52,123 nt of DNA from Coleofasciculus chthonoplastes F2-STO-03 (GCA_040222015.1 JAVJWO010000016.1:1-52123); one strand, 5' to 3'; positions 1 through 52,123 are shown, counted from the stretch's first letter. Numbers and translations are program-made. The notes: generated by a model not told the origin, from the letters alone.

Positions 1-11
1 ATCCAATTAAG

Positions 12-236
12 TAAAGTTTGCCTCGACAATGTTAGACGGGCTTTTTAAGGATTCAGCACTACAGCTATAAACCTGTTCACTGATTGCTTAACTGAATCCG
101 ATAGAGCATGATGCTGGCGTTCACATCAAGGTGTCATGACCAGTCTAACGTAGACTGCGGTGAGTCTTGGTCTGCACGTTCCGACTATGTACAGATATGC
201 CTAGATCTGCATAGTTCTGTATAGGTTTTTCGGAAC
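12..236 (-). ncRNA. HEARO / IscB-type omegaRNA scaffold (5' end of an IscB-family OMEGA element; ORF lies beyond the left edge)
   Basis: The minus strand reads GTTCCGA...TCGGAAC (stem), CAGACCAAG, CTACGTT, ATGACACC...GCCAGC...GCTCT, GTTAAGCA/AACAG, AGTGC, AAAAGCC, AACATTGTCGAGGCAAACTTTAC. This is the block order typical of HEARO/IscB omegaRNAs. Confidence 0.8.
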
Positions 237-443
237 GGCTTCTGTCAACACTTCTCCCCCTTGCTCACTGGAGATTTTATAACTTCTCCAGTAATAATCT
301 AATCGGGATTGAGTGACACTGTGCTTAAACGTCATTCCATTTTTCTCAACAAGTTTACCATTCACCCACTCCATCCGATCAGGAGGATTTTGCATATAGT
401 CTTCCAAGGAGAAAACTTGTTGTCCAACAGGATTAGTCACCAT
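237..443 (-). pseudogene. Uma2-family (PDDEXK) endonuclease, 5' part, interrupted after codon 69 by the IscB-type element
   Basis: SLEDY..NPPDRMEWVNGKLVEK..MTFKH..Q is the Uma2 N-terminus. Similarity stops at ...VLTEA (GCC, ending at 237), exactly where the omegaRNA stem begins. Confidence 0.75.
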
Positions 444-492
444 ATCTGCTTACCTTCCTTGTGCAACAATTACAATTGACAGATAACTTAAT

Positions 493-717
493 CTAGGAGC
501 GATTTTCTGTCGCTTCAACCAGTTCCGCCATAGAACAATTCAACATCTCGATCAAGCGCTGAACCTGAGCCACCGTCAAGCGAGGTGGATTTGAACTCGT
601 CTCCCACACATAGATTGTTTTTTCCGTCACTCCCAACTCCATCGCCACTTGTCGGCGAGTTAAGCCAGCACGGTTTCGCAATTCCATCAAAGTTACTTGA
701 TTACTTGCTTCAGTCAT
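493..717 (-). CDS. XRE-family helix-turn-helix transcriptional regulator (~74 aa)
   Basis: LMELRNRAGLTRRQVAMELGVTEKTIYVWET matches HTH_3. ATG at 717 preferred over the upstream ORF-track start. Confidence 0.85.
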   Translation of the reverse strand: MTEASNQVTLMELRNRAGLTRRQVAMELGVTEKTIYVWETSSNPPRLTVAQVQRLIEMLNCSMAELVEATENRS

Positions 718-722
718 TCTAT

Positions 723-893
723 ACTGAACGGTAATTACTATATGGTATAGACTAAACGGTAAAAACAAGAGATACACTAAAGAGCAGACGACTCGGAAAG
801 CAATTGCCCCTAGACCTTCTGAGTTACCCGTTCTTTCCTCAGTGTCTCACCTTGTTCACCCGTTATTGTCAATTACGACAGTAAGTCTATACC
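723..893. promoter_or_regulatory. Candidate operator repeats between the XRE gene and the divergent gene
   Basis: Direct repeat ACTnAACGGTAA at 723-734 and 751-762. Inverted 10-mer GGTATAGACT (744-753) / AGTCTATACC (884-893). Confidence 0.4.
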
Positions 894-897
894 GCAT

Positions 898-960
898 CAG
901 AAGCCAGCGCCTCGACCGACCAAGTTTCCGCGCTGGCTCTGACTCCCTCATACAAAGGAG
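898..960 (+). promoter_or_regulatory. Structured 5' leader: GC-rich hairpin plus an SD-sequestering hairpin
   Basis: AGCCAGCGC (902-910) pairs with GCGCTGGCT (930-938). CTCC (943-946) can pair with the SD GGAG (957-960) before the ATG at 972. Confidence 0.45.
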
Positions 961-971
961 ATGAATCTATT

Positions 972-1421
972 ATGAAACATACTGACTGGCTGCGACTCCA
1001 CCGAGAAGGAGAAAGCATTTGCGCCATTGCCAGAGAACAGGGGTATCTGTGCTACAAACAAGCCCATCGCCTATCTTGGAAACTGCACAAACCGGGTCAG
1101 ATCATGTTCTATCTGTTAACCTGGCTCCCTGCGCCTATAAATGAATGGAATTTGTTACCAAACGATACCAACCCCGAAAGAACCCAGCTTTACCGGATTA
1201 TCCAGCAAACCCTAACTAAGCGGCGAACCGAGGAGACGAAACGACAGACTCAAGCCTATAGCTATCCTTGGACAATTGTACGGTTACTTCCCGATGCTCG
1301 TCGCTACACCGTCGCTCGGTTCTACAATCGACAGGATGCTTGGGATCATTTGAGGCTGTTAAATCGATTTATACCTGCGGCGGAATTTGAAGTGGTTTTC
1401 GATGTACCTGACGAAAACTAA
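972..1421 (+). CDS. Hypothetical protein with a cyanobacterial C-terminal PW.IVRLLP...VARF..R.DA..HL domain
   Basis: ORF with a good SD. The C-terminal motif resembles a widespread small cyanobacterial hypothetical family. Confidence 0.7.
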   Translation: MKHTDWLRLHREGESICAIAREQGYLCYKQAHRLSWKLHKPGQIMFYLLTWLPAPINEWNLLPNDTNPERTQLYRIIQQTLTKRRTEETKRQTQAYSYPWTIVRLLPDARRYTVARFYNRQDAWDHLRLLNRFIPAAEFEVVFDVPDEN

Positions 1422-1487
1422 CTGATAAATACTCCTGTTACCGTTTTAGGTAAGGTGGGCAAGAATTTCCTAGCTTGAAAAATTACT

Positions 1488-1515
1488 GTAGAGACGTAGC
1501 ATGCTACGTCTCTAC
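1488..1515. repeat. REP-like perfect 28-bp palindrome GTAGAGACGTAGCATGCTACGTCTCTAC
   Basis: Perfect palindrome between convergent genes. Related copies at 36584-36614, 38166-38196 and 43713-43739. Confidence 0.85.
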
Positions 1516-1520
1516 TAGCA

Positions 1521-4289
1521 TTAAATAATCCCTGATCCTAGAGCCTTGCGCTTCAATACCACAACCCGAGAACGCGCTCCTTTATCTAAGGTGAAATCTA
1601 AACCTGCTCGAAAGATTTCTGGCATATAATATCGCGGCGTATCATCTTTAGCTCGGTCTTCATAAACCACTCCGATTTCTTCCAGCATACTTAATGTTGA
1701 TGGTTCGATATCAAAATTCTCTAAGGTAAAGGGAACTCGCATTTCTTTTAAATCTTTAGACGAGAGAGTATCAACCCATGTTCTAAAGGCGGGATATTCC
1801 TCTTTGGCTTCTTTCACCTTCTTCTTACTACAGGGTTCTAAAGCACGACGAATCGCTTGGGGGGGTAAGAGACGGCTGGTAGACCACTTTTCAAATTGAA
1901 CGTTTTTGGCATTTTCTATGGTTTCATCAGCAGCATGATATAAGAAGCGCACAATATCTCTAGCTTGTAGCCTTCCCTTAAAATCAGTCAGAGCAGCAAA
2001 TACCCAATTCGGTGTATAAGCTTCTTTTGACTTATCAGAACCCAGCTTTTTGCCCCATAAATTTTCCAGTTTTTCAATGAGATGTTCGCGAGTCATGCTA
2101 TCTAGTTCTGATTCATCGGCATCGATGACTTGCGCTTGACTGCAAACCCAAAAAACTAGATTCATAAAAGAATCAGCATCCCAATATAAATCATAAGACC
2201 CGTAGAGATTTTCAAATTGAGATAAATTCTGGGTGATGGCGTAACGGACAAAATCACGCCGGATAAAAATAATTAAGCCTAAGTTATTTTTTCTAATTTC
2301 TGATAACCGGGCTGGTAGACGAATCAGAGACTCAATCGCGGCTTGCTGGATTGAACTAGAAGATGCGTCAGAAAAAATATCTTCTAGTCCATCAAATAAA
2401 AAGATTACCCGCAATGATTTCTGCTTCAGGGCATTGTTAACATCATTAAAACTCCAATAGTCCTTTGTTTCTGGATCAAGACCGACAATTCTGGCAATCT
2501 CTTTAATCCAAAATTGTGTCCATTCCTGCTTACCCCAGTTTGGGTTGGCAAGTGCTGATTCAATCTTATCGTTATATTCTGACTGAGAAAACTCTGAAAA
2601 ACTATTACCTGAAGCAGATATCACTTCATTTCTTGCCTCTTGAATAATTTTAATGGCATTATCTCGAAGATTCAGTGATTGCAGCATAGGAAATATATAA
2701 GTTTTCTCCGCTGACTCATTTGTTTCACCCAAAACCCGCTGAATAAAGTTCTCCCAATATTTTAAACGGGACAACTGAATATAGTTAAACGTTTTACCTG
2801 AACCTTTGGAGCCAATTGAAACGACACGCGGTAACTCATCCCGAAAAGTCGTGGCTAAGTTTTTCAACGGTTCAGTGACTAACAAGTCCTCTCCCTGTCC
2901 ACTTTCAGCATATTCATACTGTTGACACACATCTCGGAGACGACGCACTGCTGCCAAGGGATCAGAGTTCTGAGTTGTTGGTAAATCTGAGCGCTGTTCT
3001 TTCGGTTTGATTAACTGACTCTCTGCCCACTCCTGAGCCACTTTCATGACTGAAGTAGGGCTAAGTTTTGAACGAGCATCCTCCCAATTATTCAAATAAA
3101 GTAATTCCTGGGTAAAATCAGTTTCCTTGATGTTTAAACGAGTTTGATAAATATCACCTTGAGACTGAACATAAGCCGCCTGAAATATAGATAAAGCTTC
3201 GTCAAAAGCAGGAAGTGATTTAAGTTCGGGTGTGAGCAGAGTAATCAATACTAGAGGATCATAGTAGTTTTCCTCTTCAACATCTGTCTCCGGAGGAGCG
3301 GTGTGACTTAACTGCTGCAAGACCAAACTCGAACCATTGACGGATTGGTCATTAATTGTGGTTACGATAAACCGTTGGATTCTCGGATCAAAAATAATCG
3401 GACTCGATATTTCACTTAAACCAGAACGCAGGTCAATGAGTACATAATCCGCATTGACAGCATGACCTAATTGAGATAAAGCATTCCCAAATTCCCAGGC
3501 TCCATCAATAGTTCTGACTAAATGTTCGGGTAGAATCGGTGTATCGAGTAATTCGCGATCATCTAGACAAGCCGGAAGAAAGTAAATTGTCGATTTTCCG
3601 TCCCGTTTAGGAGATTTTTTTAGCTCTTTCGCAAAAAAGGAAAGCACGGGTTCTGGTTCCAGAGATGAAGCATGGTAAGCTTCCAGAAAATTAATGAAAG
3701 AAACAGTCGGTTGTTGTTTTTCGGAGCGATTCCAGTAAGTTAGACCGGGTGCTTCTAAATCAGCATCGACGACTAAGAATGTTTTGGCTTGATTGAGTTC
3801 TCTGGCTCGCTCAAGTAAAGCAAAAAGATGGGCGGCTAAGTGCAGGGTTCTGCCTACCCCTCCTTTGAAAGAATAAAAGGCAACTAATTGGGGGCTGGTA
3901 CTGGGATAGGCTTCTGGGATATGAAAATTTTTTGGAACTTCAGTCTCTGGCTCACCATTATTTTGCAAGTAAGCTACTTCTTCCCAGAAGGGACGAATCG
4001 GACTATCGGTATCGTCGCTTTCTTCCTCGTGAATAAACTCTACAGGTAAAATTTCCTCACCCAAGTCCAGTTGAATGAAATTATCCTCTTTTTGATACCA
4101 ATCTCCAAACCATTCTTTGAGAGCTTGCTTTGCCTGATCTCGATAGTCCTCAGACAATATGCCAATTTCTATGGCATCAGAAAAACTATTAATTCTGACG
4201 ATTCCCTCTGGCAGTTTGGTTCCATAGTTTGTTTCTCGACGAATAACTCGTCGAACATCCAACCACGTCAAGAGTCTCATCGCTTTCAT
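1521..4289 (-). CDS. 922-aa dual-NTPase: ParA/MinD-like domain with a KGGVGR variant Walker A, plus a C-terminal P-loop ATPase
   Basis: Domain 1: FYSFKGGVGRT, VVDADLEAPG, VLIDLRSG. Domain 2: GSKGSGKT Walker A, IFLFDGLED Walker B, IFIRRD. Confidence 0.8.
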   Translation of the reverse strand: MKAMRLLTWLDVRRVIRRETNYGTKLPEGIVRINSFSDAIEIGILSEDYRDQAKQALKEWFGDWYQKEDNFIQLDLGEEILPVEFIHEEESDDTDSPIRPFWEEVAYLQNNGEPETEVPKNFHIPEAYPSTSPQLVAFYSFKGGVGRTLHLAAHLFALLERARELNQAKTFLVVDADLEAPGLTYWNRSEKQQPTVSFINFLEAYHASSLEPEPVLSFFAKELKKSPKRDGKSTIYFLPACLDDRELLDTPILPEHLVRTIDGAWEFGNALSQLGHAVNADYVLIDLRSGLSEISSPIIFDPRIQRFIVTTINDQSVNGSSLVLQQLSHTAPPETDVEEENYYDPLVLITLLTPELKSLPAFDEALSIFQAAYVQSQGDIYQTRLNIKETDFTQELLYLNNWEDARSKLSPTSVMKVAQEWAESQLIKPKEQRSDLPTTQNSDPLAAVRRLRDVCQQYEYAESGQGEDLLVTEPLKNLATTFRDELPRVVSIGSKGSGKTFNYIQLSRLKYWENFIQRVLGETNESAEKTYIFPMLQSLNLRDNAIKIIQEARNEVISASGNSFSEFSQSEYNDKIESALANPNWGKQEWTQFWIKEIARIVGLDPETKDYWSFNDVNNALKQKSLRVIFLFDGLEDIFSDASSSSIQQAAIESLIRLPARLSEIRKNNLGLIIFIRRDFVRYAITQNLSQFENLYGSYDLYWDADSFMNLVFWVCSQAQVIDADESELDSMTREHLIEKLENLWGKKLGSDKSKEAYTPNWVFAALTDFKGRLQARDIVRFLYHAADETIENAKNVQFEKWSTSRLLPPQAIRRALEPCSKKKVKEAKEEYPAFRTWVDTLSSKDLKEMRVPFTLENFDIEPSTLSMLEEIGVVYEDRAKDDTPRYYMPEIFRAGLDFTLDKGARSRVVVLKRKALGSGII

Positions 4290-4747
4290 GTATTTCTTAA
4301 TTCTCCTTTAATCCACTCAGCTATCTGAAACAGCATTGACTCTAAATCTTTATCTTGGATTTGAGCATTTTTTTCAAAACTGTGACCATATCTCCAGAGT
4401 TGGTTAATTTGATCGGGAGTCAAGTTTCTTTGTTGAGGAGAACCTTGAATTTTAATATCTTTTAGCCGAATGTGAGCAGGTAGCCTCAAACTACCCTTGA
4501 CTCCCAAAGTATCTAGTAACCGATTGATGTCATGCCCAAATTCAGCAATACTGGCATCAGTACAGTCTCTCTGGCGTCGGCGCATCAGAATTGCCTTGAG
4601 TCCACACTCAACCGCGTAAAACAATAGCAGACGATGAGGATTGGTTCTGGGGGTTTTGCTGGACGAAGCCGATAGGTTTTCTCGCCAAGCTTTTTCTATT
4701 TCTCTTCGCGTGAATGGGATCACGTTACCCTTTAACGCTACAGTCAA
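4286..4747 (-). CDS. HEPN-like domain protein
   Basis: LLLFYAVECGLKA, FGHDINRLL and WRYG match the E..LKA / HD..L / RY pattern of HEPN domains. Its stop overlaps the next start (ATGA). Confidence 0.65.
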   Translation of the reverse strand: MTVALKGNVIPFTRREIEKAWRENLSASSSKTPRTNPHRLLLFYAVECGLKAILMRRRQRDCTDASIAEFGHDINRLLDTLGVKGSLRLPAHIRLKDIKIQGSPQQRNLTPDQINQLWRYGHSFEKNAQIQDKDLESMLFQIAEWIKGELRNT

Positions 4748-4902
4748 TCACTCCAATTTTAGTCTAGTTTAGTGTGGTGTGATAAACATGCAGCAGTTTT
4801 TTGTTAAAGAGGTAAGTAGTCGGACAATACCCAACTAGACTAGCGTTGGGGCAAAACCTTGCTACCCAATTAACGATGACCTATGAACTATGAACCCTAA
4901 AT

Positions 4903-6351
4903 TCAAATCGGAATTTTAATCACAAACTCTGTTCCTTGACCCGGTGTGGAATTACAGGTAAACGTTCCGCCATGTTTTTCAACAATGATTTGATGGCTAA
5001 TTGACAATCCTAAACCCGTACCTTTCCCCGGAGGTTTAGTGGTAAAAAAAGGCTCAAAGATTCGCTGTTTCAGTTCGTCATTTATTCCGGGTCCGTTATC
5101 TTTAATGCGAATAACCGCACGCGCCCCAGAATATTTACCATTATCAATTAATTCTGTGCGAATCCAGATGGATGGCGTTATAGTTTGCTCACTGTCCCCA
5201 TTAGCGGGTTGAGAACGCATATCTTTTAGGGCATCAATTGCATTGCACAGCACATTCATAAATACCTGATTTAACCCACAAGAATAACAAGTGACTAAAG
5301 GCAGTTTGCTATAATCCTTGAACACTTTAATTTCTGGCTTGTTTCCTTTGGATTTTAAACGATAGTAGAGCATGACTAGGGTGCTATCTAGCCCTTGGTG
5401 AATATCTATCGATTGCTCTTCGTTTCCTCCCGATAGAGTTTTGAGGGAATAAACAAGTTGGCGCAGACGTTCAGCCCCCATTTGCATAGATGACAGGGTT
5501 TTTGGAAAATCTTTGAGGAGAAAATCTAGATCAATTTCTTCGGCTTCCTGTTGAATTTCCGGCGCAGGTTGGGGGTTATATTTGTGGTAGAGTTGGAGTA
5601 ACTTTAATAAGTCTGTGGTATATTGTTGAGCATGGGGAAAATTGTTACATAAGAAATTAACCGGATTATTAATTTCGTGGGCAACTCCAGCTAACAATTT
5701 GCCTAAGGTAGAAAGATGTTCTTTTTCGATCAACTGCTGTTGCGTCTGGCGCAGTTGATTTAATGTCTCCTCCAGTTGTTCGGCTTGGGCTTTGTATTTT
5801 GCTTGGGATCGCCGCAAGGATTCTTCGGTAACTTTGCGCTGGGTAATATCTGTGACGAACCCTTCATAATAGAGTAATTTCCCTTCCTGATCGCGCACCG
5901 CCCTAGCATTCTCACAAATCCAGATGATCTGCCCATCTTTTCGATACACCTGGGATTCAAAGTCTGTGACTGAATCGTGCGATCGCAGTTTCTCAATAAA
6001 GTCCCGGCGTCGATTCGGATTGACATAGAGTTGTTGTCCAATATCGGTTAAAGTTTCCAATAGTTCCGCTGGGGATGCATAACCATAAATCTTTACCAGC
6101 GCTGGATTGCAGTCGATAAAATGCCCGTCTGGAGTTGTTTGAAAGATGCCCTCGACGGCCCCCTCAAACATACTACGATACTTCTTTAGGGCTAACTCCA
6201 TATCTTGACGTTCTGGAATTTGATCCGCTAATTCCTCATTCAACGCTTGTAACTGCCGAGTTTGCTTAGCCAAAGTAGCAGAAAAGGGTTTGTCTGACTC
6301 CGACCAATCAGGTGGACTGTTCAGTAAACGGTCGCTGCTGGGAAGTAACAT
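4903..6351 (-). CDS. PAS/PAC sensor histidine kinase
   Basis: PAS (GIFQTTPDG...DITQRK), H-box GVAHEINNP, N-box NAIDA, DNGPG and GKGTGLGL. Confidence 0.92.
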   Translation of the reverse strand: MLLPSSDRLLNSPPDWSESDKPFSATLAKQTRQLQALNEELADQIPERQDMELALKKYRSMFEGAVEGIFQTTPDGHFIDCNPALVKIYGYASPAELLETLTDIGQQLYVNPNRRRDFIEKLRSHDSVTDFESQVYRKDGQIIWICENARAVRDQEGKLLYYEGFVTDITQRKVTEESLRRSQAKYKAQAEQLEETLNQLRQTQQQLIEKEHLSTLGKLLAGVAHEINNPVNFLCNNFPHAQQYTTDLLKLLQLYHKYNPQPAPEIQQEAEEIDLDFLLKDFPKTLSSMQMGAERLRQLVYSLKTLSGGNEEQSIDIHQGLDSTLVMLYYRLKSKGNKPEIKVFKDYSKLPLVTCYSCGLNQVFMNVLCNAIDALKDMRSQPANGDSEQTITPSIWIRTELIDNGKYSGARAVIRIKDNGPGINDELKQRIFEPFFTTKPPGKGTGLGLSISHQIIVEKHGGTFTCNSTPGQGTEFVIKIPI

Positions 6352-6481
6352 GGGCGCGTTGCTAAGCTTATATGGGCATTAATACTAGCTTCTAGGATTC
6401 GGATCACGTTATCAGTGATATGTAGTCCGCAATACTGGTGATTTCAATCACTAAATTGAGTGAGATGAGTCACGTTAAGCG

Positions 6482-7438
6482 CTAATTCTCTTGACTGCCC
6501 TTGATTGTACGGACTGTTGCTAAAAATTGACTCAGGAACGGTAACCCGCCAATGGCAGGTAAAAAGTAACGCGAGGTACATAGCAATCCCAAGGCGGCGG
6601 CGGTTGCGGGGTCTAAATAGTCCTGATAAAACAAGACTAATGCGGCATCGCGTGTACCAACTCCGGCAAAGGTTAGAGGTAATAATCCGGCTAAAATGGC
6701 GAGGGGAGACAAGGCTAGATTGACGAGAAATGGAGTCGTCGCCTTCAGCGCTAGGATAAAAAACCAAATTTGCAATAAGTGTAAAAACCAAATAAAAATC
6801 GACGTTCCGGTAATTTTGAAAAGCTGACGTTGATCGCGCCAAAAATAGTCATGCATATCGCCCCAAGAGCCTTGCATTGTTTCTAATTTGGAACGCATTT
6901 TTTTTGGGGCAATCTTGCGAGCCACGATAAAGAAAAAATAAGCAAATTTGCGAGACGCTAAGAGACAAATTCCCAAGATTAAACCCACGCCCACCGCCAT
7001 CGTCATCAGCCAAAATAGCCAATCTTTCGGTTCATAGAGTAATAAACCAAAAACACACCACAACAGCAGGGATAACAGATCACAAGCTTTTTCAAAAATC
7101 ACCAGTGATAACGAAAGAGTCCCACTTAAATGACCGCGCTGTTTCATGAAATAAGCTTTGGCAATATCCCCCATTTTAGATGGCAGCACCATATTTAAGA
7201 CACTTGCCGCTAAGATTAACCGATTTGCCTCAAAAAAGCCCAAGCGAGATCCACTGGGCATGAGTTGTTGCAACCGCCAAGAGGTGAATAACGTCAGGGG
7301 AACAACCATTCCCAAGCTGACAGGCATCCAGACGCGATCGCTATTTTGAAAAACGGCAACGAGTTCGGGAAAATCGATTTTTGAGTAAATCACTGCCAGG
7401 ATAATTAGGCTGACGGCGATTGAAATTAGTCGTTTCAT
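6482..7438 (-). CDS. Lysylphosphatidylglycerol-synthase-TM / flippase-like membrane protein
   Basis: Multi-TM protein with RLQQL, N.VLPSKMGD, EK..D and LPLTFAGVGTRD motifs. Confidence 0.8.
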   Translation of the reverse strand: MKRLISIAVSLIILAVIYSKIDFPELVAVFQNSDRVWMPVSLGMVVPLTLFTSWRLQQLMPSGSRLGFFEANRLILAASVLNMVLPSKMGDIAKAYFMKQRGHLSGTLSLSLVIFEKACDLLSLLLWCVFGLLLYEPKDWLFWLMTMAVGVGLILGICLLASRKFAYFFFIVARKIAPKKMRSKLETMQGSWGDMHDYFWRDQRQLFKITGTSIFIWFLHLLQIWFFILALKATTPFLVNLALSPLAILAGLLPLTFAGVGTRDAALVLFYQDYLDPATAAALGLLCTSRYFLPAIGGLPFLSQFLATVRTIKGSQEN

Positions 7439-7445
7439 AAATTAA

Positions 7446-7483
7446 TCATTAGTCATTAGTCATTAGTCATTTGTCATTAGTCA
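7446..7483. repeat. Heptamer STRR tract (TCATTAG/TCATTTG)n
   Basis: About 5 tandem copies. Similar tracts near 9112, 14674, 16789, 40435, 41635, 42781 and 44909. Confidence 0.85.
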
Positions 7484-7517
7484 CCGAACAGTGAACTTAG
7501 ACTCATGATTCCTACTT

Positions 7518-9116
7518 TTAAAATTTTCGATCTAATCGTAGCCATTCATAAGCATCTAGTTTCTTCACCTGATTTGTTAAATCTAACCAGGGCTGTAATT
7601 GTCCCCGTTGAAACGTGCGACTCATCACCACATAAATCGAAGTTTGATCGCCACCAATTCCGGCAGCGACTACCTCTTTCCAGGACTGAGCTTGCAATTC
7701 ATCGGTGATATGCCACTGTCCATTTTTCCACTCGATCAAGCGACGGAAGTGGAACGGAGCGTTTTGCTTGCCTGTAATTAGCATTTTTTGTAAGAGTTTG
7801 CGGATTAAGTTGGGGAAAAAGCGACCCACTGTGAGCATGACGACTCGCAAGATTAGTAAATTTGTGGGGGTCATTTGTTTCTGTTTTGCCCACCCCAACT
7901 CTCCTTCAATCATAATTTCATTTTCCTCAACTTTGACTTGATAGGTATCAACTAAATGACCTACAGCATTTTTTATCTTTTTACCCGTTACAATTTGCAA
8001 TGAGAATTGAGTGTCAGAGGCGACTAAACGCTTGTCCTGAAACAGTTTAAATACTCCCCCTTTGTTTAACGCTAAATACAGTTCTGTATTTTGGCGACGG
8101 TCAATTAAAACTTGTGCTTCCTTAAACCAAACTCGACCGGGAGAACGGGGAGTGGGTTCAGGTCGGGTTGACACAAAATCGCGCCATGTGAGTAAATAGT
8201 TCCAGGTATGGTGACCAATAATGTGATCGTCAGCATAGCAAGGAGCCAATCCATTTGCCAGTCCCACCAGGACGCGATCGTTAATTTCTAGGGCTTGGGG
8301 ATACCATTGTCCCACCAGTTCAAAACCATGGGGAAAGAAATTGTACGTATTGCGACTGGTATATTCTCCCCCATAAGAGCCATCCGGATGCACAAATTCT
8401 GCGGCTAAATTAACTGCTTTGATTAATGCTTCTTTCAGCCGGGGATCAGGTCTGAGTTGATAAATCCGCGCTAAACACGAAATCGTTAACGTATGGTATC
8501 CGGGATCACAACCTTCGTACTCAATGAACCAACCTTCGGGATTTTGCCAAGATAATACTTGTTCTAAACGTTGTACTCTAGCTCTATCCCATTTGGTTAC
8601 TTGTAATAAATTAGACAGTAAGTCTAAACACAAAACAATTAACGCTTGGTGATTGGTAAGGCGTCCACTTTCTTGATGATGGGCTAGCCAATCGGCGCGT
8701 TTTTCAAAAAACTTTAAAGCAATTTGATTATTTAAGCATAATTCTTGATAACTGTCAATACAGGCAAGTAGGGAAAATGCAGCTGCGCCTCCAGCGCGTT
8801 CAAAAGGGAAATAATCATCGCAAGACCCATCAGGATGGGTGCTTTTAGCCGCATAAATAATCCCGGCTTCCACCCAATCTTGAATCGCTGGTTGTTGGTA
8901 GAAATGGTTATCGGATAACTGGGTATTATATGCTAATGCTAGAGGCAGAACAAACTCCTGCGCCATACCACTGGGGAAATCGATAATTTTATACTGCCAG
9001 AAGTTGCGGTCAAAACAGCCGTAGGTGGGACTGTGCGGGTTGCGGTCTAGCAGGGTAAGAAGTTTGGGTATTTGGGCAATGGCTTCGCGGGCAAACAGGT
9101 CTTTATTCATTGTCAT
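7518..9116 (-). CDS. Hypothetical protein, probable (alpha/alpha)-barrel plus beta domain (heparinase/lyase-like fold)
   Basis: Long ORF with helical repeats and HPDGS, TNHQ, QNPEGWFIEYEG.DPGY motifs. The fold assignment is inference. Confidence 0.6.
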   Translation of the reverse strand: MTMNKDLFAREAIAQIPKLLTLLDRNPHSPTYGCFDRNFWQYKIIDFPSGMAQEFVLPLALAYNTQLSDNHFYQQPAIQDWVEAGIIYAAKSTHPDGSCDDYFPFERAGGAAAFSLLACIDSYQELCLNNQIALKFFEKRADWLAHHQESGRLTNHQALIVLCLDLLSNLLQVTKWDRARVQRLEQVLSWQNPEGWFIEYEGCDPGYHTLTISCLARIYQLRPDPRLKEALIKAVNLAAEFVHPDGSYGGEYTSRNTYNFFPHGFELVGQWYPQALEINDRVLVGLANGLAPCYADDHIIGHHTWNYLLTWRDFVSTRPEPTPRSPGRVWFKEAQVLIDRRQNTELYLALNKGGVFKLFQDKRLVASDTQFSLQIVTGKKIKNAVGHLVDTYQVKVEENEIMIEGELGWAKQKQMTPTNLLILRVVMLTVGRFFPNLIRKLLQKMLITGKQNAPFHFRRLIEWKNGQWHITDELQAQSWKEVVAAGIGGDQTSIYVVMSRTFQRGQLQPWLDLTNQVKKLDAYEWLRLDRKF

Positions 9117-9373
9117 TTGTCATTTGGTTATTTGTTTGTTATAGTCGCTTTTCGAGAAACAAGCTACGTCTTTCGTCATCTTCTCTGTTTCCTCAAACTC
9201 ATATCTTGCACCTGTCTCAATAAGGCAATTTTATATAGGGTGGGCAAGAATGATAAACGTGGAAACGTTTCTATTATCGTTGGTTGCTCTTGCCCACCTC
9301 ACGGTAACTTGGGATTTATTATCCGTGCTGCAATATGTGAGTAAAAGCATTTTCCGCTGCCTTTGTTGATGAT

Positions 9374-10327
9374 TCATACTTGATTTTTCCGGTAATCTTC
9401 AATATCAGCGCGTCGCCGCCGCAGTTGGATATCTTCTAGAAGCTTGCGATTCACCGCCATCAAGTCAGCAATTAATCCAAACATCCACAGTTGAAAGCCA
9501 ATCAGAATTAAAATGGCGGCGACAATTAAGCTAGGCGCACGACTTCTGTCCGGATCAAAGACCACCAACCAACGCACGCACAGAATCAACCCTAAACCGA
9601 AAGGAAGCGTCCCCATAACAATGAAGAACTGGAGCGGTTGATAGGTCAGGAAAATGCGAATAATCGTAAGAATGGAGCGCTGGATATAAGCGGGAATACT
9701 CTTAACTAAACGGGACGGGCGCAGGAAATCATTGGTTCTAATTGGCACCGAAGCAATGGCGATGTTTTTCTGTCCCGCCTGAATAATCATTTCTAGGGTA
9801 TACGTATATTGGCTAAAGACATTCAGTTGCAGCGCCGCATTCCGACTGATGGCGCGGAAGCCACTGGGAGCGTCCGGGATATTGGTTTTACTCGCGATTC
9901 GGACTACCCAGCTTCCTAATTTTTGTAAAAACTTTTTGGCAGGAGAAAAGTGCTTAATTTGCTGGATGGGTCTAGCACCTATGACAATTTCTGCCTGACC
10001 CTGTAAAATAGGTTCGATTAGTTTGGGGATGTCTGCCGCACAGTATTGATTATCGGCATCCGTATTCACAATAATATCGGCTCCCGCCTTTAAACAGGCT
10101 TCTATCCCTGCCATAAACCCCTTGGCTAAACCCTGATTATGATCAAAGTTGACAATATGGTCAACGCCACAGGCTTTGGCAACTTCAACCGTTTGGTCGA
10201 TACTACCATCATTGATAATCAGCCACTCTACTGTATCGACTCCAGGGACTTGGCGGGGGAGTTCGGACAGGGTTAGCCCTAGGGTAGCTTCTTCGTTATA
10301 ACAAGGAATTTGAATGATTAATTTCAT
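9374..10327 (-). CDS. GT2 glycosyltransferase (polyprenol-phosphate glycosyltransferase-like)
   Basis: IIQIPCYNEE, INDGSID, DADNQY, D..SGFRA and two C-terminal TM helices. Confidence 0.92.
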   Translation of the reverse strand: MKLIIQIPCYNEEATLGLTLSELPRQVPGVDTVEWLIINDGSIDQTVEVAKACGVDHIVNFDHNQGLAKGFMAGIEACLKAGADIIVNTDADNQYCAADIPKLIEPILQGQAEIVIGARPIQQIKHFSPAKKFLQKLGSWVVRIASKTNIPDAPSGFRAISRNAALQLNVFSQYTYTLEMIIQAGQKNIAIASVPIRTNDFLRPSRLVKSIPAYIQRSILTIIRIFLTYQPLQFFIVMGTLPFGLGLILCVRWLVVFDPDRSRAPSLIVAAILILIGFQLWMFGLIADLMAVNRKLLEDIQLRRRRADIEDYRKNQV

Positions 10328-10449
10328 TGCACGTATCGCCAAAACAGTTGAGTCATAAGATTAAAATACCGCTTCTTTCTGACAACTAAGTACCTAGACA
10401 TAAATTCTGTACACTGTACTGATTTGGTATTTTCCTGGAAACCTTCTGC

Positions 10450-10545
10450 CCGGTTGGTGAGCGCGGCAACTGAGCCTGTCGAAGTTCAGTCGAGCCGCGC
10501 TCACGCCGAAGCCCTATCGAACCGGTTGGTGAGCCTGTCGAACCA
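10450..10545. repeat. Nested array of small dispersed repeats
   Basis: The unit GGTTGGTGAGCCT(G/A)TCGAACC occurs twice. The first copy is interrupted by further TGAGC..TCGAA and GCGCTCACGCCGAAG units. Confidence 0.7.
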
Positions 10546-10568
10546 CTGCCTAGTCGCAACTATCCCGT

Positions 10569-12065
10569 TTATGCTTTGGCTCTAGCTTGCAGCCAGCCCC
10601 AACGCAACACCCAAACGCCTGTTCCAATCAACAGGACGGCTAAAAGTCCACCCACCCAAATCGGGATACCCACAGCAGGCAATACCCACCACCATACCGC
10701 CACGATATGTAACAGTTGAGCGCTGGTCATCTGGTCACCGGGCGGTGGTTCTCCGACTTGCCCTAGGACATCTCGAATATTTGTACTTAAAGCACTGCTA
10801 ACCTGGCGATAGGCGGCACCCCAAGCATTAAATAGAGGAGCATAGCTGGGCGAATCCCATAAGGCTCTGGCTCGATTGATATATCCTCCATCAAGGGCTT
10901 CGGCATAGTAGCGCTGGAAATACGATACCAGGGTTGGGGCATTGGCGAGGAACCCGAGTACCGTCAAACCAATTAACCACTTCCACCACCTTTTCCCAAT
11001 CAGTGCGACTAGCGCCATCAATCCTGGAAGTGCGGGAACTAAAAATCGAGGTCCCCAACTCCAGCCGCCAAATTCCCACAAGGAATGGAGTAGCCAATAC
11101 CCACCGAATATACCCCCAATGGCTAAGGCTTCTAGGGGTTTAGATTTGAGCGCGTTGCGGAATCCAATAATTGCCAGAATAGTTGGCGGACAGTACCAGA
11201 TTAACCCCCCTCCTGCGCCGGGACTCAAGATCAAACCGATGAATCGTTCTAGCATTCCATCCAGGGTAAATTTCGAGGCATTTTGTCCACTGGATAGTAA
11301 ACCACCAAATCGCAGGTAGTTATACGCCATGAACAGCATAAACCCCATAATTGTACCTAGCAGAGGACCAAGAGCATTCCGCAGGGGATACCGCTTGAGC
11401 AGGAGATAGGCGGACAACACTGGTCCAATCACGATACCTGCTGGTTTTGCGGTCAAGGCTAAACCGGAAAGTATACTCGCACCTGCATGTTCACGACTGG
11501 TTTTTCCCAGGGCTAGATAGAGGCTGGATGCAGTTATAAAAGAGAGGAGGGGTTCAGCAAAGAACTCTCGCGAATAGACCAAGGCTGTCGTACCTAAGGC
11601 AAAACATAAGGCGGCTAAGTACGCACCCGTTCGACTGCTTCCCAAGCGCAATGCCAACAAAGCCACAAGTGATGTGGTTAAAGCGGTTAATAAGACAGAT
11701 ACAACTAAGGCACAAACCGCCGATGAATAGTTTGTCGGTATATTGAACCAGTGACCTAATGCAAGTCCAACAGCAACAAAGGGTGTGGCAATAATCGGTA
11801 ATAAGGGATATCGAATTGAGTAATATTGCCCATCGCGACCTAAGACTCCGGAACCGGGCGGCACGCTAAAATCAAATTCGGTAACTAATGACTTGGAAAC
11901 ATGCAGCATGTCATTGCCATCAAAGCCCCAAATCCCCGGTTTGAGAAATGCCAGATAAATTAGCGCGATGCCAATGGATAGGGCGAACGCCATTTTCCCA
12001 ACCTGTTGATGCGCGAGTTGTCGCTCTTGAAGGGTGGAATCTTGAATCTCGCTGGGATTTACCAT
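10569..12065 (-). CDS. GT-C fold (PMT/ArnT-like) integral-membrane glycosyltransferase
   Basis: Multi-TM protein with an early loop Asp (GFDG), YS..FFAEP, YNYLRFG and WGPRFL.P motifs. Confidence 0.75.
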   Translation of the reverse strand: MVNPSEIQDSTLQERQLAHQQVGKMAFALSIGIALIYLAFLKPGIWGFDGNDMLHVSKSLVTEFDFSVPPGSGVLGRDGQYYSIRYPLLPIIATPFVAVGLALGHWFNIPTNYSSAVCALVVSVLLTALTTSLVALLALRLGSSRTGAYLAALCFALGTTALVYSREFFAEPLLSFITASSLYLALGKTSREHAGASILSGLALTAKPAGIVIGPVLSAYLLLKRYPLRNALGPLLGTIMGFMLFMAYNYLRFGGLLSSGQNASKFTLDGMLERFIGLILSPGAGGGLIWYCPPTILAIIGFRNALKSKPLEALAIGGIFGGYWLLHSLWEFGGWSWGPRFLVPALPGLMALVALIGKRWWKWLIGLTVLGFLANAPTLVSYFQRYYAEALDGGYINRARALWDSPSYAPLFNAWGAAYRQVSSALSTNIRDVLGQVGEPPPGDQMTSAQLLHIVAVWWWVLPAVGIPIWVGGLLAVLLIGTGVWVLRWGWLQARAKA

Positions 12066-12264
12066 AGTATTTCTAAAGTATTCTGGTTATTTTTATAGAT
12101 TATTTTCGATTACTTGGGCTTACCCAGTACTGCTTATTTCCTGTCGCTTTTCTGGCAAACCAACTCCAGGATTGGCGTGAGACTGAGACTCGCCGATTTT
12201 CTCTCAAGAGATTCTAGTATGACAAAGGCATGACACCAAGAGCAACTTATCAGAAGCACAGACA

Positions 12265-13164
12265 ATGGAGTCAACAGATATGAATCAACAGATTGCCTTT
12301 ATCGGACTTGGCGTCATGGGAGGACCTATGGCAGCAAATTTGGCACGAGGGGATTACCCAGTTAAGGCATGGAATCGAACCCCTAACCGTCCAGGTGTGG
12401 AGATAGCGGCTCAGGCGGGGGTAACGGTGGTGTCTTCGATTCGGGAGGCTGTCACATCAGCTGATATTGTCTTTTCCTGTGTCAGTGATGTTCCTGATGT
12501 CAAAGACGTTCTTCTGGGAGCGGGAGGGGTTGCCGAATCAGCGCGTCCAGGTACGCTGGTAATTGATACCAGTACTATCGGTCCAGAGGCGGCGCGTGAA
12601 ATAGGCACCCAATTGCAACAGCATAACTTGCGCTTTTTGGATGCGCCCATTTCGGGAGGTGATATTGGGGCAAAAAATGGCACGCTGACGATTATGGTGG
12701 GCGGAGAGGCAAAAGATTTTGAGGAAAGCAAACCGTTGTTGGAGGTTTTGGGTAAAACCATTCGCCTGTGTGGACCGATGGGGAGTGGTCAAGCGGTGAA
12801 ACTGTGTAACCAGGTTTTGGCGGCGGTTCATGCGGTGGCGTTGTGTGAGGCGATGCAGTTGGCACAGCAGCAGGATATTGACCCGAACTTAATTGTAGAG
12901 GTTTGCAGTACGGGGGCGGCTGGTTCTTGGGCGCTGTCGAATTTGGGACCGAAAATTGCCGCGTCGGATTTCCAACCGGGTTTTATGATTAAGCATATTC
13001 TGAAGGATTTAAGGTTGGTAGCCGAAACCTTAAGTTCATCGCCTCAGGAATTGCCAGGGGTGGAACTGGCTGACCGTTTATTTAAGATGGTTCAAGAGTT
13101 TGATGGCGGTAAAGGAGGGGAACAGGGTACTCAGGCAATGATTCGCGCTTATCACAAGTCCTAG
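12265..13164 (+). CDS. NAD(P)-dependent beta-hydroxyacid dehydrogenase (3-hydroxyisobutyrate / tartronate semialdehyde reductase family)
   Basis: FIGLGVMG, DAPISGG, GSGQAVKLCNQ and KDL motifs. Confidence 0.92.
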   Translation: MESTDMNQQIAFIGLGVMGGPMAANLARGDYPVKAWNRTPNRPGVEIAAQAGVTVVSSIREAVTSADIVFSCVSDVPDVKDVLLGAGGVAESARPGTLVIDTSTIGPEAAREIGTQLQQHNLRFLDAPISGGDIGAKNGTLTIMVGGEAKDFEESKPLLEVLGKTIRLCGPMGSGQAVKLCNQVLAAVHAVALCEAMQLAQQQDIDPNLIVEVCSTGAAGSWALSNLGPKIAASDFQPGFMIKHILKDLRLVAETLSSSPQELPGVELADRLFKMVQEFDGGKGGEQGTQAMIRAYHKS

Positions 13165-13192
13165 TTCAAGAAAGCAGAAGGTTCCACAATTT

Positions 13193-13254
13193 GTAGGGGC
13201 GGGTTTAGCCACTAAATTAGATATTCACCGATAAATAAACAACCAAACCCGCCC
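13193..13254. repeat. GTAG-type REP doublet (GTAGGGGCGGGTTT...AAACCCGCCC)
   Basis: Inverted arms around a variable spacer. Further copies at 14798-15046 (x3), 41505-41568 and 50593-50650. Confidence 0.8.
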
Positions 13255-13311
13255 TCCCCACCGATAAATAAACTTATCATTCGTTGTTATTGTTCCCATC
13301 CTTAACCAGCA

Positions 13312-14670
13312 ATGACCTCAACTCCTGCCAAATCCTTTGACTGGAATGCCTTAGCCTCGGAATTCGCGGGGATAGAAACGATTACTGAACCGACTCAGGT
13401 GGCTAAGTTATCTCTGGACTATTACCATTTCAGTCCGGTTCTGCAACCTTTGTTAGGGGATAAGCGAGGGAATCTGGTGGTACGCCCTCGGACAGAACCT
13501 GAAATTATACAGGTGGCGCGAATTTGTGTCAAGCACAAAGTCCCCCTGACGATTCGAGGTGCGGGAACCGGGAATTATGGACAATGTATTCCGCTGTACG
13601 GTGGCGTGATTTTGGATACTACCCGGATGAATGGAATTCGTTGGATTAAACCGGGTAAGACTTGTGTGGAACCGGGGGTGAAGTTAGCGGCGTTTGATAA
13701 ACAGGCGCGGGAAATTGGCTGGGAATGGCGGATGGTGCCTTCAACGTACCGCAGTGCAACAATTGGTGGCTTTATTGGGGGCGGAAGTGGGGGAATTGGT
13801 TCAATTAACTATGGGCAATTGCGCGATCGCGGTAATCTTTTGGCGGTGCGTGTGGTTACACTGGAGGACGAACCCCGTGTGATTGAGTTACGGGGAGATG
13901 ATGTGCAGAAGGTGAATCACGCTTATGGCACGAATGGGATTATTACGGAGTTGGAAGTTCCCCTCGCCCCAGCTTATGCCTGGATAGAGGTAATTGTTGT
14001 GTTCGATCATTTTATCACTGCTGCCGAGTTTGGTCAGGCTTTAGGTGATGCAGATGGGTTGGTGAAAAAGTTGATTAGTATTCATGCTCATCCCATCCCA
14101 ACCTATTTTAGTGGATTGAAGTCATACCTACCGGATGGAAAGTCCTGTGCTTTATTAATGATAGCGGAGTCTTGTTTAGAACCGTTTCAGGAATTAGTGC
14201 GGGAGTATGGCGGGGAAATTACTTATCAAAAATCTGCCCAAGAGGGGAGTAAAGGCACAAGTTTAGCTGAGTTTACCTGGAATCATACGACTTTACACGC
14301 CCGGAGTCTTGACTCGACGCTGACGTATTTGCAAACCTTCTTTTTTACGTTGGAACGGGTGAAGCAATTGTATGATCATTTCGGCGATGAAGTGATGATG
14401 CATTTAGAGTTTCTGCGGGTGAATGGTCAAGCAATTCCAGCCGGATTGCAACTGGTTCGCTACACCACGGAAGAACGGTTAAATGAGATTATTCGCTATC
14501 ACGAAGAACAGGGGGCGTTTATTGCCAATCCCCATACTTATATTCTGGAAGATGGGGGACGTAAGACAATTGATGTGGAACAGGTGCAGTTTAAGGCACA
14601 GGTTGATCCTTATGGATTGATGAATCCGGGTAAAATGCGGGGGTGGGAGGAGCGAGAAGAGAGTTCTTAA
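13312..14670 (+). CDS. FAD-binding oxidoreductase (VAO/GlcD-like)
   Basis: RGAGTGNYGQ, ATIGGFIGGG, GTNGIITE and C-terminal DPYGLMNPGK. Confidence 0.9.
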   Translation: MTSTPAKSFDWNALASEFAGIETITEPTQVAKLSLDYYHFSPVLQPLLGDKRGNLVVRPRTEPEIIQVARICVKHKVPLTIRGAGTGNYGQCIPLYGGVILDTTRMNGIRWIKPGKTCVEPGVKLAAFDKQAREIGWEWRMVPSTYRSATIGGFIGGGSGGIGSINYGQLRDRGNLLAVRVVTLEDEPRVIELRGDDVQKVNHAYGTNGIITELEVPLAPAYAWIEVIVVFDHFITAAEFGQALGDADGLVKKLISIHAHPIPTYFSGLKSYLPDGKSCALLMIAESCLEPFQELVREYGGEITYQKSAQEGSKGTSLAEFTWNHTTLHARSLDSTLTYLQTFFFTLERVKQLYDHFGDEVMMHLEFLRVNGQAIPAGLQLVRYTTEERLNEIIRYHEEQGAFIANPHTYILEDGGRKTIDVEQVQFKAQVDPYGLMNPGKMRGWEEREESS

Positions 14671-14790
14671 TTTGTCATTCGTCATTCGTCATTCGTTTCA
14701 ATCTGAGTGCAAAAGCCAACCATAAAAAAGCTAGTTCAATAATCGAAGCATTGACTACAATTGTGCCAATTTTAACATTGGCTAATTCTA

Positions 14791-15049
14791 CCTATATAAG
14801 GGTGGGTTTTGTTGAGAAGTTATCGGTGAGATATTATATAAACCTGCCCCTACAAATTTTGATTAATTTCCACTAACCTATATAAGGGCGGGTTTTGTTG
14901 AGAGGTTATCGGTGAGATGTTCTAGGGTAGTTCCTAAACCCGCCCCTACAAATTTTGATTAATTTCCACTAACCTATATAAGGGCGGGTTTTGTTGAGAG
15001 GTTATCGGTGAGATATTCTAGGGTAGTTCCTAAACCCGCCCCTACAAAT
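14791..15049. repeat. Tandem triplication (86/96/partial bp) of a REP doublet unit
   Basis: Units begin CCTATATAAGGG at 14791, 14877 and 14973, with nearly identical internal sequence. Confidence 0.9.
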
Positions 15050-15185
15050 AACTTTATCTATGGATTTGGATTATATTATATTCGTTTAAACGGGGATCAT
15101 TTCCTTCTTTATTACAACCTTGTTACTTTCCTTCTGCCATCTGCCTTATAGTTGAATTGGACGAATTTAGAAGCCAAACACTAAA

Positions 15186-15989
15186 ATGCACAGTTTTATT
15201 CCCCCAGAACGCTTCTTTCCTTATCTCACTTGGACAGATATCCAAACAATGCCCGATAAGGAAAATGTGGTGATTATTCAACCTGTTGGCGCGATTGAAC
15301 AACATGGTCATCATTTGCCCTTAGTTGTGGATTCGGCGATTGGTGTGGGGGTTTTGGGTAAAGCCCTAGCCCAACTAGAACCGAATATCCCGGCTTATGC
15401 GTTGCCAAATTTATTTTACGGGAAATCGAATGAACATTGGCATTTTCCCGGTACGATTACCCTCAGCGCCCAAACCTTGCTGGCGGTGTTAATGGAGATG
15501 GCGGATAGTATTTATCGGGCGGGATTCCGGAAGTTAGTGTTGATGAATTCCCATGGGGGACAACCCCAGGTGATGGAAATTGCGGCGCGGGATATTCATC
15601 AAAAGTATGGGGATTTTATGGTGTTTCCGCTGTTTACTTGGCGAGTTCCTAATATGGCAAAGGAGTTAATTTCAGCTAAGGAGTTGGAGTTGGGAATTCA
15701 TGCGGGAGATGCGGAAACGAGTTTGATGTTATCCCTATTACCGGAACAGGTGAAAATGGAACGGGCGGTGGCTGAATATCCTAAAGGGTTACCGGAGGAT
15801 AGTTTATTAAGTATGGAAGGGAAGTTACCCTTTGCTTGGTTGACGCGAGAGTTGAGTCAGAGTGGGACTTTGGGTGATCCCACACCCGCAACGAAGGGAA
15901 AAGGCGATCGCATCCTAGAGTCGTTGGTATCCGGTTGGGTACGGGTAATCCAGGATATCTATACGTTTCGCCAACCGCAGGGTAAGTAA
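15186..15989 (+). CDS. Creatininase-family amidohydrolase
   Basis: GAIEQHGHHLP..D, SNEH..FPGTI, NSHGG and HAGDAETS motifs. Confidence 0.93.
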   Translation: MHSFIPPERFFPYLTWTDIQTMPDKENVVIIQPVGAIEQHGHHLPLVVDSAIGVGVLGKALAQLEPNIPAYALPNLFYGKSNEHWHFPGTITLSAQTLLAVLMEMADSIYRAGFRKLVLMNSHGGQPQVMEIAARDIHQKYGDFMVFPLFTWRVPNMAKELISAKELELGIHAGDAETSLMLSLLPEQVKMERAVAEYPKGLPEDSLLSMEGKLPFAWLTRELSQSGTLGDPTPATKGKGDRILESLVSGWVRVIQDIYTFRQPQGK

Positions 15990-16151
15990 GGGAACGTGCG
16001 ATCGCGAATAATCCAGGTAAGGTATCTACCGAGATGGAAACTTATTATTGGTCAATTGCCTGAATAACAGTGAAGTATCTACCGACGTCAGCCAAGAGAT
16101 TGAAAACACTTTCTTATTACCCATTGCCGAAATTGACAAACGGAGGAATGA

Positions 16152-16610
16152 ATGCGAATGGAAGAACTCATAACCTTAAAGGAATTTATCCAGCAAGGCA
16201 AAATTCCGGAAGCCTTGGAACTTGTTGAAGAATTAGAGGAGATGAGTAAATCCGATAAACTCAATAAAATATTTAGCTATGGCATCATTCTCTTATTGCA
16301 TCTAATTAAAAAAGCTGCCGAAAACCGCACCACTAAATCCTGGCAGGTTTCTATATTTAATTCAGTTAAGCAAATTCAACGCACGAATCGACGCCATAAA
16401 GCTAAAGGGACTTATTTAACCGAAGACGAGTTACGGGAAACCTTACAGGATGCTTATGAATCAGCGCTGAGAAATGCAGCCCTAGAAGCGTTCGAGGGAA
16501 TTTATGAGGCTGAAGAAATCGGCGCCATGGTTAACCGAGAAGAAATTATTGAAATGGCAATGGATTTGATTCTAGAACGTCAATCAACTGATGGAATATC
16601 AAAAGATTAA
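16152..16610 (+). CDS. DUF29 family protein
   Basis: EELEEMSKSD...LLLHLIK...SW..SI motif. Confidence 0.8.
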   Translation: MRMEELITLKEFIQQGKIPEALELVEELEEMSKSDKLNKIFSYGIILLLHLIKKAAENRTTKSWQVSIFNSVKQIQRTNRRHKAKGTYLTEDELRETLQDAYESALRNAALEAFEGIYEAEEIGAMVNREEIIEMAMDLILERQSTDGISKD

Positions 16611-16639
16611 CACGAAGTCGCGACATAAAATGATCGGAA

Positions 16640-16701
16640 AGGGCGACCCAAGTAAATTAAGTGGCTTACAATTGTTCATTGATGCAAGCGAGTCGCCCCT
16701 A
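16640..16701. repeat. REP doublet GGGCGAC...GTCGCCCCTAC
   Basis: Inverted arms. Related copies at about 41954-42012 and 42032-42093. Confidence 0.7.
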
Positions 16702-16815
16702 CAGTGCTTGCAATTACCTAAATTTGTTTATACTATAAACGGTTTGCAAGACCTAACTGATAGCCATTGATTAGGCTAAGGTTCCCTTACTACGAACTAC
16801 GAACTACAAACTTTT

Positions 16816-18414
16816 GTGTCTGACAAGTCTAAACCGTCTCGTTCCCTTGCCGGAATTGCCTCGATTGTGGCAATTGCCACACTGATTAGTAAAATTTTTG
16901 GCTTGGTCCGTGAACAAGCGATCGCGGCGGCGTTTGGTGTGGGTCCGGTGGTGAATGCTTATGCCTACGCTTACGTGATTCCGGGCTTTCTGCTGATTTT
17001 ACTGGGTGGGATTAATGGTCCGTTTCACAGCGCCTTGGTGAGTGTGCTGGCAAAACGGGATAAGTCGGAAGCCGCCCCTCTGGTGGAAACGGTGACGACT
17101 CTGGTGAGTGGGATATTGTTGCTGGTGACGATTATCCTAATTCTATTTGCGCCCACGTTTATCGATATCCTCGCCCCTGGATTAGAGGAAACCGCGCGAT
17201 CGCTTGCAGTGCAACAATTGCAAATTATGGCACCGTTGGCGGTTCTGGCGGGGTTGATTGGCATTGGTTTCGGAACGCTGAATGCTTCGGATCAATATTG
17301 GTTACCCAGTGTTAGCCCGTTATTTTCCAGTTTGGCGGTGATTGGGGGTTTAGGGATATTGGCACTCTACTCTGGCGGACAAGTTAATAACGCTGAGTAT
17401 ATCCGCCTGGGTAGTATTATTTTAGCTGTGGGTACTCTAGCTGGGGCAATTTGGCAGTGGGTGATGCAACTGATTGCCCAGTCGCGATCGGGAATGGGGC
17501 GATTACGGTTGCGGTTTAATTGGAAACTTCCAGGGGTAAAGGAGGTGATGCGGGTGATGGCACCAGCGACGCTATCTTCTGGGATGTTACATATTAATGT
17601 GTATACCGATCTATTTTTCGCCTCGTTTATCCCTAATGCAGCGGCGGCGATGCGCTATTCCAATTTTATTGTGCTGACGCCTCTGGGGATTATTTCTAAT
17701 ATGATATTGGTGCCGATGCTGCCTGTGTTTTCCCGGTTAGCCGCACCAGAGAATTGGGTGGAGTTGAAAGTGCGAATTCGTCAGGGATTACTGCTTACGG
17801 CTTTGACAATGTTACCCCTGACGGCGATTTTTATCTCTCTATCCGTGCCGATTGTTCGGGTAATTTATGAACGCTATGCCTTTGGTGCAGAGGCTTCTCA
17901 GATTGTTGCCCCGGTACTAATGGCGTATGGGTTGGGGATGTTCTTTTATTTAGCACGGGATGTTTTGGTGCGGGTATTTTATGCCTTGGGGGATGGGGAG
18001 ACGCCATTTCGGATTAGTATTGCCAATATCTTTATTAATGGGTTGCTAGATTATTTGTTGGTGAATGCCTTTGCCACACCGGGTTTAGTTTTTGCTACGA
18101 TTGGCGTCAATATTATTTCTATGGGCTGGCTATTGTGGGTGCTGAATCGGCGGCTGCATGGCTTACCGTTAGGGGAATGGGGGATAGCGCTGATGGGGTT
18201 GGCGGGGAGTAGTGTTGTGGCAGGATTGGGTTGTTGGGGGGTGAGTTGGGGCTGGCAAGAGGTTGTGGGGAGTGAGAATTTACTGCTGCAAGTCTTACAA
18301 CTGAGTTTGGCGATGTCGGTGGCGTTGGGGATTTTTGCGGTTTTGGTTGCTCGGTTGAAGTTACCGGAAGTGGATATTTTGGTGAGTCGTTTGCGTCAAA
18401 AGTTGGGGAAATGA
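16816..18414 (+). CDS. murJ: Lipid II flippase MurJ (MviN)
   Basis: SKIFGLVRE..IAAAFG, GGINGPFHSA and FYALGD..TP motifs; about 14 TM helices. Confidence 0.93.
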   Translation: MSDKSKPSRSLAGIASIVAIATLISKIFGLVREQAIAAAFGVGPVVNAYAYAYVIPGFLLILLGGINGPFHSALVSVLAKRDKSEAAPLVETVTTLVSGILLLVTIILILFAPTFIDILAPGLEETARSLAVQQLQIMAPLAVLAGLIGIGFGTLNASDQYWLPSVSPLFSSLAVIGGLGILALYSGGQVNNAEYIRLGSIILAVGTLAGAIWQWVMQLIAQSRSGMGRLRLRFNWKLPGVKEVMRVMAPATLSSGMLHINVYTDLFFASFIPNAAAAMRYSNFIVLTPLGIISNMILVPMLPVFSRLAAPENWVELKVRIRQGLLLTALTMLPLTAIFISLSVPIVRVIYERYAFGAEASQIVAPVLMAYGLGMFFYLARDVLVRVFYALGDGETPFRISIANIFINGLLDYLLVNAFATPGLVFATIGVNIISMGWLLWVLNRRLHGLPLGEWGIALMGLAGSSVVAGLGCWGVSWGWQEVVGSENLLLQVLQLSLAMSVALGIFAVLVARLKLPEVDILVSRLRQKLGK

Positions 18415-18576
18415 ACAGCCCAGGTTTTATCATTTCAGGTTGCCTTGTCGGTGTACCAAGTTGCAACAGGGCGATGATTAAAAGCCTTAGACTTAGAGAG
18501 AACGTTCTGGAATGAATCCGCTTTAACATTATTATATTTATTGTTTGTCAACAGTCTTTTAAGCTGAACCATTGCC

Positions 18577-19689
18577 ATGTCTGAACGGCGGATTGCAATT
18601 TCCATTCAAAATATCCTGCTCATTACCGCTACAGTTTTGCTGCTGCTGCTGCTGTGGCAACTCAGTAGTCTGTTGGTGATCCTGATGATTGCGGTGGTTC
18701 TCGCCGCCACCTTAGCCCCGATCATCAATAGCGCCCAACAGTTGGGAATTCCTCGCTGGTTAGCTGTTCTCCTGGTCTATTTAGGCTTACTAACCATTTT
18801 AGTTGGAGTCGGAGTGTTAATTGGACCAACCGTGGCACAGCAAATCCAGCGCCTGTTTCGCCGACTCCCTGACTATCTAGAAGTGTTAGAATCCTTAATC
18901 GACCGTTTGGCAGTGCGCCTGGGGATTAGCGAACCCGTAATTAGTCAAATTTTTGATACCCAAACCCTCACCAATTGGGCAATTCGTTCCAGTCAACAAC
19001 TCGTTGTCCGATCGTATGGGGTAACGCGGGGGTTTCTGGGTGGTATTCTCAGTGTGATTCTGGCTTTATTTCTATCGGGCTATATGCTATCCGGTGCAGA
19101 ACGCTTAATTAAAGGGATTGTGAGTTTATTCCCCAAACCCTGGGATGATCGCTTGGCGGCGCAGGTTAAGCCAGTGAGTCGGCGCATGGGTAATTATATC
19201 CAGGGACGAGTGTTAGTTTCCGGGATTTTAGGAATTGCAATTACCATTGGGTTAAAAGTTTTGGGGATTACTGAATTTGCTTTAGGTTTAGGTGTGATTG
19301 CTGGGGGAACCAATCTGATTCCTTTTTTCGGTCCCGTGTTGGGGGCGATTCCGGCGTTGATTGTGGCAATTGCCCAAGGAGGGTGGACGTTTTTATGGGT
19401 ATTTCTCCTGTTTGTGATTATTCAAAATGTGGAAACATACTTGCTTGATCCCCTTTTAGTCGGTTCTTCGGTGAGAGTTCATCCCTTGTATCAGTTGTTG
19501 GCGGTGGTTGGTGGCGCACAGGTGTTGGGAATTATTGGGGCGTTAATTGTTCCCCCTTGGATAGCCGGGGCGTCTGTTTTGTTAGAGAATCTCTACCTGC
19601 AACCCAAACGACTGGCGGAACAGCAAGCCGCAGCACTATCACCACCATCTAGGGAAGAAACTCAAAGCACTCTATCGATGAAAGGTTAA
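18577..19689 (+). CDS. AI-2E family transporter
   Basis: Multi-TM protein with IPFFGP, IIQNVE...L.P...G and VHP motifs. Confidence 0.9.
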   Translation: MSERRIAISIQNILLITATVLLLLLLWQLSSLLVILMIAVVLAATLAPIINSAQQLGIPRWLAVLLVYLGLLTILVGVGVLIGPTVAQQIQRLFRRLPDYLEVLESLIDRLAVRLGISEPVISQIFDTQTLTNWAIRSSQQLVVRSYGVTRGFLGGILSVILALFLSGYMLSGAERLIKGIVSLFPKPWDDRLAAQVKPVSRRMGNYIQGRVLVSGILGIAITIGLKVLGITEFALGLGVIAGGTNLIPFFGPVLGAIPALIVAIAQGGWTFLWVFLLFVIIQNVETYLLDPLLVGSSVRVHPLYQLLAVVGGAQVLGIIGALIVPPWIAGASVLLENLYLQPKRLAEQQAAALSPPSREETQSTLSMKG

Positions 19690-19696
19690 CATTAAT

Positions 19697-21379
19697 ATGA
19701 AGTTTGTTTCTTTTGTCCGGGTGCGGATTGTCCGGACGCTAGTTGTGGCATTTATGGTTGGTTGTTTACTTGCCGTTTTGCCTAGTTTAGCTCAAACTAA
19801 TTTAAATCAAACTAATTTAAATCAAACTAATTCTACAGCACCGATTATGCTGGATGGGCGCAAGATTTTTGAAGTGACTCCATCTAAACAATACAGCGCC
19901 CAAGAACGAGCTGAGTATGTGAATCAAGTTCTCCAAGAAGCGTTGGAAACTGCCGAATCGAAAATAGAGGTTGAACTCACGTCTAAAGATAAAATACCCG
20001 TAATTGAGATTGATGGGCAGCATTTGGTTTCTGTAACGTCAGACGATACACCAGAAGGAAGAAGTCCTCAAGAACAGGCTGAATTTTGGCAAAAAAAACT
20101 GCAAACGGTTATTAAAAAGGCACAATATGAGCGTACACCAATCTATTTGATTCAAGCCATCCTGCTCTCAATTGGTTGCGTATTACTGGCGATCGCATTG
20201 AGTTGGCTACTCGGTAAGCTTTGGTGTGATTGGCTGAAACCTCAGTTGGATAAAGAGGCGGCGGAGTCAGCCCCCCTAGAGGGAACGAAACAGGCGAACA
20301 GCCCCAAATTCGCTGGACAAGTTCTTCTGACACTCATCCGGTGTGCTATCTGGGTGTATGCACTGATTTATATCACCACCCAGTTTCGCCAAACCCGAGA
20401 ATTAAGTCGCATCGTTACCGATACAATAATTGCCAGTTTAACCTCAGACATGATTCCTTTGGGAGATAACTCCTATTCGGTTTTGAATTTATTAATTCTC
20501 ATCGGCTTATTTGTCGGGCTGATCATCCTGGCAAAAGTGATCAAACAAGGCTTGCGATCGCGGATTTTACAGTTCACGGGTTTGAGTCGTGCGGCACAGG
20601 AAACCATTGCGATTATTTTCAATTATGCCTTTATTTTTATCAGCAGCCTTGTCTTATTACAGTTATGGGGTTTAGATATTAGTTCCCTCACGGTATTTGC
20701 TGGTGTGTTGGGGGTGGGTCTTGGCTTAGGATTGCAGGGAATTGCTAAGGAGTTTATTAGTGGCTTGGTTTTAATCTTTGAACGTCCTATTCAAGTTGGC
20801 GATTTCGTCGATGTAGGCGGATTGATGGGAACGGTGGAATATATTAGTGTTCGCAGTACCGAAATCAAAACATTAGATGACATTTCAATTATTATTCCTA
20901 ATTCCCGATTTTTGGAATCGGAGGTGATTAACTGGTCGCATCACAGTGCAGTATCCCGATTAAAGATACCAGTGGGCGTGGCGTATGGCTCAAACCTAAA
21001 GACGGTTAGGTCGGCTTTGATTGATGCGGCAAAAGAACATAGTGATGTTCTACCTCAACCCATACCCAGAGTTTTTTTTAAGGGATTTGGTGATAGTTCT
21101 CTCGATTTTGATTTATTAGTTTGGATTAGTGAACCTCGCAAGCAGTTCCAAATTAAAAGTGACCTTTATTTTCGGATTGAGGTAATTCTCCGTCATCGCG
21201 GTGTAGAAATCCCCTTCCCGCAACGGGATCTTCATTTTCGTTCAGGTAGTTTACCGGTCGATATTTCTCCGCAATTAGTGGAATCATTAGCACAACTATC
21301 CCAGAGTTTGGCAAAGTGGCTAGATCAACAACCCACGGTTAGTCCACCGCCGGATGGTAATGGTCATGGTAAACATTAA
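19697..21379 (+). CDS. MscS-family mechanosensitive channel with an N-terminal periplasmic domain
   Basis: GLGLGLQ, FERPIQVGD, IPNS, GVAYGS and EIPFPQRDLH motifs. Confidence 0.93.
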   Translation: MKFVSFVRVRIVRTLVVAFMVGCLLAVLPSLAQTNLNQTNLNQTNSTAPIMLDGRKIFEVTPSKQYSAQERAEYVNQVLQEALETAESKIEVELTSKDKIPVIEIDGQHLVSVTSDDTPEGRSPQEQAEFWQKKLQTVIKKAQYERTPIYLIQAILLSIGCVLLAIALSWLLGKLWCDWLKPQLDKEAAESAPLEGTKQANSPKFAGQVLLTLIRCAIWVYALIYITTQFRQTRELSRIVTDTIIASLTSDMIPLGDNSYSVLNLLILIGLFVGLIILAKVIKQGLRSRILQFTGLSRAAQETIAIIFNYAFIFISSLVLLQLWGLDISSLTVFAGVLGVGLGLGLQGIAKEFISGLVLIFERPIQVGDFVDVGGLMGTVEYISVRSTEIKTLDDISIIIPNSRFLESEVINWSHHSAVSRLKIPVGVAYGSNLKTVRSALIDAAKEHSDVLPQPIPRVFFKGFGDSSLDFDLLVWISEPRKQFQIKSDLYFRIEVILRHRGVEIPFPQRDLHFRSGSLPVDISPQLVESLAQLSQSLAKWLDQQPTVSPPPDGNGHGKH

Positions 21380-21572
21380 CTGTCATTTGTTGGTTTTTGA
21401 TGAGGCAATTCTACAGGACAAGGTAGCTTACTGCTTCTAAAAAAAATCTGGATACAGTTTGATTACAGCTACCCATCCCAGTTTTAGCTTACTTGAGCTT
21501 TCAGCCGGAAATTTATTTCCCGGCTATACTTGTAAAATAAAAAAGAACAGGTAAAACTCAACTTAATCATCC

Positions 21573-21887
21573 GTGGCAACCGACTCCTCCAATCACACAC
21601 CCAAGCAAGTTCTAGTTTGTCAACATCGTTCCTGTCAAGCGGAAGGTTCAGCCGATGTCTTGGCGGCGTTTGAGGAAGTGGCTGAGGATACAGACTTTAA
21701 GATTAAAGGAACAGATTGCCAAGGACAATGTAGTTGTGGTCCTACGGTGCGAGTTGTACCCGAAGAAACCTGGTATTATCGGGTTCAACCCAGTGATGTC
21801 CGCCGGATTGTGGAACAACACCTGAAAGAAGGTAAGCCAGTTGACGAAAAGCTGAATCCTCGGATTCATCGGCGGTTTAGCTTTTAA
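21573..21887 (+). CDS. Thioredoxin-like [2Fe-2S] ferredoxin
   Basis: VCQHRSC...CQGQCSCGP.V...WY..V motif. Confidence 0.88.
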   Translation: MATDSSNHTPKQVLVCQHRSCQAEGSADVLAAFEEVAEDTDFKIKGTDCQGQCSCGPTVRVVPEETWYYRVQPSDVRRIVEQHLKEGKPVDEKLNPRIHRRFSF

Positions 21888-21889
21888 GA

Positions 21890-22625
21890 TTATTCGCGCA
21901 ACACATAACCGACACCCCGAACCGTTTGCACCAAGCACTTTTCACCATTCACTTCGACTTCGCTCAGTGTGGTAAGGGTTGACAACCCAACTGTTGACAC
22001 CAGTCCGGTGTTTTGTTGTAACAATTGGACTTTGTTGGCGGTAAACCTCCCTATTCGCTTCCAGTTAGCGTCACTGACGGAAACTTGGGTCTTAGTATCA
22101 CCAGAAACGTAACCGTAGTGGGTAACTCCAGCTTTAGCTGCTTTGACATAATCACCTTTCCTAAACCCGTGGCGGGTAACTGTGCCGCCATAGTCGCGCC
22201 GTTTCCCTCCCTTGCTGGGGATCATTAGGTGTAATTGACGGCGACAAATTGGGGGACGGTGAATCACTGCAAACTGGCACGGTGTTACCGCAATAGACCC
22301 CAACCAAGTACCGCTTCTACCCTTAATCTGGCGATACCGCATAAATTGGGAGGCGGCTAGGCAGATCCCATCAACGGCATGGGCGGCGGGTGAGGACTCA
22401 GCTTTATTCTTGGACTTGGGTAAGCCAAGGTATTGCCGCAAGGTTGAAGTGTACCGGTAGCATCCAGTCGAGAATTAGCAAATCCGGCTGAGATTCCCGC
22501 GCTGTCGCTAAACCCGCGAACCCATCCTGCGCCACGCTGACTTGATATCCTTCATATTGCAGTTCCAGTTCGATAAACTTGGCGAGTTTTGCCTCATCTT
22601 CCACAACTAAGATATGGTGCGTCAT
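21890..22625 (-). pseudogene. OmpR-family response regulator, disrupted (codons 1-57 at 22625-22455; last ~21 codons at 21955-21890)
   Basis: The N-terminus HILVVEDE...LILDWMLP and C-terminus QTVRGVGYVLRE* are present. The centre is missing and replaced by foreign DNA. Confidence 0.88.
21953..22454 (-). mobile_element. 3' remnant of an IscB/IsrB (RRXRR-family) IS200/IS605-like element
   Basis: [14 protein letters not shown]...HAVDG (RuvC-III region), RRQLH...KGGKRRDYGG and GFRKGDYV...GYVSG...SD.NWKRIG match cyanobacterial IsrB/IscB C-termini. Confidence 0.8.
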
Positions 22626-23033
22626 TGCTTGGAGATTCTGAAAATACAAGAATTTTAATTAATTTAAAGCTACCCCAATCCAAAATAACAGAATACTTGC
22701 CTAGAGGAGATTATAGTTATTTTGTGACTCCCTTTCAAGGAGTACATCTTCAAAGCGACTCCTGCAAAGACTTGTGATTCGATGCACTCTTTGGAGCGCT
22801 ATTTTTTCCCAAGTAGTATGATCGCTGTTGACTTCTAAGTCCCAATAGGGTTACGGGCTTGAAATAATCACCGCGATAGCCTAAAGTGACCATAAGCTCT
22901 GATGGTGTAATCACCACCAAAAACCTAATCGCTACAAGTTTGCTAAAAAAAGAGGATCAGCAATCAAAGGAGAAAACTGTAACGAGTGTCCGACTACTTA
23001 GATATCAATAGTATCCAAAAATTTACAATATAG

Positions 23034-23570
23034 ATGAATTGGCTGGAAAGAATTTACCACAAAATTATCTCGGCTCTACTGACTGTACCGACTCTGGAGA
23101 GTTGGCTCATTACAGTTTTGCTGTTATTGTTCATTGCTTTAACTTGTTTGCCCATAGGATTTCAATCTGGGCTTTTAGACGTTAGAATTTTGCATTTATC
23201 TTTTCTAGGCATTGTCAAGGTTTTAGTGAGTCGTTTCTTTTTCCCCTGTTTTGCCGAAGAGCTGCTATTTCGCGTACTACCACTTCCCAGCAAAACCAGT
23301 AATAGTCCAATAAAAAGCCAATTAATTATGGCTTTTATCAGCATAGTTGTTTATGTGGTAGCTCATCCTATCTTTGCCTTTTTAGTTTACAAAAAAGCTT
23401 TCGGAATTTTCACGAATCCCGGCTTTATGTTGTCAACGCTAATTTTAGGAATAACCTTGACAATTTCCTACTGGCACTCTCGCTCAATCTGGCCTCCTGT
23501 TGTAATTCATTGGATTGTTGTTGTCGTTTGGCTACTTATATTCGATGGATATTCAAAATTAGATTTATAG
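23034..23570 (+). CDS. CPBP (CAAX/Abi) family intramembrane protease
   Basis: EELLFR, AHP and SIWPPVVIHW motifs. Confidence 0.88.
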   Translation: MNWLERIYHKIISALLTVPTLESWLITVLLLLFIALTCLPIGFQSGLLDVRILHLSFLGIVKVLVSRFFFPCFAEELLFRVLPLPSKTSNSPIKSQLIMAFISIVVYVVAHPIFAFLVYKKAFGIFTNPGFMLSTLILGITLTISYWHSRSIWPPVVIHWIVVVVWLLIFDGYSKLDL

Positions 23571-23581
23571 TGTCTGGAATA

Positions 23582-25369
23582 CTATTCCAATTTCGGTACG
23601 CGCCAGAGTTTAATTGTTTTATCTGCACTCCCACTAACTAAGGTTTCTCCATCTGGGCTAATCGCGATAGAATTAACAGAACTTAAATGACCCTTTAGTG
23701 TGCGAATTAATTGTCCTGTGGCAAGATGCCAGAGTTTAATCGTCTTATCTGCACTCCCACTGGCTAAAACTTGACCATCTGGACTAATTTCTAAAGCATT
23801 CACAAAACTTGAATGTCCTGTCATTGTGCGAATTTCTCGTCCTGTGGCTAAATTCCAAAGTTTAATCGTCTTATCCGCACTCCCACTGATTAACATCTTG
23901 CCATCCGGACTAATTACTAAATAATTGACAAAACTGGAATGCCCAGATAAGATTTTATTTTTTTCTGGAGTAACCAGATTCCAAACCTGAATGTTCTTAT
24001 CGCCACTTCCCGTAACCAGTTTATCCCAGTCCGAATTAATTGCAAAGTAATTAACAGGCTTGGTATATCCTGTAAGTTTGCGAATTTCTTGACCTGAAGC
24101 TAGATGCCAAAATCGGATAGTTTTATCCGCATTGCCACTCACTACTATCTCTCCATCTGGACTAATCACTAGGTAATTAATATAACTGGCATTGGCATTG
24201 ATTGTTTGAGCCAGTTCGATAGACTGATAGGCAGCAATTTCAGGCAAAACCTGAGGTTCTATTTGTTTCACCTGATAAACTCCAACGCTAACGACTAACC
24301 CTAAAGTCCCTAACCAAAGCCATTTGTTTTGAGCGATTAAATGTTTACGTTTAGAAAGTTTAGAAATTATTCCCGATTCCGCTTGCGGCAACGTTACTGT
24401 TTGCATTTTTGTCTGACTGGGTAATTGCGGAGACGAAGATAGGGGAGTGGAAATAGACGATGATGAAATAGTGGCTAATTCATCGATAATGTCCTGAGTT
24501 GTCTTATGCCGAGTCGCTGCTGTCGGTGACATTAGCTTGTCAATTAGGTCTGCCAATGGGGATGAGAGTCCAGAAACCTGTTCGCGCCAATTACAGCGAT
24601 CAGTTAATGGGTCATAGATACTCGGATCAGTTACCGATTTTGCGGTTAACAAATAGACAAAGGTTCGACCCAACGCATAGAAATCGGATTGAGGAACCGC
24701 ATGACCTTTTTCTTGTTCCGGTGGTGTGTAACCCGCCGAACTAATTCTGGTAACATTCCCCGCACCACCCACTTGCGCTAAGTAGGTATAGGTTAATTCT
24801 CTAGCTGTCCCAAAATCTATCAACACCAATTGACCCGTGGGGCGCAGCATGATATTTTCGGGTTTAATATCTCGATGGAAATAGTTTTTTCGATGAACCA
24901 AATGTAAAATTTCAACCAGTTGTTTTAGCCAATTCAATGCCTGGGATGCGGAAATGGGATGATTCCCCTGTTGTCGCATCCACTGCTTTAAATTGAGTCC
25001 ATCAATTTTTTCCATGATGATACAGTGCAAAGGTTCTCCATCTTGAGGAATAACCTGAAAATATCCATCGGACTCAACTTGAGGAATACCGGGATGATTA
25101 AGCTGACTTAATACGGCGGCTTCTTGTTGAAATAATTCGATAACCTTAGGATTGGTATTATGCTTAGGTTTGAGAACTTTTAATAGTTTTGGATTAGCCC
25201 CTTTGTAGGCTTCATACACCATCCCGAAGCCACTGGTATCGCTGAGGAGACGCATCACTTGGTAGCGCCCTTGAAGTAACAACAATGAGCCACAATTGCG
25301 ACAAATTCGATTGTTGAGGTTCCCTGGATCACTGGGTTCAGGACACCTGGGGTTGATACAGTAGCTCAT
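23582..25369 (-). CDS. Ser/Thr protein kinase with TM helix and WD40 repeats
   Basis: Cyanobacterial Cys-rich N-terminus, HRDIKPEN, DFG, TPPEQ; five WD40 repeats. Confidence 0.95.
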   Translation of the reverse strand: MSYCINPRCPEPSDPGNLNNRICRNCGSLLLLQGRYQVMRLLSDTSGFGMVYEAYKGANPKLLKVLKPKHNTNPKVIELFQQEAAVLSQLNHPGIPQVESDGYFQVIPQDGEPLHCIIMEKIDGLNLKQWMRQQGNHPISASQALNWLKQLVEILHLVHRKNYFHRDIKPENIMLRPTGQLVLIDFGTARELTYTYLAQVGGAGNVTRISSAGYTPPEQEKGHAVPQSDFYALGRTFVYLLTAKSVTDPSIYDPLTDRCNWREQVSGLSSPLADLIDKLMSPTAATRHKTTQDIIDELATISSSSISTPLSSSPQLPSQTKMQTVTLPQAESGIISKLSKRKHLIAQNKWLWLGTLGLVVSVGVYQVKQIEPQVLPEIAAYQSIELAQTINANASYINYLVISPDGEIVVSGNADKTIRFWHLASGQEIRKLTGYTKPVNYFAINSDWDKLVTGSGDKNIQVWNLVTPEKNKILSGHSSFVNYLVISPDGKMLISGSADKTIKLWNLATGREIRTMTGHSSFVNALEISPDGQVLASGSADKTIKLWHLATGQLIRTLKGHLSSVNSIAISPDGETLVSGSADKTIKLWRVPKLE

Positions 25370-25524
25370 ATCTCGCTACAGCCATGTCACGAAGGGTCTT
25401 TCCCTGATCTTAGAATGAGGATAAAGAAGCTGGGGAATATTCCTCCACGAACGATTAAAACCTGTATCGAAACTGCTAGAATGTAAATAAATATTTCAAA
25501 AAAAGCCGAATTGAGTAAACTTTT

Positions 25525-26322
25525 ATGAGTGGTGTGACTGCCGACGACTGGCAATCACCGCCGTGCGATCGCTCCCACAGAAATAGTCCCTCTGTAGCGC
25601 CACTGACGGTTTTTTGCGACTTCGACGGACCGATTGTCGATGTCTCTAAGCGCTATTACACCACCTACAAGCTAGCACTGGCGGATACTTGGTCTGCCTA
25701 TCAAGCCCAAGGAATCACGTTACCGATTCAACAGCTTAACCAACAGCAGTTTTGGCAGATGAAGCAGGATCGGGTGGCGGATGAAGAAATTGCCCTATGT
25801 TCTGGTGTACAAGGGGAACAATTTGAGTTTTTCTTAGCACGAGTCTTAGAAATTGTCAATCAGCCCTTACTGTTACATCTGGATAAGTTGCAACCTGGGG
25901 TGCGTTGGGCATTAGCCAGACTCCATTCTCAAGGTATCCGGCTGGTATTGGTGACGTTGCGCTGTCAGGAACAAGCGACACAAATTTTGAGAAATTACGG
26001 GTTGACTCGTCTGTTTAGTGGGATTTATGGAACTTACGACGATCAAGCCGCCTATCGAAATAATGTTGAACTTAAGCAACAACTTTTAGCACAAGCCTTA
26101 ACCGAACAGGTTTATTTTTCGCTACAGCCGCAATCAGCCTGGATGATTGGTGACACGGAAGCAGATCTCCTCGCCGCCCAAGCGGTGTATATTCCCACCA
26201 TTGCCCTGACTTGTGGGATTCGTTCCTATCGTTATCTCCAGCAATTCCAACCCACTCACACTTGCTATGATTTGTTGACGGCGGCTGATTATCTTTTAGC
26301 CAATTTAGGACTGTTCGAGTAA
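25525..26322 (+). CDS. HAD-superfamily hydrolase
   Basis: CDFDGPIVD and WMIGDTEAD motifs. Overlaps the convergent mreD by 18 nt. Confidence 0.9.
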   Translation: MSGVTADDWQSPPCDRSHRNSPSVAPLTVFCDFDGPIVDVSKRYYTTYKLALADTWSAYQAQGITLPIQQLNQQQFWQMKQDRVADEEIALCSGVQGEQFEFFLARVLEIVNQPLLLHLDKLQPGVRWALARLHSQGIRLVLVTLRCQEQATQILRNYGLTRLFSGIYGTYDDQAAYRNNVELKQQLLAQALTEQVYFSLQPQSAWMIGDTEADLLAAQAVYIPTIALTCGIRSYRYLQQFQPTHTCYDLLTAADYLLANLGLFE

Positions 26323-26913
26323 GTGTATCTGTTCCCACCAGCGATTCAGGGGATAATACACCACAGGCGCCCACAAACTACTGAGAATCGCCGAGGATAG
26401 GGCAATACGCTGGTGATCCATCCAAATTTCTGCTAACGTGCGATCGCCCATAAAACTGTACTGAATCGCCGTCACCGTCTCAGCGACAACCGCCATACCA
26501 AATACAATTAATGCAACTGAAATAAAATCTTCCTGAATATATCGCTGCTTCTGCATTCGAGCCGTTAAAATACCCACCAACACGAGACTCAAGACATGAG
26601 TCGGTTCAGGGGCAGTCATCCCATCTTGAATCAAGCCCAGGGCAAACCCTGCCATTGCCCCCTGAAACGCCGTGCGTTTGATACTCCAGGCAACCACCCA
26701 AATTAACAACCAATTTGGGGCAATTCCCAGCAATTCCATGCCCGGTAACCTTGTTGGTAAAGCCATCACACATAACAAGACCGAACCCGCCGTTACCGTC
26801 CAATTGAGCAGTTGACGAACCTGGGGTGAAAACTGGGAAAGGTTGAAAATGGTATTCCAAGGTTTCTTCTGTGCTATTCGCCATGAATTTTTTTGTCTTT
26901 TTCTGACCTCCAT
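26305..26913 (-). CDS. mreD: Rod shape-determining protein MreD
   Basis: PNWLLIWVVAWSIKR and GLIQD motifs; downstream of mreC. Start uncertain. Confidence 0.9.
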   Translation of the reverse strand: MEVRKRQKNSWRIAQKKPWNTIFNLSQFSPQVRQLLNWTVTAGSVLLCVMALPTRLPGMELLGIAPNWLLIWVVAWSIKRTAFQGAMAGFALGLIQDGMTAPEPTHVLSLVLVGILTARMQKQRYIQEDFISVALIVFGMAVVAETVTAIQYSFMGDRTLAEIWMDHQRIALSSAILSSLWAPVVYYPLNRWWEQIHLLEQS

Positions 26914-27077
26914 TTCGCCGCCCAAGTGTCACATCTAGGTTTTTGTTGATTGTTACTCGAAGACCTAATCGGCGTAAATTGATAAGTATAAAAACTTACT
27001 TAAAAATTCACACAAATTCAACCTCGATTTTGCCCGTGAGAGATGGGGAATTTATTTTATCTGTTTTCGCACCCTTT

Positions 27078-27842
27078 TTACTCTAATTGTTCAAGATTAA
27101 CTGTTCTTGATTGGGGATAAACAATCACCCACTCTAAGGCATCTAGAGGCGCTGTCAACTCAATGACAGCTTCGGGGGCGGGACTTTTATCCAGGTTGAC
27201 TGACTCCACACGTCCTAATGGTAACCCAGCCGGAAACAATTTACTCACTGGTGATGTGGAAACAGCATCCCCCCGACGGACATCAGGTACTTTATCAAAA
27301 AACTGGAGTACCGCCCGATGTGATCCTTGTCCTTGAATAAACCCCATGCTACGGCTGCGACTAATCACAGCTCCTACCCGGCTAGTCGCGTCACTGATCA
27401 GGAGTACACGACTGGTATTAGGGGTTACATTGACAATCTGACCCACCAAACCGCCAGGTGCCATCACAATAGAATGCACCTTAATCCCATCTCGGCTCCC
27501 TCGACCCAACGTTACATGTTGCCACCAGTGACCCGCACTACGCCCAATAATAGGGGCAAGGATTCCTTGCTGTTTTTTGGTTTTAGAATACTCCAGCAGC
27601 TCTTTGAGTTTTTGGTTTTGGCTCTCAAGTTCAATCAGACGCTGTTGTAGTTCGAGAACTTTGGCATTTGTCAGACGCTCTTCTTGTGTCGGTTCTGATT
27701 GTAAGGGGCGGGTCAATAACTGATAAGCCTCAAAGAGAGCTGCACCCTGAGTTTGGCGAACGAACCAAGCAAGGCTTAGAGTTAGTCCCCCCAGCACAAC
27801 AGCGACTCCATGTTTGTCCCACCAACGACGCAATATATACAT
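27078..27842 (-). CDS. mreC: Rod shape-determining protein MreC
   Basis: TM helix plus coiled coil, GLVG....V....SRVLLI.D and FPAGLPLG. Confidence 0.92.
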   Translation of the reverse strand: MYILRRWWDKHGVAVVLGGLTLSLAWFVRQTQGAALFEAYQLLTRPLQSEPTQEERLTNAKVLELQQRLIELESQNQKLKELLEYSKTKKQQGILAPIIGRSAGHWWQHVTLGRGSRDGIKVHSIVMAPGGLVGQIVNVTPNTSRVLLISDATSRVGAVISRSRSMGFIQGQGSHRAVLQFFDKVPDVRRGDAVSTSPVSKLFPAGLPLGRVESVNLDKSPAPEAVIELTAPLDALEWVIVYPQSRTVNLEQLE

Positions 27843-27956
27843 AACCTGTCCAGTATTCGTTCAGCTTCCGGCTGATGCGCCAGAGTTGCAATAGTGCAGT
27901 TGACTTCTCATGCAGCTTGTGAACCAACCAAGGTTGCTCTCTAAGAGATTATCACC

Positions 27957-29000
27957 TTAGATATGGCGAGAGCGCCCACTAAACACCCGTTCTAGCTGTT
28001 TGAAGTTCTCAAGAACACGACCTGTGCCTAAAACCACACAACTTAGGGGATCAGCCGCTACATGAGTCACAATACCTGTTTCGTGACTAATCAACGTATC
28101 TAGCCCTTTTAGTAAGGCACCACCACCCGCTAACATGATGCCTCGATCAATAATATCGGCAGCGAGTTCAGGTGGTGTCCGCTCTAAAGTCCGTTTTACC
28201 GCATCAACGATGACTGAAAGCGGTTCGGACATACTTTCGCGAATTTCGGGTCCCTTGATACTCACAGTTCGCGGTAAACCAGACAGCAAGTGTAAGCCGC
28301 GTACTTCCATGGAGAAATCATCGTCCTCATGAGTCGGGTAGGCTGAACCAATCTGAATTTTTATTTCTTCAGCCGTTCGCTCCCCAATCACCAGGTTATG
28401 GACTTTTTTCATGTACTGGGTGATCGATTCACTCAGTTCATCACCAGCGACCCGTACCGATTCGCTCAAAACGGTACCTTGTAAACTGAGTACCGCGACT
28501 TCTGTCGTCCCACCACCGATATCAATAATCATATTACCGGTTGGTTCTGCCACTGGCAGCCCCGCACCGATGGCAGCAGCAACAGGTTCATCGATCAAGT
28601 ACACATCTCTGGCACCTGCTTGAGATGCAGCTTCCATAACTGCCCGCCGTTCTACACCGGTTACACCACTGGGAATCCCAATGACAATCCGAGGTTGAAC
28701 TAAAGTACGCCCTTCATGAACTCGCCGGATAAAATGCTTGAGCATGAGTTCGGCGGTATCGAAGTCAGCAATCACACCATCGCGTAAAGGACGCAAGGCG
28801 ACCACGTTACCTGGAGTTCTGCCCAGCATTTTTTTGGCATCCTCTCCCACCGCTAGTGGCACTTTTTCATCTTGGTCCATGGCGACGACAGAAGGCTCCT
28901 GGAGTACGATGCCTTTGCCAGATACATATACTAAAGTATTAGCTGTACCTAAATCGATACCCATGTCCCGGGATAAGGAAAAGCGACTGAAAATACCCAC
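27957..29000 (-). CDS. mreB: Rod shape-determining protein MreB
   Basis: DMGIDLGTANT, RPLRDGVIAD, DIGGGTTE and LAGGGALL. GTG at 29000 preferred as start. Confidence 0.97.
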   Translation of the reverse strand: MGIFSRFSLSRDMGIDLGTANTLVYVSGKGIVLQEPSVVAMDQDEKVPLAVGEDAKKMLGRTPGNVVALRPLRDGVIADFDTAELMLKHFIRRVHEGRTLVQPRIVIGIPSGVTGVERRAVMEAASQAGARDVYLIDEPVAAAIGAGLPVAEPTGNMIIDIGGGTTEVAVLSLQGTVLSESVRVAGDELSESITQYMKKVHNLVIGERTAEEIKIQIGSAYPTHEDDDFSMEVRGLHLLSGLPRTVSIKGPEIRESMSEPLSVIVDAVKRTLERTPPELAADIIDRGIMLAGGGALLKGLDTLISHETGIVTHVAADPLSCVVLGTGRVLENFKQLERVFSGRSRHI

Positions 29001-29290
29001 TTGTTTATACGCCCCCAAGGTCGAATGTTTCTATGTATAACAAACAATGTATCTGAACTGTAACCGAGGTGGATTCTATTACGTTTTTTTGGCTGAGTCT
29101 AGTGAAGTTGATAAAGTCATCGCTATTCATCTTTGAAAACCAAGCTGAAAGTATCATTCAGACGACAAAATTGCTGATCCGGAGAAAGTCAAGGTCACAA
29201 GCGAGGGTGAATCACGGCAATTGGCATGCCTCCAGTAGGGCTTAAGGGATTGTGGACAACGGTATAAATTCGCTAAACTAATTACAAATC

Positions 29291-29304
29291 AGTACAAGGG
29301 TACT
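29291..29304 (+). promoter_or_regulatory. Cyanobacterial LexA box upstream of ssb
   Basis: AGTACAAGGGTACT fully matches RGTACNNNDGTWCB, ending 6 nt before the ATG at 29311. A candidate -10 TAAACT lies at 29274-29279. Confidence 0.8.
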
Positions 29305-29310
29305 AAAAAA

Positions 29311-32300
29311 ATGAGTCTCAATGTAGTTAATTTAGTTGGTCGAGTGGGCGCAGACCCAGATGTCAGGTATTTCGGTGCGACCCGTTAGATGGGAAAGTTA
29401 CCCCCTTGGGTAACGTGCCATCTGCGTAGATTATGACAACCAATGTCATAAGTCTACGACAACTGGGTGTTTGGGTAGGTGAGGGTCAAACCAATTCCTA
29501 CCGTCGTGATGCAGACGAGGCAACACTCCCACTGGAGAGACTGACTATCAACCTGGTGAAGCGGGGTGTAACGAAGGTAATCACAAACCCATTGTGAAAT
29601 CCCTTCTAGCCGAGATGAGTACGAGTAAGGTTAACTGAATCCATGTCTGAACCGTCGTAACTGATAACAGCCTACATGGGTTATTGGCTGAGCCAAAAGG
29701 CAAGGATAAGGGCTGGGCAACTCGAAGTTTGACCCAGGGCATCCCCAAAGAAACCCGGCGGATAGTGGAACTCTAACCTCATCGCCAAGCAAACACCCGG
29801 AACGGGGTAATCCAGCGTACATCTCTCGGATTGGTCGATAACCGAGTAGGCAGTCAAGCCGCATGATTACGTTGGACAAGATTGACTCAGAAGCAAACGC
29901 CTTTAGGAAACTAAGGGATACGCCCACGGAGTCACGGTTATTTGGAGATGGAGAATCAAGTAAGAGTCAATAAGTTATGAACACGGTTAAACCGATGTAT
30001 GGATGGGAGACAATTAACTGGACAAAAGTTCAGCGAAATGTCTTCAAGCTCCAAAAGAGAATCTATCGAGCCTCAGAACGTGGCGATGTCAAGGCTGTCC
30101 GTAAGTTGCAGAGGTTGTTGACGAACTCAAGGGATGCCAAACTCCTGGCTGTTCGGAAAGTGACCCAAGACAACCGTGGTAAAAACACGGCAGGAGTGGA
30201 TGGGGTAAAAAGACTCAGGAATAAGCAGAAGCTAAATCTAGCCGAAAGCCTAAAGCTGAATGACAAAGCCCAACCCACCCGAAGAGTCTGGATACCTAAG
30301 CCAGGAAAGGACGAAAAACGTCCCCTTGGAATCCCAACGATGAGAGAAAGAGCCAATCAAGCGCTAGTCAAACTAGCTCTTGAACCAGAATGGGAGGTAA
30401 AGTTTGAGCCTAACTCATACGGGTTCCGACCAGGACGGTCTGCTCATGATGCGATCGCGGCAATCTTTAATGGTATCAACCAAAAGGACAAATACGTCCT
30501 AGATGCTGATATCGAGAAGTGCTTTGACCGAATCGATCACCAAAAGCTACTCGAAAAACTAAATACTTACCCTAAACTTAGACGGCAAATCAAAGCATGG
30601 CTAAAGTCCGGGGTAATGGATGGCAGGGAATTATTCCCAACCGAGGCGGGTACACCTCAAGGAGGAGTATTATCGCCCCTGCTGGCTAATATTGCCCTTC
30701 ATGGCTTAGAAATTCTCTTAGAAAGCCATTTCAACCGTCGAGTAGCAAATGGGAGAAAAAGAAAGGTCACGGTCATAAGATATGCCGATGACTTTGTGGT
30801 ATTGGACACCGAGCTTCAAGTTATCACTGAAGCCAAGGAGGTCACTGAAGCCTGGTTGAAAGAAATCGGGTTAAAGCTCAAAGACAGTAAGACCCGAATC
30901 ACCCAAACCTTCGTAAACCATGAAGGAAACATAGGTTTTGACTTCCTCGGATACAATATTAGCCAATATCCCTGTAGCAATAAGCAATCGGGATCAGTCG
31001 GCGGTACAGAGCAGAAGAGAGGCTTCAAAACTCTCATCAAACCCAGTAAAGAGGCAATAGAACGTCATCTAAAGACAATAGATGACATCATCCAAAGGAA
31101 CAAAAACTCAAGTCAAGAGAAACTTATCAATGTGCTAAACCCAATCATAAGGGGATGGTCAACAGACTACTCTACTGTCAACAGTAAGAGAGTTCTTGAT
31201 AAGATTGACAGTATCGTGTTCCAAAAACTCAGAGGATGGGCTTTCTTTAGAAGAAGCCGAAATCAAAATAACACTGATGTAATATCAAATTACTGGGGAG
31301 TCAACAGAGGGCTTGGGTGGAAATTTATAACACCAGACAATAAATACTGTTTGGAAAAGCATAGCCAGACACCCATCAAACGACACATCAAAGTCAAAGG
31401 GCAAAGAAGTCCATTCGACGGAGATTGCGTCTATTGGGGCAAACGGCTATCCAGCTACCCAGGACTCAAGAAAACCACCCGCTCATTGCTCAAAAGGCAA
31501 AACGGGAAATGCAACGAATGTGGTTTAAGCCTCACAATAGATGACGTGATTGAAACACATCATCGAGATGGCAACCGATCAACAACCAACTTGAAAATCT
31601 AGAACTGTTACACGGACATTGCCATGACATCAAACATGCTAAAGGTATCTATTCACGACCAAATAACTGAGGAGCCGTGTGAAGGGAAACTTTCACGCAC
31701 GGTTCTGAATCAGAGGTAGGAAAGGTGACTTTTCTATCGACTGTAATAGTCGGGCAGTGTTTTGTGTACGTTATCACTAGCTGTGAATCGTCGCAGCCGC
31801 AACAGTGATAAGCCTGACTGGTTCAATCTCGAGCTTTGGGGGAAGACAGCAGGTGCGATTCGTTTCTCTGAAACCGTTGCTGCATAAAGCATCCGGGGGA
31901 TAGAGAGCAAGGAAAAAATCCTTGATAACTGAACGGAACATGAAGGTGAAAGTCCTTCCCCTCTAGCAACTGAGGTGAAAGCATATCCCTCATCTCAAGT
32001 CCTGGTAAGACTCAAAGATGCAAGCAAGGGATAAACGGCAAAACCCAGATAACTCAATCTGGCTCATGCCTAGCAAGAGACTCAAGAGTAACGAAAGTGA
32101 AAGTGCGCTTGAATCGTCGTCATTGCCAATGGGGAAATGAGTACAGGGATAAAACCCACCCCAAGCCAAAAGGCAAGGATAAGGATCAGCAAGTCTGCTG
32201 TTGACTGATCAGTTGCTCAAATAAACCCGGCGAATAGCACGGCTCTAAAAGCCTCAAAATGACCGTTCGGAACGAAGTAACTTCCAAAAAGCTCTTGTGA

Positions 32301-34405
32301 GGTCGATTACACAAGAAGGATACCATCCGCAAGCTTCAGGAAGTGGGATTGAGTCAGAAGCGAACGCCCTGTGTAATGGCAGGGATATGCAAACAGACTC
32401 ACGGTGTATTGGAAGAAATAGTCTTGAGTGAGAGTAATGTCTAAAACGCTGAACAATCAGACGGTGGAATGGAACAAGCTGCCCTGGAAACAGATTGAGC
32501 GCAGAGTGTTCAAGCTCCAAAAGAGAATATTTCGAGCCTCGCAACGTGGTGACGTTAAAGCTGTTCGTAGACTCCAGAAGACATTGATGAGATCCTGGTC
32601 AGCCAAGTGTCTTGCGATACGAAAAGTTACACAGGATAACCGAGGCAAAAGAACTGCTGGAGTGGATGGATTGAAGAATCTGACACCAAAGCAAAGGATG
32701 AGCCTGGTAAGCCAATTAAAGGTAACAGGGAAAGCCCTTCCTGCCAGAAGAGTCTGGATAGACAAACCTGGTAGAGACGAAAAGCGTTCATTGGGAATAC
32801 CCACAATGCAAGATAGAGCGAAACAAGCCATTGTAAAGCTCATACTAGAACCCGAATGGGAAGCTAAATTTGAGTCAAACAGTTACGGCTTCAGACCAGG
32901 TAGGTCAGCCCATGATGCTATCGAGGCAATATTCCAGCACATTAACCGCAAAGAAAAATATGTGCTAGATGCAGATATATCGCAATGTTTCGATAAAATC
33001 GACCACATCACCCTCTTAGAAAAACTCAATACATTCCCTGTCCTACGCCGTCAAATAAAAGCATGGCTTAAAGCAGGAGTTATAGATAGGGGAACCTTCT
33101 CAAAAACAGAGAAAGGAACACCGCCATCGGGTGTGATATCGCCACTACTAGCCAACATAGCCTTACACGGTTTTGAGGATTACATTTCAAGCTTTAAAAA
33201 GGCTGGAAGGTATCCCAATGGTCAGGCTAAAAAGTCGAGCGCAACAGTGATCAGATACGCTGATGACTTTGTAATACTGCACGAATCTAAAGAATTTGTG
33301 GAGTACCTACAACAAAAGGCGGAAGAATGGTTGAGCAGAATGGGACTAGAATTGAAGGCTAGTAAAACCAGGGTATGCCATACATCCGAAGGATTTGATT
33401 TTCTCGGATTTAACGTAAGGCAGTATAAGGTAGGTGCATACCGAGCTGCAAAAGTGGGGAAAGCCGGACGGCAAGAACCCATAAACCTTGGTTTTAAAGC
33501 ACTCATCAAGCCCAGCAACAAGGCAATTAAACAGCATCTAGACGAAATCAAAAGAATTATCAAGGCACATCACGGTTCACCCCAAGAAGCCTTGATAAGT
33601 AGATTAAATCCGGTCATAAGAGGCTGGTGCAACTACTATTCGTCTGTATCGAGCAAAGACACATTCTCTGAATGTGGAAGCTTGGTATTCTCCATGTTAA
33701 AAGCCTGGGCAAAACGCAAGTGTACGAGACGTAATTCCTCTGAGATCATCCGAAAATATTGGAGAACAATAGGAGGAGACAATTGGGCATTTGCTACCGA
33801 AGATGGACACAAACTAATCAAACACCAAGAAACGCCCATAGTCAGGCACAATAAAATACAAGGTGTAAGTAGTCCATTCGACGGAAGAGATTCATACTGG
33901 AGTCTAAGAACAAAGAGCTATCCTGGATTAATTCCTAGAGGAAAGAAACTTTGGGAACGCCAGAAGGGAAAATGCGAATACTGTGGATTATTGTTCAGGA
34001 ACGAAGACGTGATGGAAGTCGATCACAAAACACCTCCCTTGTTTAGGGGGATAAGATACGATGAATAACCTACAGCTTCTACACGCGCATTGTCACGATG
34101 TCAAGGGTACGCATGAAAAGCGCCAATCCACCGAGGAGCCGTGTGCGGTGAAAGTTGCAAGCACGGTTTTGAAAGAGAGGGTAACGAAGTAATTCGTTAT
34201 TCGACTCGAACAAGTGGCGGCAAATTACGTGCGGAAGGGGAGCTTGATTGGGATTCAAGGAGCGCTGAAGATTGATCCGTTAACCACGCGGGATGGTCAC
34301 AATTATCACAAGCCCGTTATCCGGGTGGATCGAATGGATTTGTTAGGATCTAAACGAGATAATGATCCCAGCACGGTCGATCACTACAGCGAGACAGAGT
34401 TCTAA
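29311..34405 (+). CDS. ssb: Single-stranded DNA-binding protein, 120 aa, join(29311..29374,31748..31852,34212..34405)
   Basis: The spliced product is MSLNVVNLVGRVGADPDVRYF-E-SGSVLCTLSLAVNRRSRNSDKPDWFNLELWGKTA-E-VAANYVRKGSLIGIQG...YSETEF*, an uninterrupted 363-nt frame. It sits between mreB and SIMPL as in other cyanobacteria. Confidence 0.95.
29375..31747 (+). mobile_element. Group II intron 1 (IIB / CL-like) in ssb
   Basis: 5' end GTGCG. EBS1 CGAAGT (29723-29728) pairs with exon ATTTCG; EBS2 CTGATA (29661-29666) pairs with TGTCAG. Domain V at 31672-31705, then domain VI ending ...AAT. Confidence 0.95.
29977..31602 (+). CDS. Group II intron reverse transcriptase/maturase; HNH domain frameshifted
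   Basis: RVT_N, RPLGIP, SYGFRPGRS, GTPQGG, YADD and domain X. The HNH tail NLELLHGHCHD continues in another frame to TGA at 31670. Confidence 0.93.
   Translation: MNTVKPMYGWETINWTKVQRNVFKLQKRIYRASERGDVKAVRKLQRLLTNSRDAKLLAVRKVTQDNRGKNTAGVDGVKRLRNKQKLNLAESLKLNDKAQPTRRVWIPKPGKDEKRPLGIPTMRERANQALVKLALEPEWEVKFEPNSYGFRPGRSAHDAIAAIFNGINQKDKYVLDADIEKCFDRIDHQKLLEKLNTYPKLRRQIKAWLKSGVMDGRELFPTEAGTPQGGVLSPLLANIALHGLEILLESHFNRRVANGRKRKVTVIRYADDFVVLDTELQVITEAKEVTEAWLKEIGLKLKDSKTRITQTFVNHEGNIGFDFLGYNISQYPCSNKQSGSVGGTEQKRGFKTLIKPSKEAIERHLKTIDDIIQRNKNSSQEKLINVLNPIIRGWSTDYSTVNSKRVLDKIDSIVFQKLRGWAFFRRSRNQNNTDVISNYWGVNRGLGWKFITPDNKYCLEKHSQTPIKRHIKVKGQRSPFDGDCVYWGKRLSSYPGLKKTTRSLLKRQNGKCNECGLSLTIDDVIETHHRDGNRSTTNLKI
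31853..34211 (+). mobile_element. Group II intron 2 (IIB / CL-like) in ssb
   Basis: 5' end GTGCG. EBS1 CTGCTG (32195-32200) is perfectly complementary to the exon-2 end CAGCAG. Domain V at 34136-34169, then domain VI ending ...AAC. Confidence 0.95.
32437..34068 (+). CDS. Group II intron reverse transcriptase/maturase; altered PQG motif, HNH domain frameshifted
   Basis: RVT_N, SYGFRPGRS, GTPPSG (in place of GTPQGG), YADD and GWCNYY. The HNH tail NLQLLHAHCHD is out of frame and preceded by a TAA at 34052. Confidence 0.92.
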   Translation: MSKTLNNQTVEWNKLPWKQIERRVFKLQKRIFRASQRGDVKAVRRLQKTLMRSWSAKCLAIRKVTQDNRGKRTAGVDGLKNLTPKQRMSLVSQLKVTGKALPARRVWIDKPGRDEKRSLGIPTMQDRAKQAIVKLILEPEWEAKFESNSYGFRPGRSAHDAIEAIFQHINRKEKYVLDADISQCFDKIDHITLLEKLNTFPVLRRQIKAWLKAGVIDRGTFSKTEKGTPPSGVISPLLANIALHGFEDYISSFKKAGRYPNGQAKKSSATVIRYADDFVILHESKEFVEYLQQKAEEWLSRMGLELKASKTRVCHTSEGFDFLGFNVRQYKVGAYRAAKVGKAGRQEPINLGFKALIKPSNKAIKQHLDEIKRIIKAHHGSPQEALISRLNPVIRGWCNYYSSVSSKDTFSECGSLVFSMLKAWAKRKCTRRNSSEIIRKYWRTIGGDNWAFATEDGHKLIKHQETPIVRHNKIQGVSSPFDGRDSYWSLRTKSYPGLIPRGKKLWERQKGKCEYCGLLFRNEDVMEVDHKTPPLFRGIRYDE

Positions 34406-34408
34406 ACG

Positions 34409-35140
34409 TTAGTAGCTAATTTGCAGGGTTACGGATGCCTGTACCTCTTGCTCACCACCAATAATGGGTGTCGGAGCATTTTGGGCAAAGGACTCCGCCC
34501 TGCTCATCAGCGGCATGGGTGGAGACGGTGGTGTGGCACCATTAATTTGAATGTTCACGATATCTTGACGGGTGAGGTTCAAGGTATTTAACACCGCATC
34601 GGCTTGCTGTTGGGCATCCTGAGTGGCTTCTCGTAGTGCTTGTTTTTGAGCCGTGGCGATCGCACTTTCGGGGGCGGTAAAGCTAATCGAGTCGATGCGG
34701 GTAGCACCAGCAGCCACAGCATCATCCAAAAGGCTTCCCGCCTGTTCTGTGGGAATGCGGAAACTGACCGTGTTACTGGCAGAATACCCGATCAGGCGTT
34801 GCTGATTGTTCTCATAGCTATAGACAGGGTTGAGCTGGATACTGGTGGTTTGGAGTTGTTCAACATTACGCGATCGCAGCAACTCCACCACCGCCGCTGA
34901 CTGACGTGCCACTTCTTGTTGCACCTGTTGTGCTGTTTTTCCCTGTACCTCAACCCCTAACTGCACTCGGGTCAAAGTTGTGGGAATTCGTTCTACGCCT
35001 TGTCCGGTTACCGTGAGCGTTCGTAACAATCGCTCCTGCGCGATCGCGGGATTTATGCATCCGAGCATCACTAAACCCAAAACCCCAGCCATCACCTGTA
35101 ACTTTTTTTGGCTCAGAAAACGGGAACATAAATCTGTCAT
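34409..35140 (-). CDS. SIMPL (DUF541) domain protein
   Basis: Signal peptide, LTVTGQG, L.P.Y, GY.ASNTV and GEQEV.ASV...Y. Confidence 0.9.
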   Translation of the reverse strand: MTDLCSRFLSQKKLQVMAGVLGLVMLGCINPAIAQERLLRTLTVTGQGVERIPTTLTRVQLGVEVQGKTAQQVQQEVARQSAAVVELLRSRNVEQLQTTSIQLNPVYSYENNQQRLIGYSASNTVSFRIPTEQAGSLLDDAVAAGATRIDSISFTAPESAIATAQKQALREATQDAQQQADAVLNTLNLTRQDIVNIQINGATPPSPPMPLMSRAESFAQNAPTPIIGGEQEVQASVTLQISY

Positions 35141-35227
35141 TTTATAAATTCTCCAAACACCGATAGATTAAGCCTTAACTTTGACACCATAGAGCATTAT
35201 CATTTCTGGGGTTCTGAACTGTTGCGG

Positions 35228-36560
35228 TTAAAATTGTAGAATATTGTAGATATATAGTAAAATATTCGGAAGCTTCTTGGGATATTGTCGGGGGCGGCAT
35301 CGCCATGAAATTGGTCTCTAGACACGTCATCAACCGAAATCATGCCTACTGGCAGGAGGCAGATGCATTGGCGTTTAAGTCAAAGAATCTTTACAACAGC
35401 GCCAATTATTTGTGCCGTCAACACTTCTTTGAAACGGGTAATCGGTATACCCTACCAACTCTCTATCACTTAGTTAAAGATAGTGAGTCTTATCGAGCAA
35501 TGCCGACCAAAGTCTCGAAACAAATCATTAAAAAGCTGGTGGAGACTTGGAAATCTTATATGGCGGCTCACCAAGATTGGTTACAGCACCCAAACAAATA
35601 CAAGAGTGAACCCCGCCTTCCTCGATACAAGGACAAGGTCAAAGGTCGAAACATCGTCATTTACCATCACGAGTCCATATACAAGGCTGACCTAAAGCAA
35701 GGACGCTGCCACTTATCCATGAGTAATATCAGCGTTCCGACTAAGGTCTCTAATATTGTCGAGGCGCGGATTGTTCCGAGTTGCAACTGTTATATTTTGG
35801 AGATTGTCTATGAGTCACCCGATGTCAAGTTAATGAAGTCAGAGTGGGTAGCAGGGATTGATTTAGGTGTCGATAATCTAGTGGCTTTAACGTCAAACCA
35901 ACCCGGTTTTCAGCCAATGTTGGTTAATGGAAGACCACTTAAGAGTCGAAACCAATACTACAACAAGCTCAAAGCTTTCCTCCAAAGCAACCTACCAGCC
36001 GAAAGCCGAACCAGCAAACGGATACAGGCTCTAACCTATCACCGCAATCGATTTGTGGAAAACTACCTGCATAACACCAGCCGACTGATTGTAAATCGGC
36101 TCAAACAGCAAGGTATCGGCACTCTGGTTATTGGCAAAAATGAGGGTTGGAAACAACAGGTGAACATGGGTAAACGGAATAATCAAAAGTTTGTCAACAT
36201 CCCTCATGCTATTCTCATCAACCAGATAACTTACAAATGCGAACTGGCAGGTATCAAAGTAGTCATAATAGAGGAACGTTATACCTCCAAAACATCAGCT
36301 ATCGACCTAGAGCCTCCTTACAAGCAATCAAAATATGCTGGGAAGCGGGTTAAAAGAGGTCTGTTTAAGTCCAGAAGTGGACGTGTGATTAATGCGGACA
36401 TCAATGGAAGCATCCAAATTATCCGCAAGCATCTCCCAGAGGCGTTTACCGTCGAGGGAGTAGTGAGCTGCGCCGTGCAGCCGATACTGCTTAACCCAGT
36501 ATGAAAGACTAAACTACAAGTTTCTATAAGTTTAGTCTACACGGTTACAGTTTTTGTAAC
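35228..36560 (+). mobile_element. Non-autonomous TnpB-only insertion sequence (IS200/IS605/IS607 superfamily); ends approximate
   Basis: ATTGTAGA repeats at 35233 and 35243 upstream. Downstream hairpins at 36506-36538 and 36544-36560 are the likely omegaRNA/right end. No tnpA present. Confidence 0.65.
35305..36504 (+). CDS. tnpB: RNA-guided endonuclease TnpB
   Basis: SKNLYN, AGIDLGVDNL, LVIGKN..WKQ, EERYTS and NADING motifs. Confidence 0.92.
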   Translation: MKLVSRHVINRNHAYWQEADALAFKSKNLYNSANYLCRQHFFETGNRYTLPTLYHLVKDSESYRAMPTKVSKQIIKKLVETWKSYMAAHQDWLQHPNKYKSEPRLPRYKDKVKGRNIVIYHHESIYKADLKQGRCHLSMSNISVPTKVSNIVEARIVPSCNCYILEIVYESPDVKLMKSEWVAGIDLGVDNLVALTSNQPGFQPMLVNGRPLKSRNQYYNKLKAFLQSNLPAESRTSKRIQALTYHRNRFVENYLHNTSRLIVNRLKQQGIGTLVIGKNEGWKQQVNMGKRNNQKFVNIPHAILINQITYKCELAGIKVVIIEERYTSKTSAIDLEPPYKQSKYAGKRVKRGLFKSRSGRVINADINGSIQIIRKHLPEAFTVEGVVSCAVQPILLNPV

Positions 36561-36657
36561 TCTTTGGTTTGATTGGTAGCCAAGCTCCCAGACGCGCCAT
36601 GGCACGTCTCTACAAGCTCCCTGTTCCCTATTCCCTGTTCCCTGTAGAATAGAACCC

Positions 36658-38121
36658 ATGCTTTTTTCTCAATCCGTAGCTGATGCAACTGCCTGGGTGA
36701 GTTCCCTAACTCCCCCCTTTAGCTTCCCCTGGCTATCTGCCCACCACTCTCTGATCGCCGCCGCCAGTGAAGCCACCACCAGCGAAGCCGAAAATAGTTC
36801 ATTAATCTTCGCTGGCGTATTGCTGAGTTTAGTCGTCATTTACTTCGCCAGCAAATTAGGCGGCGAACTTTGTGCGCGGATTAACTTGCCACCTGTACTG
36901 GGGGAACTCGTTGGTGGTGTCGTTGTGGGAGTCTCAGCGCTGCATCTACTTGTTTTTCCCGAAGCCGGGGCAGATGCGGCTAGCTCCATGATTGTCAGCT
37001 TCCTGGAACGTACAGGGGGTTTAAACCCAATGGCGGCTGAGTCGGTGTTTGAGACTCAGAGTGAGGTGATCTCAGTTTTATCCGAACTGGGGGTGGTGAT
37101 TCTTCTATTTGAAATTGGATTGGAATCGGATTTGCAAGAACTAATCCGAGTTGGTCCACAAGCGGCTGTTGTCGCCATTGTTGGGGTGATTGTTCCCTTT
37201 GCCGCCGGAACCGCTGGGTTAACCTATTTATTCGACGTTCCAGCCGTCCCAGCCATTTTTGCAGGGGCGGCGCTAACCGCTACCAGTATTGGGATTACCG
37301 CCAAAGTTTTAGCCGAAATTGGCAGTCTCAGTTCTAAAGAAGGTCAAATTATCATTGGTGCAGCGGTATTAGACGACGTGTTAGGCATCATCGTGCTAGC
37401 GGTGGTAGCGAGTTTAGCCAAAACCGGGGAAATCGCGATCGCGAATGTCATTTATCTAATCATCAGTGCGGGTGTCTTTTTAGTCGGTGCGATTTTAGTG
37501 GGACGCTTTCTCGGTCCCTACTTTGTCGCCTTGGTGGATGAAATGAAGACAAGGGGTCAGCTTTTACTCACCGCCCTGATTTTTGCCGCGATTCTGTCTT
37601 ACATTGCCGCCGCGATTCAACTTGAAGCTATTTTAGGCGCATTTGCCGCTGGTTTAATCCTGGCAGAAACCGATAAACGCCGGGAATTAGAGGAACAGGT
37701 GTTACCTGTGGCAGATGTCCTCACCCCGATTTTCTTTGTCGTGGTGGGTGCCAAAACCGATTTAAGTGTCCTTAATCCAGCGGTTCCCAGTAATCGGGAA
37801 GGGTTGATTTTGGCACTGTTCCTGATCGTGGTGGCGATTATCGGTAAGGTAGTCACAGGCTTTACTGTCTTTGGTCAACCGGGTATAAATCGTTTGGCAA
37901 TTGGTGTGGGGATGATACCCCGAGGCGAAGTGGGACTGGTTTTTGCTGGCGTCGGTTCAGCAAGTGGGGCGCTTTCTGATGCAACTGAAGCAGCGATTAT
38001 CATGATGGTGATTTTAACCACGTTTATCGCTCCCCCCTTATTGCGATTAGTCTTAAAAGAACCCGAAACTGTCCCCGGATCAGAGCCAGTGGAAACCCTG
38101 TCAGAGTCTAAACCCGAATGA
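36658..38121 (+). CDS. CPA2 Na+/H+ antiporter (NhaS3-like)
   Basis: PPVLGEL, LFEIGLESD, TATSIGIT, GAAVLDD and GMIPRGEVG motifs. Confidence 0.92.
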   Translation: MLFSQSVADATAWVSSLTPPFSFPWLSAHHSLIAAASEATTSEAENSSLIFAGVLLSLVVIYFASKLGGELCARINLPPVLGELVGGVVVGVSALHLLVFPEAGADAASSMIVSFLERTGGLNPMAAESVFETQSEVISVLSELGVVILLFEIGLESDLQELIRVGPQAAVVAIVGVIVPFAAGTAGLTYLFDVPAVPAIFAGAALTATSIGITAKVLAEIGSLSSKEGQIIIGAAVLDDVLGIIVLAVVASLAKTGEIAIANVIYLIISAGVFLVGAILVGRFLGPYFVALVDEMKTRGQLLLTALIFAAILSYIAAAIQLEAILGAFAAGLILAETDKRRELEEQVLPVADVLTPIFFVVVGAKTDLSVLNPAVPSNREGLILALFLIVVAIIGKVVTGFTVFGQPGINRLAIGVGMIPRGEVGLVFAGVGSASGALSDATEAAIIMMVILTTFIAPPLLRLVLKEPETVPGSEPVETLSESKPE

Positions 38122-38496
38122 CTTAATCATCCCCAGTTCTCCTGAAGTACAAGCAGGGGGAGCAATGTAGAGACGTGCCATGGCGCGTCTGGGAGCAGGG
38201 GGAGCAGTTGGGATTGTTCATCCGAAAAGGGACTATACTATTTTTTTTGAAACTTAAATTCGTTACTCTACGTCCCTGAAAGCTGACTGTCTATAACCGC
38301 TACTCAACTCTAACTTGGGTGAGTCACATTGGCTTAAACCAGGGTTGAAACAACTACAGCAGTTAGATTTCGGGATATAGGGTAAACCTGATCAACCGGA
38401 ATAAGTTGGGTTTGACACTCAGCAACTGTCTCAAGTGAAAAGCCACCCACCCAAATGCTATATGCAGCACCGAGCTTTAAGTTAGGAGCAATAATT

Positions 38497-40380
38497 GTGA
38501 GATTTCGCTGGCTACTGCTACTCTCCAGCTTTTTGAGTGTTTTTCTCTATACCTCAACAGCCGAAGCGCGTCAACTGCTGTTTTGGCGGTTTGACCGCGC
38601 TCAAAACCAGTTGGTATTCACCACCGATCAGGGAGTTCAGCCGAGGGCGCAGCTAATTGCGAATCCCACCCGGCTAGTCATTGATTTGCCCGGAACTCGA
38701 CTGGGACGCCCGACGGTGAATCAACAAGTGGGCGGCGCGATTCAAGAAATCCGAGTCGGACAATTTGAAAACCAAACCACTCGGATTGTGGTGGAATTAG
38801 CCCCAGGTTATACCCTCGACCCCCAACAGGTACAATTTAGAGGACTATCGCCGACGCAGTGGACGGTGAATATCCCTGATCCACAACGGCTATCAAGTTT
38901 ACCCAGTCCGCCTCCCCCAGTCCGAACAGTTAACCCTTCGACTTCGCTCAGGGTTAACGATCGCCAATCTCCTCAACCGAGTTCACCCAGAACGGTGACG
39001 GTGGAAACATCGGCGACACAAGTGGATAGTTTCCAGGTGACTCGGAATGGATTTTTTATCCATACTGATGGTGGAGAACCGGATCAGATTAAGGTAAAGC
39101 GAAGTCGCGATCGCCGCCAGATTGAGATTGAGGTGGAGGGGTTAAACCTCTCCCGGAGTCTGGTTGAGCAAACATTGGACGTGAATCGCTACGGCGTTAG
39201 CCAAATCCAATTCCAAAGGCTGAAAGATTCACCCCCCTTGACTCGGATCACTTTAAATGTTGACCGAGATAGTCCCGATTGGCAGGCATTATACAGTGAT
39301 GTTGGCGGGTTGGTGATTATCCCCAGAGGAAGCTCAGCATCCAGTTTAGAGAGTCGTTCTAATGCTTCGGGTAATGTCTTAGTCTCTTATCCTTCGCGAT
39401 CGCAAACCTCGAATCGACGAGTCACCATCAATCAACAAGCAACAATTCAGTCAGTTGAACTGGGAAACAATCAGACTCAACTATTGATTCAAGCCGATCG
39501 CAGTGTCCAAGCCACCAGTCGTTGGGACGCGGGTGAGAGGGCGTACCAGATTACGATCCCCAATGCCCAATTAGCCGATCAGGTTAAAGGACCTCAACTG
39601 ACTGCCAATAGTCCTTTATCACGAGTATTGCTGCGCCAGCAAGACTCCCGCACCGTGGTAATTTTGGTGCAGCCAAGTCCAGGAACTCAGATTGGTAGCC
39701 TTAATCAAATTAGCGATCGCCTGTTGGCGCTACCCATACAAAAAAAACAAGCCACATTACCGCCCCGTGAATCGATTCCAGTACCGCCGCCAAATCCATC
39801 CCCCGCACCCCCAACCTCATTTCCCACCGTTCCCAATAGTCGGGTGGTGGTGATGGTTGATCCCGGACATGGCGGTAAAGATCCCGGCGCTGTTGGTATT
39901 GGCGGATTACGGGAAAAGGATGTTATTTTACCCATTGCCCAAGAAGTGGCAGCGTTATTAGAAAAGCAGGGTGTGCAAGCCGTATTAACCCGCAATAGCG
40001 ATTATTTCGTTGATTTAGCGCCCCGTGTGACCATGGCAGAGCGAGTCAATGCTAATCTATTTGTCAGCATTCATGCGAATGCCATCAGTCTCAGCCGCCC
40101 AGATGTCAATGGATTGGAAACCTATTATTTCTCCAGTGGGCAACGACTTGCCCAGACGATTCACAATAACATTTTACAGACAGTTCCGGTTCAGAATCGG
40201 GGGGTTCGACGCGCCCGGTTTTATGTGCTGAGAAAAACCTCAATGCCAGCGGTTTTGGTGGAAGTAGGTTTTGTCACCGGTCGAGATGATTCAGCAAAAT
40301 TAAATAATCCGACTCACCGTAGCCAAATGGCACAGGCGATCGCTCGTGGTATCCTTCAGTACATTCAGCAGAATTTTTAG
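38497..40380 (+). CDS. amiC: N-acetylmuramoyl-L-alanine amidase with AMIN domains
   Basis: Signal peptide, AMIN (PTRLVIDLPG), DPGHGG.DPGA, EK, FVSIHAN and PAVLVEVGF. GTG at 38497 follows AGGAG. Confidence 0.92.
   Translation: MRFRWLLLLSSFLSVFLYTSTAEARQLLFWRFDRAQNQLVFTTDQGVQPRAQLIANPTRLVIDLPGTRLGRPTVNQQVGGAIQEIRVGQFENQTTRIVVELAPGYTLDPQQVQFRGLSPTQWTVNIPDPQRLSSLPSPPPPVRTVNPSTSLRVNDRQSPQPSSPRTVTVETSATQVDSFQVTRNGFFIHTDGGEPDQIKVKRSRDRRQIEIEVEGLNLSRSLVEQTLDVNRYGVSQIQFQRLKDSPPLTRITLNVDRDSPDWQALYSDVGGLVIIPRGSSASSLESRSNASGNVLVSYPSRSQTSNRRVTINQQATIQSVELGNNQTQLLIQADRSVQATSRWDAGERAYQITIPNAQLADQVKGPQLTANSPLSRVLLRQQDSRTVVILVQPSPGTQIGSLNQISDRLLALPIQKKQATLPPRESIPVPPPNPSPAPPTSFPTVPNSRVVVMVDPGHGGKDPGAVGIGGLREKDVILPIAQEVAALLEKQGVQAVLTRNSDYFVDLAPRVTMAERVNANLFVSIHANAISLSRPDVNGLETYYFSSGQRLAQTIHNNILQTVPVQNRGVRRARFYVLRKTSMPAVLVEVGFVTGRDDSAKLNNPTHRSQMAQAIARGILQYIQQNF
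38929..38958. repeat. In-frame small dispersed repeat in amiC
   Basis: GTTAACCC-TTCGACTTCGCTCA-GGGTTAAC. The same 14-nt core occurs at 21953-21966. Confidence 0.75.
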
Positions 40381-40471
40381 CACAAGTGTTATCGGGGTTT
40401 TTTATCATCCCCTTTACCAAGTGGGAAAATTCTTTGACGAATGACAAATGACGAATGACAAATGACGACGA

Positions 40472-41335
40472 ATGACAAATGACCCAATTTTGACCTTAAG
40501 GGGAGAAGCACAACACCGTCGTATTGGCGTATTCGACAGTGGTGTTGGGGGACTCACGGTTCTCAGAGAACTCTACCGACAACTTCCCAATGAATCGATT
40601 CTTTACTTTGCCGATACCGCCAGACTCCCCTATGGCACCCGTTCAGCCAGGGAAATCATCCAGTTTGGGCGCGAGATTCTCACTTGGATGGTTGAGCAAG
40701 AGGTGAAAATGGTGGTTCTGGCGTGTAACACCAGTGACGCCTTAGCCCTAGACACGTTACGCCGTGAGTTTCAACTGCCGATTTTGGGATTAATTTTGCC
40801 CGGATCTCGTGCAGCCGTTCAAGTCGGGCGTCGGATTGGCGTGATTGCTACACCCGCGACGGCGGCGAGTAATGCCTATCGACGCGCTTTGTTGGAAGTG
40901 GAACCAACCGTTCAAGTTTGGCAAGTCAGTTGTCCAGAGTTTGTCCCCTTAGTGGAACAAAATCGGTTATATGAACCCTATACCTCAGAAGTGGCTTCGC
41001 AGTATCTGATGCCATTACTTCAGCAGCGAATTGATACCTTAATTTATGGGTGTACCCATTATCCGTTGTTAGCGCCTGTATTGCGACAAATTTTACCCGC
41101 ATCTGTCCAATTAATTGATCCGGCTGAACATGTGGTGGCGGCGGCGGCGCAAGAATTGGATTTAATGGGATTAAAAAATAGTTCACCACCGCTACCGACG
41201 CGATTTTGTGTCAGTGGTTGTCCGCAGCAGTTTGCTAAGTTATCGGTACAGTGGTTGGGGTGTACCCCCGTTGTGGAAAAAACCTATTTGCCAGACGTAT
41301 TCCCTGTATCCATGTCTGTGGAAGCGGTGGAATAA
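40472..41335 (+). CDS. murI: Glutamate racemase
   Basis: IGVFDSGVGGLTV, PYG, LACNT and GCTHYP motifs. Confidence 0.96.
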   Translation: MTNDPILTLRGEAQHRRIGVFDSGVGGLTVLRELYRQLPNESILYFADTARLPYGTRSAREIIQFGREILTWMVEQEVKMVVLACNTSDALALDTLRREFQLPILGLILPGSRAAVQVGRRIGVIATPATAASNAYRRALLEVEPTVQVWQVSCPEFVPLVEQNRLYEPYTSEVASQYLMPLLQQRIDTLIYGCTHYPLLAPVLRQILPASVQLIDPAEHVVAAAAQELDLMGLKNSSPPLPTRFCVSGCPQQFAKLSVQWLGCTPVVEKTYLPDVFPVSMSVEAVE

Positions 41336-42795
41336 ACCAGTAGTGGCGCGGCACACCTTATTTGATAAATTAACCATTAGCCGCAAAACCGTAGGGGCGC
41401 AGGTTGTGCGCCCGATTCAATGGTCAAATCTAGTCCACCATTTTAGAAATAGGTATAATTCTCAACAATCTGGAAAAAAGAGTTCTATCATTAACCGTTA
41501 ACCCAGGGCGGGTTTTGTTGATAGGTTAGCGGTAAATGCCAAAATTAAATCCCTAAACCCGCCCCTACAATTATGTAACGGTTTTATAATAAATAGTTAA
41601 CCTAAGGTGGGTTTTGTCTAGAGATGGATCACCCTGACTAATGACCAATGATCAATGATCATTTTCACCGTTTACGTTTAGTAGCGAATCTGTTAATTCC
41701 TTTGGTATTCGTTCAGCCCTGGACGCGAGAGGGATGCCAGGATTCGCGCCAATTTGCATGATGATTAGTCGCGTAGTGCCAAATCTGCCAGATTTCTTGC
41801 CATTGTTCGGCAGATAGGGATTTACTACTAGAGATACCAAATCGTAAGGTTGGTTGAACTAAAGACACTAACGCATGACGAAGTTGGCTGACCTGCGTTC
41901 TACAAATGTGTGGTTTATTCTACAAGTTTATCATTGTTTATCAGGTGTAATCGGTAGGGGCGAGTCGCTGCATCAATAGGGTGGAAGAGAATTAACGGTT
42001 CTCGACTCGCCCTGGTCTAAATGTTGGCGGAGGGGCGACCCGGGTTAATTTAAGGTTGGGTGTTGTCAATTGTGTGCGGCGGGTCGCCCCTACATACCCT
42101 AAGATAGACAATTGGGGGACGTTTGAATGGGTTTGATTACACAGATACGTTATCATTAATTTACTTGCCAATTTTGTATCGTTGTGTCCACTAAACAATG
42201 CAATCACAGATTTTTAGGGTGTGGGTTGGGATTGATTGAGTTGTGCGATCGCGTCCTTTATCCTGAATTGGGGAGATTAAACTGGCGGTATCTGACGCAG
42301 CACGACTAGATAAAGAAAACTTTTAATATGGACGTTTACGTTTTAATATTCTAAAGCAAAGCGGATTTAGGGCTGCCCGAAAATGTCGCGGCTAAATCCT
42401 GATTTGATCGGGGTTTGAGGATGTAGTATGATGTTATCTTAATCCTGTATTGTGTTTATTTTAGTGCCAATTTTCACCAGTAAACGCTTTAACGCCTCAT
42501 AATGCGTTATTTTTTTCGTTCTCGTGTCGGCAAATTTTAAATACTACAAGCATGTTGCATTACCCAATTGCCTAGACTCATTTTGCAGCAGATTTGACAA
42601 AAAAGCTATTTAATGCATCGAATGCCTGAACAAAAAAAAGACAACCGGTGGAATGGGAATGGCAATATCCACCCGTTAGAAGAAGTGCGATCGCATCAAA
42701 CCGATAAAATGTAATAAGCAGGTCGGTGGAAATACACCCAACACTCCACCAATTCTCTAAGGAGTCCTCAAACCCTTACAAATGACAAATAACAA

Positions 42796-43692
42796 ATGAC
42801 AAATGACCATCTCCAGTTGCCGCCGAAAACAGCATTACTCTTAATCAACCGTAAATCTCGTCACGGACAGGAAAATCTAGTCGAAACCATTCGTCAACTG
42901 AAGGAACTAGGCTTTATTGTACTAGAAGAATTAACCGAAGATCCACTCAAGCTTCCGGACATAATCCGTCACTATCAGCATCAGGTAGACCTGGTAATCA
43001 TTGGTGGTGGTGATGGTACACTTAATGCAGCGATAGAGGGGTTAGTGGATACTCAGTTACCGTTAGGTATTTTACCCTTGGGTACGGCGAATGATTTGGC
43101 GCGGACGTTGAAAATTCCCGTTGATTTACCCCAAGCATGCCAAGTCATTGCTACGGGTCAATATCAGAGAATAGACTTGGGCTTGGTTAATGAGCAATAT
43201 TTTTTTAATGTGGCTAGTTGTGGGTTGAGTGTGGAAATTACTCAGCGCCTCACCAAAGAAGACAAAAGTCGCTGGGGAATTTTAGCGTACCTGTCTATGG
43301 CATTAAAAATGATTTGGCAAGCACGACCATTTCGGGCAGAAATTCGCATCAATGGAGAAGCAATTCGGATAAAGACAATTCAAATTGCTATCGGAAATGG
43401 GCGACATTATGGCGGAGGAATGACCGTATGTTATGATGCCAAAATTGATGATCAACGGCTGGATTTATACAGTTTAGAAATGCGTCATTGGTGGCATATT
43501 TTATTGATACTTCCTGCATTATGGCGGGGACGCCACGCAGATTTACCAGGAGTCCGTACTCTCCAGGGTACGGAATTTGAAATCTATACTCGCAAACCTC
43601 GTTCTATTAATACGGATGGAGAAATTACAACTTCTACGCCAGCCACCTTTCGCGTGATTCCGCAAGTTATATCCGTTGTGGTTCCCAGATAG
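42796..43692 (+). CDS. YegS/DAGK-family lipid kinase
   Basis: GGGDGT, PLGTANDLAR, NGRHYGGG and TDGE motifs. Confidence 0.92.
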   Translation: MTNDHLQLPPKTALLLINRKSRHGQENLVETIRQLKELGFIVLEELTEDPLKLPDIIRHYQHQVDLVIIGGGDGTLNAAIEGLVDTQLPLGILPLGTANDLARTLKIPVDLPQACQVIATGQYQRIDLGLVNEQYFFNVASCGLSVEITQRLTKEDKSRWGILAYLSMALKMIWQARPFRAEIRINGEAIRIKTIQIAIGNGRHYGGGMTVCYDAKIDDQRLDLYSLEMRHWWHILLILPALWRGRHADLPGVRTLQGTEFEIYTRKPRSINTDGEITTSTPATFRVIPQVISVVVPR

Positions 43693-43765
43693 GGATGGGT
43701 GACTGAAAAATTTAGAGACGTAGCCGGGTACATCTCTACACCCCCTATTTCCTGTTCCCTTGCCA

Positions 43766-44866
43766 TTAAAGGACTACTGTAAAGATTGAGCCTTGGGGTT
43801 GGTTGTCTGTGACGAATATTCTCCCATGATGCGCCTCAATTACCATTTTACAAAAGGTTAAACCCAAACCAATTTGAGACACCCCACTGATTAAATCTCC
43901 CACTTCATATTTGTCAAAAATATGGTGTTTTCGTTCTTCACTGACTCCTGGACCTGAATCAATAATCTGAAGCTTGGTTGTGGCGTTGGGGAAATTTGAG
44001 CATACCGACTCATTCAGAGAAGTTACGGCGACAATGACTAAACTTTCTGGGGGAGAGAACTTAATCGCGTTAGAAATTAAATTTTCCAAAACGCGATGAA
44101 ATAAATTTATATCGAGACCAAGAGAAGATGGGTTTTCGGCAAACTTACTTATTAGTCTAATCTTTTTATTCTCTGCAATTGCTTGGAATTGAAAAATTAC
44201 AGCAGCAACCAATTGATTTAAGTCAACAGAAGTCTGATTCAAAACCATTTTGCCAGATTCCATTTTCGCTAACATTAGCAAGTTATCGATCATCGAGTTG
44301 AGTTCGCGACTCGAGTCAGAAATAATTTGCAATCGCTGTAAATCTTTGTCATTGCCTGTACTTTGCAACAGCAAATCGCTACAGAGTAAAATATTAGTCA
44401 GCGGATTTCTTAAATCATGGACGATCATATTCGATAAATCTTCCCGCAGACGTAACGTCGCTTCTAGGGCATCATATTGCTGCTTAATCCGTAACATCGA
44501 TCGCACTCTTGCCCGTAGTTCAATTCCACTGACAGGTTTAGTGATAAAATCATCAGCACCTGCATTTAGCGATCGCGCCAAGTCTTCTTTGGAGTTGAGT
44601 GCCGTTACAATAATCACGGGAACGTGTTTCCAATGGGAATCGGACTTAATCGTGCGACACACTTCAATGCCATTTAACTTTGGCATCATCACATCGAGTA
44701 AAATGACATCCGGTTCGATGGAGTCGAGACGATTTAAGGCTTCTTCGCCACTGGCGGCATAAAATAAGTCATACCCTTCTCGATACAGATGGGCTTCAAT
44801 CACATCAAAGGCATTTGAATCATCATCCACGATTAAGATAGATGTGTTCTGATTTAGGCTAACCAT
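43766..44866 (-). CDS. Hybrid response regulator / histidine kinase (REC-HisKA-HATPase)
   Basis: ILIVDD, LLDVMMP, KP, VHDLRNPL, NAIKF and GLGL. ATG at 44866 preferred. Confidence 0.92.
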   Translation of the reverse strand: MVSLNQNTSILIVDDDSNAFDVIEAHLYREGYDLFYAASGEEALNRLDSIEPDVILLDVMMPKLNGIEVCRTIKSDSHWKHVPVIIVTALNSKEDLARSLNAGADDFITKPVSGIELRARVRSMLRIKQQYDALEATLRLREDLSNMIVHDLRNPLTNILLCSDLLLQSTGNDKDLQRLQIISDSSRELNSMIDNLLMLAKMESGKMVLNQTSVDLNQLVAAVIFQFQAIAENKKIRLISKFAENPSSLGLDINLFHRVLENLISNAIKFSPPESLVIVAVTSLNESVCSNFPNATTKLQIIDSGPGVSEERKHHIFDKYEVGDLISGVSQIGLGLTFCKMVIEAHHGRIFVTDNQPQGSIFTVVL

Positions 44867-45070
44867 AGATTTAAGTAGGTAGGGACAATAAAAGTTAACG
44901 GTTGAGATCGTCATTCGTCATTCGTCATTCGTCATTCGTCATACTCGCGGAGCGCCAAGCAAGCTACGTCATTTGTAAGGGTTTGAGGTCTATTTATATA
45001 ACTTAATATATCTGCCTTGGAGTCTTCTGTCTTTAGATAGGAAAACCCTGAAAAAATGCAGTAGCCAATG

Positions 45071-48000
45071 TTACCGATGCAAATAGTGTTCAATTAGCGC
45101 CACTAACTTTTTCAAGCGAATCGGCTTCGCCATATACTCCGTTGCCCCTGCTGCCAAACATTTTTCCCGATCCCCCGGCATTGCCAACGCCGTCACCGCA
45201 ATAATCGGCATCCGAGGTAAATCACTGTCCGCCCGAATCTGGCGTGTTGATTCTAATCCATCCATTTCTGGCATTTGAATATCCATGAGAATTAAATCCG
45301 GTGTATGCTGTTTAACTTGTTGCACAGCTTCAAGTCCATTCCGGGCTAAAATGACCCGAAACCCTTTACTGTGCAAATAATCCGTCAAGGTGACAATATT
45401 TGCCTCATTATCTTCTGCCAATAAAATTAACGGTAACTGTGCCTCAACCACAGGCGGATGCATCTCCGGCGGTGTGGCAAACAACTGACTCAATACTGAC
45501 TGTAACTGGGGACGAGAAACGGGTTTAAGTAAATAGTCAGACGCCCCTAATTCTAAGGCTTGAGTCGGATCATCGACAACAGAAACCACAACAACGGGAA
45601 TAGATTGAGTTGCGGGATTTGCTTTAAGATGCACCAACACCTCCCAACCGGAAATATGCGGCAGTAAAATATCTAAGATAATCACATCCGGGTTAAACGT
45701 CTGCACCGCATCAATAGTGCCTTCTCCTTGGGGATGAATTAAAATAGTTATGCCTAATTCTCCCAGATACCGGGCAATATGGTTAGCTGAAGCATCTGAA
45801 TCTTCCACCACTAAGGCTTTGTGAATCGGTCGTAATTCTCCAGATATGAGTTTCGGGTGTCTCAGTCTTTCCCCAATACGACTTGGATGGTGCCAGGGAA
45901 GAGTAACCGTAAAGCAACTCCCTTTCCCCACCTCACTGTCTAAGGCAATACTTCCCCCTTGTAATTCCACAATTCGCCGCACTAGCGCTAACCCTAACCC
46001 GGTTCCCGCATAGCGACGAGAGAGACTGCTATCTAATTGTACAAAGGGTTTAAACAGTTTATCCAGGTTTTCTGGGGCAATACCAATCCCCGTATCGGTA
46101 ACACTCAACTGCAACTGTTCACCGTCAGGATCGGTAGTCACTTGCAACGAAATCTTACCACCATCAGGCGTAAATTTTACCGCATTACTTAATAAATTGA
46201 CTAACACTTGGCGGATGCGCCGTTCATCCACTTCAATCTCGCTTAAGCCCGGTGCAATGTGGTAATCGAGTCGAATATTTTTTTGCTGCGCCTGCTGTTT
46301 AATAAAGGTTAAACTCGATTCACACAGACTGTCTACAGAGACAAGGGAAACCGATAGGGACATCTTCCCCGACTCAATTTTAGACAGATCCAGAATATCG
46401 TTAATTAAGTCTAATAAATGCTTGCCACTTTGTTCAATGGTTGCCAATGATTTGTGCTGTTTGGGGGTTAATGAACCATACACCTCTTCCTGGAGTGCTT
46501 CCGCTAACCCCAGAATCGCATTTAACGGAGTTCGCAACTCATGACTCATACTTGCCAGAAACTCATCTTTTAACCGAGTCGCCCTGGCTAATTCCGCATT
46601 CGCTAAACTAATCCGTTCATTACTTTCACATAACTGTTTTTCGGCTTGTTTGCGTTCGGTGATATCATAGACTAAGGCACAAGACCATAACAGATTTTCC
46701 TGGTCATCAAGGACGGGACTGGTGGACATATATGCCCAGATCGTATTACCGGATTTTGTGCGTAATTCAACCTCTTGGCGATGCACCTGATTTTGATTCA
46801 GAGGGATACTCGAAGCGGAAGTGAAACGGTTATCTCCAGGGGGGATAAAATCCGCGATCGCATGTCCTAACATGTCCACCTCGGTATACCCCAACATCCG
46901 CGCCATTGCCTGATTAATGTAAGTCGTATTCCCTTGGGCATCAGTTACCCAGATTCCTTCCTCGGCGAGTTCCACAATTTGGGCATATCGCGTCTCGGTT
47001 TCCCGAATCTGAGATTCTAACTTTTGGTTGAGGCGTTTAATCTCATGTTCCGCCTGCTGACGTTCAGTGATATCATTCAGAAATACAATTACAAAGATGC
47101 CATTTTTAGTTTTAATTGTACTCAGTCCAACTTCAACCGGAAACTCAGTACCATCCCGCCGTTGAGCATATAATTCCTGGGATTTAACCATGGTTCGTTT
47201 ACTGGGATGGGTGAGATAATCTGCCCGATGATGAGTAGGGATGGCGTGATCGGGTTGCGGCATTAAATATTCAATGTTGCGCCCGAATACCTCGGTGCGA
47301 TTATAGCCAAATAACTCTTCAGCTTTGGCATTAAAGACAATTATTTCTCCCTGGGCGTTGGTGACAATAATCGCTTCTGATGCCGATTCTAGGAATGCCC
47401 GAAACTTCGCCTCACTATCCCGCAAGTCCGCTTCTGTCGCTTTGCGATCGCTAATATCTTCGACGACAGCTAGGGCATAGTTGGGTTTGTTTTCTGAATC
47501 ACACACCCGCGAGATGGAAATATAGACCCATCGGTAGTTTCCATCGTGACGGATGTAACGTTTTTCCGTAGCATACGTGGACAGTTTCCCAGACGTTAAC
47601 TGCTGTAAATACTCAATATTTTGTTCCCGATCATCCGGGTGAGTAATATCTTGTACCCGCCGCCCCACTAATTCAGATTCAGGATACCCGGTAATCTCAC
47701 AGTAACGTTGATTCACCCGCAAAAGTTCGCCAGAGGGTGTAGCCAGGGCAATCCCCACCGAGGCTTGTTCAAAGATAGCCCGGAAGCGTTCTTCACTATC
47801 CTGTAATGCCCGTTCTGCTTGTTTGCGTTCGGTAATATCATGAATAATTGAAACCAGAAACGTAAGTCCTTGAATCTCAATCGGACTGGAATAGACTTCC
47901 ACCTCTCGAATCTCTCCCGACGCCAGACGGTGAGGAAAGACAAAATAGGTTCGTTCCTCTAATTTTGCCCGTCTCATCTCCGCCTGAACTTGATCGGGGG

Positions 48001-50533
48001 GCAGACAATTGAAATCCGTAATCGTTTTGGTGATTAACTGCGATCGCGAATAGCCATAAAACTTAACCGCCGCCCAATTCGCATCCGCAATCGCCCCCGT
48101 TTCCGAATCAATTAACAGTTTAATCGCCTTACTCCTCTCAAACATGGCACGAAACCGGGCTTCACTGTCTCGTAGGGCAGCTTCTGCCGCTTTGCGATCG
48201 CTAATATCGGTGTGTGATCCCACCATCCGCACCACAGTGCCCTGTTCATCCCACAGGGCTTGTCCGCGATCCAAAATCCATTTATAGGTGCCATCTTTAC
48301 ACAGGACGCGATGTTCACTGATATAATAGGGAGTCTTCTGATTAAAATGGTCTTGAACCATGTCCATCACTCCCTCTAAATCATCGGGATGGACTCGTTT
48401 CGACCATTCATCCAGATGATTGGGAATTTCATCCTCCTGATAGCCCAACATTTCTTTCCAACGGGGCGAAAAGAAAACCTCATTGGTTTTGACATTCCAA
48501 TCCCAGATGCCATCATTATTCCCCCGCAGGGCTAAATGCCAGCGTTCCTCACTCACCCGCAAGGCTTCCTCTGCCTGTTTGCGATCGGTAATATCAGAGG
48601 CAATCCCATCCAGTCGCAGTGGATCACCCTCCTGATGATATGTTACTCGCCCCCGGTCATAAAGCCAGCGAATTTCTCCATCCGGTCGCTGAATCCGATA
48701 TTCTAGGCTGTATGTCCCCTGTGCGAGTAACTGCTGATGAAAGAGACTAACCTGGGCATAATCATCCGGATGAACCACCTCTAGCCGCAGGTGTGGATGG
48801 TCAAAAAAGTCTTGCACCGGACGCCCATACACCCGTTCCGTGGCTGGATTCAGGTAAAGCACCTGATTAGTCGTTGCGGAGATTGACCAAACCACATCAT
48901 CGAAGGCATTGAGAATACCATCTAAGCGCTGTTTACTCTGGCGCAGTGCCACTTGAGTTCGCAAAGCTGAGATACCATAGGCTAAGTCATTAGCCAATTC
49001 GGTGAGTAATTTAACTTCAGCCGGATCAAATGCCTCAGGTTCGGTGGCATAGATATTTAATGCACCCAGACAGATTCCCTCTACAATTAAGGGTAAAGCA
49101 ATGGATGACGCATACCCCTGTTGACTAGCAGCATCTCGCCACAGTTGATAACTCGGATCAGTGAGAATATTTTGGATAATTCTGGGTTTTTGGGTGCGAA
49201 TAGCGGTTCCTGTCGGTCCGCCTCCATATTCATTATCTGCCCAACTAATCTGTAAGGCTTCAACGTAACCCTTCTCATACCCCGCTTGGGCAAACGGATG
49301 CACAGTTTTCGCCTGATCCTGTTGGGCAAAACCAATCCAGGCACAACGATAACCACCGAAGTCTACAATAATCTGGCAGATATTGTGCAGTAGGGTGATT
49401 TCATCGGTAGCCAAGACTAACGCCTGGTTGCATTCACTCAGGGTTCGCAGGGCGCGATTGGCGTGATAGAGTTCTTGTTCTGATTGTTTCAGCTCTGTGA
49501 TATCCTGCGTTACAGCCATCCCTGCCATCAGTTCGCCCGTCTGGTTTCTCAGGGGTAGGGCATGGATAATAAAAATGCGATCGCCAAAGGGCATCTCACG
49601 GGTAACGGTTTCGCCCGCTAAGACTTGGCGATAGAGGGGTTCTAGCTGGGTACAAGTTTGGGTTGGTAAGCATTCCCAGATGGTTTTCCCTTCTAATTGG
49701 GGTTTGGATAAACTGACACTAGCTAAACCACTCCCATCTGCCAGTAAATAGCGTAATTCATGATTAAATAAAAGCACCGCCCCATTGGGGAAATTTTCCA
49801 CCACTGCCCGATAACGGGCTTCACTCTCCCGCCAACGGCGATCGCTTTTTTGTAAATGGTGTTCTAAACGGTAGGATAAATAGGCAGCGAGAAGGGAACC
49901 ACCGATACCGATAATCACCGCAACTGCCAAGACAACACCAGTAAACTGTTGCTGTTGGTCTAAGGTTTGCTTGAGTCGCGTCTCTTCCTCTTGTTCAACG
50001 ATCTGAAACTGCTGGATTTGCTCATTAACCTGATCCATGACTTGCTTCCCCTCCACCAGTTGATCCATGAATTCTGGAGATTCCGTAGCGGTTTCCGGTT
50101 GGGCATCCACTAATCGGAGATTGCGTTGAAGTAAGCTGACTCTAGCGGTAACTAATTCACGAATCCGTTGCAGGCGACTGGCTTGGGCGTGTTCTTGGGC
50201 AATGAGTTGACGCAATTGATCCAGAGTTACTGGAATTTGCGCGATCGCGGATTCATAGCGATCCAGAAAGTCTTGACGGCGGGTAATTTCATAGCCTCGG
50301 ACAGCGGTTTCAGCTTGCAGGAGATTTGCGTATAAGCGTTCCGTTTCCAGACGCACCCGCTGGGTATGTTGCAACCGAGTTTCGGCTTGGGTGGTTTGGA
50401 ATTGCAACCAGCCAAATGTGGCGAGTGAGGTGACTAGACAGGTGACAGGAATTGCCAGGATCAACTGGCGTTTTTGTTGACGGGAAATCCTGATCTGGCG
50501 AGATAGTCGAGGTTGGGCGAGGTTGCTATCCAT
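45071..50533 (-). CDS. Multi-sensor hybrid histidine kinase (CHASE3, PAS, GAF, multiple PAS/PAC, HisKA, HATPase, two REC)
   Basis: AETAVRGY (CHASE3), GAF segment, repeated DITxRK PAC ends, SHELRTPL, NAVKF and two receiver domains. Confidence 0.95.
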   Translation of the reverse strand: MDSNLAQPRLSRQIRISRQQKRQLILAIPVTCLVTSLATFGWLQFQTTQAETRLQHTQRVRLETERLYANLLQAETAVRGYEITRRQDFLDRYESAIAQIPVTLDQLRQLIAQEHAQASRLQRIRELVTARVSLLQRNLRLVDAQPETATESPEFMDQLVEGKQVMDQVNEQIQQFQIVEQEEETRLKQTLDQQQQFTGVVLAVAVIIGIGGSLLAAYLSYRLEHHLQKSDRRWRESEARYRAVVENFPNGAVLLFNHELRYLLADGSGLASVSLSKPQLEGKTIWECLPTQTCTQLEPLYRQVLAGETVTREMPFGDRIFIIHALPLRNQTGELMAGMAVTQDITELKQSEQELYHANRALRTLSECNQALVLATDEITLLHNICQIIVDFGGYRCAWIGFAQQDQAKTVHPFAQAGYEKGYVEALQISWADNEYGGGPTGTAIRTQKPRIIQNILTDPSYQLWRDAASQQGYASSIALPLIVEGICLGALNIYATEPEAFDPAEVKLLTELANDLAYGISALRTQVALRQSKQRLDGILNAFDDVVWSISATTNQVLYLNPATERVYGRPVQDFFDHPHLRLEVVHPDDYAQVSLFHQQLLAQGTYSLEYRIQRPDGEIRWLYDRGRVTYHQEGDPLRLDGIASDITDRKQAEEALRVSEERWHLALRGNNDGIWDWNVKTNEVFFSPRWKEMLGYQEDEIPNHLDEWSKRVHPDDLEGVMDMVQDHFNQKTPYYISEHRVLCKDGTYKWILDRGQALWDEQGTVVRMVGSHTDISDRKAAEAALRDSEARFRAMFERSKAIKLLIDSETGAIADANWAAVKFYGYSRSQLITKTITDFNCLPPDQVQAEMRRAKLEERTYFVFPHRLASGEIREVEVYSSPIEIQGLTFLVSIIHDITERKQAERALQDSEERFRAIFEQASVGIALATPSGELLRVNQRYCEITGYPESELVGRRVQDITHPDDREQNIEYLQQLTSGKLSTYATEKRYIRHDGNYRWVYISISRVCDSENKPNYALAVVEDISDRKATEADLRDSEAKFRAFLESASEAIIVTNAQGEIIVFNAKAEELFGYNRTEVFGRNIEYLMPQPDHAIPTHHRADYLTHPSKRTMVKSQELYAQRRDGTEFPVEVGLSTIKTKNGIFVIVFLNDITERQQAEHEIKRLNQKLESQIRETETRYAQIVELAEEGIWVTDAQGNTTYINQAMARMLGYTEVDMLGHAIADFIPPGDNRFTSASSIPLNQNQVHRQEVELRTKSGNTIWAYMSTSPVLDDQENLLWSCALVYDITERKQAEKQLCESNERISLANAELARATRLKDEFLASMSHELRTPLNAILGLAEALQEEVYGSLTPKQHKSLATIEQSGKHLLDLINDILDLSKIESGKMSLSVSLVSVDSLCESSLTFIKQQAQQKNIRLDYHIAPGLSEIEVDERRIRQVLVNLLSNAVKFTPDGGKISLQVTTDPDGEQLQLSVTDTGIGIAPENLDKLFKPFVQLDSSLSRRYAGTGLGLALVRRIVELQGGSIALDSEVGKGSCFTVTLPWHHPSRIGERLRHPKLISGELRPIHKALVVEDSDASANHIARYLGELGITILIHPQGEGTIDAVQTFNPDVIILDILLPHISGWEVLVHLKANPATQSIPVVVVSVVDDPTQALELGASDYLLKPVSRPQLQSVLSQLFATPPEMHPPVVEAQLPLILLAEDNEANIVTLTDYLHSKGFRVILARNGLEAVQQVKQHTPDLILMDIQMPEMDGLESTRQIRADSDLPRMPIIAVTALAMPGDREKCLAAGATEYMAKPIRLKKLVALIEHYLHR

Positions 50534-50665
50534 GCTAGGTGCTGCATCCGAAAGCTGATTCCACTCATCTCTAGCATAGAAGTTTTGATTGTGTAGGGGC
50601 GGGTTTCACGATTAACCGTTTTTGTTACCCAGATGTAACTAAACCCGCCCTGAGGAGGGGTTTGG

Positions 50666-51904
50666 TTACTGGGTTTCGATGCGGATCAGTTGTCCGTTGG
50701 CTTCATCGGTGAGAATGTACAATAGTCCATCAGGACTTTGGCGCACATCCCGCACCCGTTGACCGATATCGATGGATGTCTCATTTACGACATTGCCGGA
50801 TTCATCAAGTTCAATATGGCGGACATCCCGTGAAACCAATCCCCCCGCAAATAAATCGCCTTGCCACTGGGGGACGCGATCGCTATCGTAGATAACCAGA
50901 CCCGATGGTGCGATCGCCGGAGTCCAGACGAGTTTGGGATCGACCAATCCTGGACGAGACTGCTGATCAGAAATGATTCCCCCAGAATATTCGCGGCTAT
51001 GGGTGATGAGGGGCCAACCGTAGTTTTCACCCGCTTCCACCAGATTTAATTCATCGCCGCCTCTGGCACCATGTTCCGTAGACCAAATTCGACGGGTTTG
51101 GGAATCAAAGGTGAGTCCTTGAATATTGCGATGTCCGTAACTCCAGATGGCTGGATCAGCGTCTGGTGATTCGACGAAGGGATTGTCATTGGGTATTGTA
51201 CCATCGTCGTTGAGCCGGATAATTTTACCTAAATGACTGCGGCGGTTCTGCGCCTGTTTACGGATTAAATCACCGTCGAGTTGAAGCGGTGGATTTCCCC
51301 CATCACCGATCGCGATTAACAGGGTATCGTCAGGTAACCAAACAATGCGGGAACCGAAGTGCTGTCCCCCCGATTTAAGCTGAGATACCTGGAAAATTAC
51401 CTCTAAATCGCTGAGGGCGCTACCATCAAATTTGGCACGGGCAACTCGTGTATGATTAGCTTGGCGCGTGCCGTGGGAATAGGTAAGATAAACCCAAGCA
51501 TTCTCAGAGAAGCGGGGATGAAGCGAGACATCCATTAACCCACCCTGCTGCACCGCAAAGACCTCTGGCACCCCAGCGATTGGTGTGGGATCGAGTACCC
51601 CATCGCGCACAATTCGCAGTTGTCCTGATCGCTCCGTAATCAGTATGGCACCATCGGGTAACCATGCCATCCCCCAGGGATGATCTAACCCTTGGATGAT
51701 GGTGGTTTTCTGGACACCTTGAGGAGTGGCGACTGGATCAGCCGACGCTGTTGCATCTGGCGATGAGGTGGAATCCTCCGATTCGGGTGGGGTTTTGGAA
51801 ACGGTGGCGGTATCGGATGGAGCGGTAAATGCACAACTGGTGAGTGTCACGAGCGCGATCGCACTCCCAGTTCCTTGGATCAGGCGAGCGATGTTGAAGT
51901 TCAT
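50666..51904 (-). CDS. PQQ-dependent glucose/sorbosone dehydrogenase family lipoprotein
   Basis: Lipobox LTSC, GLDHPWGMAW, GGLMDV, HFGSRI, YGHRNIQG, EHG..GGDE and NYGWP. Confidence 0.92.
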   Translation of the reverse strand: MNFNIARLIQGTGSAIALVTLTSCAFTAPSDTATVSKTPPESEDSTSSPDATASADPVATPQGVQKTTIIQGLDHPWGMAWLPDGAILITERSGQLRIVRDGVLDPTPIAGVPEVFAVQQGGLMDVSLHPRFSENAWVYLTYSHGTRQANHTRVARAKFDGSALSDLEVIFQVSQLKSGGQHFGSRIVWLPDDTLLIAIGDGGNPPLQLDGDLIRKQAQNRRSHLGKIIRLNDDGTIPNDNPFVESPDADPAIWSYGHRNIQGLTFDSQTRRIWSTEHGARGGDELNLVEAGENYGWPLITHSREYSGGIISDQQSRPGLVDPKLVWTPAIAPSGLVIYDSDRVPQWQGDLFAGGLVSRDVRHIELDESGNVVNETSIDIGQRVRDVRQSPDGLLYILTDEANGQLIRIETQ

Positions 51905-51922
51905 AATGATAGTCCGTCTGAT

Positions 51923-52123
51923 ATAAACTACCCAGACCTGCTAAGAGCTGAGGTCTGGGTTTTTAGTAGCCCTGAAGTCATCGAACAAGCTAAGACTTCG
52001 GCGTGAGCGCTCAGTCGAACGCTGAACATACTTAATAGTTCGGCTTAGCTTGCACGATAACCCCGTGCCTCCAGGCTGGTTTATAGACAGCCCCACAAGT
52101 GCAATATTATTGGCTCCATTAAA
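51923..52123 (-). mobile_element. tnpB: 3' end of a second IS200/IS605 element: TnpB C-terminus (52123..51941) plus right-end hairpin
   Basis: The minus frame FNGANNIALVGLSINQPGG..LSC is a post-RuvC-III TnpB tail. The hairpin ACCCAGACCT...AGGTCTGGGT is followed by AGTTTAT. Not in the ORF track because its start lies beyond the edge. Confidence 0.75.

Follow-up and report, generated by a model that had tools for sequence, protein, structure and literature searches.

A short-type ssb gene of Coleofasciculus chthonoplastes interrupted by two group II introns whose endonuclease domains are broken

Background

Housekeeping genes are avoided by the majority of bacterial group II introns, and cyanobacteria carrying introns of the CL type are described as the exception to this rule (PMC4424553). 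The presence of such introns in cyanobacterial housekeeping genes is by now a recognised phenomenon (PMC4424553, PMC4143802). In Trichodesmium erythraeum, 17 spliced introns have been described in 10 host genes, among them four in dnaN and three in nrdJ, and their splicing was demonstrated by split RNA reads (PMC4143802). For the cyanobacterial single-stranded DNA-binding proteins (SSBs), the reference organism is Anabaena, where the short protein Alr0088 binds single-stranded DNA; Kirti et al. argued that the role of major typical SSB in that organism belongs to the long protein All4779 and not to Alr0088 (PMC3976300).

Here we analyse an ssb gene in a stretch of 52,123 nt (the window) from Coleofasciculus chthonoplastes F2-STO-03 (GCA_040222015.1 JAVJWO010000016.1:1-52123; genome G000 in what follows), whose assembly spans 7.72 Mb and is 99.99% complete. 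An initial annotation of the window had described a core replication gene, ssb, split into three exons by two distinct group II introns. In the literature that we searched, which leaves out the group II intron database and the majority of subscription journals, we found no description of group II introns in a cyanobacterial ssb; such a case may have been published elsewhere.

Results

The features of the locus are listed in Table 1. Joining the three exons by their coordinates in a script (64 + 105 + 194) produced 363 nt that translate in frame into 120 amino acids and a stop, and this product contains both of the junction peptides named in the initial annotation. The introns divide glutamate codons, Glu22 as G/AG and Glu57 as G/AA, and together account for 92.9% of the locus. 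Read without splicing, the gene runs into a stop after 25 codons.

Table 1. Coordinates of the split ssb gene, its two introns and the adjoining gene, counted from the first letter of the window
Feature	Coordinates	Strand	Description
mreB, divergent neighbour of ssb	27957..29018	-	Pfam PF06723 MreB_Mbl, 496 bits
ssb exon 1	29311..29374	+	64 nt; codons 1-21 plus G of Glu22; IBS1 ATTTCG at -6..-1
Group II intron 1	29375..31747	+	2373 nt, GTGCG...AAT; site-A ssb-specific lineage; RF00029 end at 31747
Intron 1 EBS1 hairpin	29713..29737	+	Loop CGAAGT (29723-29728) against IBS1 ATTTCG, 6/6 pairs, one G-U
IEP1 ORF, 541 aa	29977..31602	+	RVT_N, RT (YADD 30781-30792), maturase X; ends inside HNH after 1-nt deletion
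IEP1 HNH endonuclease remnant, out of frame	31581..31667	+	NNQLENLELLHGHCHDIKH...
Intron 1 domains V and VI	31670..31747	+	RF00029 63.7 bits; AGC triad; bulged A 8 nt from 3' end
ssb exon 2	31748..31852	+	105 nt; remainder of Glu22 to G of Glu57; IBS1 for intron 2 CAGCAG
Group II intron 2	31853..34211	+	2359 nt, GTGCG...AAC; site B; RF00029 end at 34211
Intron 2 EBS1 hairpin	32184..32210	+	Loop CTGCTG (32195-32200) against IBS1 CAGCAG, 6/6 Watson-Crick
IEP2 ORF, 543 aa from ATG	32437..34068	+	RVT_N, RT (YADD 33256-33267), maturase X; ends inside HNH
IEP2 HNH remnant, out of frame	34055..34159	+	DTMNNLQLLHAHCHDVK...; TAA before remnant in that frame
Intron 2 domains V and VI	34134..34211	+	RF00029 58.5 bits
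ssb exon 3	34212..34405	+	194 nt; remainder of Glu57 to stop; protein end ...SETEF

The strongest check on the exon borders is provided by the other species of the genus. All eight carry an uninterrupted ssb, to which the spliced product aligns at 92.5-95% amino acid identity; the alignment is gapless over residues 1-120 in seven of them, while in the eighth (G002) it covers residues 8-120, the contig starting at residue 8. The spliced product was also colinear with ssb at 20 of the 21 loci from other genera. Judged by these alignments, the predicted exon/intron borders are far better than chance would place them. Most codon differences between the exons and the sister-species genes were silent (17-30 synonymous codons, against 6-9 that change the amino acid), so the exons are native and under purifying selection. 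When scored alone on PF00436, exon 2 reached 20.4 bits and exon 3 reached 23.8 bits, both below 26. The initial annotation had stated that excision of 29375-31747 and 31853-34211 restores a 120-residue SSB, and both the translation and the colinearity with the sister species agree. Its placement of the introns within the two Glu codons was exact, its intron share of about 93% matches our figure, and its remark that the ORF track sees exon 3 alone is borne out by a 63-aa ORF in the ORF listing, for which the minimum length was 60 aa.

The split gene, which adjoins mreB, encodes a short SSB of the Alr0088 type, consisting of the OB fold only. The NCBIfam equivalog NF005674, a model of 121 positions, was scored with the uninterrupted orthologue of G001 (95% identical to the spliced product), not with the spliced G000 product itself, and gave 180.7 bits against a cut-off of 161. 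The spliced 120-aa protein has neither the linker nor the acidic tail, and so departs from the typical bacterial SSB architecture. A long paralogue is intact on contig C72; it has 188 aa, a proline-rich linker and an acidic tail ending in DLDDIPF. To call the split gene a core replication gene was therefore too strong. The initial annotation had also suggested looking for another intact ssb, and the outcome was divided: the long-type paralogue is present, and no second copy of the short type was found in the G000 assembly. Across the order, 391 of the 401 genomes contain exon 3 of this short-type gene.

Each insert is a complete group II intron of the chloroplast-like (IIB-type) class. Their 5' ends (GTGCG in each) and their 3' ends (AAT and AAC) follow the GUGYG...AY consensus. 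The full RF00029 model, positions 1-77, matched both introns above the gathering score of 40 and ended exactly at the 3' splice sites, with the AGC triad in domain V and the bulged A at -8 in domain VI visible in the Rfam alignments. The plastid D5 model RF04357 gave 56.7 bits for intron 1 and 38.9 bits, under gathering, for intron 2. In an alignment of domain I from nine introns, EBS1 of both introns falls in one shared hairpin loop, as it does in the seven related introns, and the stem of this hairpin covaries among the introns at site A, the insertion point of intron 1 (CTGGG/CCCAG versus CTAGG/CCTAG). The EBS2 candidates, ACCTGG at 29551-29556 and CTTCCCC at 31955-31961, overlap a predicted helix and covary uncleanly, with several mutually exclusive pairings apparent by eye; EBS3 was not located in either intron in the nine-intron alignment. 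The two introns share nucleotide similarity over 840 nt only, at 67%, and their proteins are 55% identical. The earlier description of two distinct introns, with GTGCG...AY ends, domains V and VI, and EBS1 loops that match the upstream exons, holds throughout.

Each intron encodes a protein, IEP1 and IEP2, respectively, in which Pfam matched RVT_N, RVT_1 and GIIM. On the TIGR04416 equivalog, which has a cut-off of 300, IEP1 scored 328.5 bits and IEP2 328.7 bits. At 541 and 543 aa, both are shorter than their relatives (562-583 aa), and neither has an intact HNH domain, the second half of the motif lying in another frame. The IEP1 lesion consists of one missing base; in contigs from the RNA runs X13 and X2, one additional C after position 31579 brings the frame back. 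Relative to the copy in G024, a genome from another genus of the same family, IEP2 has two lesions, an indel and an in-frame TAA; the RNA contigs over this stretch (records 8 and 15) show no indel when aligned to the window. A DNA contig from run X1 has 61 differences from the window and is gapless over 29100-34699, so X1 shares the HNH lesions; X1 is possibly close to the source sample, and its independence is incomplete. The HNH frames of the site-A relatives are mostly unbroken, so the lesions are recent. With the HNH domains broken, the introns look splicing-competent, and their endonuclease-dependent mobility is probably poor or none. Introns of this class require an intact HNH domain for endonuclease-dependent retrohoming; the state of this domain bears on mobility, not on membership among the group II introns.

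Several searches for further introns were run over the G000 genome. Alignment of both introns by blastn gave no further copy, and RF00029 found none beyond the ssb pair among the 150 of 412 first-look candidates that were scored. A search by tblastn with IEP1 and IEP2 gave one other reverse transcriptase, a weak match on contig C215, which we rejected as an intron protein because it is an RT-Cas1 fusion. A loose regular expression for domain V matched nine times, and just two of these matches, on contig C16, coincide with RF00029. Apart from the two in ssb, these searches found no group II intron in the 7.7-Mb genome.

Evidence for splicing was sought in public sequencing runs, 20 of the 22 listed runs holding part of the window; four were examined. 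In the metatranscriptome X13, record 6 (151 nt, depth 2.1) covers 31781-31852 and then 34212-34290 with no mismatches, skipping exactly the 2359 nt (GT..AC) of intron 2. Over these 151 nt, the sister-species ssb genes show 10-17 differences (seven species; G002, cut by its contig end, was left out), indicating that a G000-like strain is the origin of the contig. Pieces of intron 2 also occur in X13, with no differences from the window. The X13 contig is direct but thin support for the splicing of intron 2 in vivo. The initial annotation had named the exon 2-exon 3 junction as a check on RNA, and in this one contig the junction lies at the predicted base. The corresponding join for intron 1 (29374 to 31748) was absent from the four runs examined, and X13 does not cover exon 1.

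Other contigs from RNA libraries, those at 29345-30208 and 33987-34223 among them, span borders between exon and intron, and these represent either unspliced precursor or DNA. Environmental RNA libraries can contain DNA, and the X13 contig could come from a near-identical strain whose ssb allele has no intron. A scan of 28950-34600 for promoters and terminators found no promoter-like site on the plus strand upstream of ssb; with three sites in total versus 7.9 expected from shuffles, the scan was uninformative.

The distribution of the introns was surveyed in 401 genomes of the order, a comparison of site occupancy in cyanobacteria that the initial annotation had proposed. IEP1 gave nine non-self matches at 63-72% identity (702-888 bits), and the next matches were at or below 59% identity and 657 bits. 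The nine introns and that of G000 form a lineage found in 10 of the 401 genomes, from families f1, f17, f32, f36 and f38, and all 10 are located at site A of ssb. Orthologous introns at site A are present in 10 other genomes. In G024, ssb also has three exons, the first two of 64 and 105 nt, with introns at the same bases. For IEP2, the 401 genomes hold no close relative (60% identity at best), and the G024 copy, at 90%, is the only one known.

Further insertion points were found in the same gene. At site A', one base upstream of site A, G053 carries an ORF-less intron of 1160 nt. Site C, after the G of Glu50, is occupied in G236, partially in G359, by a protein remnant only in G317, and probably in G016. 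One genome, G159, contains a twintron in which the ORF of the site-A intron is split by another intron, and the IEP copies of G316 and G252 are without any HNH domain. The short ssb is interrupted in at least 14 genomes of seven families, at no fewer than four insertion points. In-silico splicing of all eight fully assembled interrupted genes, G024 included, yields intact SSBs of 120-122 aa. The occupancy counts are lower bounds: they come from samples of the order, the open-frame length around exon 3 served as the proxy for interruption and was read for about 150 of 422 entries, and protein-based searches miss ORF-less introns. One candidate, G272, was rejected as an interrupted ssb, being a plain frameshift with no intron. 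A separate search of genome contigs for loci related to IEP1 yielded 80, with identities of 51-61%, and did not recover the 63-72% lineage; ssb-like sequence lay close to only two of them, and the search was not useful for site occupancy. The nearest named relatives of IEP1 in that search were mostly cyanobacterial. The split gene described in the initial annotation is real; it is not isolated, since introns have repeatedly targeted ssb among cyanobacteria.

Comparison of introns with their host genes indicates horizontal spread, as the introns are more alike than the genes across families. Between G024 and G071, which belong to different families, the host coding sequences are 67.2% identical at the nucleotide level and the site-A introns 88.0%, and the site-A intron proteins of G317 (f38) and G159 (f36) are 95% identical. 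Between G000 and G024, the coding sequences are 71.2% identical, intron 2 is 89.1% identical and intron 1 is 69.1% identical. For intron 2, these figures suggest an exchange more recent than the divergence of the two hosts. Intron 1 of G000 is approximately 70% identical to every sampled relative; either its source lies outside the genomes sampled, or its residence in the gene has been long. Empty target sites identical to those of G000 over -16..+8 exist in G001 and G005 for site A and in G004 for site B. Because the target sites of all eight sister species are empty and near-identical, it is simpler to assume that the G000 lineage gained the introns than that the sister species lost them.

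Discussion

Our preferred reading, to which we assign a probability of roughly 0.85, is that the split short ssb is functional and that its expression needs two maturase-assisted ribozyme splicing events. The gene would be transcribed as a precursor of approximately 5.1 kb, from which both introns would be removed by ribozyme-catalysed splicing, each probably aided by its own RT-maturase; the 363-nt frame could be translated into the 120-aa SSB only after both events. Intron 1 would then splice in vivo as intron 2 appears to, and the truncated IEP1 and IEP2 would still act as maturases. Site-specific homing may have brought in both introns, intron 1 out of a lineage that is dedicated to codon Glu22 of ssb, and intron 2 through horizontal exchange with the G024 lineage or a common donor. 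With their endonuclease domains broken, they would now be largely immobile, in a splicing-only state like that of organellar introns, and homing through the endonuclease pathway is probably closed to them. The anatomy, splice sites, EBS1 pairings and need for double splicing set out in the initial annotation all survive in this account. Besides the core replication role, what does not survive is the description of the gene as eukaryote-like, for which organelle-like is the better fit.

The same structure might instead be a pseudogene, the short ssb having been inactivated by two mobile-element insertions, with no productive splicing and with the long SSB covering its role. The intact canonical protein of 188 aa on C72 means that loss of the short gene might be tolerated, in Anabaena the long type has been put forward as the major SSB (PMC3976300), and both intron proteins are truncated. 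However, the exons have no stop, no frameshift and no excess of non-synonymous change, and an RNA contig joins exon 2 to exon 3. The same split architecture, with diverged but intact exons, is found in G024 and six other fully assembled genomes, and persistence of this kind points to long-term selection on the spliced product. Nor does the 99.99%-complete assembly contain a second short-type copy that could stand in for this one, and the occurrence of exon 3 in nearly all genomes of the order suggests that the short ssb is not readily dispensable. We consider inactivation quite unlikely.

A different objection concerns the state of the introns rather than that of the gene. If the HNH lesions were assembly errors, both introns could be fully active homing elements that arrived very recently and have kept their endonuclease-dependent mobility. 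Such activity would fit the mostly intact HNH frames of the site-A relatives and the empty sites of the sister species, which make the gain recent on the scale of the genus, and the extra C in the X13 and X2 contigs implies that strains with an intact IEP1 exist. Errors of assembly would nevertheless have to account for two lesions in IEP2, an indel and an in-frame stop, at a place where RNA contigs show no indel against the window, and for the X1 DNA contig, which despite its 61 differences is gapless and shares the lesions, although X1 is not fully independent. Moreover, neither intron has a second copy in the genome. We regard full activity as very unlikely, and return to the functional split gene with introns that have lost their endonucleases.

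More tentatively, and at somewhat less than even odds, the survey can be read as a history of the gene as a whole. The short ssb may be the dedicated long-term home of a horizontally spreading lineage that homes to Glu22, with sites A', B and C colonised independently, and in the present species both introns may have become endonuclease-less, immobile, maturase-dependent residents of an organelle-like kind. If this is true, synthesis of a near-universal DNA-binding protein would hinge on two private splicing factors, and the locus would offer a snapshot, in a free-living bacterium, of a selfish retroelement turning into a fixed intron, possibly with a regulatory role. There is also a consequence for annotation: gene callers would report a 63-aa fragment or nothing at all, and surveys would wrongly score ssb as absent or broken.

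Comparison with known systems

The split ssb is comparable to dnaN and nrdJ of Trichodesmium. In both organisms, cyanobacterial introns reside in conserved genes of DNA metabolism, with several introns per gene, and expression needs splicing (PMC4143802). The differences lie in the host gene and in the maturases. In Trichodesmium, ssb is not among the host genes described, and the terms 'ssb' and 'single-strand' have no occurrence in the main text of that report (PMC4143802); that genome has many introns, ORF-less copies and shared maturases, whereas G000 has two introns, each with its own RT-maturase.

Organellar introns that only splice are the other close parallel: they too reside in housekeeping genes, have lost mobility while keeping splicing, and are present in single copy (PMC4424553). 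Unlike those introns, the two in G000 keep the YADD motif and have only the HNH domain broken, the lesions are recent, and they reside in a free-living bacterium. The locus combines a single small gene with two introns, each with a private maturase, in a genome without other group II introns. It is thereby a clean and testable bacterial system, in which one could study the ways a host lives with introns inside a conserved gene and the decay of mobile introns to residents that only splice. What it adds to the known cases is an intron lineage specific to ssb, the double occupancy of one gene, and the paired decay of the two endonucleases.

Other intron-split ssb genes

In the genome G317, the short ssb gene is also interrupted by two introns (L128, G317:C364:11600-16600), one at site A (after the G of Glu22) and the other at site C (after the G of Glu50). 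The site-C intron is evidently an ORF-decayed derivative, since all that remains of an RT-maturase protein (IEP) in its approximately 1390 nt is the initial ~80 aa. The ssb gene of G053 contains an ORF-less group II intron of 1160 nt inserted at TTT|GAA, one base upstream of site A. Because its 3' end differs, this intron suggests an independent colonisation of ssb. A further candidate lies outside the sampled order, in the Synechococcaceae cyanobacterium SM2_3_2 MAG, where an SSB-like gene has its N-terminal ~48 residues encoded directly 5' of a group II intron. The IEP at this locus is the most similar (61%) to IEP1, the protein of intron 1 in the window, among the 80 loci listed in the IEP1 search, and the locus may represent another ssb-resident intron.

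The site-A IEPs of G316 and G252 (L042 and L045) are 523 aa long and stop before any HNH motif; judging from these reading frames, this sub-lineage has evidently lost the endonuclease domain outright. In G024, which belongs to another genus of the same family, the HNH frame of IEP2 (L034) is open and reads EVEPKTP, versus EVDHKTP in G000, the genome of the window. This change substitutes the motif's first His, and the G024 endonuclease may be inactive too. With the intron proteins as query, the only further RT found in the G000 genome is an RT-Cas1 fusion of 758 aa (RVT_1, 130.5 bits; Cas1, 277.7 bits).

Frameshift, paralogues and surroundings

The short ssb gene of G272 is split into two overlapping frames with a break near codon 53. 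No intron is present in this split gene, and the break is a frameshift or a sequencing error. The sister species G002 (L037, G002:C44) and G005 (L038, G005:C211) have a second short-type paralogue, 61% identical over 115 aa, that is absent from G000.

Around ssb in the window, a TnpB-like ORF is located two genes downstream, and a SIMPL/DUF541 gene is convergent with ssb; weak tblastn traces place a SIMPL/DUF541 neighbour beside ssb in G024 as well. The window also contains a HEARO RNA, the RNA of IscB/OMEGA-type elements.

A twintron in ssb

The ssb gene of G159 contains a twintron, whose outer element is a site-A intron of 4791 nt with its IEP ORF interrupted by a second group II intron.

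Coordinates of features in the window and in the extracted loci
Feature	Locus	Position	Detail
HEARO RNA	window	11-178 (-)	RF02033, 90.5 bits
SIMPL/DUF541 protein	window	34409-35140 (-)	174 bits
TnpB-like ORF	window	35305-36504 (+)	399 aa; OrfB_IS605 68.7 bits; Cas12f1-like TNB 42.5 bits
G053 intron	L036 (G053:C122)	3846-5005	RF00029, 52.7 bits
G272 short ssb	L039 (G272:C120)	475-838	
G159 twintron	L041 (G159:C1:5668500-5676200)	2086-6876	
Site-A IEP, first piece	L041	2732-2818	aa 1-28
Inner intron's own IEP	L041	3477-4994	39% identical
Inner intron's own domain V	L041	5108-5184	
Site-A IEP, second piece	L041	5181-6728	aa 28-539
SM2_3_2 MAG features	L046	2746-2895 and 3501-5117	
RT-Cas1 fusion	L131 (G000:C215:2500-6500)	1526-3802	

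A review (PMC4424553) places bacterial twintrons outside housekeeping genes; the G159 twintron lies inside ssb.
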